DNA of 64,000 bases from Pelagomonas calceolata (lineage: Eukaryota), in contig CAKKNE010000001.1 in the NCBI GenBank assembly GCA_918797485.1, positions 2,232,001 through 2,296,000 of the forward strand. The letters run 5' to 3'. A model generated the notes under the pieces. It was not told where the DNA came from and searched no databases. It saw nothing but the letters and a program-made list of their open reading frames with translations. The translations under genes were made by a program, and so were the position numbers. This document shows, piece after piece, positions 1 to 64,000 of the stretch; the stretch's first letter is position 1, and each line of letters opens with the position of its first letter.

Positions 1-200
1 TGTTGGTCTTCAGGGGCGAAGAATGGATCTCTCCATCTTACGTGCGGGGGAAGGGTCGACAAAGGGCATCCGGAACGAATCCGGTGGATATCCTCGGCCC
101 GAAGACGTGCACCCGGTGCGCGTCGTCGAACGTCATAACGCCTCATATGTCGTCGAGGGTGGCGGCCGCGGGGGCAGGGGGGGCGCGGCCGGGAACGCCG

Positions 201-2425
201 TCACGCCCAGTGGCGGCGCGTCGACAGCGTGTACGAGTCGCCCTGCACCGCGAGCGGCTCCTTGCGGCCCGACGTCGGCACGCAGTCCTTGGCCGTCTCC
301 ATCGACGAGCGGTTCGACACGAGCTTGTTCACGCGGCAGCACGCCGTCGCCGCGACCGCCAACGCGACGAGCGCCGCGATCAACCCGGCGATGGCCACGG
401 CGCCGGCCTTCTCGACGTCGGACTTCTTCGCGCCCTTTTTGGAACCGCCCGAAAATCCCAAGTCGCGCATGGCCTGCTCGCAGCCAGCCTCGCACGTCGT
501 GTCGACCGCATCCAAGGGCGACTCCGTCGCGTCCAGCTGCGTCTTGAGGGCGGCGTTCTCGGTCTCGAGGTCCTCGACGCGCTGCATGAGGGCGTCGAAG
601 TCCTCCTTCTCCTGCGCGGGGCGGGGACGCGTCGACGGCGACTCTCTCCGACAGCGGTGCGCCATCGACGCGTCACCTCCGAAGGCAATCAATAAACGAC
701 GCAACTCACCACGGAGCCCCAGCCGTGGTCGTGGTCGCCGCCCGGGCCGTCGTGGTCGCCGCCGTCCTCGGCCTCGTCGCCGTCGCCTTCGATCAAATCG
801 GACTGCACGCCCAGCGCGTACTCGTAGTAGTGGCGGCGCTTCGCCGAGATGACGTAGTCGAGCTGGCCGCCGCCCTTGTCCGTGTCGTATTCCTGTGTGG
901 TGTACCGTCGGGTGCGTTCGATACTTCATGGGCAAGTGACCGATACGCGATTCGAACGCGTAACCTTCGATTATGACGCGCTACTGTTGCGCCAATCGGT
1001 CGAAGGCGTCCGTAGAAGAATAGGACGCGGCCCGCGGTACGAAGGTCCACTCCGGCTCGTCGTCGGTCTTCATCATCCCGATGGCCTTCTGGGCCATCTC
1101 CAGGACGTCGGCGGGCACGGGCTGGAAGTTGTACAGCTTCACCATCTCCTGACCTCGCGGCGACAGCACGAACTCGACCCAGGCCTTCAGCAACGGTCCT
1201 TTTTTGTTGTTGCCCGTCTGGTCCTCGCGGATGTACATGTAGGAGATGGCCACGATGGGCCAGGTCGTCTCGCCCGGCATATTATGTAAAGAAACTTCGC
1301 TGAAGTCCGCAGCAGGATCGTCGGGCATGACGCCCGTCTTCAGCGCTTCTTCCGCGGCCATCTGCACGCCGCCCTGCGCGATGGAGGCCGACGTCGTCCA
1401 GTAGTTCCCGTCCTTGTTCTGGAGGGCGATCTCGTGCAACCCGTCCTCGATGCCATGACCCGAGTCGATGTAGCCGATACTCCACTCCGTGGCGGCGATC
1501 ATGGCGCTCATCTGGCCGCTGCCTTCGACGTTGAACGTCGACGCGGGCCAGTCGATCTTCGACCCGACCTTGTCGGCCGGCCACTTGTCGGGACACGCCG
1601 CGTGCAAATACTGCGTGATGCCCTTTGTGGTCGAGGAGCCGTAGGTCCGGTGGTAGACCACAATCTTCTCGCCGGACGGCGGATCGAAGTCGCCGTCCTG
1701 AATCTCAAGAATAGCTTCGTCGTCCCACGTCGTAATGACACCGTTGAAGATGTCCGCGAGCACGCAGGCCGTGAGCTTGAGGCCGTTGTCCGGCTGGTAG
1801 TCGGCAGGAACGTTGTCGAAGAAGGCCATGGCGCCCAATGCGAAGGGCACGTGGAGCACTTCGACGCCCGCACTTCTCATGGCGTCGTACTTGTCCTTCG
1901 GGAAGGGCATGTCGCCGCTGCCGAAGTCGTTGTAGGCGCCGCCCTCGTGGGCGTTGACGGCGAGCGGGTCGTCGTCGGTGTTGCCCATGAACTCGTACCT
2001 GTACAACATCGCGTCGATGGCGTGGGGCGCCCGAACTTTGATTTCCACTCAGACTCGCACTGGCCCGTCGACGAGCCGACGGCTCGGTACGTGATGCGGA
2101 CGGCGGGCTTGGCGCGCGCCATGAAGATGGAGCCGACCTCCCAGAAGTACTTGGACGGGTTCGTCGTGCCCGAGCCTGCGTGGGTTTGATTTTTTGTGTT
2201 CGCGGAAACTTGACGTCGGAACGGCGTCGGCGGTTTTGTGTGCGCGGCGGCGCCGTCCTCGCCACAGGGCGATCGGCGCGATGACCTCTACGACCGCATC
2301 TGATCCGCGCCGCGGATCGCCGCCGCGGTTGATTGCAACACCGGTGCTTCACCATCGAGCTCGATGAGAGCGCCGTCCTGGGCGGCGGCGCCAATGGCGA
2401 GGGCGAGCGCGGTGAGAATGCGCAT
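201..2425 (-). CDS. PstS-like phosphate-binding protein with signal peptide, coiled coil and C-terminal TM anchor (5 exons)
   Basis: Hand-spliced exons 2425-2353, 2175-2061, 1998-1041, 892-710 and 611-201, all with GT-AG introns that keep frame. The protein starts MRILTALALAIGAAAQ and has PstS motifs GSGTTNP, YRAVGSSTG, DFGSGD, HRTYGSSTT and WPIVAISY. The 3' end is less certain. Confidence 0.85.
1999..2052 (-). mobile_element. Introner element (degenerate) forming intron 1999-2060
   Basis: Left end CTGAGTGGAAATCAAA, internal CGCCATCGACGCG, ends in ACAG. The 8-bp TSD is GTGCGAGT/GTACGAGT and the GT donor lies in the first copy. Confidence 0.75.
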
Positions 2426-2566
2426 CGTGAGGACCGCGATTGCTAGCTCTGCGGGTCAGAGCGTCGGTTGCGACGCGTTTTTTGTGTCTAGCGAGGCTGC
2501 GCTTGGTTTGAGCTCGTGCTCTGCTGACAAGGGAGAGCAAGGTCAGTTTTTGTGGTGCTATCAGCG

Positions 2567-2812
2567 ATGTCGCTGCTGAATCGCCTCACCCTGCTATGCG
2601 CAGCGCAAAGCGGCACCGCACTCGTGCTCAACACCCTCAAATCAGCCACAGTCCTCGACCCTGCCATGGAATGGACTTGTGATCTGCGCCGCCGACCCGG
2701 GGTAGATGAAGATGAGCAGGCCCGTGAGCGCCAGGCGCCGGAAGCACTCGAAGATGACGAGGTGCGCGGCCCGTCATGGACCCGTACGTCCATCGTACCC
2801 GCCACGGCCTAG
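2567..2812 (+). CDS. Small hypothetical protein, possible signal peptide
   Basis: ATG ORF divergent from the PstS-like gene with a hydrophobic N-terminus. No recognisable domain. Confidence 0.3.
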   Translation: MSLLNRLTLLCAAQSGTALVLNTLKSATVLDPAMEWTCDLRRRPGVDEDEQARERQAPEALEDDEVRGPSWTRTSIVPATA

Positions 2813-3053
2813 GCCGCCGGGGACCATTCCCGTACGGCACGGCCACGGTGCTAGTAGTAAGTATATAATGGTTATAAGTCGAGGGATGGCTCGAGAGAGG
2901 AAATACGATTCAACTTCCCGGCGGTCTGGAATCACACGTCGATCTCGGGACGCGGGGAGGGGGAGGGAGGCACGGGCGGCGCGCTGCGGAGCGCGGCGTG
3001 CATGTAGGGGTAGAGGCGCACGGGCGGCGCGCTCCGTATGTGCATAGGGATGC

Positions 3054-3455
3054 TCAATCTGAGGATCGAGCGCCAGCGTCTGGTCCGGCGGGCGCCTCGC
3101 CCGTCTTCGCTTCGGGAGCGCCGCGCGCCTCCCGGGCGGCCGGGCGCTTCGCGCCGGCGATCGACGAGAGCCAGCCGCCCGCCGCCGATGGCTCCCCCGC
3201 CGCCTTCCCCTCGGGCGCGCCGTCGATCTTGATCTCGACCGCGTCGACCGAGTCCTCGTCGCCGCGCGCCTCCTGCTCGCGCCAGCGCCGTTGCTTCTTT
3301 CCCCGCTTCTTGCGGAGCTTGGCGAGCATCGGCTTGAAGATGAGCCCCAGCGCCACCATGGGCAGGACCGCGGCCGCGAGCAGGACGACCGCGACGATCC
3401 ACTGCAGGTCCTTGTCGTGGAGCGAGGTCTCGGTGCGGATCATGAAGCAGACCAG
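3054..3455 (-). pseudogene. Out-of-frame C-terminal TM and cytosolic-tail segment of the FG-GAP adhesin gene
   Basis: LVCFMIRTETSLHDKDLQWIVAVVLLAAAVLPMVALGLIF is followed by a basic stop-transfer. It is in a different frame from the ORF ending at 3440, with no room for an intron. Confidence 0.5.
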
Positions 3456-5927
3456 AGGTAGAGGCCATCGCAGCACTCGCACTGACCGTCGCCCGGGGAG
3501 GCGCAGAAGTTTTTGTCAAATTCCGTAAACTCGATCACCGCAGAAGCTTCGTTGCCTCCTCCGTTTGAATTGTCCTTCGCCGTAATGCCCACGAGCTCGA
3601 CGTGTTCGAAACCTCTGATCGTGATCACATTCCTCATCTTCTGGTCGTTCTGGTCGCCATTCTGGTCAAAGTCCGTGTCGCGAATCGAAAGCGTCCGGGA
3701 GCCTGATTCGCCGTCCAGGTAAAAGGCGCCGCCGTGTTCGCCGCAGCTACACTCCCCTACGCGCGAGCCCGTGATCTCGACGTCTCGTACTTCGGCGGCC
3801 ACGATCGCGCCGCCGTTGCCCTCGCCGTCGGGTGCGGTGCAGCGAGTAAAAGTCGAGTCTCGGACCGTGAGCGTCGAAGCGTCCCCCGCTGCGTAGATCG
3901 CACCGCCACCGAGCCAACTCTTTTTGTCTTCCTTCTCGGCGTCATTGGGATAAACTAGCGAGCAGTCGACAAAGGTCGAACTGACGACGGTGACCTCCGC
4001 GTCGACGGCGTGGATGGCACCGCCGTTATTTGACGCTTCGCAGCCGTCGAATGTGACATCTGTCACCGTCAGCGCGCCGTTTTCGACGGCGAGGCAGCCG
4101 CCGTTTTCCTGCGCCGCCAGCGCGCGGCGAGCGGACCCCGGCGCCAGCGCGCGGCGGCGCCCTGAGCTCGACGTGAGCTTCACGTTGCGCAACGAGAGCG
4201 CCGCGCCTTGGACCGCGAAGCTGCCCGTGACATCAAAGCCCTGGCCGTCGACGACGAGGTCCGACGTGACGTCCACCGGGTCGTCGCCCAGGTCGATGTT
4301 GTCGCCCAGCGCGACTTTCGTCGTCGACGCGTCATTCACGGCGCTGCGCAGCTCCGACGCGTCGTTCACGACCGTGGCGACCAGCTGCGTCGGCATCGGC
4401 GTCGGACGCGGCGTGGGCGACGGCGCCGGCCGCGGTGTGGGCTGCGGCGCGGCTGCAAGCGGCCGGGGCGTCGGCGCGGGCACGGGCCGCGGCGTCGGCG
4501 CAGGAACGGGCCGGGGTGTGGGCTCGCCCGGTTTCGGCGTGGGCTCCGGCGTCAATTCCGCAAGAAGCGCAAACACGTAGGCTGAGCCCGATTCGGAGCC
4601 GGCGTCGTCGTCGCCGCGGGCCCCGGCCACGAGGGTGCCGCCCTCGATCGCCACGGAGGTTCCGAACCAGTCGCTGGCCGCGGCGTCCAAGGCGGTTACC
4701 TTCTCGAGCTCGTCGTACGTGGCGCCGCCGTCGTTCGTGCGGAACACGTAGACCGCGCCCGGGCCGTCGTCTTCGCCGTCTCCCGTATTGCCTTCGTTTT
4801 CGGCCGCGATGGCGATGGTGTCGCCGTCGATCGCCACCTTCTGGCCGAACTTGTCGTCCTCTGCGGCGTCGCCGGCTATGAGCTTCGCCAGCTGGGCGCC
4901 GTCGCTCGCGCTGAAGACGTAGACCGAGCCCGAGTCTTTGCGGTCCCCGGCCACGATGGTGTCCCCGTCGATCGCCACGGCGTAGCCCAGGCTGTCGCTG
5001 CCCGCGACCGTCAACTTGTCCACCTCGCCGTACGTCGCGCCGCCGTCGTCTGCGCGGAAATCGGCCGGGGCTCGGGGCGACCCCTCGGATCCTGGAACGA
5101 AAAGGTCAATTTCTACGCCGGCCGTCGCCCGTGCGGAAGACGTAGACCGCGCCCGGGCTGGCCATCGCTCCGATGGCGACGACACCGCCGGAGATGTCCA
5201 GGGAGTAGGCGAATTTGTCGTTCGACCCGGCGTCGGAGGCCGTCAGCTTGGCTACCTGGCCGTACGAGGCGCCGCCGTCGGTCGTGCGGAAGACGTAGGC
5301 CGCGTTCTGCTTGTACGCCGAGATCGCGAGGGCGTCGCCGTCCATCGCCACCGCCCAGCCGAAGCGAAGCTCGTCGCCCGCCGCGGCGTCGTCGGCCGCC
5401 AAAATGTCCACCTGGGTGTACGTGGCGTTGTCCGTCGTGCGGAAAACGTAGACGGCGCCCAGGCTATTGGCTCCCCTGTCGGGGGCCCCGATCATGACCG
5501 TGGCGCCCTTGACGGCCACGGCATAGCCGAAGTCATCGCCCGCAGCGCCGTCGGAGGCCGTCAAAAGGTCCACTTCCACGTACGTGTTTCCGCCGTCGGT
5601 CGTGCGGAGGACGTAGGCCGCGCCGCCGGTGCCAGCGCCGGGGGCGCCGATGACCACGGTGTTCCCTTCGATCGCCACGGACCGGCCGAAGTTGTGGGCC
5701 GCCGCGCCGTCGCTGGCCGTCAATTTCTCGAGCTCCGAGGAGCTCAACCGCCGCCGGCCGTCCTCCTCGAACGCGAGCGACCACGGCTGCTCGTTCGCGA
5801 CGACTCTCGCGTTGGCTATGGCTGCGGCAGGACGCTCGTGCGCCTGCACCGAGACGAGCAGCATGCCTACAAGGAGGCGCGAGGCAGCCCCTGGCGCAGC
5901 ACGCTTTTTGCCGAGGCCGCGCGCCAT
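3440..5927 (-). CDS. FG-GAP repeat + Pro/Thr linker + parallel beta-helix (GGAI repeat) surface protein
   Basis: Repeats of KLTASD..A.D.FG.SVAIDG.T.V.GA, then a PTPRP linker, then GGAIHA/GGAIYA/GGAFY repeats. Two ORFs are joined by a GC-AG intron at 5050-5128. Confidence 0.8.
5050..5120 (-). mobile_element. Introner element forming GC-AG intron 5050-5128
   Basis: Imperfect TIRs CGGCGTAGAAATTGACC / GGCCGATTTCCGCGCAG and 8-bp TSD GCGACGGC/ACGACGGC. Splicing restores the repeat FRT-D-DGGATY. Confidence 0.8.
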
Positions 5928-6447
5928 GGCTGCGTGGGTGTCCGCCCTAAGATTTCTTCTCGGTTTGGGCTGTTGCTCCCGTCGCTCCCGGGACTCGCGG
6001 GTAAGGACTCGCTGCTCCCACTTCCCACAGTGCCTCAACTGGAAGGGGTTCACGCCCGTGCAAAATAGAACTCCCCGGGCCCACGTGGAGATATCTGCAC
6101 TTGTCTTGGCTGGGCCGGACCGCCTCTGGCGGGAAATGGCACGCCCGGCTTATCTTGTTTCGGGGGTCGGGGCGCGAGCCGGGTCTGGGGTCCTGAACAT
6201 CGATAGGCTACGCGCGCATCCTCGACGGCGTCCGCGTTCGTCCGACGGTGTTTCGGGCGCCGGGCGAGGCTCGCGGGCTCGGAGAAGTGTCGGCGGCCGG
6301 CGGCCGCGGTTTCGCGGGCCGAATCGCGGCAGCATGGGCTTGGATTGGTTTGGGAGCAAGAGAAGCGTTTTAGACGGGGACGAAGGTATCAATTTATACG
6401 GCCCTGCGTGCGGGTGCCAGAACGTATATACAGCCTATAGATTCTAG

Positions 6448-6777
6448 GTAGGCCAGGATGGTAGCCCACGGTGCCTCGCCGCGAAACTGAAAATCATCAA
6501 CGAAGGCAACAAACAAGCTACGAAGTTTTACATTGCAAAGCCCCATAATGAAACCAACCAAATTGGGTATTTAGATTCCAACATTGATTGTGTAACGGCT
6601 GGCAGTAAAGTCGTCGCGTTAGTGTCTATCCAAGGAGCTTGGATTTACGTCTGCTGGGTGTTCTGCATCTCGCCTGCGGTCCGCGGCGCGGTAGTCGGCG
6701 AGCAAGGATACATAATGCACAAGACTGAGGCTTTCCTCTCGCGACCGACGAGCGGTTTCTATAAGCGCGTACACTAA
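6448..6777 (+). other. AT-richer 109-codon open frame without ATG; possible OB-fold/ssDNA-binding-like fragment
   Basis: Stop-to-stop frame VGQDGSPRCLAAKLKIINEGNKQATKFY...IDCVTAGSKVVALVSIQGAWIYV with lower GC than its flanks. Confidence 0.3.
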
Positions 6778-6938
6778 CACGGTCGAAAGGCACTGTGGAG
6801 GTACGCAAACGCCGAGAGCGCGCGTTTTCGTGCTATACCGCTGCAATAATCTCGGAAAATCATACCAGTGAAAACCCGTCTCGAGGCTTTCGTGCTAACC
6901 CGTAGAACGAAGCGGAAACATGCCCTGTCACAAAACTT

Positions 6939-7613
6939 TCAACTTACCCCATCACCACCTCCCGCCGGAGGCCTCAGCACGGCCCCGACGCCGCCCGGCA
7001 GGCGCCCCCGCGTAGGATCATCACTAGCCTCGTACAACCGCACCATGCCGAAACAATCGGAGCCCGTCTGGCAGGCGTCCCAGGCCGCGCCCGACGGGTG
7101 CGAGCAGAAGGTCACGAGGCGCAGGCCCCGCTGCACCGCCTCTAACAGCCGTTTGTCGAGCACGGCGAACGTCGTCGGTAATAAATGAGCGTAGCACGCG
7201 TCGACGCCCTCCAAACCAATGGGAGGCGGCCCCGCGCCCTCGACCATGGCGCAGAAGTCCGCCTGGTGGAACGCGCGCTCCGGAAAGCGCTCTCTCGCCG
7301 CCTCGACGCACTCCATCCTAATATCGACACCAATACCGCGGCAGCCCGCGATCGTCGTCACGCCGTCGACGACCCGCCCATCCCCGCAGCCCAGGTCCAG
7401 GAACGTCGTGTTCGCATCGAGGCGCGCCAGACGGGCTATAGAGTCGAACATGCAGTCGGGCGTGTGCACGACCGGCACGATGCACCCGTCCGGCGGCACC
7501 TCATCTTCTAATCGCTCGAGGGTCTTCTCCGTCTGGGACAGCGTCGCGCGGCACCGCCCGAGCGTCTCGGCGAGCTGGGCTTTCACGTCGGCGGCGTTTG
7601 TCTGGGCAGCCAT
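6939..7613 (-). CDS. Class I SAM-dependent methyltransferase
   Basis: ATG at 7613 (MAAQTNAA), N-terminal coiled coil, motif I FLDLGCGDGRV and post-I GIGVDI. Confidence 0.8.
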   Translation of the reverse strand: MAAQTNAADVKAQLAETLGRCRATLSQTEKTLERLEDEVPPDGCIVPVVHTPDCMFDSIARLARLDANTTFLDLGCGDGRVVDGVTTIAGCRGIGVDIRMECVEAARERFPERAFHQADFCAMVEGAGPPPIGLEGVDACYAHLLPTTFAVLDKRLLEAVQRGLRLVTFCSHPSGAAWDACQTGSDCFGMVRLYEASDDPTRGRLPGGVGAVLRPPAGGGDGVS

Positions 7614-8020
7614 GTGTCTCTCGCTGGTGCTGCGCGTTGCGAGACTGCTTTGCGACGCGTTGATGGCGTGGCTGTGCTTCTGGCTGCTCCACCTGAGCCA
7701 GGCCCTGATAGCTGCCCGACGAGGCCGGAGCCGTGCGAGGCAGCGAGAGACGGCGGCTCCGGCTGTGCTCGAGGCACGGGCGCGCCGACGCGACTGGCTG
7801 CGACGCCCGCCGCTCTCGCGCGCTGCGAAGCCCGGCGCTCCGCGAGGTACTAGGTGGGTGCTGCTCCGGCTCCGGATCGATCCCGAGCGAGGACATACCT
7901 CGGCGACCGTTCCGCGCGACCGGACGGGTCCTCGTCGCCCCCAGGCCGAAGATCTAAGTGTCGATCCTGCTAGTGCTTGACGCCAATCTGCGCCGCAAGC
8001 TCGCGTCGTGAAGATCAAAA

Positions 8021-10160
8021 ATGCTGCGACGGAGGCTACAGGTGCAATTGCAGCGTCGGTTTTCCATGAACATGGCTCGGGCAGCCGCGTGTCGCGCCGT
8101 CGTGGAGGCGTGATGCTGCGAATCGCCCCATCGAGGTGCCGCAAGGCTGCAAACCCAGACGCGCCCCGATCCGCCCGCCGCAATGCTCCGTCCCGCGGCG
8201 GGACCGCATCGCTGCCGCGCCATCGACGCGAGACGCTGGACACTATGCAGCTGCGCGATGTGATGGATGAACGAACGCGCCGCGCCGACGGTAACGGTAA
8301 CACACGCAGGTCCTCGCCGCGCTGGCGCTGGCCAGCGGCTTCGTGCCGGTGCCGCCGCGGACGGTGCGCGCGCCGCCGCAGAACATGAAGAAGCCGGGCA
8401 AGCCCACCGAGGAGGGTCCGCTGCCCGGCCTCTCGGAGGAGAACTACGCGGTGCTGCCCGCGATTCTTGGGATCGGCGTGATCTCGCCCATCCTCTTGGT
8501 GGCCCAGGCGTTCCTGCCGGCGCCGACCGCCGCGCCGCCCAAGAAGAAGGGCGCGAAGGCGAGCGCGAAGGCGCCGACCAAGAAGCCCGCGGCCGCGAAG
8601 ATGGAGCTCCCGAAGATGGCCATGCCGTCCCTGCCGAAGCGCGAGAAAAAGGCGCCTAAGCCCAAGGCCCCGCCGAAGCCCAAGGCCGTCAAGGCGCCGA
8701 AGGCGCCCAAGGCCGCGCCCGCGCCGGCACCCGAGCCGGCGCCGGCGCCGGCGCCCGCGCCCGCGCCCGCGCCGCCGTCCGCCGAGGAGCTCGAGCGCGC
8801 GCGCCTCAACGAAGTGCTGGGCGCCTCGAAGCGCGTCAAGGCGACGACCAAGGCCGGCGCCGTCAAGCCGAAGGCGACGACGGCCGCGCCGGCGCCCGCC
8901 CCGGCGCCCGCGCCCGCCCCGGCGCCCGCGCCGGCGCCGGAGCCGGTCGCCGCGCCCGAGCCGGCGCCGGCGCCCGCGCCCGCGCCCGTCGTGGACGTCA
9001 AGGCCGAGCGGGCCGCGGCCGCCAAGGCGGCGGCCGACCAGCGCGCGGCCGACGCGGCCGCCGCGCGCGACGCCGCGAAGGCCGCGGCCCAGCAGAAGCT
9101 CGAGGCGGCGTCCGCGGCGAAAGCTGCCGCCGCCCAGAAGAAGGCCGACGCGGCGGCCGCCTCTCAGAAGAAGGCCGCCGACGCCGCTGCCGCGAAGCAG
9201 GCTGCCGCCGACGCCGCCGCCCAGAAGAAGGCCGACGCCGCGGCGAGCGCCAAGGCCAGCGCGCAGAAGAAAGCAGATGCTGCTGCGGCCGCTAAGAAAG
9301 CTGCCGCGCAGAAGGCGAGCGACGCGAAAGCCGCCGCCACGAAGAAGGCCCAGGACGCTGCTGCGTCGAAGGCCGCTGCCTCGAAGCAGGCCGCCCAGAA
9401 GAAGTCCGACGCCGCCGCCGCGGCGAAGAAGAAGTCTGCCGACGCGAAAGCGGCCGCTTCCAAGAAGGCCAGCGACGCCAAGCAAGCCGCGGCCAAGAAA
9501 TCCGCGGACGCGAAAGCTGCTGCCTCGAAAAAGGCGTCCGACGCGAAAGCGGCCGCCGCGAAGAAAGCATCTGATGCGAAGGCCGCCTCGGCCAAGAAGG
9601 CGTCGGACGCTAAGGCCGCGGCGAAGGCTAGCGCGCAGAAGAAGTCGGATGCTGCCGCCGCGTCCAAGCGCGCGGCCGCCGACAAAGCCGCGGCCGCGAA
9701 GAAGGTGTGACCTGTGTGGAGATCAAATTTCAGACGCCTCACGCGTTCCACGAATACCCTCACTCACTGGTTGATTTCCCCACAGGCCTCCGCCGACAAG
9801 GCCGCCGCCGCGGCCAAGGCCAAGGCCGACCAGGCCGCGGCCGCGAAGCAGGCAAGCGCTCAGAAGGCGAAGGCCGCGGCTGATAAGGCCGCTGCTGCTA
9901 AACAGGCCGCGGCCGATAAAGCCGCTGCCGCGAAGAAAGCCGCGGCCGACAAAAAGGCGACGGCGGACGCCGCGAAGGCGGCCAAGGCCAAGGCCAAGCC
10001 CGCGCCGAAGCCGAAGGCGGCCCCCGCGCCCGCACCGGCGCCGGCGCCGGCGCCGGCGCCCGCGCCCGAGCCGGCCCCGGCACCCGAGGAACCGGCGGCG
10101 CCCTCTGAGGCGGACATCCTCCGCGATTCGCTCAAGGCGTCGCGCCGGTCCAAGGCTTAG
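8021..10160 (+). CDS. Ala/Lys-rich (TolA-like low-complexity) protein with PA repeats; likely plastid-targeted, one TM
   Basis: Exons 8021-8041, 8310-9704 and 9786-10160. Spliced N-terminus MLRRRLQVLAALALASGFVP (signal + ASAF-like motif), TM ILGIGVISPILLVAQAF, and KKASDAKAA repeats. Confidence 0.75.
9712..9785 (+). mobile_element. Introner element in intron 9705-9785
   Basis: TIRs CTGTGTGGAGATCAA / TTGATTTCCCCACAG with the CTCACTGG subterminal motif. The TSD is eroded. Confidence 0.85.
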
Positions 10161-10343
10161 GCTATGTCGGGGCGTGCTTAGTTTGTAAGATGACGGCAGT
10201 TTATCATTCTCGCCATGTGTTCGCGCTGTGTCGGCAGTGATCGTGGTCGCCCCGCCGGCCTACCACCTACTAATTCATATTGTATAGCTCGGGGAATTTT
10301 TTTCTTTATTGTTTCTACACTTTGATGCGGGTCCGTAGTAGGA

Positions 10344-10424
10344 ATACGTAAATTACGTATAGGGTACCTAGTACGTAGGTACATGAGAGGTATACACCTA
10401 TACCTGGTACCTACCGTAGGTACC
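10344..10424. repeat. Chain of four short GTAC/TATA-rich inverted repeats
   Basis: ATACGTAA-A-TTACGTAT, GTACCTA-GTACG-TAGGTAC, AGGTATA-CACC-TATACCT, GGTACCTAC-C-GTAGGTACC. Confidence 0.8.
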
Positions 10425-10960
10425 GGGTGTACCGGGCGCATCACACCACGGGCGGCCAATCGAAAGTGCTCGGCCGTTTTACCATGCAGCGGGGCCCCAC
10501 AGCAACCGAAACGGGGACGGACCGTCGCTCGCGGCGCCGCGTCCTGGCGAGATGACGTCGCGGCCGCTTCTACGCGTACTAGCTCGTGCCAAGGGATGTA
10601 AAACGGGCTCTCCCAAGCCATTCGGACGATCCCTTCAAAACCCGCGCTCAAAACCAAAAGCAAAACGTAGGTGGTCTTTGTCGTCCCGCGCGCGTCAATT
10701 TTGCCGCAGCGCTGCTGAGCAGCGCGGAGGAGTTCACCGCTGACCAGAGCAAGCGCCCCGCGCGATTACACGCGCCAGCGGGACCGATACGGCCCGTAAG
10801 CAAGGAGGGTCATATCAGGACCGCGCCACCGCTAAGCGACGCACCAGACGCCGCGCCGCCGCCGCCAGCTACCCAGCTGTAGCGCCGCACCGAAGCGCCG
10901 CCCCTGCGCACCGTCGCGCCGCCACAAGCGCCGCAAAAGCGCCGAGCCGCGTGACCGACG

Positions 10961-13900
10961 ATGGCGGACTTCGGCCGCGTCGATTTCAAAGACCCGACCT
11001 GGTACCAGAAGTGGAAGAAGGAACAGCAAGAAGCGCAGCAGCGCCGCGCCGAAGAGAAAAAGCGCCAGGAGGCCGAGGCGAAGAAGAGGCGCGAGCTCGA
11101 GGCCGAGCTCGACCAGGAGGACGACGACGCGGCCGATGATGTCCAGTTCGAGGACTACGAGCCGTTGTGGTTGAAGGGGATTGGGAAGAAGCACCCCGAC
11201 CCCGTCGTGGAGAACGCGTCGTTGTCTGCCGTGAAGGCTCCTAAGCCACCTGATGACGCTTTGGCAGACATCTCACCAGACGTCGTGAAGGAGGGCAAGC
11301 TGTCGAACCTACAGCTGGAGGCCGTGGCCTACGCGAACATGTGCTTCGGCAAGAACCTGGAAGATGGGTCGCGACGGGGCTTCTTCATCGGCGATGGCGC
11401 CGGCATCGGCAAGGGCCGGGAACTGGCTGGTATCGTGGCGCAGCAGTGGGCTCGGGGTGTGAGGAAGCACCTCTGGATTTCAGTATCGAACGACCTGAAG
11501 TTCGATGCGGAACGGGACTTGCGCGACCTCGGGAGCGGGAATATTCCGGTCCAGTTGCTGGGCAAGGCGTCGTATTCCGTAGCATGCGGCGTCCCCTTTT
11601 GTTACCGTGGCGGCGGCGCGGCCGTGGGGTCGCGGCGATGGCGTCCGAGCGCCCTGATTGATGGACGCGAGACGCCGTCGGCCGAGACACACGACTCGAT
11701 ACACTCATGCGTCGACGCATGGCGTGGGGTCGCCGCGACGGCGGGCGCGCGACGCCATCGACGCGACACACTCACGCGCCAACACGCAGGCCCGCGACCT
11801 CCCCAAGCAGGGCGTCGTCTTCGCGACCTACGCTTCCTTGTTGGGCAAGAAGGGCGGCAAGACGTCGAAGCCCCAAACTAGATTAGACCAACTGCTCGAG
11901 TGGGCCTCGCCGGGCTTCGAGGGCGGGCTACTGTTCGACGAGTCGCACAAAGCCAAGAATTTGTTCGGGGGCAACGGCGGCAAGCCCACCAAGACCGGCC
12001 AGGCCGTGCTCAAGCTACAAACGGCACTACCAAGGGCCCGAGTCGTGTATTGTAGCGCAACGGGCGCGTCCGAACCGAAGCATCTCGGCTACATGGACCG
12101 GCTGGGCCTCTGGGGTGGAAGTGATACGCCCTTCGGCGACTTCGACGACTTTCGGAGAGCTGTTGAAAGTAGAGGCGTGGGCATGATGGAGCTCGTGGCC
12201 ATGCATTTGAAACAAAGGGGCGCTCTTGTTTCTCGGGCTTTATCGTTCAAGAGCTGCACGTTCGAGCTGGTCAACGACGTGATGACGCCGTCTTGATGCC
12301 GCGTCCTTGTTTATTGCCTTCGCGGCGACGGCGTCGCGTCGACGGCGCCGGGGCGGCCGAGTCTACGCGTCTCGTGAGGGAGCCGCGGCAATGCCACGCC
12401 GCCGCGACGCCGTTTTCATGATCATCAGAGTGTCGACGCGCGCAGGCACATGGAGCGCGTCTACGACCGGAGCGTCGAGGTCTGGGACTTGCTGAGGCAG
12501 TGCCTCGCCGAGGGCTTGGAGCTAGGCGTCGTGAACGACCCGTTCAAGAAGCCCGACGCGCCCGTTCGAAGGGGCACGCCGAACGGCGTGTTGTGGCGCT
12601 ACTTCTGGGGCGCGCACCAGCGCTTCTTCAAGGATTTGTGTGTGGCCTCCAAGGTGCCTGCGGCCTTGCAAGTCGCTCGTCAATCGCTCAAAGACAAGAA
12701 ATGCGTCGTCATCGGCTTGCAGTCGACGGGCGAAGCGCGCACGAAGGACGCCATCGAGGAGCACGGCGAGGTGTTCGACGACTTCGTGAGTGCGCCTAGA
12801 GCTACCTTAGAGAGGTTGATAAAGAAGGTCTTCGCCTCGCCGGGTGATGACGAGGCCGACGCTCGACAGCGGGAGCTCAAGGCTTGCGCTAGTCGTGATG
12901 ACGCTCCTCTCGGTAGGACCCATGGGAGGTCTACTCGCACCAGAAAGGGCCCGGCCAAGGGCACTTATGCCCAGTCTGATACGGATTTCTCTGACAGCGA
13001 TAGTGATAGCGATGATGATGAAAAAGCCGCCGCGAAACTAGGTGTTACGTTAGGCAAGACTTTGGTGCGGCACAAAACTGCCTCCGGAGAGATGCGCGAA
13101 GGAGTGGTCGTGAGGAGGGCCTTCCCGTTTTTTGTGGTGCAGTTCGGCAGCGAAGAGGCCAAGTTCACGGCGGCGCAGCTGCACGGCATTTTAGTATTTG
13201 ACGTCGACGACGACTCCAGTGATAATGTGCCGAGGAAGCGGCCGGCGCCGTCGTCCGACGAAGAAAGCTCGGACGACGACTTCGTGGAGAGCGACAGTGA
13301 TAATGATTCCGAGGCGCCTCAGAAATCAAAGGCGAAGAAGACGAAGTACATATCTATCGATAGTTCGGGCGACGAGGACGAGGACGCGATGCAGGACGAC
13401 GATGATGGCTTCGACGAGGTCCGCGAGCTCCGCCGGAGATTCCTCGTCGCGGCGTCGAAGCTAGGCTTACCAGGCAACCCCTTGGATACGTTGATTGCTG
13501 AATTAGGAGGCTCGGACTGTGTCGCGGAGATGACGGGGCGGAAGGGCCGCATGGTGCGCGACGCGACGTCCGGCAAGGTCGTCTACGAGGCGCGGAACTC
13601 CAACGGCGTGTCGCTCGAGATGCAGAACATGCACGAAAAACAAGCTTTCAATGGTGGTGAGAAGCACGTGGCCATTATTTCGGAAGCGGCGTCGGCCGGT
13701 ATTTCGTTGCAAGCTGACAGGAGAGTAGCGAATCAGCGGAGGCGGGTCCACATCACGCTCGAATTGCCCTGGTCCGCGGACAAAGCGATCCAGCAGCTCG
13801 GACGGACGCATCGGTCGAACCAGTCTTCAGCTCCTGAGTACAAGTTCCTCATTTCCTCGGTAGGCGGTGAAAAGCGGTTCGCTTCCGCCGTGGCCCGGCG

Positions 13901-15507
13901 CTTGGAGTCGCTGGGCGCGCTGACGCAGGGTGATAGAAGAGCCACCGTCGGCGCCAAGGGTTTAGGATTGACGGCGTTCAACTTCGACACGAAGTGGGGC
14001 AAGAACGCCCTCGCGACGTTAGGAAACATCATACAAAGGGTCACGTCGGCGCCGTTCACGCTGCCGCCGCTCGAGCCGGCGGACCGCGAGCGGTTCATGG
14101 AGCTGCAGAATCAATCAGCGGCGGTCTTCGGCGGCGCGGTCGACGCGACCAAGGTCGAGTTCTCCTTCTGCGACACTTCGGAAGACGCCGAAGATGTGGC
14201 GAACGAAGACCAACTGAAGCCCGCCTCCCAGGAGGAGGAGTCTGCTGATGAGGACGTCGAGATGGGGTCGACGACGCTCCAGACCTTCGCGCACGCGCGG
14301 TGCCAGTGCCCGCTGCACCCGTTCGCGTCGACGGATCACTCGGAGGCCTGCGACAAGTGCCACTGCTACGTCTGCGACGTGCCCGTGTCCCAGTGCCCGA
14401 AATGGGCCGAGCACTGCCACGCGACCGACACGGGCAAGGACGCCCAGAAGTGGAAGTACTTACCTGTGCGGAAATCATGACCTCCACGCCATCGACGCGA
14501 CGCGCACCCGACTCACTGGTTGATTTCCACACAGGTACTTACGCGACCGGTCGCGGTCGTGCACCTTCGAGGAGGCGTGCCAGATGTGGTTGGAAAGAGT
14601 CGGCTTCGACTTCGTCAAGGCGGCCAAGACCGGCAACACTGCGCGGTCGTCGGTCGGGACCTTCCTGAACCGCCTGCTCGGTTTACGGTTGAGCCAACAG
14701 AACGCCCTGTTCGAGGTCTTCGCCAAGCTCGTGGACCACGCGGTCCGAAAAGCACGCCGCGAGAAGAAGTTCGACGAGGCCATCAAGGAGATCGACGGGC
14801 GCCGCGTCGAGATCACGGACGAGACCGTGGTGGTCGAGGCGACGGACGACAAGCCGGCTTTGGTTCATTTATGCGTCGAGGTCGACCGCGGCATCACCTT
14901 TGATGATGCGGTCGCGCGGCTCGCCGAGGCGAAGAAGGACGCGACGGCCGCGGCGCCGTCCACCAGACTGGGCGCGATCCGTAGGAAGGACCACTCGGCG
15001 TTCTACATCAGCAAGAACCCGTCGCCCATCACGAAGAAGCGCCTGGTCATGATGGCCCTGCAGTCGCAGTCGTACGTGCCCGGCGAGTCGTCGTTCGTCC
15101 TGCGCATCTTCCGGCCGAAGACGGGCGTCGGCCAGATGCAGCTTACCGACGTCCTGCAGCGCTACGTGCGGACGGACCCCGAGAACGTCAAGGAGGCCTG
15201 GGGCGCCGAGTACGTCGACCCGAACTGCTCGCACGGCGCCAAGTGCAAGAACAAGAAGACGTGCGAGGTCGGCAAGCGCGTGCAGCACAAGCATTTGTTG
15301 TGCGGGTCGCTGCTCGATTCCATGCGCAAGGCCGAGGGCATCATCGCGCGGCGCTACGCGTCGTCGGGCCACTGCAACGTCTGCCGCGTCATCGAGAAGA
15401 AGAACGACGAGCCGACGGACGGCGGCCGCCGCGCGCTCGGCCTCGAGATCTACGGCATCTACATCGACGAAGTGCTCGACGGCTTCGACCCGGACGTCGA
15501 GGCCTGA
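10961..15507 (+). CDS. SBNO: Strawberry notch homolog (SBNO helicase-like)
   Basis: Motifs [63 protein letters not shown] and [21 protein letters not shown]. Introns 11579-11789, 12290-12445 and 14456-14534 restore frame. Confidence 0.93.
14464..14534 (+). mobile_element. Introner element with perfect 8-bp TSD forming intron 14456-14534
   Basis: GTACTTAC-[CTGTGCGGAAATCA...TGATTTCCACACAG]-GTACTTAC. Splicing gives [10 protein letters not shown] in frame with the 14584 ORF. Confidence 0.93.
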
Positions 15508-15578
15508 AGAAGAAAGTCTAGTTCCCCCGCTCTCCCCCACGCTACGTATAACATATTGTGTTCGAACTTACTAAGTTA

Positions 15579-15737
15579 CTAGCACTGGCACTTGGACGCG
15601 CGGGCGCGGGCCTGGGCGAGGGCTTCGCGTGTTTGATTGAGGGCGTTCTCGAGCGCAGAGTAGTCCGGATGGTGCGGGCCAAGCAACCGTCGCCACTTGT
15701 GGCTGACGTCGTCGAGCGTTTCCACAGCCTCGACGAT
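15579..15737 (-). pseudogene. 3' fragment of a TPR-like expanded-family gene
   Basis: IVEAVETLDDVSHKWRRLLGPHHPDYSALENALNQTREAL..* resembles the EAV.TLE...RRVLG..HP C-termini common in pelagophytes. No 5' part is present. Confidence 0.55.
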
Positions 15738-16041
15738 GAAACTCGTGTCGATCACGCCGTCGCGCGGCTACTGCATCGAGCTCGGCGCGGCCTTCGTCAT
15801 TATTTATGGAACGGCCCAGGGCTGGCCCCTCTCGACGACGCACTGCCAGATCGGCGCGACCGTGGCCGTCGGCCTCTTCGAGGGCGCCGGCGGCGTCAAC
15901 TGCAAGCTCTTCGCGAAGACGTGCTTCGGCTGGATCATCACGATCTTCGTCGCCGGTTTGTTGGCGGCGCTCTTCGTGGGGCCGTCGCCGGAGCCGCTCA
16001 AGGACAAGTACTGCAAGGGCTGGGCCGCGAACAACTCCTAG
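15736..16041 (+). pseudogene. 3' fragment of a PiT/PHO4-family phosphate transporter
   Basis: KLVSITPSRGYCIELGAAFVII..GWPLSTTHCQIGATVAVG..GWIIT is the C-terminal PiT signature. The N-terminal portion is absent. Confidence 0.8.
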
Positions 16042-16256
16042 GCTCCTTCAGCGCTTACTTGCTTCGCGCTGAGAAGATCACTCCCCCGTCCCCTCCCCCG
16101 TGTGCCGCGTTCGCGCGCCCGTCTAAATCCTATTGTAGTGAAGCATTACCAGAACGAATATTAGTCAGGGGAAGGGATAAGTAAGTCAGGAGGGGTTCTC
16201 GCCGGCGCTTGTGCAGCCTTGAGTCCGACGAGTCGATGCTTCAGACGGCCCACTCT

Positions 16257-17946
16257 CTAGGCCCACTTGCCCGACGGCTCCTTGAGGATCGTCAGCAACG
16301 TGGTCCGGGAGCAGACGCCGCAGGCAGTTCTCTGGCCGTCCTTCTTTGAGTCTTGCTCCGTGTTGCAGTGGCCGCAGAAGACGCGGCCGCGGTCCGGGTC
16401 GTTCTGCGCCGTCAGCCGGGCCGTCTTGTCCGCGTTGAGGAAGCGCCCCGGCACGTAGCCCTGCTTGCCGAACGAGTCGACGTCGACGACGTCGCCCCAC
16501 TCCTCCTCCGGTACCTGTGCATAAATCGACCAGTGAGTCGCGTCGATGGCGTCGACGGCGTGATTTGATTTGTGCACTGTCCGCTACGGGCACGAACTTG
16601 CACGCTTCTAAAAACGCATCCACGCGCATCAACGGCGCCAGCGCGTTCCGCAACGCCACAGCGGCCGGCAGATCCGCGGGCCACGCCTTGAGCTTCTCGC
16701 AGGCGCGCGGGTTGCCGCGCACCTTGAACACGCCGCCGCCGAGGGGTACGACGTTCGAAATCTCGAGCGCCTCGATCAAGTCCGTGACGCCGCGCTTCAA
16801 GTTGTGCAGGGCGCCGACTAACAACTCCTCGTCGCCGCTCCCCAGCACGCCGTGCGCGCGGCACGCGTCGAAGATTTCCTGGAAGGCCCGCGACCGCACC
16901 ACGCCATCCCTCTCAGAGAAGTCGTCGGCGCCGAGGCCGCTCCAGTCGATCACGTGCGCGTCCGGCAGGCTGTGCTTGTTCGCCCAGACCCGGTAGTCCG
17001 GGCCGTGCATGCCCACCACGAGGACGCCCTTGAAGCCCGTCGCGAGGCCCTCGGCGAAGACCCCCGCCCACTGGTCCTTGGCCTCGCAGAGGGCGTCCCG
17101 GACATCGCTGTCCAAACCTAACAAGATCGGCTGGCCCATGCCGACGAATTGTCTTTGAGAAAGACTGTGCTCCGCGAAGAAGCATGCCGCGGCCTGTTGT
17201 ATATATAAAGGCAAGTGGCCCCGGCGCGACATCCACTGCTGGACCTTGTAGAGGAGCGAGGCGGGCCCAGAAATCAACATGCGACCGGACTCCGTACCGC
17301 AGCCGTCGCCACCCGAGTACATGTAGGACTTGGCGAGCTCGTCGAATGGGGCTCTCAGCTCCAGTGACGTCTTCGAGACGCATACTAAATCGAGCCACTC
17401 CTCGGCAGCTTTGTCGAGGCCGTGCGTCAACTGCTCGCCCTGAGACAACTTGGCGCTGACCGCGGCTACTCTTCGCTCCATCGCAGTGACTACTGAAGCC
17501 CGCTTCCGACCGGTGGAGTGGTCGCCGACGACGTCTAGATGATGCGTGAGCGCCCACGTCTCGATATAGTTCGTGGCACCTTCACGCAACAGCGTCAGCA
17601 CGCCGCCGTGGTCGGCGGCCGCGAAGGCCCTAGCTTCGAACGTGTTGATATCGTCGTCTGTTGTTAATCTCACCGGTACAGGCTGCCGCGCTAGCGATGC
17701 GAGAATGTCGCCCGCGTCGAGGAGCGCCGTTTGCGTCTGCGTCTCGCGGATCGGGAGCGCGAGGGTGAGCTTCGGCGGCATCTTGTCGTCGGGGGGATAG
17801 ACGATGACGGCTTCTTCTTGGAGTGTGGCAGTGCTCAGGAGAGCAGCAGGCTTGGTAGTAGTAGAGAGGCCCAGGCCGCCGCGCGTTGTCTTCGGAGTGA
17901 AGGCAGCGGCGGCGACGAGGACCAGGACGATTGACAGGCAGCGCAT
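16257..17946 (-). CDS. Hypothetical protein, signal/plastid-targeted, with C-terminal CxxC..CxxC zinc ribbon
   Basis: Starts MRCLSIVLVLVAAAAFTP. Intron 16515-16587 joins it to VPEEEW...FCGHC...ACGVC...KWA*. Confidence 0.65.
16515..16579 (-). mobile_element. Introner element forming intron 16515-16587
   Basis: TIRs CAGTGCACAAATCAAA / GATTTATGCACAG, TSD GTAGCGGA/GTACCGGA, internal CGCCATCGACGCG and CTCACTGG. Confidence 0.85.
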
Positions 17947-18004
17947 TGCTTTGCGCGGCGGTGACGAGGCTGATTTGTTAAGGCTCAGCATGACAGGGTG
18001 CCAG

Positions 18005-18027
18005 GCTAGCGTCCTGTGAGACACTAG
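18005..18027 (-). promoter_or_regulatory. Bipartite upstream motif CTAGTGTCTCAC-N4-CGCTAGC
   Basis: About 60 nt upstream of the ATG at 17946, in the same orientation as the gene. Confidence 0.55.
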
Positions 18028-19857
18028 CAAATCATCGTCTGGTGATTGGGTCCCCTGCCCGCGAGGCTCAGGGGGGTGCCGCCTGGCCAAGGGACGAGAG
18101 CGGCGCGGGAGTTGGCGTCCTTGCAGAGCAGCTGCGGCCGAGCTAGTGCCAATGGCTAGTGCAAAAATGCGGGTCGGCTTTTTGCTTTTTGCGTCGACGT
18201 CGCCCAGTTGGGCTGCTCCCGACGCTTGAGCGCCTCCGACGGGCCCTCGACATCACCCTGAGGCAGCCCCGTGAGACTCGCGGAGGCGCTTCCCCGAAGC
18301 TGCCGCCACAAGCGAGGGGGCAGCCTATATATCGATCGCGACGCGCGCGACGACACGACCCCGTAACGCCACGTCGTGATGACCGCCGAAAGAGCAAAGA
18401 GCAAATCTACCACCTCCACGTCGGACGTCTGTGCGGTGGCAGAAGGGACCAAGCCTCGACCTGAAACGGCTCGGGCACGCGCAAACAACTCAGTAGTCCT
18501 ACCGAGCGCAGCGAGCACTACGGGTAGGCGACGACGTCGCTCTACTGCTGCCAGGCCGACGCTGAATCTCGAAGCGACGACTAGCCCATTCTCTTGCGCA
18601 TTTGAGACGCGACGCGTCCTCGTCGCCGCGTGCGCGGGCGACGGTCAACGGCTCGGAAGGTTCAGTACCTGGGTGGCGAGACAGTAGAACAATCTTCCAC
18701 GACCACGGACGAGTTCGTCGCGGCGACCATCGCCGCGCACGCGGTCGCGACGACGCGTTCCGGACCCTGCTGATCACAATCTGCCGCCTTCGACTCCGTC
18801 GACGGGAGTCGAGGCAGTGCCGCCCCACATGCGACGCGGCACATCGACGACGGCTCCGGGCCTCGTCGCCACGACTAGGACCGTGACGCCCGCGTTGTCT
18901 TGGCGGGCGCCGCGCTCCTCTAAGCCTTCGCGTGGCGGCTAGTGTTGCGCTTCGGCGGGCGCCTACGGTACGCATCTGCGACGGCCAGGGCGCCATTGAC
19001 GGCCGGACGCCGAAGACCGCCAGGCGTCGTACCAAATGTATGTCACGGTCTGTATTCGAGTTCATTGTGTCGCGTGGTAGTTACGCCTACTATGCGTGGC
19101 GGGTCGCTGCGATAGGCGTCGTCGAGTAACACAAAAGGAACTGTTAGCAGAGGCTAGTCCTGGTTCGGGGCGCGGCGAAGTGCCGATTGATGCGCGCCGT
19201 CGAGGAGATCGCGACGCGTTGCGGCGGTGAGGCATGGGCCTCCTCGAACAACGCCGCCCTCACGCCATCGCCGCAATGATGTAAGGGGTGCGCGCGCCGC
19301 CGTTCCGCAAACCGGCGACGTCTCCATAAATGAGCCGGACCGGTGGCCCTACCTCTGGTCGGTGGCCCGGGCGTGATCTCGGGCACGTCGATCTTGTAAT
19401 TCGTCGAAACAGGACACAAATTGCAGGTCCGGCGGCACCAAATAACGACGACGTACGGGCAACCTCCACGCCATCGAGCAGATGCAGTCCACAGAACGAC
19501 GCCGCTGATCGGTGTACACCTCCATGCCATACGAGCGCCCGGAATTTGGCGTCGTCCAGTACGAGGAACGACAATTCATTTTCGCGGCTTTGGAGCGCCA
19601 CTGAAGTTAGGCCGCAGGCCTCGTGGGAATTGCACTTCCCCATTTCCCGCAAATTTAATGGAAACAATCGGCACCGCCCATGAATCACGCACCTGGAACC
19701 ACGATTTCCAATTTCTCGCCGGAAGCGTCGACGGCGTCGCGGCGAACAATGGCCCTCGCATAACCGAAGTAGTACGGAAGCGTCTACGCCGCACGAGTGC
19801 AGAGGATTCCTATGTGAAAATGACGTCGCGTCGGCTTCGGAGACGCCGACTACAGAC

Positions 19858-19910
19858 CTGTGTGGAAATCAAATTTCGGACACCCCGCGCCATCGACGCG
19901 TCGCCGTGAC
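19858..19910 (-). mobile_element. Partial introner element
   Basis: One intact TIR CTGTGTGGAAATCAAATTT plus CGCCATCGACGCG. It could be a GT-AG intron on the minus strand. Confidence 0.6.
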
Positions 19911-20262
19911 CGGTAGTCCTCTTTGGAACGATAGTCTATTGTTTTGCCCGGCCGAAGGTAGCCCGTCCCGGTGCGACGAGAAACTTCGAGATGCAGTATA
20001 TGGAATGCCGGTTTCGAGGATCTCTCCCGTACTTTGGGCTTCCAGAGTTCTAGAACTCCACCTCAGACACGCCAACCAGTCCTCGGGGATGGCCAAGGAG
20101 TTGGCGTGTACTCCAAGAGTAAACTACTGCATTTGGTGAGGTACTGCTATCTGAAGTAGAACGTCGTCGGCACGAAGGTGCCCGCTTCCCGCAAAACAGC
20201 TCGTCGACGTCATCGTGGCGATAGCGCAACGTGAAGTGTAAGTTATGCACTGAATCGCTGAC

Positions 20263-20714
20263 CTCGATGGCGATCTGGAAGCCGAAGAAGCACTGGACCT
20301 GTGCGTAAATCAACCAGTGAGTCAGGTGCACTTCGCGAAGTCAGTTCTCGGCGCTCTCTCGTCGTGAGGGCGTCGTGTCCGAGCCCGCGCGCTCGCCGGC
20401 CGTGAGGATGTCGTCGGGCCGGCCGGCGTCGGCCTTGCTGGACTATCATCGTTCCCATCGCAGGTTTCCCCACGATGTACTCCTCCAGCCCCATTAGTGT
20501 GCGCTGCATGAACTCGTAGGCGGTGCAGGCGCAGGAGCTCGCCGTGTTGGCGAGCATGCGTCGCGTCGATGGCGTGCAGGTCACGATTGAAGAAGCGCGC
20601 CGAAATTGATTCGTGCACCATAGAGTACCTCAGTGGCGAAGTTCTGCGCGAGGTTTTCGTTGACGATGCCGTCACTGGCCGCGAAGAACGCGAGGACCGT
20701 CGAAATGAATAGGC
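20263..20714 (-). pseudogene. Ribonucleotide reductase small subunit (R2) fragment interrupted by an introner intron
   Basis: Exons 20714-20629 and 20298-20263 give LFISTVLAFFAASDGIVNENLAQNFATE|VQCFFGFQIAIE. This is the R2 motif, lacking the usual ~5 residues before CFxGFQ. The rest of the gene is absent. Confidence 0.75.
20299..20620 (-). mobile_element. Long introner-family element (intron 20299-20628)
   Basis: Ends GTGCACGAATCAATTT / CTCACTGGTTGATTTACGCACAG, with about 225 nt of extra internal sequence relative to the short copies. Confidence 0.65.
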
Positions 20715-21262
20715 CTGCGCCGGGAAGCTCGTTCAAAACGCCAAGCGCCAAGACGGCGTCACGACGGCGCGACCGGCCGCGACAAGCTCTCGCAAAGCCT
20801 TGCGCTGCCCACGGCGACGACGCGGCGCTCCTCCGCGGACAGGGGACGTCTTGCAGTAGTTACCAGCCGTAACGAAGTACGAAAGGATCCGGCTGCTTCC
20901 CTATCGTTGAGACTCGCGTCCGGCGGGCCGTGCCGTTGAAACGAACGACAAAGCTATATAGCGGGCGCGAGCACGGTCGGCGCCTTTGTCAGGTAACCAC
21001 AGCTTTGAAGGCTTCAGGGACGCCGATGCAGCGCCTCGGGGGCAGCGCGCGCCGGCGCAAGCGCGGGGCAGCGTGCAGATGCGTCGTCAATCGCGTTACG
21101 CAAGAGCAGCGCGTGGGGCGGCGAGCGGGCGGCGTGGGGCAGCTGTTTTGGCCTCCGCTTTGAATCGAATCCGTTGGTATGACTCTCCAAATGAAGCGTG
21201 TAGAGGGGGCGAGTGAGGCTTCCCGGACGCCTCTAAGCTGTCGCTGTCCAAATATTTTCGGA

Positions 21263-21285
21263 CTAGTGTCTTACAGGCCGCTAGC
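21263..21285 (+). promoter_or_regulatory. Bipartite motif CTAGTGTCTTAC-N4-CGCTAGC
   Basis: Exact consensus, but no intact gene lies downstream. Confidence 0.5.
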
Positions 21286-22248
21286 CAGTAAATAGGATTA
21301 AATTTTGTACTCTGTTTTGGCGTCGCTTAGCCTGGCGACAGCAACTGAGGCCAGACATTGGCTGCCAACGTATCGCCGCATAGCGGCAGACGCCCAATAA
21401 ATAGGCAGAGCCATCACCGCATCGCGGGTACCATCATTGATAGGCAGCCCTGCCCATCAAGCAGCGCCGAGTACGACGCGGCATGGTCCAGGGCAACAGC
21501 TACTGGTAGGTAACACCTGCAGTCCATCTCTAGTCTACGCGGCCGGCGACGGCGTCGATTCAAGCACGACGCGGCGCCGACGATCTGCATCGCACGCGGC
21601 CTCTGCTGGCGCTCTGGACTTGTAGCTCTCGACGCCGACGCCGTGCCCGCGCACACAAAGAGCCCGACGACGACGCCGACGCCTCACGTCGTCGACGCGT
21701 CCAGGATACCAAAACAAGTCGAGCGCCGCGCATCGACGCGACCGTGCTGGCTACATCTAGAGGCGAGAGACGTGCACTCCAACACGCCATCGAGCAAACG
21801 TCGCGTCGATTGCGTGCAATGGGATCACGACGCCATCGAATGGTCTCAGCAGTCGATCGCGTGCAACATCTGGACGCGTCGACCTCAGAACCAAGCAAAA
21901 CCCCTCGACGCTCTGGAGTGGCGTCGTGCGCGACGCCGGTGCTGGCTGTGTGCCGATCAGTGCCTCGACGACGCCCTTAGGCCTCGTCGATACGACGCGG
22001 ACAGCGACGCTCGCGTCTTTCCGACGGCCGCCGCGCTCCTCTAAGCCTCCGAACGGCGGCTGGCGTCGCGCACCAGGGACGTCCTCGGTACGCGTCGGCG
22101 ACGTCGGGACGCTGCCCGAGGTCATCGCCGCGCCAACTCAGGTTCAGACTAGATCCATTAACTTGAACTTGAACAGTTATGACTAGAACTTCAAGTTGAA
22201 GTTATGACTAGAGATAACAGCACAGCAGCTTACCCAAGACCCCCGAGT

Positions 22249-23607
22249 CTATTCCGACGCCAGATTCACATCACCTTTCCATCCAGCCTTGTCCCTTGCC
22301 GCGCGCGCCGCTTCCTGCAGACGGGCCACGGCTTCCTCTCCACTACCACCGCCTGCCGGCCGAAAGCGCGATTTTAAAGCGGAGAGGCTGTAGACCACGT
22401 ATGGCGTCCCACTATCAAAATACAGTGTGACCCGCGTTTTGCCCTTAATGTCCACCAACTTCACGGAAGACGACCACGAGTTTGACGCTTTGCAGGTACA
22501 GACCAAGCCTGTCTCGTTGCGGCGCTTGTTAACACAAGCCTGGCTGCACTTGGGCCGCATCTTGAACGAGAGGCCGAGCTCCGTCACGACCTTCTTTACA
22601 GACTTCGGCGCCGCCTTCGCAGAAGCGAGCGCCGCCAGGCGCGCCTCCTCAGCCGCACGCGCCTTGGCCTCTTTCACGTACGTCGCATCCGCCCGCAACG
22701 TGGCCTCCCTCGACCGCGCCCGCTCCACCACGTCCTCCTCCTTCGCGTCGAAGACCGCCAGCGCATCGTCGATGCCCACCAGCCCGGCCAAGCTCCGGAT
22801 GACCTTGACGGCCAACGCAGCAGTGGGCTGGTTCGTATCCAGCGAGGCGCACGTGTTCACGTACGAGCCCCGCATAACGGCCTCCGCCAGCAGCTTCAGC
22901 TCGTCTGCGACTCGCGCAGACGGGGGCATCTTCGACAGGCTCTCCACGGACGTGACCTTTCTCAACCGCGCCCAGTTGTCCAGCGACTCGTCCGACGTGT
23001 CCATGGCCTTCGCTTCAGTAGGCTCCGTCGCGAAGGCCGTCAGCGCGTCAGGCGCGTCCTTGCGCGTCAGCGAGCATCTCCGATCGACGCCATGCGCGAG
23101 CACATCCAAGGCGTCGCCCGTGGAGTCGCTCTGCACCGGCGCCGTGGCCGCCGACTCAGCGCTCAGCGGCCGCTCGGAGGACATCTCGTCGTCGTCGTCG
23201 TCATCTTTCGCTTTGCGCTGCTTCCTGGGACCGCTGCGCGTCAGCTTGCCGGCGTCCGGCTGGGGGCGGCGGGTCGCGGGGGTCTTGGCGCGGCGACGGA
23301 CCGCCGTCGCGCCGGCGCTTTGCAGCAGGCGGCCGCGCGCCGTCGCCGGCGCCGCGGCCTCGTCGTCGCGGGAATCGGGCGTCGGCGGCGGGGGCGCGGG
23401 CGCGCGATTGGCGCCGCGCCTTGCTCTGCGGCTGAGGACTCGCGCCCAGCTATTCGTCCCCGGCGCGCCGCTGTCGCCCAGCCGGCGCGCGGTCCTGGCC
23501 GCGGCGTCGTCGATTTGGCTTGCAGCCGCCAGGTGCTCGAGGACCATCGGGTCGTCCGGGGCCACATCCAGGAACTTGGCGACATCCTCGGCGGAGGGCT
23601 GCGCCAT
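22249..23607 (-). CDS. Hypothetical protein with disordered N-half and Cys-containing basic C-terminus
   Basis: ATG at 23607 (MAQPSAED), long ORF with coding-like composition. Confidence 0.6.
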   Translation of the reverse strand: MAQPSAEDVAKFLDVAPDDPMVLEHLAAASQIDDAAARTARRLGDSGAPGTNSWARVLSRRARRGANRAPAPPPPTPDSRDDEAAAPATARGRLLQSAGATAVRRRAKTPATRRPQPDAGKLTRSGPRKQRKAKDDDDDDEMSSERPLSAESAATAPVQSDSTGDALDVLAHGVDRRCSLTRKDAPDALTAFATEPTEAKAMDTSDESLDNWARLRKVTSVESLSKMPPSARVADELKLLAEAVMRGSYVNTCASLDTNQPTAALAVKVIRSLAGLVGIDDALAVFDAKEEDVVERARSREATLRADATYVKEAKARAAEEARLAALASAKAAPKSVKKVVTELGLSFKMRPKCSQACVNKRRNETGLVCTCKASNSWSSSVKLVDIKGKTRVTLYFDSGTPYVVYSLSALKSRFRPAGGGSGEEAVARLQEAARAARDKAGWKGDVNLASE

Positions 23608-24051
23608 TTCGGCTGATGGATGGGCTATGTGAGGTCTCCTGATCCAAGCAATCCTCCGTCGCAACCAAAAAGCAGCGCTAGCGTTGATTGACATACTAGG
23701 CGAAAAAAAGCTCGCTTGGCCGCGTCACGACTCACGTCGCGTCTATGTACAACGACATTACCACAACAAACTACCCGACACGCCGCCGCAGCAATCCGAC
23801 GCTCGTCGAGAAGGTGTGCACGAACGTCCGCCCGCCGACACTACCAGTTGTCGTAGGACCCCGGCGCGTGCGTCGTCGAGCACCTGAGGAAAAACGACGT
23901 CGTGCCTGAAAGCGGCGAGGAGGTGTTGGCGCCACAACACGTCTCGTCGACCGTCGTCGGGCGCGCCGGCTTCTTCGTGATTGTATTGGTCGGCGTGGGT
24001 GTCTGTGTGGTGGCGCGGGGGAATAGTAAACCGCTAGTTTAACACTACCTA

Positions 24052-24846
24052 CTACAAGTCAGGCGCCCGCCGCACCCACGTCACGGCCGAGAACTCCTCG
24101 AGCCCCACGGCCGCGCCGGCGAACGACGCGGCCCGCCTCCAGGGGTCTCCCAGCAGGTCTTCAACGTCGTCATCGGCCCAGGCGTGCGCCAGGACGACGA
24201 CAGTCGGGTCCAGCACGCCGAGGACGGCGTCGAGGCGGCCGACCGGCCAGTCCTCAAACTTCAGCGCCGCGCCGACGACGGCGAAGAAGGGGCCCTCAGC
24301 AAGCACCTCCCGCAGCGCGGCGTCGTCGTCCCAGTCTAATAATCGCGTGACGACGGTCCCGTTCGCGTTCTTGGCCGCGAGCGCAGGCGTCGCGCCGGAG
24401 ACGTCCGTCGCGACGGTTCCGTTCGTGTTCTCGGCGGCTAGCGCGAGGGCCGCTTCGGATATATCCGTGGCGACGACGCTGGCGCCGCAGCGCGCCAATG
24501 CGAGCGCCGCGGCACCCACTCCGCAGCCAAGCTCAAGAATGACCTTGCCCTGCCAGGAGGCGCAGTCCGACGCGAGGGCATGTGCAAGTACGGCGCCGGC
24601 CGGCCACAGCGTCGTGGGCGCGTCGTACGGCTCGGAACTGTCCTGGGCGATCTCGACGACGTCGTCCAGCGCCGGCCACCAGAGCTTGACGCGCGGCTCG
24701 TGCAGCAGCGGCAGCGCGACGGCCGCCTTCGCCGGCGGCGGGCCGTAGGCGCACGCGTGCTCGAGCCCGCGTGCGCAGGCGTCCGGGTCGAACAGCGATT
24801 CATCGAACGCCGCCGCCGCGGCCAGCACCAGCACAACCCGCCTCAT
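24052..24846 (-). CDS. METTL21/family-16-like SAM-dependent methyltransferase
   Basis: Motifs TTLWPAGAVLA, VILELGCGVG, VVATD and RLLDW. The N-terminus is signal-like. Confidence 0.85.
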   Translation of the reverse strand: MRRVVLVLAAAAAFDESLFDPDACARGLEHACAYGPPPAKAAVALPLLHEPRVKLWWPALDDVVEIAQDSSEPYDAPTTLWPAGAVLAHALASDCASWQGKVILELGCGVGAAALALARCGASVVATDISEAALALAAENTNGTVATDVSGATPALAAKNANGTVVTRLLDWDDDAALREVLAEGPFFAVVGAALKFEDWPVGRLDAVLGVLDPTVVVLAHAWADDDVEDLLGDPWRRAASFAGAAVGLEEFSAVTWVRRAPDL

Positions 24847-25052
24847 CGCTTCGCGCGGCGCTCCTTCATCAGCTTCTCCATCTCGTCGGCCGTCGGCGGC
24901 GGCGGCCCGGCCGGCGGGTAGACCGTGTAGTTAAAGAACGAGATAATCTGATTCATAATCGAGGGCTGGCTGTAGAGCACCGTGGCGGCGACGGGGAGCG
25001 CGACGTAGAGCGAGAGGCGGAAGGCCTGCAAGGATGGGCCGGCGGGGGGCAT
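24843..25052 (-). CDS. PET100-like cytochrome c oxidase assembly small protein
   Basis: 69 aa: LQAFRLSLYVALPVAATVLYSQP...NYTVYPP, then a basic helical tail. Confidence 0.6.
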   Translation of the reverse strand: MPPAGPSLQAFRLSLYVALPVAATVLYSQPSIMNQIISFFNYTVYPPAGPPPPTADEMEKLMKERRAKR

Positions 25053-25115
25053 GTTTGCAGCGCTTATAGCCGTGTTGATGGCTGAACTGGAGCAAAAAGC
25101 AAGCCAGCACAGCGC

Positions 25116-25138
25116 GCTAGCGTATAGTAAGACACTAG
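25116..25138 (-). promoter_or_regulatory. Bipartite motif CTAGTGTCTTAC-N4-CGCTAGC
   Basis: 64 nt upstream of the ATG at 25052, co-oriented. Confidence 0.6.
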
Positions 25139-25322
25139 CCAGACTTGGTACGGCTCCTTCGCGCGTCTTCCTAGCTTCTTCGGGCTTTTGTGTACTTGTA
25201 TATCCCTACAGTACGCCGTGGCGACGCACTCGGGGTCCGTGCTCTCGCAGACAGCCGATGAACGATGCCGATGAATCGGCGACGCGCGGTAACAGTAGAT
25301 ACGACACAGCGACTTAGAAGAC

Positions 25323-26213
25323 CTACACGACGCCACCAACACCAACGTCGCCGAAGGAATTATAAGAGCGCCCGTCGCCCGACAGCGACCGCGCCCGGTG
25401 CTTCAACGCCGCCTTGGATTTATGGCGCACGTTGCAGTTCGGGCAGTCCCTATGGTCGCCGTACATGATGCATAATACTTCGTCCTCGGCCAGAGCTCGG
25501 TTGTCCAGGCAGAACGCAAAGGTCACGAACGCACTGACGGTGCCAAATGAAAATTCGAAGACGTGGGCCATGCGCTTCATACCATATAAATCGTAGAGCG
25601 CGAGCTGGACGCACGCGATGGCTAGGGCCGCTAACGTTATTTGATAGGTCGACGCGTCCTTCTGCGGCGAGTCCGGCTTTCGTAGCAAGGACGCTAACAG
25701 TACTAAATTCACAAAGGCCATCGTGAGCTCGTTGAGGTATTCGATTTGATGGGCGATGGTCTCGAACTCCTCGAGGTTCAGCGTGACGAGGACCGCGGGG
25801 CAGAACGTCGCGACGACGTCGAAGAAAAGTAGGACCTTCAGCAACGTCGGCCGTCCCGAGATCGACGAGATCGCTCTAGGTGTATAAATTAATGCAAAGG
25901 CCTCGACGCACGCGTAAAAAAACGTGGACCAGAACTCGACGTGGTGCAGGATGACGCCGTCGCCTTTATAGCTTTTTAATGTCAAGAAGAGTAATACCAA
26001 GTTCATCGCCAGGTATAACAACGTCAGTAATGCTAGGACGAAGTTCACGAACGCGAGGCCTCGCAGCTCGTGCATGCGGTATAACAGAACAATGTTTGAT
26101 GAGGTATTCAGCGTGCCGTCCCGCGCTCGCGCTTGCGCGTGGGTGCGCGGGCTCCCCGCGTCCTGCAAGGGAGCGCTTTCGGTCCAGCCGGCGCCCGGCT
26201 GGGTGGCAGCCAT
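25323..26213 (-). CDS. Multi-pass membrane protein of unknown function
   Basis: About 6 hydrophobic helices, HHVEFWSTF motif and C-terminal CPNC. Confidence 0.75.
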   Translation of the reverse strand: MAATQPGAGWTESAPLQDAGSPRTHAQARARDGTLNTSSNIVLLYRMHELRGLAFVNFVLALLTLLYLAMNLVLLFLTLKSYKGDGVILHHVEFWSTFFYACVEAFALIYTPRAISSISGRPTLLKVLLFFDVVATFCPAVLVTLNLEEFETIAHQIEYLNELTMAFVNLVLLASLLRKPDSPQKDASTYQITLAALAIACVQLALYDLYGMKRMAHVFEFSFGTVSAFVTFAFCLDNRALAEDEVLCIMYGDHRDCPNCNVRHKSKAALKHRARSLSGDGRSYNSFGDVGVGGVV

Positions 26214-26707
26214 TGGCAGTGCTGCTGTCGCGACGACTGGCGTGTTCGACGGCACCTGTCTCAAGAGCGGTAGGCGGCTGCTCTGCGGTGTTCTGCGTAC
26301 GTTATCGCGTTAATAAGATGGTCGGCACTGGCCTGGGCAGCAAGAAGTGCTCCTTGCATCAGGCTAGAGTCTCGACCCGCTAGCATCTATTTAGTGAGGG
26401 GATGAGCCTGTAGGAGGCGTGCACTACACGCTAGCCGCGGCGGAAGACGCAGTCCGAACGGGCAGACCGCCGCCTGCCAAATTCAAAGGTTGCCATCATC
26501 CCAAACCAAGCGCGCAGCGGCAGCCTACACAGGCGCAACACAGAGCATACAGCACACGACGCCCTCGCCACGCCATCGTCGGCGCGCCGGCGCACGCGTG
26601 AACTCATCTATCTCCGGTGGGCAGCCCTACCACCGCAAACAAAGCACCCCATAGAGACAGCAGCTATCAGCGCGCGGCCGCGGGCAGCCGAACCGCCGCA
26701 AAGACCA

Positions 26708-27685
26708 ATGGACGCCCGCGACATCTACGCCAAGTTCAGCCGCCCGGGCCAGCTGAGCCCGCCGCCGTCGCCGCCCAAGCGCGTGTCCTTCGTGCGGGAC
26801 GCGGACATAGAAATATTTCTGGACGGCAGCGATTCGGATGATGCGCCGCCCGGTCGCGTGCCTTTACCGGTCGCGACGCCCCTGAAAAATGAAGCTGCAG
26901 ATGTCGACTCGCCCCTGAAGACGCCGCGGTCGCCCCAATCGTCGCGGAACGACGCGCTGCGGAGACGCATCGAACGGGCCATCGGTTCGCCGCCGCGGAC
27001 GCCTCAGTCTTCTTTTGGTGAGCGCGACGACGACGTGTCTTCTGTGGCGTCCTCATCGGTGGCTTCTTCCTTGATGTCCGACGACGACCACCAGGGTAGT
27101 ATGGTGACGGTGGCGGTCTATGCGCAAGATGGATCTACATTGAAAGTGTTGAGGGTACCTAGAGGTACAAATAGAGCCCTCTTGGCGAGTTCCGTCGCGC
27201 GCCAGGCCGGCGTCTCGCCGTCGCGATGCCGCGTCGTCGACGCGTCGCCTAATTCTCAAGCTTCGGAACGGCGCGCCGCCCGTCGACGGCGACGGGAGGC
27301 TCGGGCAAAAGCAAAACAGCCGAAGAGTCGCATGGCGGCGTTCCTGGCGGGCGCTGCCATCGCGTCCGCCGCCGCTTGTTGCACGTTGGCAGCATATCCC
27401 TACCTGCACAAGCGGCCGACGGCTTTGGTAATAAGCAACGAAGACGTCACCGATTTACGAGCGGAGCTCGAGGCGTTGCGCCGGGACCTTGCCCAGTCGA
27501 ACGCCGAAGTTCTGCGCCTCGCGAAGCGTGTGAAAGCGCGCCACGCCGGGACCGATCGAGGTTTAAAAAGCCTCGCGGGCGGGCTCCTGGACGTGGCGTC
27601 GCTCGGGGCGCTGCGGCGGGCCGCGGCCGCGCGGGACGCGGCCGCGCGGAAACGGAACCCGGGGGCGTTCACTAAGAAGTTCTAG
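26708..27685 (+). CDS. Hypothetical single-pass protein with coiled coil
   Basis: 325-aa ATG ORF with a TM (AAFLAGAAIASAAACCTLAAY) followed by heptads. Confidence 0.65.
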   Translation: MDARDIYAKFSRPGQLSPPPSPPKRVSFVRDADIEIFLDGSDSDDAPPGRVPLPVATPLKNEAADVDSPLKTPRSPQSSRNDALRRRIERAIGSPPRTPQSSFGERDDDVSSVASSSVASSLMSDDDHQGSMVTVAVYAQDGSTLKVLRVPRGTNRALLASSVARQAGVSPSRCRVVDASPNSQASERRAARRRRREARAKAKQPKSRMAAFLAGAAIASAAACCTLAAYPYLHKRPTALVISNEDVTDLRAELEALRRDLAQSNAEVLRLAKRVKARHAGTDRGLKSLAGGLLDVASLGALRRAAAARDAAARKRNPGAFTKKF

Positions 27686-27734
27686 TTAGTCGTTTTGAGA
27701 CCAAAGAAGAAATAACAGAGAACACACTTAGCTT

Positions 27735-28535
27735 TCAGCCGCGGCGGGCCGCGCGCGCTCGGACTCGCTGCCGAACCCAGGGATAGTCGTACACGGTCCC
27801 GAGCGCGAACTCCAGGACGCGCCAAAAGAGCGGGTCGGGGAGATCAACGCGGCCGCGCATCGTGTATTTGCGGTGCCGGCCGTCCGGCGCGCCGAAGAGG
27901 CGCACGAACACCTCCGGTGTCCGGGCACTAAACGTCGCGCGTCCGCGATGACAAAGGGCGCGCAACACGAGCAGACTTTTGTGAGGCCGGAGGAAATAAC
28001 GCGTCCAGCTGCCGGCGAGGCGGACGTCCCTTAGGAAATCGGCGCTCTCCACGATCGAGCTTGCTTCGTGAGCTCTGGCTCGAGCGAATTCTTCCGCCGT
28101 ATGACTGTCACGGGCGCGATGCTCACTATCAGCGCCAGCGCGCAGAAGCAGCCGCACCATGTCGGGACCGCCCACTGTACCAATCATCAGAGCGGTAAGG
28201 CCGGGTTGGTGACCATGTAATGCCAAATTCACGTCAGCGCCGTGCGAAAGGAGCAGCTTTAACGTGAAGAGTGATGGGGCCCAGTAGTTCAGCACCTGGT
28301 ACACGGCCGTCCTCCCGACGGGATCGGTGGCATCGATGTCAGCGCCCCGCGACAGCAAGAGCTCTACCATGCTTAGCTTGCCATACCGCGCGGCTCCTAA
28401 TAGCAGTGGATACCGGCCCGAGGCCCGGCCCGAGGCGTTGGGGTCACCGCCGCCGTCGAGCCACGCTTCTACCTCGTCGATGCTGCCAGTCTCTACGGCC
28501 CTCGCTATTCTTACCGGCGCCTGCCCAGTTTCCAT
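27735..28535 (-). CDS. Ankyrin-repeat protein
   Basis: LLLSRGADIDATD, LLLSHGADVN and LLLRAGAD repeats. Confidence 0.85.
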   Translation of the reverse strand: METGQAPVRIARAVETGSIDEVEAWLDGGGDPNASGRASGRYPLLLGAARYGKLSMVELLLSRGADIDATDPVGRTAVYQVLNYWAPSLFTLKLLLSHGADVNLALHGHQPGLTALMIGTVGGPDMVRLLLRAGADSEHRARDSHTAEEFARARAHEASSIVESADFLRDVRLAGSWTRYFLRPHKSLLVLRALCHRGRATFSARTPEVFVRLFGAPDGRHRKYTMRGRVDLPDPLFWRVLEFALGTVYDYPWVRQRVRARAARRG

Positions 28536-28958
28536 TGCTGCGGCGCCTCTGCGGCCGAGCAAAAGTGGACCAAGTCTTGTTGTGGCTCAGCAGTGCTCGT
28601 TCGACAGCGCGCGAGAGCAGGGCGCAGCCGAGGCGGCTTAAGCAATCACAAGCAGCCGCGCAAGGCCCTCACAACCGGCCAAATCGATTGATACGGCCGC
28701 GGCCACTCTTCGTCCTGGTTGATCCTAGTATCTTTACGACGCTAGCGAGTTGTTGCCGGCGCAATATTGCCACCAGCGTGCAAAGAGAGCCCTATAATGC
28801 GCTAGAGGAGAGAGGCGTCAGCTGTGCCAGCTTCTCGTCGCAAAATTCTCGCTCCCTGGTAGCATCACTGATCACAGCAAGCTGTACAGCCTCGACACTG
28901 CAGTCTAGCTGTGCAGTGATCAAATAACGATGACGAGATAACACACGGGAAAAAAACG

Positions 28959-29672
28959 ATGGACGCCAGCGCGTCGTCGTCATCGTCGTCCGACGACGAC
29001 AAGCGCCGGAAGAAAGAGAAGAAGAAGCGCAAGCGCGAACGGAAGGCGCGCAAAAAGGAAAAGAAGCAGCGCAAGCGCGCGAAAAAGGCCGCGAGGCGCC
29101 GGGAAGAAGCCTCGTCCGACGACGACGACGACGAGTACGAGGGCTGGGCCGCCGTCGACGCCGCGCAGCGAAGCCGCGCCAACGACGCCGACGCCGCGTG
29201 GCGCGACAAGCTCTTCGGGGCCTGCGCGGAGGACGGCGACGCCGAAGACCCCTTCGGGAGCGGCTGGGGCGACGCCGAAGATAACGGAGGCGACTGGTTC
29301 GAGCACGTGTCGCGGCAACGTTCAAGAGCGAGAGACCGCGAGGCCGCCGAGCGAGCTCGAGCCGCGCAAGCGGCCGCGGACGAGGAGCGGCGCCGGCGGC
29401 CGCCGCCGCTGCCGCCGACGCCGCCCCGGGAGGCGCGGCCGCCGACCCCGCCCCCAGCGCCACCACAGGTCGAGAGCCTCTACGAGGTCCTCGGCGTTGA
29501 AAGGAATGCGTCGGATCGGGACCTCCGGACGGCGTACCGGCGCCTCGCGCTGGAGCACCACCCGGACCAGGGCGGCGACGAGGCGACGATGGCGCGCCTG
29601 AATCACGCGCGCGACGTGCTCTGCGACCCGGTTTCGAGAAGGAACCATGACCGGGAGTTGGATGGGGTGTAA
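28959..29672 (+). CDS. C-terminal J-domain protein with Lys/Arg-rich N-terminus
   Basis: SLYEVLGV...AYRRLALEHHPDQGG...LNHARDVL. Confidence 0.88.
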   Translation: MDASASSSSSSDDDKRRKKEKKKRKRERKARKKEKKQRKRAKKAARRREEASSDDDDDEYEGWAAVDAAQRSRANDADAAWRDKLFGACAEDGDAEDPFGSGWGDAEDNGGDWFEHVSRQRSRARDREAAERARAAQAAADEERRRRPPPLPPTPPREARPPTPPPAPPQVESLYEVLGVERNASDRDLRTAYRRLALEHHPDQGGDEATMARLNHARDVLCDPVSRRNHDRELDGV

Positions 29673-29684
29673 TATTGTTACTGT

Positions 29685-30440
29685 CTAGAACGGCAGCAAA
29701 CTCGCGAGGTCGAAGCCGCCGCCGCCCTTCGGGAGGTCCGCGACGGCTGCCGACGCCGCCTCGACGTGCTTCTCGGGGTTCAGCTGGCCGTTGAAGACCA
29801 TCATCACCTGTGTGGAAATAACATTCCAGTCGCCCCACGCCATCGATTCGATGTCGCCCCCGTAACTCCGCGTCTGCTCGATGGCGTGAAGGCTGACGGC
29901 CGTCTCCGTAGTAGTTCTCAGGCACAGATCACGACGGTGCCGTCCTTGTCAACCACATAAGTTTCGCGGCCGCCCAGCACGAACAAATCCTTCGGGATGC
30001 CGATCTCATTGCGAATCTCGTCGTCGACGTCGACGTAGAACTGCTGAGCGTATTTGTCCGCGAAGCCGTCCTTGACGCCCTTGTCATTGCGGATGCCGAC
30101 GACCGTCACGCCGCCGAACTCGTTCGATGCCGCGTCGAAGCCCTCGGCCTGCTTCGTGCAGGACGGTGCCTCGTCCGCACCTGTGAGAGTTCGACGTCGG
30201 CCCGCGTTTACGCGCAGTCGACCAAAAATGTTGTATACGACGCTGAGCTGCACCGTAAAAGTAGAGCACGGCCGGCTTACCACTCACACCGATTTTCGAC
30301 AACGCTGGCGCGGGAAACTGCTCTCCGACAGCAATGGACATGCGCAGGGAGGTCTGCTGCTGGCGCAGTGAGCCAGCAGAAGGGGTGAAGGCAGCAGCAC
30401 TGCCGAGTGCAAGGCTGAGGAGCACCGATTGCATCTTCAT
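29685..30440 (-). CDS. Plastid peroxiredoxin Q/BCP-like
   Basis: Exons 30440-30254, 30180-29933 and 29807-29685. Signal + SAAAF, then VLYFYGADEAPSCTKQA and GRETYVVDKDG. The intron at 29808 ends in an introner TIR. Confidence 0.88.
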
Positions 30441-30628
30441 CGTGATGAATAGTTGCAATTGAGACAACTCACGCACTTACTGCTACCGAGCTGGACTCGT
30501 GTGCCTGACTGGATTGCTAGTGGTCTTATACGCTAGCCTTGCGCGGTCGACGGATCGGAGTGTCAAAAAACAAAGTTTAAGTACCGGTAGTGTCAAAAAA
30601 CAAAGTTAGAGCACCGCCAAGTACACAA

Positions 30629-33050
<2,422 letters not shown>

Positions 33051-33240
33051 TTGTCGTAATGAAGTGTCTTGTGGTCTACTTCGTGAACTACGGCTGATAG
33101 TGGTGTTTCCCGTTACGGTGCTAGGACTGGTATGTGGCCTTTTCTGTTACGATATTAGTACTAGTGGCGGGTCCCCTGGTAGAGACACATGTGGTTATGA
33201 CACGTACGATACGTATGAAACGACCAAAAACCCGCGTTTG

Positions 33241-33263
33241 CTAGTGTCTTACCGGCCGCTAGC
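33241..33263 (+). promoter_or_regulatory. Bipartite motif CTAGTGTCTTAC-N4-CGCTAGC
   Basis: Upstream of the JmjC gene, co-oriented. Confidence 0.6.
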
Positions 33264-33434
33264 TTCGTTTTGGCCGCGGCTTGCAATTTTGCCTCATCCA
33301 GCGGCGACAAACGCTGCCAGCAAGCGTTCTCTTGCAAACTGCCTGCTCGCAGCCCGCTGCCAGCGAAGCTCGTGGCCGCGCGGGCGCTCGACGCCGTTCA
33401 AATTCAAAGCGCTTGGCAGAGCGCGGGCGAGAGC

Positions 33435-35513
33435 ATGGCCGAGACCACGCCCAGCTTCCTCGTTGAGCTACCGAAACATGTCCCCGGCTGGGACTCGAGA
33501 GCAAGATCCAGTAGAGAAGGCCGCGCGGTCGCGATCTCGGGACCTAGAAAACAACGAGGCGCGACGCTACGAGGATGTGAACTCAGCGCAGAAGAAGGGT
33601 GTTTATTTGAGGGCGAGAAGGACGCTCTTGTGTTCTATCCACCGCTGGAACTCGCAGCAACGGCCACAATTGCAGTAGAACTCAAGCCGCGAACGCTCAC
33701 AAAAGACGAGCGCTGGCTCGTGGCGACGTTTGGCAAAGGTGTTAAAGGCGAGAGCGCCCACATTTGTATTTTACAGACAGAAGGCCAGCAGCTTTTAGGA
33801 CTGTGGGACGGGGATCAGGAGCAGTGGCACCCGTGCGAACCGGAATGTGACATAGCTCCGAATAATGATAGATTCGTCCGCATCGTGGCCCAGATCGAAC
33901 AATCGCAAACTTCTTACTATGTTGATGGCGTCTTAGTCGGGTGTGCGGCCCACGCGGTGCATGCGCCGATCCTAGGTGCCGGCAACGTGCCCCTATGCGA
34001 TCGACCAAAAGCCTCGTCTAGGAAACAAGTAGTGGGCTGGATGAGGCGGTTGGAGGTGTACAGTGGTTTAGTGTATCCGCAGCACTGCTTCCCGTCCACG
34101 TATCAAAAGCCGAAGCCGGCTCTACTAGCACCGTGCGCGCCGTCGCAGTACGAGACGGGCGCTCCCGTGCAACAGCCGCCGCCGCGTGCGAAAATCCGTC
34201 GTGTGACTGACGACGAGGGCCCGAAGAAGAAGAAGCCGAAGAAGAAGGCGTCAATCGAGCCGCCGCCGCCACCTAGATCATTAGATCCCGCGCAACGCGT
34301 CTGTGCTTCTAGAGTATTAGCCGTCCACGGCGAGGAGGAGGCTTTTCTCGAAGCGGTAAGAGCGGCGCCGCGAGGCCGCCACTTATGGTTAGGCTATGAC
34401 CCGAAGCCACCAGTTGACGCAAAATCGCTCGACGCGTTTTTACGAGCCCGGCCCCATAGAACGGTGTTCAAATTTAGGGGCGAGGACGCTCCTTCTTTTG
34501 GCCTAGGTGCTCTAGGTGCGGAGCTCGAACATGCTGCTCGAAGAGATGGAGGCGCGGCAGCCATGCAGATCCTGCGGGACAAGTCGCAGATGTCGACGCT
34601 CTTCGCGCCGACGGGCGCCGGCGACACGGACTGGAACCATTCTAAAACTTCGATTGAAGTTTCGTTTGATGGGTTCATTCGGTCTGCGGATAAAGCTGAT
34701 CAGTGTCGAAGCAGAAGGGACGTCAAGGGGTTGGATCGAGAAGTCGAGAAGGGTAGTAATGCGCAAAAAGTGACCGAGTGGAAGCCCGCCTTTCTACGAA
34801 GGCAAGGCACTTCACCGGAGAGCACTGGACTACTCCCACCTTGGTTTGAGAGTAGGTCGTGGCTGACAAAACTGAAGAGGTCCGACGCGGAAGTCTTCCG
34901 ACCGAAATTCGCATTGATGCAGGCCGGGGCCTGTACGGAACACCATCGAGATAACTACGGGACTTTAACGTGGATCAAGGTGCTCGGTGGCAGTCAACTC
35001 TTAGCGACTTGGAACATGGCGGATGGCGATAGTACACCGGAGTTATCGGACAACCAGGAAGAGCACGACGAAGACTTTCCTTGGTCTACCTTTGCCCAAT
35101 TACCTTCTGCGCGATTGGTCTTCCTAGATGTTGGGGACGTCTTTTTTATGCGTCCCGGAGTTTATCATCGAGTGTTCACTCTATCGGCCAAAGTACAATT
35201 GTTCGGGGAATTCGTCGGTGCTGCTACGTTCGTGGAAAGTCTCAAATCTGCAAAGGCCGACCGGGAACGGCCCCACTGCCTGAAGGCCTGCGATTCTAGA
35301 ATTACGATGACGTCACTATTTCTCGCGGGCCTCGCTGCGGAACTAGGCGAGGTCGACGAGGGGCCCCTTCAGCAGGCTTTGGCGTTGGGCGGTCTCGAGG
35401 CCTTGCGGGCCATCAGGACCTTGCCGGACAAGTACTTGGACCGGTGCTCGCGCTGTCTAGGCTTCGACGCGGACGCGGCGTGCCAACAGCTGCTGGCGTG
35501 CCCGGGGCTGTGA
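33435..35513 (+). CDS. LamG/concanavalin-like + JmjC domain protein
   Basis: N-terminal beta-sandwich (YYVDGVLVG). JmjC HxD in TEHHRDNYG and distal H in RPGVYHRV. Confidence 0.75.
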   Translation: MAETTPSFLVELPKHVPGWDSRARSSREGRAVAISGPRKQRGATLRGCELSAEEGCLFEGEKDALVFYPPLELAATATIAVELKPRTLTKDERWLVATFGKGVKGESAHICILQTEGQQLLGLWDGDQEQWHPCEPECDIAPNNDRFVRIVAQIEQSQTSYYVDGVLVGCAAHAVHAPILGAGNVPLCDRPKASSRKQVVGWMRRLEVYSGLVYPQHCFPSTYQKPKPALLAPCAPSQYETGAPVQQPPPRAKIRRVTDDEGPKKKKPKKKASIEPPPPPRSLDPAQRVCASRVLAVHGEEEAFLEAVRAAPRGRHLWLGYDPKPPVDAKSLDAFLRARPHRTVFKFRGEDAPSFGLGALGAELEHAARRDGGAAAMQILRDKSQMSTLFAPTGAGDTDWNHSKTSIEVSFDGFIRSADKADQCRSRRDVKGLDREVEKGSNAQKVTEWKPAFLRRQGTSPESTGLLPPWFESRSWLTKLKRSDAEVFRPKFALMQAGACTEHHRDNYGTLTWIKVLGGSQLLATWNMADGDSTPELSDNQEEHDEDFPWSTFAQLPSARLVFLDVGDVFFMRPGVYHRVFTLSAKVQLFGEFVGAATFVESLKSAKADRERPHCLKACDSRITMTSLFLAGLAAELGEVDEGPLQQALALGGLEALRAIRTLPDKYLDRCSRCLGFDADAACQQLLACPGL

Positions 35514-35541
35514 GTAGGGAGTTCTTATATTAATTTACTCG

Positions 35542-36828
35542 CTAGAGCTTCCGCAAACCCTCGCGAATGTGGTCCTGGACCATAACCATCGCTTGCTTTA
35601 ACGCGATCCCGCCGTAGCCACCGCCCTGCTTTGCAAACGTGCGCTCGTGACCCTCGGGTTCGCCCACCGCCTTGCGGTCCAGACCAATTCTGGTTAGTAC
35701 CTTCATCCGGCAGTGAAGTTCGAGCGTGAGGGCATTGCCCTCGGGGCCGAGCTCGATACTGAGATACCGCCCCGTTACCGAACAGAACGAACAATAGCCT
35801 CGAGCATGCGGAGACCACATCTTTTGTTCCTGAGAGAGGAACCACCTTTGAAGGTAACCGAATCTAGGCTCGCTCTGCGAGATCAAATAATAGCGAAGGT
35901 AGTGCCTCGGAGTCGCTAGCTCCGACTCGAGGGCCTGGCGTAGAGATCGACACCTCGCCCCAATGCTTTTACGTGTAATGAGACGTGCGAGTCTAGCGCA
36001 GATGAACGCGCTGCGGTCTTCATACAAGTCTGATTCTAAAAACCCCGGCCGGTAAGGTATCCTTCGGCCAGTGCTGGGCACGACGTCGCCAAAACGACTA
36101 CGTTGTGCCACATTTTTTAGACTTGCGAACGTGTAGACCAGCGGCGTGCACCCGTGATCGCAGGTGGCATGCACGTCTGCGCCGCTTTTGATGAGGAGCC
36201 GCGCGAGCGCCTCCGTGTCGTCGAACCCCTGACTTGCCAGTTCTGGAAGTACCATAAGCGCGGTCTTTCCGTCCATGGGCGCGGTCCTCGCGTAATCTGG
36301 ATCGACGCCGTACGCGAGGAACGCCCGAGCGAGCCGCAGCGTGGCACCCTCATCGGAATAATCGACGGAATTGGACAAGACTCGGCAATTTCGGAATCCT
36401 GGGTTAAAGAGGAAAACAAAGGCTTCGCCTATCGGATCAAATGGAAGGGGAATAAGAGGGATAGTACTCGAGAGAGTACTTGAGCGGTCACGGAGATACC
36501 TTTCGCTTCTAAGTATCTGCTCGGCCTCGCCTCGCGTCATGCCGAATAGGTCCCGCTCAGTCTGCTCAACCTCGGCCTGCAGCGCGTGCCGGAGCGACGC
36601 GCTGCTGCCGGCGGCGACGATGAGCTCGTGGGCGCTATCCGGTCGCACGAAAACACAGATTCGCCGCCATAAATCATCCGGTAAGCCCGCGAGCGAGGCC
36701 GAGGCGACGCCCTCGTCCTCCACGCGTAAGTCTGCTATAGCACAGATCGACCCTGCATCTCGATATTTCGCTCGATACGCGTCTGCAGGCGATCGATGCC
36801 GCGCGCGATAGGCGTCCGCCGGTCGCAT
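35542..36828 (-). CDS. Ankyrin-containing hypothetical protein with F-box-like segment
   Basis: LAGLPDDLWRRICVF, then GKTALM..LLIKSGADVHATCDHGCTPL. Confidence 0.65.
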   Translation of the reverse strand: MRPADAYRARHRSPADAYRAKYRDAGSICAIADLRVEDEGVASASLAGLPDDLWRRICVFVRPDSAHELIVAAGSSASLRHALQAEVEQTERDLFGMTRGEAEQILRSERYLRDRSSTLSSTIPLIPLPFDPIGEAFVFLFNPGFRNCRVLSNSVDYSDEGATLRLARAFLAYGVDPDYARTAPMDGKTALMVLPELASQGFDDTEALARLLIKSGADVHATCDHGCTPLVYTFASLKNVAQRSRFGDVVPSTGRRIPYRPGFLESDLYEDRSAFICARLARLITRKSIGARCRSLRQALESELATPRHYLRYYLISQSEPRFGYLQRWFLSQEQKMWSPHARGYCSFCSVTGRYLSIELGPEGNALTLELHCRMKVLTRIGLDRKAVGEPEGHERTFAKQGGGYGGIALKQAMVMVQDHIREGLRKL

Positions 36829-36884
36829 GATACACAATTATGGTGGTTGGGCCTAGTAATCACGCCCAAAAAAAGTATGCGCGA

Positions 36885-36905
36885 GCTAGCGCCGTAAGAC
36901 ACTAG
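36885..36905 (-). promoter_or_regulatory. Bipartite motif CTAGTGTCTTAC-N2-CGCTAGC
   Basis: About 57 nt upstream of the ATG at 36828, co-oriented. Confidence 0.55.
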
Positions 36906-37083
36906 TAAGCCAGGCAAGCTCGACGCGCAAGCGCACGCCAGCGTCGCGCTCACGTGCCATATAGGCCACCAGTGCCACGTATCGCAGCAGTCCGCTGGTA
37001 CGCGTGGTTCCGCCGAGCTATTTCGTTTCGCATTGGTTAGAACAGCACTGTACACAAGGCAAGCGCAGGACGCCATCGCAGCG

Positions 37084-38913
37084 ATGGCCACGAAGCGCCC
37101 GCGCGCCGAGGAAGAAAAGGTCTGGGACGCCTTCCAGAACTGCTGGACGATAAATGGCGAGCCCGTCGACGATGCCAACGAGAGCGACGGCGAGGAGTTT
37201 GTCTCCCTCAAAGAACGACGCGCGTTAAAGGAGGAGCGCCTCCGTAAACAAAGGAAGCGGCCCGCTGCGGAAGAAGAAGAGGCACCAGAACCAGCACCGG
37301 CGCCGGAACCGCAGCAGCAGCGCGCGTTGGTCGACGAGGCCGAAGATTTAAGAAGACAGCAACAAGGCATGGACAAGGAGAAGACGAAGCGCGCGGAAGA
37401 GGAGGCGCGCATGCTGAGGGAAGCAGCTAGAGTGGGCACGAACGCGCTGAAGAGCGCCCGAGAAATTGCGGACGACACGCAGTTCGGCCGCTCGTTACCG
37501 ACGGACTGGCGGCCTCTCGATAAACCGCTGGACGACGAACAAGCTGCGGCCTTGCGGAAGAAGTGGTGCATTTTATGCGATGGGAATCAAGTGCCGCCTC
37601 CAATCAAGTCGTTCGAGGGCATGGGCCTACCTCGCGATTTGTTGAGTGCGCTCCGCGAGAAGAACATCCGAAGGCCGACGCCCATCCAGGTGCAAGGGTT
37701 ACCCGTCGCTCTGTCGGGCCGGGACATGATCGGCATCGCGTTTACTGGGTCTGGGAAAACCGTTGCATTCTCGATACCTCTGATAATAAGGTCGCTGGAG
37801 CGGGAGCGGAAACGGCCCCTACGGTCGGGAGAAGGGCCCGTTGGGGTTGTGTTGTGTCCGTCTCGGGAGTTGGCCCGACAGACCCATGAGGTCGTGTCAT
37901 TTTTCATGGACCGACTCGATCGAACGCCTCTCAGAAGCACGTGCGCCATTGGTGGGGAGCCGAAGCAGCAGCAGCTGGATGTTGTGCGACGACGAGGTGT
38001 GCATGCCGTCGTGGCCACTCCTGGAAGGTTTCGAGATTTTCTGGATAGTAGAGCGATAAACCTCCAGAGTTGTGTGTACATGTGCCTCGACGAGGGCGAT
38101 CGGATGTTGGATCTAGGATTTGATGAAGAGGTCCACCGCATCATGAACCACTTTTCTAAGCAGAGACAAACTCTGTTATTTTCCGCGACGATGCCGAAGA
38201 AATTTCAGGACTTCGCGAGAGGCGCTCTCGTTGACTCGATCACCGTGAACGTGTCGAGAGCGGGTGCGGCGAACCTGGACGTGATTCAGGAGGTCGAGTA
38301 CGTCAAGCTAGAGGCGAGAATTGTTTATTTGCTAGAATGCTTGCAAAAGACCGCGCCGCCCGTCGTCGTCTTTTGTGAAAGAAAAGGCGACGTCGACGAC
38401 GTGCATGAGTACTTACTGCTGAAGGGGGTCGAAGCTGTCTCAATACATGGTGGGAAAGATCAAGAAGAAAGAAATGACGCTATACGACGGTTCAAGGACG
38501 GTTCGAAGGATGTCCTCGTAGCTACCGACGTCGCCGCCAAAGGCCTAGATTTCCCGGACATCCAGCACGTGATTAATTTCGACATGCCGTCGGAAATTGA
38601 GAATTACGTCCACAGAATTGGGAGGACCGGTAGGTGTGGGAAGACGGGCGTGGCCACGACGTTCATCAACAAGACCGTGGAGCCCTCCGCTCTCCTAGAT
38701 CTGAAGCACTTGTTAGTTGAGGCCAAACAGCGCGTGCCGCCCGTGTTACAGGTTTTGGATGAACCGGAAGAGCGCGGCGAGGGGTGTGCTTTCTGCGGCG
38801 GGCTGGGGCACACGATCTTGGACTGCCCGAAGCGCGACAAAGATGCTCGTAGATTGAATGCCAACAGAAGGGACATGCTGAGCGGCACGGGCGGGCCGGG
38901 GGGGGACTGGTGA
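37084..38913 (+). CDS. DDX41: DEAD-box RNA helicase DDX41/abstrakt
   Basis: PTPIQVQG, AFTGSGKT, DEGDRM, SAT and HRIGRTGRCG, plus the zinc knuckle CAFCGGLGHTILDCPK. Confidence 0.95.
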   Translation: MATKRPRAEEEKVWDAFQNCWTINGEPVDDANESDGEEFVSLKERRALKEERLRKQRKRPAAEEEEAPEPAPAPEPQQQRALVDEAEDLRRQQQGMDKEKTKRAEEEARMLREAARVGTNALKSAREIADDTQFGRSLPTDWRPLDKPLDDEQAAALRKKWCILCDGNQVPPPIKSFEGMGLPRDLLSALREKNIRRPTPIQVQGLPVALSGRDMIGIAFTGSGKTVAFSIPLIIRSLERERKRPLRSGEGPVGVVLCPSRELARQTHEVVSFFMDRLDRTPLRSTCAIGGEPKQQQLDVVRRRGVHAVVATPGRFRDFLDSRAINLQSCVYMCLDEGDRMLDLGFDEEVHRIMNHFSKQRQTLLFSATMPKKFQDFARGALVDSITVNVSRAGAANLDVIQEVEYVKLEARIVYLLECLQKTAPPVVVFCERKGDVDDVHEYLLLKGVEAVSIHGGKDQEERNDAIRRFKDGSKDVLVATDVAAKGLDFPDIQHVINFDMPSEIENYVHRIGRTGRCGKTGVATTFINKTVEPSALLDLKHLLVEAKQRVPPVLQVLDEPEERGEGCAFCGGLGHTILDCPKRDKDARRLNANRRDMLSGTGGPGGDW

Positions 38914-39238
38914 CCTAAGTTGTGGCATCGGATTGGTGTGTCGCCGATTGATCGGATTGGTGAGTGGGCGGCCGCGTCGTCGTCGGGGCGGCCGGGGCTG
39001 CCCGACGCGGGGAGCCTGGTATCCTTATTTGGAATAGTAGTGCGCGAAAGGAGGCATCCTTGCGGCGGCCGCGCGCGCGCCGATTCCCGCCTCAACTTTC
39101 TGGTCTCGCGGGAGCGCCGGGGCAGATAGGGCTGCTTTCTACGTAAGCTGCCGGGAGGGCCGCTTTGAGCGCAATTCGGGCATAACCCCACTCTGAACGC
39201 CTTGCCCCGCGCCGCGGGCAGCCGAGAATCCACGCATC

Positions 39239-42200
39239 ATGGGGACCTCACTGCTCCTGCTGCCGCTCCTCATCGGGGCAGCCAGCGCGGACGTCAATGT
39301 ACGCTTCACGGAGGGCTTTGGCCACCCGGAGACCAACACCTGGGATAGCAGCTGCCGCGGCGGCGCGTACCGCGCAGCCGCGCTCACCAAAGCGGCGGGC
39401 CTGCGCATCGACGGTGGGGGCGTCGCCTACCAATGCGGCTCTGACACAGCTTGCGCGCAAGTCTTCGCCTCGATGGGCTACGACGGCTGGGCGCTCAACG
39501 CCGACGACCTCGCGTCGGGGTCGCTGGACACCTTCATCACCAACGTTGGCAGCAAGCCGGTGTTGTCGAACTACGCCTCGAGCTATACCTCGACATTCGC
39601 GAACATCGGCGGCGCCGTGCTGCTGGCGGTAGCGGATGGCGGCACGACCAAGTACCGCCAGGCCGTCGCCGTCGCGCTCACCGAGGCGCGGAACGCCGGC
39701 ATCGACTTCGACACCACGCCGGTCATTCTCCTGGTGAGCGGCATCTCGACCGTCGACATCGACGACCTCGGCGGGATCAACGCCGCGGACGCCGTGGAGA
39801 AGCTCGCCATGGAGACAGCGGACGTCGACCTCGTCATCGCGACGGGCATCTCCGGCCTGTCCACGAGCAGCTACGGGGAGGGCACCAACTGGGCGGGAGA
39901 AAGGGTCTACCTGGTCGGCTCCGACGCCTCGACGACCGTCCAGACGATGGCGCTCGGCTTCAACGACGGGACCGGCGCACCGTCGTCGATGGACAGAGAT
40001 GACGAGCCTTGCAGTGAGAGCAACTATGACGAGTTCATTTATAAAATGATCTACGGCAACGTCGACACCGTGCAGATCGGCATGCTCTGCGACACGGGCG
40101 CCGCCGGGCGCGAGGAGTGCGACGCGGGGCGGGCGGCGTTCGAGGCGATCAATAACAAGAACGACGGCATCTTCGACGACGTGCTGACATCGACGAAGCT
40201 AGAGGTGACGGTTGCGTCTTTTGACGGCAACAACTGCGGGCTCGGCGCCTCGGCGCGGGAGGCGTGGCGGACCGACCTCGCCGCGGCCAATCCGGTCGCG
40301 GTCGTCGGGCCCGGCGGTACGACGTGCGTGAAATCGGTCGCATCGAACTCTAACCGCCAGACTCTGGCAAGCTACGGTCTCCGGGATGACGCGGTCGTCA
40401 TCTCCGAGTCGTCGACGGCCACGGTCGCCAGCGACCGGTCCATCTACCCCAACCTGGCGCGCCTCGTGAGCACCGAGGACACGGTCAGCCAGGGGGTGTT
40501 GGCCGCATTTCAGAAATACGGCTGGACTCGCCTCGCCATCGTGTACGACGCCACCGACGAGTGGGCCGCGGACACCGCGAGGGTAGTGAGCGAAAACCTC
40601 GGCGCCGCGGGCATCGCCACCCTGGGCGACAAGTGCGTGTCGCGGTCGTGCGCGACATCGGAAAGCAAGTCGGATCACAGGGGTCCCAAGAAGAGCATAC
40701 GATTCGACAAAGCGGACCCCCACTGGGGCAACACCCTCATATCCACGGACGTGGCCGACTCAATTCTCGACGAACTGGTCGCACTCGACGCCAAGATCAT
40801 CTACCTCATGATCCAGCCCTCCGACACCAAGGTGCTCTTCGAGCGGATCTATCAAACAAAGAAGTGCTATGGGGCCGGGCACGCCTATTTTACCGGGTGG
40901 CCCTCGGACCAAATGTTTTTGAACGACGACGGAAAGGCGAGCACGGACGCCGCCTACGGCGCCGTGGGGCTGCTGACCGTCAAGGAGCGCCAGGACACGT
41001 CCGGTAGCGTCGCACAGGCCTTGATCGCCGCCCGCGAGGGCAGCATGGACGAGACCGTGTGCGCGCAGAACGACTATGTCAACGACGGCAGGTACTGCGA
41101 CGTCGACGGGGACGCCTCCACGCTGGGCGGCGGCTACGGCCCGTTCGTGGTCGACTCCGTGATCACGCTGGCGAAGGCGCTCGACTCGCTCAGCAGCAGC
41201 TCCGACCGCCAGAACCCGGAAAAGATCTACGAGGCGATTGGGGACGTCGGGAGGGCGGGTTTCGAGGCCTATTCGGGCACCGTGGTTCTGAACACCTACA
41301 AGGAGCGCGTGGGCTCCATGGCGATCAGAAATTACCAGCTCGAGGAGAAGGCGATCGAAAACGAGGAAAGGCGCCTCGCCGTGGATCTGACGTCGACTTC
41401 CCTGGCCGACAAGGTCGTCGCCAACATCGTGGGCGGCCAGTGGGTGCCGGAAGCCGGCATGTCGATCATCTTCCCGGGCGGCACGACGAAGGTGCCTCTG
41501 GACCGCACGCCCGAAAGCGACGACGGCAAGGGCAAGGTCGACATGGGCCTTATCTTAGGCTTAATCTTCGGCCTCTTCCTCCCGATCCTCCTCTGCATCG
41601 GCGTCGGCTTCTACCTCTACCGCCGGAAGAAGATCGAGAAATCCCGCAAACAAAAAGCGACGATCCAGCAGGCCCAGGACGAGCTCCAGGCCTTCAAGGA
41701 GAGCGTCGTGAACATGAGGGTTGTGGTCGAGGCGGCGGCGCCCGGGGGTAGCGCCGCGGAAAATGCGCCGCCGGCCGCGCCCGCCAAGTGGTACTGGGAG
41801 GAGAGCGTCGCGCGGCTGACGGCGCACGCCGTCGTCAAGCCGCCCCACTGGATCCCTTATGATGATCAAACCTCGGCCCAGCTCGAGGCGGCGAGGGCCA
41901 AAGCTTCGGTCGGCGGCTCGCCGGTCGTGCCCCTGTCGGCCGCGTACCACGCGAACGTCCTCGAGATGAAGCAGACGAACGTGCGTACCGGCTTCTCGCG
42001 GGCGCTTCTGCGGGACGCGCCGCCGCCTCCCAAATCTTCGTCGTGGTTTGGTTCCAGGGACGCACCTCCTCCGCCTCCCCCATTACCCGCGGACATCGAC
42101 GCCGACGAGCGCACTTGTTTGGTCTGCGACGTGGGTGCTATCTTACAACTGGCCAAACAACGGGACGACGGCTGGGCCTTCGGAAGCGTCGTCCTCGCGG

Positions 42201-43140
42201 CCGACGGCGCGCTGAGCACGGACCCGGGCTACGGCTGGAACCGCAACCAGGGCTGGTTCCAGATGGAGAAGACCGACGTGCCGACCGCGGACCAGTTAGC
42301 CGAGTTGCAGAAAGTACTGGGCGGAAGCGGCGGCACCGACGCTCTAGCCACGCCAAAGTACTGGGACGAAGTCAAGGACCCCACCGTCGTCGAGTACTTT
42401 AGATTAGATCCTAGGTCGCCGGCGACGCGCGACGAGTACACGAGGTGTGTGGACGCCTTCATGCTCACGCTCGATCGCTCGAAGTTCCGCATCCACTCCG
42501 TCGACCGCGTCCAGAACATCAGTCTGTGGCAGTCCTACGCCGTGAAGAAGGCCGCGACCTGTTCTCGTGAAGATGATCCTGATAAGGCGGCGCGGAAGTA
42601 TGTTCGAGCTTGGTTGTTTCACGGCTGCCCGAGTGACGTCGTTCCCAAGATCCTGCAGCAGGGTTTTAATCGTAGTTTCTGCGGCAAGAACGCGACGCTC
42701 TACGGCAAGGGCGTGTACTTCGCGCGCGACGCGTCGTACTCGACCTTTCCATTGTATTGCGCGCCCGACGCCCAGGGCGTGCAGACCATTTTCTTGGTGC
42801 GCGCCGTCGTCGGCCAGTGGTCCAAGGGCGTCAAGGACGCGCTCACGCCCGACGTCCGCGACGCGGCGCGCAACATCCTGTACGACTGCACGGTCGACAA
42901 CGTCAGGGACCCCTCCATCTTCGTCACGTACCACGACGCCCAGGCGTACCCCGAGTACATGATCAAGTTCTCGCAGACGACGCAGCACACCGGCCACCCC
43001 AAGGCCGGCCTGCCGGCGCACCGCCCCTACCGGTGTGGAAATCAAATTTACGGCGCGTTCGCTCGTTCTTCGCACCCGACTCACTGGTCGATTTCCACGC
43101 AGGCCTCTACCGGCCCAACCTGGTCGAGGGCATCGAGTAG
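39239..43140 (+). CDS. Single-pass receptor: signal, degenerate 5'-nucleotidase-like, Venus flytrap, TM, WWE, SH3-like, PARP catalytic
   Basis: PARP motifs WLFHGC, GFNRSFCGKNATLYGKGVYFARDASYS and PSIFVTYHDAQAYPEY. TM at about 41543-41620. The GC-AG introner intron 43023-43102 gives the end RLYRPNLVEGIE*. Confidence 0.85.
43031..43102 (+). mobile_element. Introner element forming GC-AG intron 43023-43102
   Basis: TIRs CGGTGTGGAAATCAA / TCGATTTCCACGCAG and TSD GCCCCTAC/GCCTCTAC. Confidence 0.88.
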
Positions 43141-43292
43141 GGCGCCCTATCCTACGCACAAATTCGCCTCCCCCTGCCCCCTCCCCCTTTCACACCGCGA
43201 GCTACTCACAGAACACACTCCCTTTCGCGACACACCGCGAGCTCTAGCTCGCGGTGCACACCCTCCGAAGTCTGGGTCACGAGTAACACTTA

Positions 43293-44123
43293 CTATTCGT
43301 CGCAGACGCGGACGCGCTCGGGCATCGCCACGGCGCCGAGCGCGCCGTGGTCCCGTCGTAATTTAGAGAAGGAGTCCTCGGCGCGGCCACCCGATCTCAC
43401 AAGGACACCGCGGAACCGCCGCATCGTCAGCGGCCGGAGCTTGGCGCTCCGGAAGTGCCGCCACATCTCCCGTTCCGGATACAGTGAGCGCGCCGGGTGC
43501 CTTTCCACTTCATCCCGGAACGTCGCGTAGGCGTTTGCATACGCTTCCATGGCGCGCGGCGCCGCGACAGCGACTTGGTCAAATACAAGATTGTCCTCGG
43601 CGAAGGGCACTAGCACGGTCTTGCCGTGGGCCAGTTGTAAAGCTGCAGTGAGATTTAGGTCCGAGCACCAGCGTAAGTCTGGCCGCGTCCGGATGACTAG
43701 GGCATGTCCTCTGGCATCGTTCCGTCGCAATGCATCGGCCTTGGCGATCGACCGGAACATCAAAGCGACGTTCGTGGCCTTGCCCCGCGCCGTGCCGTCG
43801 CCCGCGGGCAGGTCCTTGAGCCGAGGCAGGTCGCTCTCAAGCCCGGCCAGCGCCTCCTTGTAGGGCTCTAGCTCGAGCCGCCTTAGCCCCGGATGGCGGC
43901 CCGGCCGGCGCAGCGCGCGCGCGGCCGCGGCGTCGGAGCCGTCGGCGACCGCGAAGTAGTAGAAGTCGAAGACGAAGCCCGGGTTCGGCTGGACGACGCG
44001 CCGGAAGAACGACGCGTTGCAATTGAGGAACGTGCGCAAGCTTCCGGACGTGACGACGGCGACGCGCGGCTTGTCTGCTGCTGCCCCCATGATGATGAGG
44101 GGGCATAGGAATGCGCGGACCAT
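43293..44123 (-). CDS. Secreted putative glycosyltransferase-like protein
   Basis: Signal peptide, then VAVVTSGSLRTF, VIRTRPDL and FDQVAVA motifs. Confidence 0.65.
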   Translation of the reverse strand: MVRAFLCPLIIMGAAADKPRVAVVTSGSLRTFLNCNASFFRRVVQPNPGFVFDFYYFAVADGSDAAAARALRRPGRHPGLRRLELEPYKEALAGLESDLPRLKDLPAGDGTARGKATNVALMFRSIAKADALRRNDARGHALVIRTRPDLRWCSDLNLTAALQLAHGKTVLVPFAEDNLVFDQVAVAAPRAMEAYANAYATFRDEVERHPARSLYPEREMWRHFRSAKLRPLTMRRFRGVLVRSGGRAEDSFSKLRRDHGALGAVAMPERVRVCDE

Positions 44124-44365
44124 GGCGTTTTGCGCAGCAGTAGTGCTGGGGAGTTGGGCAGGTCCTGCTCGCCGAGTAGAATCGCTGCCCTTTTACGTCT
44201 ACGACACCAGACTGCGAGAGGCCGACTCCGGCCGGAGAGTCGATGTTTGGCTGCGTGCGGGCGCGCGAGAGACGCCATCGACGCGACGCGAGCTAAACGT
44301 GTCACAAAGAAAGGATACTTATATATAGGGTGGGTGGTCCGTGGCGGTGCGCGCGACAAGGCGCC

Positions 44366-44437
44366 GGCCGACGCGCTCCGGTCGGCCCGCGAGCATAAGA
44401 TTGTACTCGCGGACGTCATGGTGTGAGCGCGGCGACC
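44366..44437 (-). promoter_or_regulatory. SECIS element
   Basis: Helix I CGCGCTC/GAGCGCG, core ATGAC...CGAC, helix II GTCCGCGAGTA/TGCTCGCGGGC and apical AA loop, in the 3' UTR of the UGA-containing gene. Confidence 0.88.
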
Positions 44438-44465
44438 GACATATCGCACACCTCCGGACCTAGGG

Positions 44466-45633
44466 TCACGCCGCCGCCGACGCGCAGCCTCGGGCGCCGC
44501 AGGGCGCGTCTAGTGCGTTCGCGGCGTCGACGTAGAGTGCATCAAAGTTCTCCGTGTGGCGGGCAATGGCGTTCGCGAAGGCGTCGATGTCCTTCTTGCG
44601 GATGATGCCCTCGCCCCGGTTCAGCACGGCGTCGGCCAGAGCCACGATGCGCTCGTGGTCTCTTCTATGAGAATTCACCGCGGACAAATCATCATCAGGA
44701 CTCCCACCGAACCGCGCCGCGACCATGAGCTCCTCCTCGTGCGTGGCGTGCTCCCTAAATTCATCCCGCGCAACCTGCAACGCGTCCCGCGACCGCGTCT
44801 CCCGCAACTCGGCCAGAGCTTGGCCGATCGCCGCGTGCTCGGCGTCCATACCAGCATGGCCGATCTTCTTCAGGTCACCATCAGGAGACGCCGACCGCGT
44901 CGGCGCGTCCACGACCAAATTCTCCCGCTTGAGCGCGATGGCCTGGCCGTCGACGACGACCGCGACGCGGCCCGCCTGGCGGACCTCCGGAGGCGTCTCG
45001 GTCACGATGCCTCTTCTACCATTAAAGGCGTCGTTCGACAGTCCTGTGAGTTCGACGGCACTACCGACCGGCAGCGCGTCGCCTCCCAATAGCACGGCTA
45101 ATTTGGCGTCGACGTCCCGAAATGCCACTTCCCCGTAATCCAACAGACTTTTGGTTTTGGTGGTCACGATGTTCCCGTCCCCGTCGACGACCACAAAGCC
45201 ACTACAACCCAACTGCAACGGTATCTGCGGGATGTCCGGCCCCTCGACGACGCAATTCGTCGCCGTATGTAAGTAGAGTCGCGCGAACTCCCTCGCGACA
45301 TACTCGCCTTCGACACACACACATGCGAAGACACAAGCCGCCCCGTGCGCGCGCTGCCAGAGCTCCATCTGCTGCGCGCAGGGGCGGCAGCCGCCTCAGC
45401 CACCATTATAAAAATGGAGGACCTGTGTGTGTTTCCGCGTCCGATGTCGGAGAACGCTCGGGGCGGAAGCGCGCCGGACGAAGCGCGCCGCGTCTTTTGG
45501 GCCGGACACGGCGCGAACGTACCAGGGGCCGGCCCGCCGCGAGGCCCTTGAGCGAGGTCTTCGCACCGAGGGCACCGCCGGCCAGCGGCTTGACCATGAA
45601 ATCAGGGAGCGGCTTGCCCACGAAGGACGCCAT
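44466..45633 (-). CDS. Selenoprotein: thioredoxin-fold (UGGC) + SH3-like + hemerythrin
   Basis: Exons 45633-45523 and 45422-44466, with in-frame TGA at 45396-45398 in VLHFYNGG-U-GGCRPC. Hemerythrin ligands DAEH, HATHEE, HRRDH and HTENFD. Confidence 0.85.
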
Positions 45634-45945
45634 CGCGCAGCGACGTCCGCGTCGAGGCGAACGGTTGTTGCGCCGCGTCCAGCGGTGCGCGGCTGGCACG
45701 CACGCTTATTGAGATGGTCGACAAGACCGGCTTGGCGCTTGCCGCTTTTTCCTAGTATCTTAGTCCGCTAGCTCGATCCTCCTCGACGCATGTCATCCAA
45801 GCTTTCGGTGTCCTACGAGAGCGCTCGAGGACGGGAATTCGAAGTCGAGGGACATGAGAACGATTGCCAGCCAGTAGGCGCGGCCCCGCGGGGTAGCTCC
45901 CAAGACGCCATCGACGCGCAGGTCTACAATCAATAGTTACAACAA

Positions 45946-46626
45946 TCAAATCCCGTAGCCCCCGTGCCGGCGGCCCTTGCCAGCCTTGACGCGCGGCGCG
46001 GACTTCCCGCCCGACGCCTTCTTCGGCGCGTGGCCGAATGCTCCCGCGAGTTCCTTGGCCAGGGCCTTCGCCGCCGCGCGGTCGGGGGCCTGCCACGCGA
46101 CCTCGTAGCGCGGCAGCTGGTGGATCGGCCGCGCTTCATCCTCCACGATTTCCTCCGACTCGCCGACGTCGACAGACGCGCATGGCGTAGGCAGCGCCCG
46201 CACCGCAGCCGCGACCTCCAGGACGTCCGGTCGCCGCAACGGCGAGAGGTCGACGACGACCAAATCGACATCAGTACCTTTCTGCACGGAGATCGACGGA
46301 AGAGCGACGGCGTCGCACCAGTTGCGCCACGTGTTCAACAACGGCGCGTCGCGTCGTTCTTTCCGCCACGCGCTACCGGCCACCTCGACGTACCCGCGGG
46401 CCTTCGCGCGGTCGTACTCCGCGCGCTCGGCCTCGTTCAGTCGGTGCGGCGTGCCCCGGCTGCCGACGCCCTTCTTCTTGGACGGCTTGCCCCAACTGAT
46501 GCGGTCGACGTCGTCTCTGGATGGTCTGATTTTTTTGGCGGCGTTCGCGGCGAAGAGCGGCGTCGACGTCGTCAGGGCTCGTGCGAGCGACGCCGTGTGG
46601 AGGAGGATTGCCGTTCGGCGTAGCAT
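45946..46626 (-). CDS. Organelle-targeted hypothetical protein
   Basis: Signal/transit-like N-terminus and a conserved-looking core GSRGTPHRLN...PLLNTWRNWCDA. Confidence 0.7.
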   Translation of the reverse strand: MLRRTAILLHTASLARALTTSTPLFAANAAKKIRPSRDDVDRISWGKPSKKKGVGSRGTPHRLNEAERAEYDRAKARGYVEVAGSAWRKERRDAPLLNTWRNWCDAVALPSISVQKGTDVDLVVVDLSPLRRPDVLEVAAAVRALPTPCASVDVGESEEIVEDEARPIHQLPRYEVAWQAPDRAAAKALAKELAGAFGHAPKKASGGKSAPRVKAGKGRRHGGYGI

Positions 46627-47172
46627 GTTTGCACTCTGCTGACTTGTGCAGCAGGCTGGCTCTGCAAAAGACCAGTGTTGTGCAACGACGCTTTCTCACC
46701 AGTGCGCGATTGTTGGTAGGTCGCTGCAACGCTTGCTAATATTCACGTCGTGAGCTTATATGCGGCGGGAGAGGCGCTCTATTGTGCCAGCCAAGCAGAG
46801 GCACCAAGGCTTGAGGTCCCTAGCGTCGCGGCCGCCAGGACGCGTCCAAAGCTCGTAGCACGGCTCCAAAGTGACGCTCAAGCGACCGAAGGGTAGTGAA
46901 ACACATACTAGTCTTAGTCGAGATTTTGGTAAACTGAGGTCAAATCGCTCCGTTATTCAGCACCGCTGGACGCGGGACAAGGTACGTTTCCTACTTGATC
47001 GCTGCGCTGCGATAAGCGGCGTAACGCAACCCTACGCCGCAGCAATACCGCCTCACATCGCTAAGGCCCATACAGCTGCGGCTGGTTTTCTTCGCTGCGA
47101 GCGCGAGCAATAACACACATCGACGCCGTCGCCGCGCCGCCGCCGCGTCACCTCCGTTTCCCGTAGGCCACG

Positions 47173-47481
47173 ATGAGCGCGAAGGGAGCGAAAATTTTCA
47201 AGACCAAATGTAGTCAATGCCACACCGTCGAGTCCGGCGGCGCGCACAAGCAGGGGCCGAACCTCCACGGCATCTTCGGGCGGCAGTCCGGCCAGGCCAC
47301 GGGCTACTCCTTCTCGGACGCGAACAAGAACAGTGGGATCATCTGGGGGGAAGACACGCTGTTCGACTATTTGTTGGCCCCCAAGAAGTACATTAAAGGC
47401 ACGAAGATGGTCTTCGCGGGCATCAAGAAGCCGAAGGAGCGCAAGGAGCTCATCGCGTACCTGAAAGATGCCTGTGCATAG
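47173..47481 (+). CDS. CYCS: Mitochondrial cytochrome c
   Basis: CSQCH, GPNLHG and [14 protein letters not shown]. Confidence 0.97.
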
Positions 47482-47764
47482 ACGTCGCGTCCCCTCTAAG
47501 GTTTATCTTGTGTCCACTAGCTTGTGCACGTATCGATCGGAGACTACTTCGCGTCGACTGGCGCGCTCGGCGCCTGCCTGCCGTTGCAGTGCCTAAAGCA
47601 CGGGTGTTCTGAAACCCGCATCCGGACGCGTCCACGTTGGCCGAAACCGCTCTGCCGCGTTTGCGGTTGCGGAGCCGCTCTTGGCGGGCTCTCTTCGAAT
47701 GCTTCCCGTATGCGCGTATTATTCTAGGTCCGCGCGGTGGCGTTTACGCCGTCTGATTTGAATG

Positions 47765-47787
47765 CTAGTGTCTTACTGGACGCTAGC
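47765..47787 (+). promoter_or_regulatory. Bipartite motif CTAGTGTCTTAC-N4-CGCTAGC
   Basis: Upstream of the dihydroorotase gene, co-oriented. Confidence 0.6.
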
Positions 47788-47941
47788 TACAAAGACCTGC
47801 TTGCTCGCAAACTGCGGGTTGTAGCACAGGAAACGCTCGCTGTGGCACCTCGGCTGCGCTGCGGATCACTGCCGCCCCCCTCGCCAACGCTGCGATCACT
47901 TGAGCTCCCCGCGCCACCGCTGCGATCGCTCTCCCTGCAAA

Positions 47942-49018
47942 ATGGCGGAGCAGCTCCAAACCCTAACGCTAGCGAGACCCGACGACTGGCACCACCACCT
48001 GAGGGACGGCGCGGCCCTCGCGACGACCGTGCCCTTCGCGGCGCGGACCTATGGAAGGGCCATCTGCATGCCCAATTTGGTCCCTCCCGTCACGACGGCG
48101 GCGCTAGCCGTCGCTTATAAAGAGCGAATAATGAAACATGTGCCCAAGGGTTCTTCTTTTGAACCGCTCATGACGTTGTATTTGACAGATAGTACGTCGC
48201 CGCAAGACATCAAGGACGCGAAGGCGTCCGGTGTGGTGGTAGCTTGCAAGCTCTACCCGAAAGGCGCCACCACCAATAGTCATGGAGGCGTCAGCGATAT
48301 TAAAAAAATATGGAAGACGTTGGATGCCATGGAGGAGTGTGGATTGCTACTTTTAGTGCACGGCGAGGCGACGGGCTCCGTCGACGTCTTTGAGCGAGAA
48401 CGGTCCTTCCTCGAATCGACCTTCAAGCCCCTCGTTTTATCTAGACCTGGTCTCCGCATAGTCCTGGAGCACTGCACGACGGCCGAAGCGGCGGCATTCG
48501 TGCAGAGCGGTCCCCCGAACGTTTGTGCTTCTGTCACGCCGCAACACTTATTATTCAATAGGAACCACATGTTGGCGGGTGGCATCAAGCCGCACCTCTA
48601 CTGCATGCCCATTTTGAAGGCGGAAGAAGACAGGGCGTTTCTGGTCAAGGCCGTGACCGCACCAGGACAGAAGAAGTTCTTCCTGGGCACGGATTCGGCG
48701 CCGCACGAAGTCGGGAACAAGCACTCAGCGTGCGGGTGTGCGGGTGTGTTCTCCGCGCATGCATCGCTCGAATTTTATGCCGAGGTTTTTGAAGACGCGG
48801 GCTGCTTGGAACGACTCGAAGCCTTCTCCTCACAAAATGGAGCGGACTTTTATGGGTTTGCGCGGAACACGGAGACGGTGGTGCTAAAACGGGAAACGTG
48901 GACGCCGCCGGCCGCGTACCCGTTCGCCGGTGGTAGATTAGTGCCGTTACGGGCGGGCGAGACAATACGCTGGAAGCTCCAGGAGAGGGAGCCCGGGTTT
49001 TGCGCGTCGTGTAAGTAG
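47942..49018 (+). CDS. pyrC: Dihydroorotase (homodimeric type II)
   Basis: PDDWHHHLRDG, MPNLVPP, KLYPKGATTNS, HGE, LEHCTT and GTDSAPH. Confidence 0.95.
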   Translation: MAEQLQTLTLARPDDWHHHLRDGAALATTVPFAARTYGRAICMPNLVPPVTTAALAVAYKERIMKHVPKGSSFEPLMTLYLTDSTSPQDIKDAKASGVVVACKLYPKGATTNSHGGVSDIKKIWKTLDAMEECGLLLLVHGEATGSVDVFERERSFLESTFKPLVLSRPGLRIVLEHCTTAEAAAFVQSGPPNVCASVTPQHLLFNRNHMLAGGIKPHLYCMPILKAEEDRAFLVKAVTAPGQKKFFLGTDSAPHEVGNKHSACGCAGVFSAHASLEFYAEVFEDAGCLERLEAFSSQNGADFYGFARNTETVVLKRETWTPPAAYPFAGGRLVPLRAGETIRWKLQEREPGFCASCK

Positions 49019-49259
49019 GTATTGTGCTTGCCGCGGCGATGGCGTCTTTTTGTCGTGAGTCTCGTATATCCGTTGCGCCGAACTTGCGGTGTTAGGACTA
49101 TTGGGAGGAACCCGGCGCGCGGAGAGCCCTCCACGCCGTCGACGACGTCATTTGATTTCTGTTTACACGGATAGGGAGTGTGGCGTAAAAATAGGGTTGG
49201 GTGCATGTTCATAGGATTCGGGAGATATGTTCACCATAGGATTCCGGGGGGTGTGATTT

Positions 49260-50179
49260 TCACGAGAAGGACGCCTGCGGGTCCGCCGGGAGCGCCTCCT
49301 TGACGGGCTCCGGGCTCTCGGCCGGGTCGAGCCACGCCGTGCCGGCCTTGAACGTCACGTTCTGGACGCTCTGGAAGGCCACGAAGCCCAGGGCCGTGGA
49401 CGTGCCGGCTTTGGCGACGCCGAGGAGGTCCGAGTCGAAGTCCTCGACGCCGACGATCGGGCGCAGAAAGTTGCCCTCGCCGCCGAGGTAGGCGACGTCG
49501 GTGCCGACGAAAAAGGACGACGCCCCTCCAATAGCCATCGACAAATACGCATCGGTGGCGAAGTTCGCGCTGTCGCAGTCGGGCACCCAGGGCATGACGG
49601 CGCGGCCCACGCGCAAGCCCGTCAGGAAGGCACCTCCACACCCGACGGCCGTCATGCCAGCGACGGCCTCGAAGGGCAACTTCTCGGACGCCTGCAGGGC
49701 GTTGACCAGCGGCTGCCACAGAGCTCCGGAGCAGACCGCCGCGCTTCCTAACCAGACGCCTACTCCGGCTTGCTCGCCCATGTCGATGGTCGGGTCCGCG
49801 ACGGCCTTCTTGACGGCGTAGTAGCCCGTGTGGCCCGCGGCGACGGCGATGCCGTCTCCCACGCCCGTCGTGAGGGCGAACGACGCACTGTCCGCCGCGA
49901 AGCCGAGCTTGTCCGCGTAGAGCGACGCCGCCTGCCAGCCGGCGCCCGCGGGGAAGATCTTGGAGATTGTGACCTCGAGGGTCGTGGCCTGCGACGAGTG
50001 CGGTGTGTGAGTGAGATAAGTTTTTCCCGCCGGCTCGTTCCAGGAACGCGGCGTAGACTCTCCCCGCGCGTGGACGGCATAATGAGGGCTTTAGTCCACG
50101 GGCCGCGACCGTTTCGATAGTTTTGAAGGCGTCGCTTGAAAAATTGCGCCGGGCGGCGTACGAAGCGTGCAGCCAACAT
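49260..50179 (-). CDS. Conserved hydrophobic membrane protein of unknown function
   Basis: Exons 50179-50162 and 49988-49260 give MLAARF|ATTLEVTISKIFPAGAGWQ... Confidence 0.75.
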
Positions 50180-50451
50180 GATGCTGTAAGTTCTAAAGCT
50201 GGTTTTTTATGTGCAGAGGGTGACGCAACGACCAGTTTTTTTGTCTGGGTGCGATCTCTAGGTGAAAACAGAACGACGCAAATGCGTGTGTGATATAGCG
50301 GTGCGTCGGCGCGTCCAATTTTGGAGGCCAAAGCTCATGCGTAAGCGCTTCCTAATTCGCGGCAATCCGCTGCCTGAACACTCTTAGTGAGATGCGTGCG
50401 TGGGCCGGACCCTTCATAATCGCGTCGCGAGACAGCTCGCTCCGGGGTTGA

Positions 50452-50473
50452 GCTAGCGGTCGTAAGACACTAG
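50452..50473 (-). promoter_or_regulatory. Bipartite motif CTAGTGTCTTAC-N3-CGCTAGC
   Basis: In a divergent intergenic region, oriented toward the gene starting at 50179. Confidence 0.55.
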
Positions 50474-50678
50474 AAAGCGGAGCTTGGGAGCTTGAGGGCA
50501 AAACTGCGCCGCAGGACTCGCATACGACCCCGTGGCCGCAGTTAGAGTACCCAACCGAAAGCGCTAATACCAGATTTGGCGTGCTCAGCTCCGCATTCGC
50601 CCTAGCTGCCGCTTGCTCTCGGGAGACCAAAAAAGCTCTCTTTGACCAACGCGGCGCACACGCCCTCGACGCGCAGCC

Positions 50679-51557
50679 ATGAAGCTCCTCATCTGCGCGC
50701 TCCTCGCCGCAACAACAAATGCAATAAGAAACGGTCACCCGCGGCCCATGCCGCGTTCGCAGCCGACGACGCTCGAGACCTTGCTTGGACGCGACCCTTA
50801 CAGCATCATAGATGTGAGAGGAGGCGGCATCTTCGACGACCCTGATGAGGAACCGGAAGAAGACGACGTCGACGCGCGCATGCGGAGCGGCATGCAGAAG
50901 GCCGTCGCGATGATGAGAGGTGTTGGGAGTGAGGGCGCGGCGATCGACGCGCTCGAAGCGTTGGCCAATGATCCCAGCGCCGAGGCGCCGCAACTCATAA
51001 AGTGCTACTTGGATGCGCGATTGCACCAGTCGCAGGAGCTCAAGAGCTTCCAGGGCGACCATTATCTTGTAGCACTGAGGCAGCTCGCAAATGAGGCTCT
51101 AGCGTTCAAGGCCTCCACGCAACTATCCGAGGAGGCCTACGATGCATTCCTGAAGCAACTGAGCGACGAGGCCGGCTTTAAGAGTGCTGCGGACTTCGAA
51201 AAAGATGTGAGGGATCGGAGTTCCTTGCAGGTCCAAGAGCTCTTGGAGGTCTTGGCCGAGGACGGCAACTTCGTGGCCATCGCTTTACGAAGAGTCGAGG
51301 AGAAGGTGCCCGGTCTCGAAGCGGATTTGAAGGAGGATTTGGCGCGCGGCGACGACGCGGCGGTCGCCGCCAATCGAGCGCAACTAGAACAGTTGAGAGC
51401 GTGGCAGAAGGACTCGGCGCCTCTCGAAAAACTGCGCCAGGAATTGCTCGCGCAACTCGAGAACGCCGAGGACCCGATCCAGCGCGTGCGCCTGGCGGAG
51501 TCGCTGCGGCCGGTGGTGACGAACGTGCTGGGCGACGACTTCTCGTCCGCGGAGTAA
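50679..51557 (+). CDS. Signal-peptide helical hypothetical protein
   Basis: Starts MKLLICALLAATTNA, followed by an acidic helical body. Confidence 0.7.
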   Translation: MKLLICALLAATTNAIRNGHPRPMPRSQPTTLETLLGRDPYSIIDVRGGGIFDDPDEEPEEDDVDARMRSGMQKAVAMMRGVGSEGAAIDALEALANDPSAEAPQLIKCYLDARLHQSQELKSFQGDHYLVALRQLANEALAFKASTQLSEEAYDAFLKQLSDEAGFKSAADFEKDVRDRSSLQVQELLEVLAEDGNFVAIALRRVEEKVPGLEADLKEDLARGDDAAVAANRAQLEQLRAWQKDSAPLEKLRQELLAQLENAEDPIQRVRLAESLRPVVTNVLGDDFSSAE

Positions 51558-51631
51558 AGATGTAGTTTCTCGTCGCGTCGTCGGTCGTTGGGCGGTGACG
51601 GACTCGGATCGAAAATTATGCACAGTTAAGG

Positions 51632-52264
51632 TTAACGGCGGCGGCGCACGAGGGCGATCGCCGCGACGGCCGCGACCGCGACGGCCGCGTAGAGGAGGTA
51701 CGGCCGGTCGCTGGGAGGAGGCGGCGGCGGCGGCGCGTCCTTCTTGATCCAGGGGCACGGCCCGCCGTCCGCGCAGCTCTCGAGCGTCGCCTTCGCGGTG
51801 CTCTCGGCCCGCGACTTCTCGACGAAGGCCCGCAGCTCGTCGCAGACCGGCTCCGAGATCGTGTTGAAGTCGATCGTCACCTCGGCCCCGTTCTCGGGCT
51901 GCCGTTTCAGCACGATCTTCACGACGTCGTTCAGGCACTCCGGCGGGAGCTTGGACACGTCGACGCTCAGCGCCTGGCGCATGCCCACGTCCCAGCGCTG
52001 CATCGTCGGCAGCGGTCGCAGGAAAGCGGACCGCTGCGCCGGCGCGTCCGTCTTTTCCGGCGTGACGCGCGGCGCCGGCGAAGCACTAGCGTCGCGCACG
52101 GCCTCAGCGCGCGCGGCCAGCGCCTTTTCAACCGCTGCGTCCAGCCAGGCCGGTTGTGCAGGTGATAACCAGTCGCCTCGTGCGCGCGCGGCAGACGGCG
52201 AGGCGTTGCGTGTGGGTGCGGTGGTGTTAGGAGTTGCTGACCAGCCGGCTGGCCACGATCTCAT
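51632..52264 (-). CDS. NET/ET-domain-like protein with C-terminal tail anchor
   Basis: RQALSVDVSKLPPECLNDVVKIV...EVTIDFNTIS...ELRAFV, ending YLLYAAVAVAAVAAIALVRRRR. Confidence 0.65.
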   Translation of the reverse strand: MRSWPAGWSATPNTTAPTRNASPSAARARGDWLSPAQPAWLDAAVEKALAARAEAVRDASASPAPRVTPEKTDAPAQRSAFLRPLPTMQRWDVGMRQALSVDVSKLPPECLNDVVKIVLKRQPENGAEVTIDFNTISEPVCDELRAFVEKSRAESTAKATLESCADGGPCPWIKKDAPPPPPPPSDRPYLLYAAVAVAAVAAIALVRRRR

Positions 52265-52372
52265 CAATTCGCGTGATTAGATGCGATTTTAGGCCGCTGT
52301 GCGCGATGCCCTTAGCGGCGTTTTGCAAGCCAGCCACCGCAGGCATAACCATTGAACAAAGCGGATTGCACG

Positions 52373-53020
52373 ATGAGACGTGTCAGGGCAACGCTCTTAG
52401 CCCTGCTGCAAGCAGTCCACTGCTTCGCGCCGCGGCGCCTGCACCAGCCACACTCTCCTGCAACCAAGGGCTGCACGCGGCGACGACGACGGCTGTCCGC
52501 CACCAACGAGGATGTCCTTGAGGCGATAAAAGCTCTCAGCGCTCGCATTGATACGCTGGCCGCCGACGTCGAACAACTGAAGTCGGCCCGCGTCGACGGC
52601 CTCGAGGCGGAGCTAGAACGACTACGAACAGCACCACCCGCACCAATGACGACGGCGGAGGCGCTGCGGACGCCACCAGAACCCAGGACATCCGCGCGCA
52701 CGGCGCCTGGCCTCAACGCCGCTCTATCGGCGCGGGCGGCGTTGGGCGCGGTCCGCGGGCAGGCGCCCGCGACGTCGCCGGCGCTGCGGCGCGCGGCCAC
52801 GACCTACGACGCCGACGAGGTCGAGGAGCTGGGCGGCGAGGCCTTCTTCTTCGAGGGCGGCGGCGGCAAGAACGACGAGTTCCTCGACGACGAGATGGAG
52901 GAGCTCCTCGCGATCGGCGGCGACCCCACGTTCCTCGAGCAGGCGCGAGGGGGTAGCGGCGAGTTCGAGTGGGACGGCGTCGAGGACGACGCCGCGCACT
53001 TCGACGACCCCGTCGACTAA
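52373..53020 (+). CDS. Plastid-targeted hypothetical protein
   Basis: Starts MRRVRATLLALLQAVHCFAP, with a coiled coil and acidic C-terminus EWDGVEDDAAHFD. Confidence 0.7.
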   Translation: MRRVRATLLALLQAVHCFAPRRLHQPHSPATKGCTRRRRRLSATNEDVLEAIKALSARIDTLAADVEQLKSARVDGLEAELERLRTAPPAPMTTAEALRTPPEPRTSARTAPGLNAALSARAALGAVRGQAPATSPALRRAATTYDADEVEELGGEAFFFEGGGGKNDEFLDDEMEELLAIGGDPTFLEQARGGSGEFEWDGVEDDAAHFDDPVD

Positions 53021-53082
53021 TTTCTACAGGTATAGTTCACTTAACACTAGGAGCTTGAGGCGTAGCGGGCCGCGGGCGCGCA

Positions 53083-55397
53083 CTAGTCGTCGCCCCAGAA
53101 GAAGGCCGCGTCGTCGGCTTCAGCCTTCGCGGCCAGCAAGCCCATGGCTTTTCGGAGCGTGTCCCGTGTCGCTGCATCTAACAGTAAATCGGCCCATCCG
53201 TCGTCCTCGAGGACGACCTCGAGCGTCTCGACGTCGCGGACCTCCTCGCGGAACAACGCGTAGCGCGCCAGCTGCGACACGCCGCAGTCCCGGCACAGAT
53301 CTCGCAAGTCCTTGGCCAGCGCCGCGTCGGCGCGCGCCGCCTCGGCCCGGACCAGGGCCTCCACGATATCATCAGCAATCAAATCGACGGCGCAATTGGC
53401 CGCGCTCGTCGCGCTGTTCTCGGTCTCGCGCGCTTTCACCGCGTCGCGGATCTTGCGCGCCTCGTGCATGCGCGCGTCTAACTTGTCGATGGCCTCGTCG
53501 GCGATGTCGCGCCAGGCTTGCGACGCGGCACCATCATCTCGAGCCTTCGCGACCATCTTGCGGGCGGAACGTAAGGACGCGAGGTCGTCTCTGCTCTTGC
53601 CGGCCATCTGGCAGGCCTGCGCGATGGCGTTGTCCGCCTCCTTGGCGGCCTTGAACGCTCGAGCGGCGGCGGCCTGGCGCACGCGCGCCGTTTTTACTTG
53701 GGGCATCTTGGCGTTCTGCGTCGCGCACACCTGTGTGGAAATCAAATTCGGACGCCCCGCCCTCGATGGCGTGGGGGTAACCTAACTCACTGGTTGATTT
53801 CCACACAGACACAGACGGTAGCGTGGCGCGCCGCCGCCGCGACGGCTTTCGCCGCGCGTTGCGAGGCGTAGGAGGCCACGAGGAGGGCATCGTCCGCCGC
53901 AACCGTACGCGACGAGACCACTTCGCAGCGCAACCACTGCAGCTGGAAGCCGCCCCGGCCGTCGGCCACGAGGAAGTCTTGCTTGCCGCAGGGCGGAGCC
54001 CCGACACATACGGTGGTCGACGTGGCCCAGCCCCGCGCCTCGGAAGCTTCGTAGGCCGACCAGTCCCCGATTATCCAGGCCCAGGTGCCTTCTTTCTTCG
54101 CCACGAAGAGGTGGGCGCCCTTTGAGCTAAATAGTGGAGGTCTCGTCGCTTTCCGAGCCGCGCGGTACAAGCCGTTGACCTTCTCCGCTCTTGGACCGCG
54201 CGCACCGGACACGACGATGGCGGCGCAGGCCTCCCGCGCGGCGAGCGTCGCCCAGAGCGCGTCGGCGGCGGCGTCAGCGGCCTTGTTGGCCGCGGCGCGC
54301 TTCTCGAGCCAGCCCTTGCGGTCGCTCTTGCGGCGCTTCTCGTTTTCCCTCGCTCTAGCCTTGCGCTCGGCCTCGCGGCGCTTCTTCCGCTGCAGGCGCT
54401 TCTCCTCGGCGAAAAGGAGCTCGCCCGCGAGCGCCGCGGCGGCACGTTTCCGCGCCTGGGGCCGCCGCGCGCGCCAGGCCCGCTGCCAGAGCACGACGGC
54501 GTTGCGGCCGCGCCGCTGCGCCGCCCGACGTTTTTTCGCCGCGAGCCGCTTCTTGGCTAACATAACGCGGCAGAAGCGCTGGAGGTACGCGACGTAGAAG
54601 CCGCGCCGAAACATGTGAGCCCGAAAGCAGCGCTGGAGCGGCCAGGCGCACATGTGCGAGTCGGCTCGTTCCGCGGCTTCATCCGCCGCCTCCGAGGCCC
54701 GCGTCGCCGCGTCCAGCGCATCACATGCGCACTGGTGCGCCTTCCGCACCGCCCGCCGCAGCCCGATGACGCCGGGGACGCGCGACGCGCGCTGCACGAC
54801 GAGCGCGGCGCGCGTGACGGCCACGAATCTACGAGCGCACCGCACGCGGCCGACGCTCGCCAACCGCGTCGCCGCGTCGCGCCGCATGACCGCGGTCCAG
54901 ACCTTGCGGCATTGCGTCTCCTCCTTGCGCATCGCGCGGAGCTCCCGGGACCGCGCGTCGGCCTCGCGGCGCGCTAATTGGGCCGCCGCGTCGCGCGACG
55001 CCCGGGCGGCCTTGCGCCGGGCGTCCTGCTCCTCGCGCATGCGGCGCTTGGCGTCTCTCGCCTCTGACGCGGACGGGACGCTCGGATAGGCCGTTTCGAT
55101 CTTCCGCGTCTTGCGTCTGCGCGTGCGCCACCAGCCGACGAGCTTCGAGATGAGGACGATACAAACAAGGGTAAACGCGAGCGACATCGCCGCGTCGCCG
55201 GCGCCGCGCAGCTGCTTTGCGCCGTAGTTGCTCTTCTTCGTACTTCGCTTCTTGTGGAGCATGCTCCGGAAGAACTCCAATTGGTCGCCGCCATAATAAC
55301 CCGCCGGCACGGTCGCCGTTCCTAAATAGGTGTCCGACGCGTCGTAGACGGGGAAGTCGTCGCCCGGCAGGTAGCCGTGCGGGATGGTGATCCACAT
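53083..55397 (-). CDS. Single-pass basic coiled-coil protein with IQ-like motifs and SAM-like C-terminus
   Basis: Two ORFs joined by intron 53731-53816. TM LAFTLVCIVLISKLVGWW; IQ-like LQRCFRAH, LQRFCRV and WQRAWRAR. Confidence 0.65.
53731..53808 (+). mobile_element. Introner element in reverse orientation relative to its host gene
   Basis: Perfect TIRs CTGTGTGGAAATCAA / TTGATTTCCACACAG. The TSD is eroded (GCGCACAC/ACACAGAC). Confidence 0.9.
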
Positions 55398-55617
55398 TTT
55401 TGCTGTTTTGAGGTTCGGCGCGCTCCTCACGGACGCGGCTGCTGATTTGACCACAAAGCTCTCCGGGCACTCAATCAGCCTGTGGCGCACGCGACACGCC
55501 ACCGCTCGCAGGCGCAGTGCAAGCAGCTCTAAGGACCTTGCTGTCGCGTTCTAAACCAGCTAATGCCAGGCGCAAGCCCGCGCTCTGGCCGAGGCCGATC
55601 TGACCACTAATCCCGAG

Positions 55618-55639
55618 GCTAGCGCCTGTAAGACACTAG
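55618..55639 (-). promoter_or_regulatory. Bipartite motif CTAGTGTCTTAC-N3-CGCTAGC
   Basis: Upstream of the ATG at 55397, co-oriented. Confidence 0.55.
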
Positions 55640-55911
55640 CAATCCGCGGAGACTCGCGGTGTCTCCCCCCCAGGGGCTCCGCCCACTAGTCCTAGCACCG
55701 TAACATCGACTTTCCTTACGATACTATCACTACGACTTTGCCCACCCCGGACCTATATATAAGTTATCTTATTGCTATGTGTTGCCAGTGGCACTGATGG
55801 GGGAAGGAGAGGTCGAGAGCACAGCGGACGCATGGAACTTGGAAGCGCACTGACTCCAGAGACCAGAGGAACGAGGGAAGTGGATGAATTGCGCGACTCG
55901 GCTGCGTGTGC

Positions 55912-57408
55912 CTACAGAGCAAGCGCGGTCGCGGCGACGACACCGAGGACCGTCGCAAGCGTGCCCGCACGCGTCGCCGAATCTGACTCAAGCGCCGCGG
56001 TCGATGGCGCGGGCGTTGTGGGCTGGGGCGTGGGCTGGGGCGTTGTGGGCTGGGGAGTGGGCTTGGGCGACATCGTTGGCTGGGGCGACGTCGTTGGCTG
56101 GGGCGTCGTCGGCTGAAACGTCGGACGGGGCGTTGGCTGCGCCGTAGGAGCTGGAGGCGAGAAGACGTAGGCCGAGCCCGAGTATGCGCCGCCATCGTGA
56201 CTGTCTTGCCAGGAACCGACCATGATGGTGCTGCCGTCGATGGCCACGGAAATGCCGAAGGCATCTTCCGCCGCGCCATCCGAGGCCGTCAGCTTGGCCA
56301 CCTGGCCGTACATGGCGCCGCCATCGGTCGTGCGGAAGACGTAGACCGAGCCCGGGCCGGAGGCCCAGCCTCCCTTGGCCCCGACCACGATGGTGTCCCC
56401 GTCGATCGCCACAGATGTGCCAAGGTAGTCGAACGTCGTAGCGTCGCTAGCGGTCAGCTCGGCCACCTGACCGTACGTGGCGCCGCCGTCGCTCGTGCGG
56501 AAGACGTAGGCCGCGCCCGACCCCGGGGAGCCGTTGACTGATACGTAGTGGGCGCCGACCACGACGCTTGCGCCGTCGATGGCCACGGAGTAGCCGAAGT
56601 AGGCGCCACCGCCATCGACGCAGCTGCACCCGGCATCGCTTGAAGTCAGCTTGGCCACCTGGCCGTACGTGGCGCCGCCGTCGGTCGTGCGGAAGACGTA
56701 GGCGGCTTCCCCGCCGAAGGCCCCAACCACGATGGTGGCGCCATCCATGACCATGGAGTAGCCGAAGTAGTCATCCGCCGCGGCGTCAGAGGCCGTCAGC
56801 TTGGCCACTTCATCGTACGTGGCGCCTCCGTCGCTCGTGCGGAAGACGTAGACTGCGCCCGTGGAGTCGACCTTGCCGTAGGCCCCAACCACGATGGTGT
56901 TGCCGTCGATCGCCACGGAGCCGCCGAACTGGTCATCTGCTGCAGCGTCGCTGGCAGTCAGCTTGGCCACTTGTCCGTACGTAGCGCCGCTGTCGGTCGT
57001 GCGGAAGACGTAGACCGAGCCCGTGTAGCCGTCATCCCAATGGGCACCGACCACGATGGTGTCGCCGTTGATGGCCACGGAGTAGCCGAACCAGTCGTCC
57101 GCCGCGGCGTCGGCGGCCGTCAGCTTGGCCACTTCATCATACGTGGCGCCGCCGTCGCTCGTGCGGAGGACGTAGACCGCGCCACCGGTGCCAGCGCCGG
57201 GGGCGCCTATAACCACGGTGTCTCCGTCGATGGCCACGGAGATGCCGAACTGGTCGTCCGCCGCAGCATCGGCGGCCGCAAGCTTTATCTCCTCGAAATT
57301 GGCGGTGCTCAGGCGCCGATTGCTGCCCCGCAGCACCGAGCGGGCGTCCAGCATCGCCCACGCATTGGATGCTCCACCAGCTGCGATTAGTAAGGCCAAA
57401 GTGCGCAT
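55912..57408 (-). CDS. FG-GAP repeat (7-blade propeller) surface protein with PT linker and hydrophobic, GPI-like tail
   Basis: Seven KL(T/A)A.DA.A.D.FG.SVAIDG repeats, PQPT repeats and C-terminal LATVLGVVAATALAL. Confidence 0.88.
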   Translation of the reverse strand: MRTLALLIAAGGASNAWAMLDARSVLRGSNRRLSTANFEEIKLAAADAAADDQFGISVAIDGDTVVIGAPGAGTGGAVYVLRTSDGGATYDEVAKLTAADAAADDWFGYSVAINGDTIVVGAHWDDGYTGSVYVFRTTDSGATYGQVAKLTASDAAADDQFGGSVAIDGNTIVVGAYGKVDSTGAVYVFRTSDGGATYDEVAKLTASDAAADDYFGYSMVMDGATIVVGAFGGEAAYVFRTTDGGATYGQVAKLTSSDAGCSCVDGGGAYFGYSVAIDGASVVVGAHYVSVNGSPGSGAAYVFRTSDGGATYGQVAELTASDATTFDYLGTSVAIDGDTIVVGAKGGWASGPGSVYVFRTTDGGAMYGQVAKLTASDGAAEDAFGISVAIDGSTIMVGSWQDSHDGGAYSGSAYVFSPPAPTAQPTPRPTFQPTTPQPTTSPQPTMSPKPTPQPTTPQPTPQPTTPAPSTAALESDSATRAGTLATVLGVVAATALAL

Positions 57409-57721
57409 TGTTAGGGCTGCCCAGTGCAATTAAAAGGGGCGGCGAGTCGAGAGGGGGGCCCGACTTTGAAATGAAATCTCTTAGTAAGACGCGAAGCCCG
57501 CGGACGACTCTGCGCCAGGCACTCCGTCGCCGAGACAGTCCCCGGCTCCCCGGCGGCGCGGCGCTCCACAGACGCCATCGACGCGGCGGCGCACCAACAT
57601 ATGGGCGGGGCGGGCGTTCGGTCACGCTTTCCCCAAGTCGGCCAGGTAGCTCTACGCAAAGCAACATAAGGTTGTTGAATTGGTGGATTAGTAGAGGGGG
57701 GGCGGCCGCGAGCAGAAGACG

Positions 57722-59545
57722 TCACGGCGCGGGCGCGTCGTCGGCCCAGCCGCCGTCGCCCTCCCCCTGGGGCGGCGGCTGCGGCCCCCGGATCGGGACC
57801 GGCGCCGGCGGCGCGAGGTGCGAGCAGACCGCCGCGAGCGCGCTCAGCATCGCCGCCGAGTCCTGCTGCTGCGGCGGCGGCGCCGGCGCCGGCGCCGCGC
57901 GGGCCGCCACCGCTCTAGCGATGATCGCCGCGCGCGCCGGGTCGCCGGACCCGCGCGGCGCGTTCGCCAGGTCCTTCTGCTTGAGGAAGTGCTTCTGCGC
58001 GTGGGACCGGACTTGCGCCAACGTCCGAGAGCCGACCGCGTACGCGACCTTGACCCAGTCCCGCCCGTGGACCGCCAAGGCCGCCACGAACTTCGCGTGC
58101 TCGGCCTCGCTCCAGTGGCCCCGCGACATGGGCGGCGGCGCCGCCGGCGGCTGCGCTCCTTCGGTGGTCTTCTGCTTGACGCTTCGTTCGGAGCCGTTGT
58201 CCGCTTTTCTTCTGCGTTTCTTCGCGTCGGCCACGAGGCGGAGCAACCGTGCCCGATCCGGCGGAGATAGAGCGTCTAAGCCGTCAGGGGGGCCCGACCG
58301 TCGACAGCGCGTGCCGGCCCAGGCCGTCGCCGCAAAGGCGCAGTCGACGTGGAACCACTGGACGCGCCCGTTGCCTCCTGGGCGTGGTGAGGGAGGCCGC
58401 GCGCCCAACCGAGCCGCGCCGGCCCGAATCTCGCGCGTCGGGCAATGCACGTACTGACATTTCGACCGACCATCAGGAGCAATGGAAGCCAAAAAAGGCA
58501 AGGGCCGCACGTCGTCGTCGTCGTCCTCGGACTCGGACGCACTTTCCGCTTTATCGTCGTCTTCCGAACTCCCAGTGACCGTCGGCGCTTGGGGCGGCTG
58601 CACGGGCGGCTGGGGCTGGTCCGCCGCCGTCGCGGCGCGCAATTCCGCGTTCCAGGCGTCGATCATCTGCTTGACCTTTTCCCGATCTTCCGGCGCGAGC
58701 AGTTCTAAATTGCGGACGTCTTCTTGCCTCGTGATCGTTTTGGAGCGCCGACAGGCCCGTCTAAATGAAGCGAAGACGCACTCGAGGTGGTACCAGCGCG
58801 TCTTGCCCTGGCCGAGGCGCGCCGACGGTGGCCTTTTTCCGATGCGCGCGTCGCCCGCTCTTAATGGTCTTCTACAGTCGACACTTTGGCACTTACTTCG
58901 ATCGTCCCAGGCCTGCGGTCGTATCGTGAGTGAAGCAGCGGTCGTGTAGCGTGCGTCGGGGGCGCGCGAGAAAAGACGACGCGGCCGCGAAGCTGCCCGT
59001 GAGGTGTGTAGGCCCGCTTGCGACGAGGACGACGGTTCCACGACGACGGGGGCTCGCGACGACGCCGTCGCCGCGGCCACGGCGCGTCCGAGGTGACGCG
59101 CGCGGATTTCCGCGGAATCCGACGTCGGACAGAACGCGCGCAAACTTCCGCAAATTCGGGCCAAATGATTGGTGCCGTGCGCGCTTTGAGGACGCTGGAT
59201 ACGTACGTGGCCGGCCACGAAGGTGTTCTCGCCGGAGCCGCGGCTGGCGTCCGGGAGAGAAGCGGCTGCGCTCATGTGCTGTCTAAAGGCGGCAGTGGCC
59301 GCCGCCGCCGCCGCCGCGCCGGCCTCCTGCGGCGTCGGCGCGGGCACGGCCATGAGCATGGCCGCCGGCGGCAGGCCCGCGGCGGCGACGGCCGCCGGGA
59401 TGGGCCCAACCGGGAGCGCGGCGGTCGGCGGCAGCGCCGCGGCGGGGATGGGGCCGCCCGGCGGCGCCAGGATTTGGGGGTTGGGCGCCGGCTGCGCTGG
59501 GGCCCCCGCCGCGGGGTCCGCGGGGGGGCGCGGGGGCTCCGCCAT
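57722..59545 (-). CDS. Two PARP-type zinc fingers + SHAQKY-class Myb domain
   Basis: Removing intron 58913-59206 gives FVAGH|AWDDRSKC..C..WYHLEC, matching finger 2 (FLASIAPDGRSKC..C..WFHVDC). Myb domain GHWSEAEHAKF...QVRSHAQKHF. Confidence 0.8.
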   Translation of the reverse strand: MAEPPRPPADPAAGAPAQPAPNPQILAPPGGPIPAAALPPTAALPVGPIPAAVAAAGLPPAAMLMAVPAPTPQEAGAAAAAAATAAFRQHMSAAASLPDASRGSGENTFVAGHVRIQRPQSAHGTNHLARICGSLRAFCPTSDSAEIRARHLGRAVAAATASSRAPVVVEPSSSSQAGLHTSRAASRPRRLFSRAPDARYTTAASLTIRPQAWDDRSKCQSVDCRRPLRAGDARIGKRPPSARLGQGKTRWYHLECVFASFRRACRRSKTITRQEDVRNLELLAPEDREKVKQMIDAWNAELRAATAADQPQPPVQPPQAPTVTGSSEDDDKAESASESEDDDDDVRPLPFLASIAPDGRSKCQYVHCPTREIRAGAARLGARPPSPRPGGNGRVQWFHVDCAFAATAWAGTRCRRSGPPDGLDALSPPDRARLLRLVADAKKRRRKADNGSERSVKQKTTEGAQPPAAPPPMSRGHWSEAEHAKFVAALAVHGRDWVKVAYAVGSRTLAQVRSHAQKHFLKQKDLANAPRGSGDPARAAIIARAVAARAAPAPAPPPQQQDSAAMLSALAAVCSHLAPPAPVPIRGPQPPPQGEGDGGWADDAPAP

Positions 59546-60005
59546 GTTTTGATCGGCGCTTCACTCGCTGTGCTGGCGTCGCAAAACACGCTTTACGCTG
59601 TCCGTTTGGCGCTGCGCTTTCGGCTATGGCTTGGGACTGCGAGCACCTGGTTGCCACGCGTGTTTTTGTTATTTTTTTTAGCGGCGGTCGGGGCCAAAAG
59701 CGTCCTGTCAATCATCCCGTCGTCGCCCCGGATCAGCACTAGCTTTTGCCACACCTGGGGCACTAGGAAAGTGCAACCAAAGGAGCCGTGCCCAAACTGC
59801 GCCCCGGGCACCGCGCGGGACCCGTCTCCGTGCCCGGACAGCGCAGACAGGCCAAGGGCGCTCCAGCACCCTGGCCGTCACGTTGACGGCGAACTTGACG
59901 CACGCGGAGCAAGTTGCAACCCCCAGGGTCCCAATTGACTCCCCACAGGGATACCCCAGGCCCACGAGAGGCGCCCTCACGTTTTAATCCACACGCAACT
60001 ACCCC

Positions 60006-60539
60006 CTACTTGTGCCGCCCGGCCCCCGGCAGCGCGACGGCCGCCCAGTCGTCGCCCTCCGGCGCCGCATCACTCACATCATCCTCATACGCCTCGTGGT
60101 GCGACACGGCGCTTCGTTTATGGTCCAAGACCGAATCCAGAGTGCACCCACTACCAAGGGACCACGTTAGTGTAGTGCGGAAGAACGTCCGCGAGAAGCC
60201 CTCCACCGTCTCGCCGACGAGAGCTCGAGCCTCATTCCTACAACGAGAGAACCACAGCGCCCGCAATTCACAATGCCCTCGCGCGGACGTAGCTTGCCTC
60301 TGCGCTTGCGTAAAATTGTGCACCCAAGCCGTGGCCGCCCGTCGCAAGTCCGCCTCCTCGTCGGAGAGACGCGCTAATAGCTGGCGTCCTAGGTCCTTGG
60401 ACCGCTTGTACTGCTGGATTTTCGACTTGTACTGCTGGTCGACGGTCTTAGCGTAGGCCTCCCGCGCGACGCACTCGTTCTCCTTCTCGTCCATGTCCTT
60501 CGCCTCGTCGCGGATCGCGTAGGAGATGCTGTCGCTCAT
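60006..60539 (-). CDS. Hypothetical coiled-coil protein
   Basis: 177-aa ATG ORF divergent from RPB3. Confidence 0.55.
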   Translation of the reverse strand: MSDSISYAIRDEAKDMDEKENECVAREAYAKTVDQQYKSKIQQYKRSKDLGRQLLARLSDEEADLRRAATAWVHNFTQAQRQATSARGHCELRALWFSRCRNEARALVGETVEGFSRTFFRTTLTWSLGSGCTLDSVLDHKRSAVSHHEAYEDDVSDAAPEGDDWAAVALPGAGRHK

Positions 60540-60697
60540 CTCCGGGCTGCGTGTCGCTTATGCGGCGGCGTTTTGGGCTGCCCTTGTTCCAACCTCCAAA
60601 CCTGTCGCATCGATCGACGTACCACGGAACCGGAGCCCTCCCGGGCAGGCCTCCGGCGGCGAGCGCCCCCTCCTTCCAGACGACTCGTTAGATGTCG

Positions 60698-60719
60698 CTA
60701 GTGTCTTACAGACGCTAGC
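60698..60719 (+). promoter_or_regulatory. Bipartite motif CTAGTGTCTTAC-N3-CGCTAGC
   Basis: Oriented toward RPB3. Confidence 0.55.
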
Positions 60720-61011
60720 TAATCTTGGCGCCCAGCGTCGCTCGAGCCTCTACGCTCCTTTGCTGGCACGCTGAGCAATTTTGTCACGTGCTACTGCATT
60801 TCTGCACCATTGCGCCGCTGCAGAAGCAACGCTCCCGGCTCGCCGCTCGCTGGCTGCCCTAAGCCCTGAACAGCTCAAAGCTCGCCTGCGCGCCGCACGC
60901 GCGAGCAGCGCGCGGCGACGCGCACCTAGCTTGCCAGCGGCGCGCGCGCCAGCAGCGCGAGGCGACGCGCAGTCAACGCCGGACGCGCAATAAATCCCAG
61001 ACGCCGGCACG

Positions 61012-62061
61012 ATGTCCTGCTACTCCGTCGCCGCGGACCAAAGGGCCAGGCGGCCCGAGGTCGAGGTTTTGAGTTTGGAGGAGAACCAAATGTCCTTCGA
61101 AGTTAAAAAAACGGACGCGTCCATGGCCAACGCTTTACGGAGGGTTATCATCGCCGAAGTCGTGACTATGGCGATTGACCTCGTCACGTTCGAGGAGAAC
61201 ACTAGTTGCATCGACGACGAGATCATCGCCCACCGATTGGGTCTCATACCGATCAAGTACGCCTTCAAGCCGGGCAAGACGAAGCTGAGGGAGGATGTCA
61301 GTAATGACGAGGCGGCGGCCATGTCGTCGGAACGAGACATTCAAAGACGTTTTAGATTTACTAGAGATTGCGATTGTGATGGCTACTGCGACTGGTGCGC
61401 GTGTACCTTTAAATTACACGTCAAGTACGATGAAGTGATCAAGAACGTCCCGGAGCACGAAAAGAACCAGCCCTACACCGTGACATCCATCAACCTCGAG
61501 TCGGACGACCCGGACGTGTTTCCCGTCCACTTCGTCTCGGAAAGGGAGAGAAATACATCTTCAGAACCAGGAATAGCGATAGTAAAACTAGCCAAGGGCC
61601 AGGAGATCAAGCTCTCCTGCATCGCGAAGTTGGGGTGTGGCAAGGAGCACGCGAAGTGGACTCCAGTTTCGAAATGCGTCTTTCGCCCGAAGCCGACGAT
61701 TAGTTGGGACGACAACGCCGTGCGAGCGTTGCCTCCCAACCTGCGGAACATCATCGTCGACGTCTGTCCTGCTGGTGTTTTAGGATATGAAGATGAGCGG
61801 GATCGCACGTCTATAGTCGTGAAGAACGAGGCGGCGATCCTCGACTTCACCAAAGATATTCAAGATCTTACTAAGCAATTATCACCGCAGAACAAGCCCA
61901 TGTTCCACGCTTCTGCCTCTACGACGGACTTCGTCTTTGAGGTCGAGTCGCTGGGCGGCGTGCCCGTGGACGACTGCGTCCTCTGCGGCCTGAACGAGAT
62001 CAAGCGGAAGCTGACGAACTTGCAGGTGGCCGTGGCTGAAGTTGCCGCGGAGCAGGCTTGA
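61012..62061 (+). CDS. RPB3: RNA polymerase II subunit RPB3
   Basis: ANALRRVIIAEV, IAHRLGLIP, CDCDGYCDWC, IVKLAKGQE and GKEHAKWTP. Confidence 0.93.
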   Translation: MSCYSVAADQRARRPEVEVLSLEENQMSFEVKKTDASMANALRRVIIAEVVTMAIDLVTFEENTSCIDDEIIAHRLGLIPIKYAFKPGKTKLREDVSNDEAAAMSSERDIQRRFRFTRDCDCDGYCDWCACTFKLHVKYDEVIKNVPEHEKNQPYTVTSINLESDDPDVFPVHFVSERERNTSSEPGIAIVKLAKGQEIKLSCIAKLGCGKEHAKWTPVSKCVFRPKPTISWDDNAVRALPPNLRNIIVDVCPAGVLGYEDERDRTSIVVKNEAAILDFTKDIQDLTKQLSPQNKPMFHASASTTDFVFEVESLGGVPVDDCVLCGLNEIKRKLTNLQVAVAEVAAEQA

Positions 62062-62406
62062 GGACTAAGTTTACTTTAGAGATCCCCGGCGCGTCCACCC
62101 GCGCGTCCGCCCGACACGCAGGCCCGGGCTTTGCCCGAGACACCTCAACGGTGACCAGACGCCTCGCTGGCGTCGACGCATCCTTCACTCGGGCAGGCGG
62201 CTTAGCGGTTCAGCACAAGGCTGATGCAGAGCTGATCGTAATCGACGCTGAGTTAGCGCGTCGTACGCGCTGCAATTGTGCAGCGAGACAAGCGGAGGCA
62301 TCTCTCTACTACTAAAGGAATCGCAAGGGCAAACGCCATCGACGCGTGCTGCAGTGGTTGCGTAAAACAGCAGCTGTGCTGGTAGCAAGCGCAGCAAGCG
62401 AGCAAC

Positions 62407-64000
62407 ATGATGCGCGCATCTCTTCGCCGCATCAGCACAACGCGCCCGCAAGCGCGCCCGAGCAGCGCCTGGGCGCGGCCACAAAGGCCACACACGGCCA
62501 TGGCCGCGGGCGCCGCCGGCTTCGTGGCGGGCGCGCTAGGCGCGCACCAGCTCGCGCGGAGCGACGCCGTCGTGTCCTTCGACGACATGGACCGGCACAC
62601 GAAGGCCGAGAAAAGCAAAAAACTGAAAACGAAGCAGGAGCACCCGACGCACTCCGCGTTGGATGGCGGGCGCGTGACCGTCGAGGTCGACGAAGAAGAC
62701 CTGGACTTGATGACTCTAGACGAAGTAGAGGCATCTAGAGCGACATTGGCCCATGACGGCGGCGATGGGCAACTCTTGTGCACGTACGACGGTATTGTGT
62801 ATGACGTCACTTCCTTTGCGGATGCCCACCCCGGTGGAAGGGAACTACTCTTGACGGCGTCGGGCATGGACCTGAAGCACTTTTTCGAGAATTACACGGT
62901 ACATGGTCATAGTGATAAGGCGGCCAATTGGTTGTCGCCGCTGGCCGTCGGGAAGTTGACTCCTGAGGATGCGCTCGAGGCCCAGAGAAGATCCACTCCC
63001 GAAAATCATGTCAGGAGGAGACTCGCTCGATTACGAGCAAGTCGTAGGAGACTGTTAGCTATCGCTTGCTCGCTACCAGCGGCTATCGCCGTGCGCAAGT
63101 TCATCTCGTTTGTCGGGAATTATGTCTCGTCGAGTGTCGCGAAGTGGCTCGCGCGACGTATACCCTTTTTAACCGTACCTGGTTATTCAAAAGGCGCGGA
63201 GCCCCTACCGCAAGGGACGAAGCGGGGCACCGTCGCCGTCGTCGGTGGAGGCATCGCGGGCTGCGGCGCGGCGTGGATGCTCGCGCGCGACGGCTTCGAC
63301 GTAGTGTTGTACGAGGCGCGGCCCGCGACGTCGGGCAACGCTCGCACGTTCGACTGGGTCGACGACGTGCGATCCCGGCGTCCCGTTCTACGCCATCGAC
63401 GCGACTCGAGAGACTGGGATGCTCCGCGCAGGTCTGGCGGAAGACGTCTACCACAAACGTCGACGAGGAGGGCCGCGTCAAGTCCTGCGTGTCCGTCACG
63501 GCTTGGCCGTCGCTGCTCTACAAGAACTACACGGCGCTCCTCAAACACTTGAACGTCGAAACTTGTGCCATGCCCCTCTCGTGGTTTTTGAATTCCAAGG
63601 TGCCGGGCTACGAGGGGACCCTGTGGGGCGCCGACCCGAACTCTGACAATGAATTCAACACGCTGCGAGATGTGTTTCGGGACGACTTCCGAGCTTATGA
63701 AAGAGCAGAATACTTCGCAAGAAGATGTACTGATTTTTTCTGCCTGGCCTGGGCGCCGTGGAAGCGAGGCGATTCGAGGAGCATGTACACGAACCACACG
63801 GGGTTGGGGCTGTTGAACCCCCTGAACGTCGTTCCTCTCTACACAGTTTTTAGGGCCTTTGGCGGGACGGACGCGTGGTGGGACATCGTCTTTACGCCCT
63901 ACTATACGGCTTCTTTCCTAGTGGACGAGTTGCGGCCGTTTCCGGCGGTCTTTGGACCTATTATTGAAGCCCAAATTCCATTAAATCCGACGCCGGAGAA
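62407..64000 (+). CDS. Cytochrome b5 + FAD-dependent oxidoreductase fusion (partial, runs off window)
   Basis: VYDVTSFADAHPGG and VAVVGGGIAGCGAA...YEAR. An intron at about 63367-63431 restores frame to VKSCVSVTAWP. Confidence 0.85.

Follow-up and report, generated by a model that had tools for sequence, protein, structure and literature searches.

The forward strand of the 64,000-nucleotide stretch of Pelagomonas calceolata DNA analysed here (the window) carries a gene whose product we interpret as a ligand-regulated, dimeric receptor mono-ADP-ribosyltransferase, a reading to which we assign a probability of roughly 60%. That this is a real membrane protein, with a sensor ectodomain, one transmembrane helix and an inner WWE-SH3-PARP module, is close to certain. 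Control of its activity through the ectodomain is likely, while a switch acting specifically at a dimer interface is a more tentative proposal that we hold at somewhat below even odds. Because more than 100 relatives from plankton keep the inner part and swap the outer sensor, the protein likely belongs to an undescribed receptor class.

Gene structure and ectodomain

The transcript starts at approximately 39116-39131 according to RNA reads, and the ATG that opens the ORF is preceded by an in-frame stop. Plus-strand RNA was found along the whole gene. Stranded poly(A) short reads are one-stranded in all bins in three of the four raw-read runs, with a coverage hole (40370-40536) in one of the four, and in two runs the short reads assemble into a single 3.7-kb contig that begins at the 5' end and runs into the PARP domain; no split into two transcripts was seen. 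The original prediction described one uninterrupted frame, and this frame is indeed unbroken through all domains, but an 80-nt intron lies 3' of the last one. Spliced reads support this intron in four runs (59, at least 24, 26 and 15 reads) and place the stop codon at 43138-43140, not 43366, in agreement with the gene end first proposed. An unspliced reading of 1375 amino acids was ruled out by these spliced reads, and read-through from the upstream helicase gene by a fall in depth from 54-90 to 1-4 between both genes. Published passages on pelagophyte introners describe GC donors.

Features of the receptor gene, with positions in the window
Feature	Positions	Strand	Details	Evidence
Whole gene	39239-43140	+	two coding exons, 39239-43022 and 43103-43140; 1273 amino acids	RNA reads and ORF
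Predicted signal peptide	39239-39289	+	residues 1-17	hydropathy; alike N-termini in P0002-P0005
Degenerate 5'-nucleotidase N-terminal (metallophosphoesterase-like) domain	39290-40009	+		profile link to nucleotidase-bearing relatives
Venus-flytrap (type I solute-binding fold)	40055-41512	+	residues 273-758	Pfam, model, Foldseek
Single predicted transmembrane helix, then basic cluster	41549-41620	+	residues 771-794	hydropathy; family conservation
Juxtamembrane helix, likely coiled coil	41621-41704	+	residues 795-822	helix in model; family length steps
SH3 first strand (split domain)	41705-41743	+		SH3 structure matches to model; family motif
WWE, inserted in SH3 loop (predicted)	41783-42016	+	Y903, Q912, R921 conserved	Pfam; DTX1 WWE structure match
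SH3 remainder	42080-42283	+	peptide-binding motif partly degenerate	VAV SH3 match; Pfam in relative; family motif
PARP15/14-like ADP-ribosyltransferase domain	42350-42976	+	H1128 (42620), Y1160 (42716), I1227 (42917)	
Intron, GC-AG, introner-like	43023-43102	+	80 nt; inner inverted repeats	spliced reads, motif count

The signal peptide and transmembrane helix were predicted by hydropathy, both in line with the original prediction. A 5'-nucleotidase-like domain lacking its metal ligands had been proposed to follow. This domain yielded no direct Pfam or fold match, with whole-ectodomain fold searches being filled by the flytrap, and its homology was established in two steps. A profile of the N-domain from seven orthologues matches the N-terminal part of relatives with a complete CD73-like 5'-nucleotidase (P0094 at E = 6e-13, 268 targets searched), and relative P0110 aligns to CD73 across residues 17-548 (E = 3e-24). 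P0110 was not linked to the N-domain by pairwise BLAST; the profile alone made the connection. The His/Asp metal-ligand positions, placed using what we take to be the canonical 5'-nucleotidase motifs, are substituted in the seven-row alignment. The substrate-binding C-domain is absent, as judged from the lack of a 5_nucleotid_C match in a Pfam scan of the protein.

The class C GPCR/ANF-type ligand-binding domain of the original prediction was recovered by Pfam (ANF_receptor, residues 314-700, E = 2.8e-14, above the curated cut-off). The best structural match to the flytrap model is GABA-B1 (Foldseek E = 1e-17; Z = 30.1, rmsd 2.9, 382 aligned), and NPR structures give Z values of 28-29. Pocket residues T361, T393 and W442, which we take to be equivalent to class C ligand residues, are largely preserved among 46 flytrap rows (S/T in 45, T/S in 39 and an aromatic residue in all 46, respectively). 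A search with only the ectodomain, which covered close relatives of 693-2207 amino acids, returned five proteins, all of the same family and none fused to another output, and a protein atlas search with P0003 returned no usable match.

The inner module and the proposed switch

One internal hydrophobic helix is evident (residues 771-789, KD 2.85), with seven K/R residues after it and three before, consistent with the transmembrane segment and basic cluster initially noted. In the structural model, a helix continues unbroken from the membrane to the SH3 domain. Among single-pass linkers longer than 33 residues, nine of 12 rows have lengths of 30 plus a multiple of 7, and seven of ten hand-counted length events are heptad steps (binomial ~1e-4). 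Short linkers are scattered from 15 to 29 residues, the second largest class under a fixed rule, with 24 rows, is 24 residues and so misses the heptad series by one, and the heptad pattern in the query helix is modest. Heptad-sized length steps point to a coiled coil and are not in themselves evidence of signal transfer.

The proposed WWE domain was matched by Pfam (residues 851-922, E = 3.1e-5, above the curated cut-off) and by the structure of the DTX1 WWE (Z = 10.2, rmsd 1.4, 64 aligned), while a WWE-only sequence search of the PDB returned noise and no solved WWE domain. An SH3-like segment had been placed after the WWE. The SH3 fold is present: SH3 structures align over ~60 residues spread across model residues 33-228, including VAV SH3 (Z = 8.2, rmsd 2.0, 64 aligned) and many further rows, and relative P0181 has a Pfam SH3_2 match. 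However, strand 1 (826-829) precedes the WWE and the rest (~962-1014) follows it, and thus the WWE is predicted to be nested within the SH3 domain. Residues Q912 and R921 are conserved in 115 of 117 aligned rows, and Y or F occupies position 903 in 114; by motif position, these are taken as the RNF146 WWE pocket (Q153, R163 and Y144). Substitutions in the query affect three SH3 ligand positions (832, 833 and 1008).

For the transferase domain, Pfam PARP matches residues 1065-1193 (E = 3.7e-20, above the curated cut-off). The nearest solved relatives are PARP15 (E = 7e-38, ~39% identity), then PARP14, PARP10 and PARP12, and the PARP15 structure fits the model closely (Z = 27.8, rmsd 1.4, 191 aligned). 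The H-Y-I triad that had been read from the sequence is in place, and all NAD-binding residues are kept. H1128, Y1160, S1168 and Y1173 occur in 117 of 117 aligned rows and position 1227 is I in 89, L in 12, M in nine, V in seven and never E; conservation across the aligned rows is inflated, since they were picked for strong similarity. We consider it very likely that the domain is an active mono-transferase. In a FastTree analysis of transferase domains (59 from the family and 14 others), the deep nodes were unresolved and a single origin was not recovered.

Prediction of a transferase homodimer gave a score of 0.35, which barely passes the mark of 0.32 (best control 0.00), with contacts agreeing to at least 84% and pLDDT of at least 84. 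In benchmarking, 21 of 30 solved pairs but none of 23 single chains pass this mark, as do 17 of 29 in eukaryotes and one of seven lacking an older solved relative. The pass may reflect the predictor having memorised the PARP15 dimer, which has already been solved. The modelled interface includes R1145 and D1233, matching R576 and D665 of PARP15, whose activity requires the dimer and can be induced by concentration alone. Conservation of these two residues was dropped as evidence because PARP14, which is monomeric, has both. A homodimer through the PARP15 surface is a prediction of the models.

We propose that the flytrap senses a small, amino-acid-like molecule and that the protein answers by mono-ADP-ribosylating itself or cytosolic targets. 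The receptor would be a dimer whose chains are held together by the coiled coil. Ligand would close the flytrap and cause the membrane and coiled-coil helices to shift or rotate, as ligand does to the membrane helices of natriuretic-peptide receptor cyclases, our model for this step. This movement would permit or prevent the contact between transferase domains that PARP15 needs for activity. The WWE could then recognise the attached ADP-ribose and so provide feedback or clustering. Partners could dock on the SH3 domain, though weakly in the query because the motif is partly lost.

A family with exchangeable sensors

The original prediction suggested a search for paralogues with an ectodomain, transmembrane helix and PARP domain, but did not describe a large family with exchangeable sensors. 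A search with the inner module found 150 proteins at E <= 1e-45, with named sources among pelagophytes, diatoms and a choanoflagellate. A membrane helix lies upstream of the module in 123 of 125 proteins examined (exactly one helix in 113, positive-inside in 119) and downstream in none of the 125. An index-free search found the SH3 half in 79 of the 150 matches and a transmembrane helix in all 40 with enough upstream sequence, and no clearly soluble version was present among those 40. The outer sensors comprise flytrap, nucleotidase plus flytrap, NMT1-type plus CUB, phosphate-binding-type, Bmp, Cache, LRR, EGF and C-lectin forms, most types being small-molecule sensor folds, as well as multi-pass relatives with six or seven predicted helices ahead of the same module. 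Across 106 labelled rows of the inner-module tree, the sensor type switched 15 times or more, a raw count without a shuffle control. For example, P0005 and P0037 are 99% identical in their inner parts and carry unrelated ectodomains. Some apparent swaps could be assembly chimeras.

These findings suggest that marine protists probably have an undescribed class of enzyme-linked receptors with mono-ADP-ribosylation as output, a fixed WWE-in-SH3/PARP module, a switch based on dimer geometry and many exchangeable sensors, including multi-pass, GPCR-like ones, across pelagophytes, diatoms and choanoflagellates. Known enzyme-linked receptors signal via kinases, phosphatases, cyclases or an RNase. The original prediction knew of no such family, and neither a matching description nor any receptor with a built-in ADP-ribosylation output was found in open-licence PMC and bioRxiv, where supplements (e.g. 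PMC4245714) may list such architectures. If our reading is true, ADP-ribosylation receptors would take their place next to receptor kinases and cyclases, ADP-ribose would serve a membrane sensor as a first signal inside the cell, and the family would offer a natural test of whether dimer gating, demonstrated in PARP15, works as a switch more generally. Its members are concrete candidates for the sensing of dissolved amino acids, phosphate, sulfonates or nucleosides by abundant phytoplankton, and they revise a published account in which Aureococcus and diatoms lack PARPs.

Alternative readings and known systems

The same sensor-transferase logic might operate inside the cell, on the membrane of the ER, chloroplast ER or vacuole, where the sensor would respond to metabolites in the lumen and not to sea water. 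The ectodomain has no N-glycosylation sequons, which seems unusual for a surface protein, and sequons are depleted across two unrelated ectodomain types in the closest relatives (observed/expected 0/4.7 for the query, then 0/4.5, 0/2.8, 1/5.4 and 0/2.0). There is also a precedent in PARP16, a PARP with a transmembrane segment that acts at the ER. However, cell surfaces are where CUB, EGF, LRR, lectin, Cache and CD73-like ectodomains typically occur, diatom members P0030 and P0033 have normal sequon counts, and no ER-retention signal was seen by eye; we regard this location as unlikely. Slightly less likely is an innate-immune or death receptor that detects viruses, bacteria or grazers and responds by ADP-ribosylating proteins or RNA in defence, or with NAD+ loss. 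This would suit the antiviral type of the nearest solved relatives, the fast sensor exchange typified by P0005 and P0037, and the existence of LRR and lectin versions. Yet most sensors are conserved folds that bind small solutes, with the pocket kept, and transcripts of the gene turn up in ordinary poly(A) runs. Such a receptor departs from our main reading more in purpose than in mechanism.

We consider it improbable that the transferase is constitutive and merely membrane-tethered, with an ectodomain that anchors, clusters or scavenges and with activity set inside (by WWE, SH3 or concentration) or by proteolytic release. Low-confidence, flexible stretches on both sides of the WWE (model residues 48-54 and 146-152) could uncouple the parts, the nucleotidase domain is a relic, and PARP15 responds to concentration. 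Against this, at least eight sensor types are joined to a module that was not seen in clearly soluble form among the 40 proteins with enough upstream sequence, and the helix from membrane to SH3 is continuous. Least probable is a pseudo-enzyme serving as a scaffold, able to bind NAD+ or ADP-ribose but not to carry out transfer, as with the inactive PARP folds of plant SROs and PARP13, or an assembly artefact. Reads from paralogues do accumulate over the PARP part, which can cause chimeric assembly, but the triad and NAD-contact residues are invariant, six full-length relatives from separate records share the layout, and raw reads match the window at 99% or better across the domain joins.

The ligand-regulated receptor transferase that we favour overlaps with several known systems. 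Ecto-ARTs (ARTC/CD296 type) are GPI-anchored surface mono-ADP-ribosyltransferases of the R-S-E family with the catalytic domain outside, whereas the query has H-Y-I and a transferase predicted to lie inside. 5'-Nucleotidases (CD73/UshA) share the homologous N-domain, but the query lacks the dimetal ligands and the substrate-binding C-domain. Class C GPCRs (GABA-B1, mGlu) have the same flytrap fold and pocket hydroxyl residues in front of a 7TM domain, in contrast to one internal hydrophobic helix here. In PARP16, too, the PARP domain is anchored to the membrane and faces the cytosol, but this enzyme is tail-anchored and belongs to clade 6. The clade 3 mono-ADP-ribosyltransferases PARP15, PARP14, PARP10 and PARP12 (also PARP7 and PARP11) share the fold, the H-Y-hydrophobic triad and an upstream WWE, and may share the dimer surface predicted here. 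They differ in being soluble, in having macro, RRM/KH or CCCH domains, none of which was found by Pfam scan in the query, where the ectodomain fills those regions, and in lacking a signal peptide, sensor ectodomain and SH3. Perina et al. (PMC4245714) report clade 3 PARPs with a transmembrane segment in a sponge and Rhizaria, in passages that describe the segment and make no mention of an ectodomain for ligand binding, of a WWE-SH3 module or of a family. Receptor guanylyl cyclases (NPR-A/GC-A and NPR-B) share a signal peptide (by hydropathy in the query), a flytrap ectodomain, one transmembrane helix, a helical linker and a cytosolic enzyme. Their output consists of kinase-homology and cyclase domains, whereas the cytosolic part here is wholly covered by the helix, a WWE-in-SH3 unit and a PARP-type transferase, with neither of those domains. 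Each fold and the receptor logic are known; the novelty lies in how they are put together, in the WWE nested within the SH3 and in the existence of the family.

A single transcribed gene with one intron

The putative receptor gene was compared with eight of the 24 runs listed; the reads are short. Sense-strand reads run along the ORF in four raw poly(A) runs, all recorded as one sample; three have depth in 30 of 30 bins and the fourth has a hole at 40370-40536. Two contig runs, guessed to be RNA, each hold one ~3.73-kb piece (39116-39125 to 42852) with zero differences, and one of them also contains the spliced join. Read depth drops to 1-4 between the upstream helicase and this gene. The single transcript of the original prediction is supported by these short reads. 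The frame, which had been described as uninterrupted, is indeed open from 39239 to 43366 before splicing is considered, but RNA reads support one splice joint only, which removes a GC..AG intron and gives a 1273-aa product whose C-terminal tail is similar to those of relatives P0008 and P0005. Introns of this kind, with a GC donor and inverted repeats, are reported for pelagophytes in the accessible literature text. An introner-like end motif occurs eight times in the window versus 1.0 expected. No functional link between the neighbouring genes listed below and the receptor gene was seen.

Features of the window around and beyond the putative receptor gene
Feature	Position	Strand	Remark
Putative receptor gene	39239-43140	+	stop at 43140
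Intron	43023-43102	+	GC..AG
Laminin-G-like protein	33435-35513	+	neighbour
DEAD-box helicase	37084-38913	+	neighbour
Convergent gene	43293-44123	-	no Pfam match; its reads overlap the receptor gene 3' end
Hemerythrin-domain protein	44466-45368	-	neighbour
Introner-like end motif	2041, 14523, 19862, 29812, 43035/43091, 53735/53797
Second short inverted motif pair	53735-53804
Partial-match reads	42677-42958		hundreds, from the same organism's paralogous PARP genes, some far more abundant in reads than the receptor gene; one loose read end similar to relative P0015

Domain architecture of the predicted protein

ANF_receptor, WWE and PARP all score above their Pfam cut-offs, and hydropathy gives, as expected, a hydrophobic segment at the N-terminus and a single internal helix (771-789) with a basic cluster behind it. 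Built from 10 sequences (mean pLDDT 72.5), the ectodomain model agrees with the proposed flytrap domain, its best structural match being GABA-B1 (E 1e-17; Z 30.1), which natriuretic-peptide receptors and LivJ/K-type proteins trail by only about 1-2 Z. In the pocket, positions 361, 393 and 442 are conserved in 45, 39 and 46 of 46 flytrap members, respectively, which points to a probably amino-acid-like ligand if these positions are equivalent to the class C ligand residues. The N-domain is tied to 5'-nucleotidases in two steps rather than directly, and it lacks both their metal ligands, as had been noticed, and their C-domain; it is therefore likely a structural relic.

In the cytosolic model (79 sequences, pLDDT 89.9), helix 791-822 is followed by a strand, the WWE domain, further strands and the PARP domain. 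Because SH3 structures span model residues 33-228 but pair with only about 60 of them, the first SH3 strand is predicted to precede WWE. The family consensus concurs, with D-Y/F/W-x-P ahead of WWE and D-G-W and G-W-F-P behind it. The SH3 matches (Z 7-8) are middling if taken alone, and the call is backed by many SH3 rows, the family motif and a Pfam SH3_2 match in another protein, P0181. An SH3 fold is predicted here, in line with the SH3-like segment first noticed, but it would start earlier, with WWE between its strands. Three SH3 ligand positions are substituted in this protein. Its WWE domain retains Y903, Q912 and R921, which match by motif position the adenine/phosphate pocket of RNF146 and ZAP in the accessible text of PMC8853533.

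Among 117 aligned rows selected from the stronger matches, H1128, Y1160, S1168 and Y1173 are invariant and position 1227 is never Glu. These residues support the proposed H-Y-I domain and are as expected for an active mono-transferase.

A family with varied putative sensors

A whole-protein search found 34 proteins, and residues 845-1250 recovered 150 at E<=1e-45, with 120 listed. Among relatives that carry a name, Aureococcus proteins are nearest; together with the intron type, this makes a pelagophyte alga the likely source of the window. In a set of 125 sequences with the inner module (124 relatives plus the query, truncated P0010 being dropped), a hydrophobic helix lies upstream of the module in 123, exactly one in 113, and downstream in none. 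The sequence behind the membrane helix is more basic than that ahead of it in 119, and in 105 the part ahead of the helix is 300 residues or longer. An index-free search, with 20 of 150 matches overlapping this set, agrees with this: it found the SH3 half in 79 of the 150 and a TM segment in 40 of the 40 matches that have WWE and 150 or more residues upstream. Named members among the matches listed come from Aureococcus, Seminavis, Nitzschia, Cylindrotheca, Stauroneis, Stephanoeca (a choanoflagellate) and a Tiarina transcriptome that possibly includes prey sequences; most members are unnamed. Database names are automatic and inconsistent, and the name 'platelet-activating factor acetyltransferase' given at NCBI to Aureococcus P0012-P0014, P0021 and P0022 is apparently a mis-annotation.

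The ectodomains form eight multi-member similarity groups and nine singletons, and include flytrap, nucleotidase plus flytrap, NMT1-type plus CUB, phosphate-binding type, Bmp, Cache, LRR, EGF and lectin sensors. A tree of the inner module was built with FastTree from 117 of 125 rows, leaving out eight partial or atypical ones; across its 106 labelled rows, sensor type switches 15 times or more. The query ectodomain type occurs on three separate inner-module lineages, and relatives P0005 and P0037 share 99% of the inner part while their ectodomains are unrelated; this pattern is either recent exchange or assembly chimera.

Several members depart from the common layout. In P0110, P0118, P0125, P0120 and P0336, a nucleotidase or Cache sensor and a Cys-rich segment precede WWE-SH3-PARP; with up to 6-7 predicted membrane helices (6-7 each in the first three; P0336 is outside this count), they are putative GPCR-like receptor-PARP fusions. 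P0051 has four predicted helices ahead of WWE-PARP, a different ectodomain and no evident SH3 half. P0109 (Stephanoeca diplocostata) has a hormone-receptor plus LRR ectodomain and, because its branch is long, may reflect inheritance, transfer or prey contamination. The P0011 cluster repeatedly contains 486-aa members (P0136-P0146), roughly as long as the cytosolic part, which are either gene-caller fragments or a short isoform. P0155 consists of three tandem PARP domains and P0228 of five.

Predicted pairing, location and relation to known receptors

R1145 and D1233 correspond to PARP15 R576 and D665 (counted from H559 along the PARP15 alignment), which form a salt bridge in the dimer needed for PARP15 activity (PMC12572374); their equivalents are also kept in PARP14, which is monomeric. 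Two transferase-domain copies scored 0.35 as a pair (versus 0.00 for the best control), with runs sharing at least 84% of contacts and pLDDT of at least 84. Solved pairs attained the mark used in 21 of 30 cases, single chains in 0 of 23 and eukaryotic pairs in 17 of 29, yet in 1 of 7 where no older solved relative exists. Since the predicted interface is that of PARP15, this pass may be memory of the PARP15 dimer. Membrane and SH3 most often lie 30 (28 rows) or 23-25 (41 rows) residues apart, and 9 of 12 single-pass rows with distances >33 (setting aside three multi-pass and one apparently frameshifted row) have 37, 44, 58, 65 or 100. These steps support a coiled coil and therefore a dimer, and are no proof of signalling.

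Most likely, the protein is a dimeric ligand-gated receptor. A ligand outside would shift the membrane and coiled-coil helices, whose movement would control pairing of the two transferase domains, and WWE would read the ADP-ribose mark that the transferase writes; gating, ligand, target and location are all inferred. The ectodomains of the closest relatives are poor in N-glycosylation sequons, which makes a receptor seated in an inner membrane a genuine alternative. This depletion (window 39239-41548 and P0002-P0015) spans two unrelated ectodomain types, with 0 sequons versus 4.7 expected in the query, and is absent in diatom P0030 and in P0033. A defence role is a further alternative.

A literature search of openly available main texts found no earlier description of such receptor-type ADP-ribosyltransferases, in line with the original prediction, and the accessible part of PMC3417536 holds nothing on them. 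In the portions available, Perina et al. (PMC4245714) mention that a sponge and Rhizaria have clade 3 PARPs with a TM segment, without ectodomains, and Citarelli et al. (PMC2964712) give Aureococcus and two diatoms as PARP-less. The family is real, expressed and conserved, and apparently constitutes a predicted, so far undescribed family of receptor-type ADP-ribosyltransferases. Although it resembles enzyme-linked receptors in its predicted manner of working, the protein does not qualify as a receptor cyclase or a class C GPCR, nor does it belong with PARP16 or the orthologue groups of animal clade 3.
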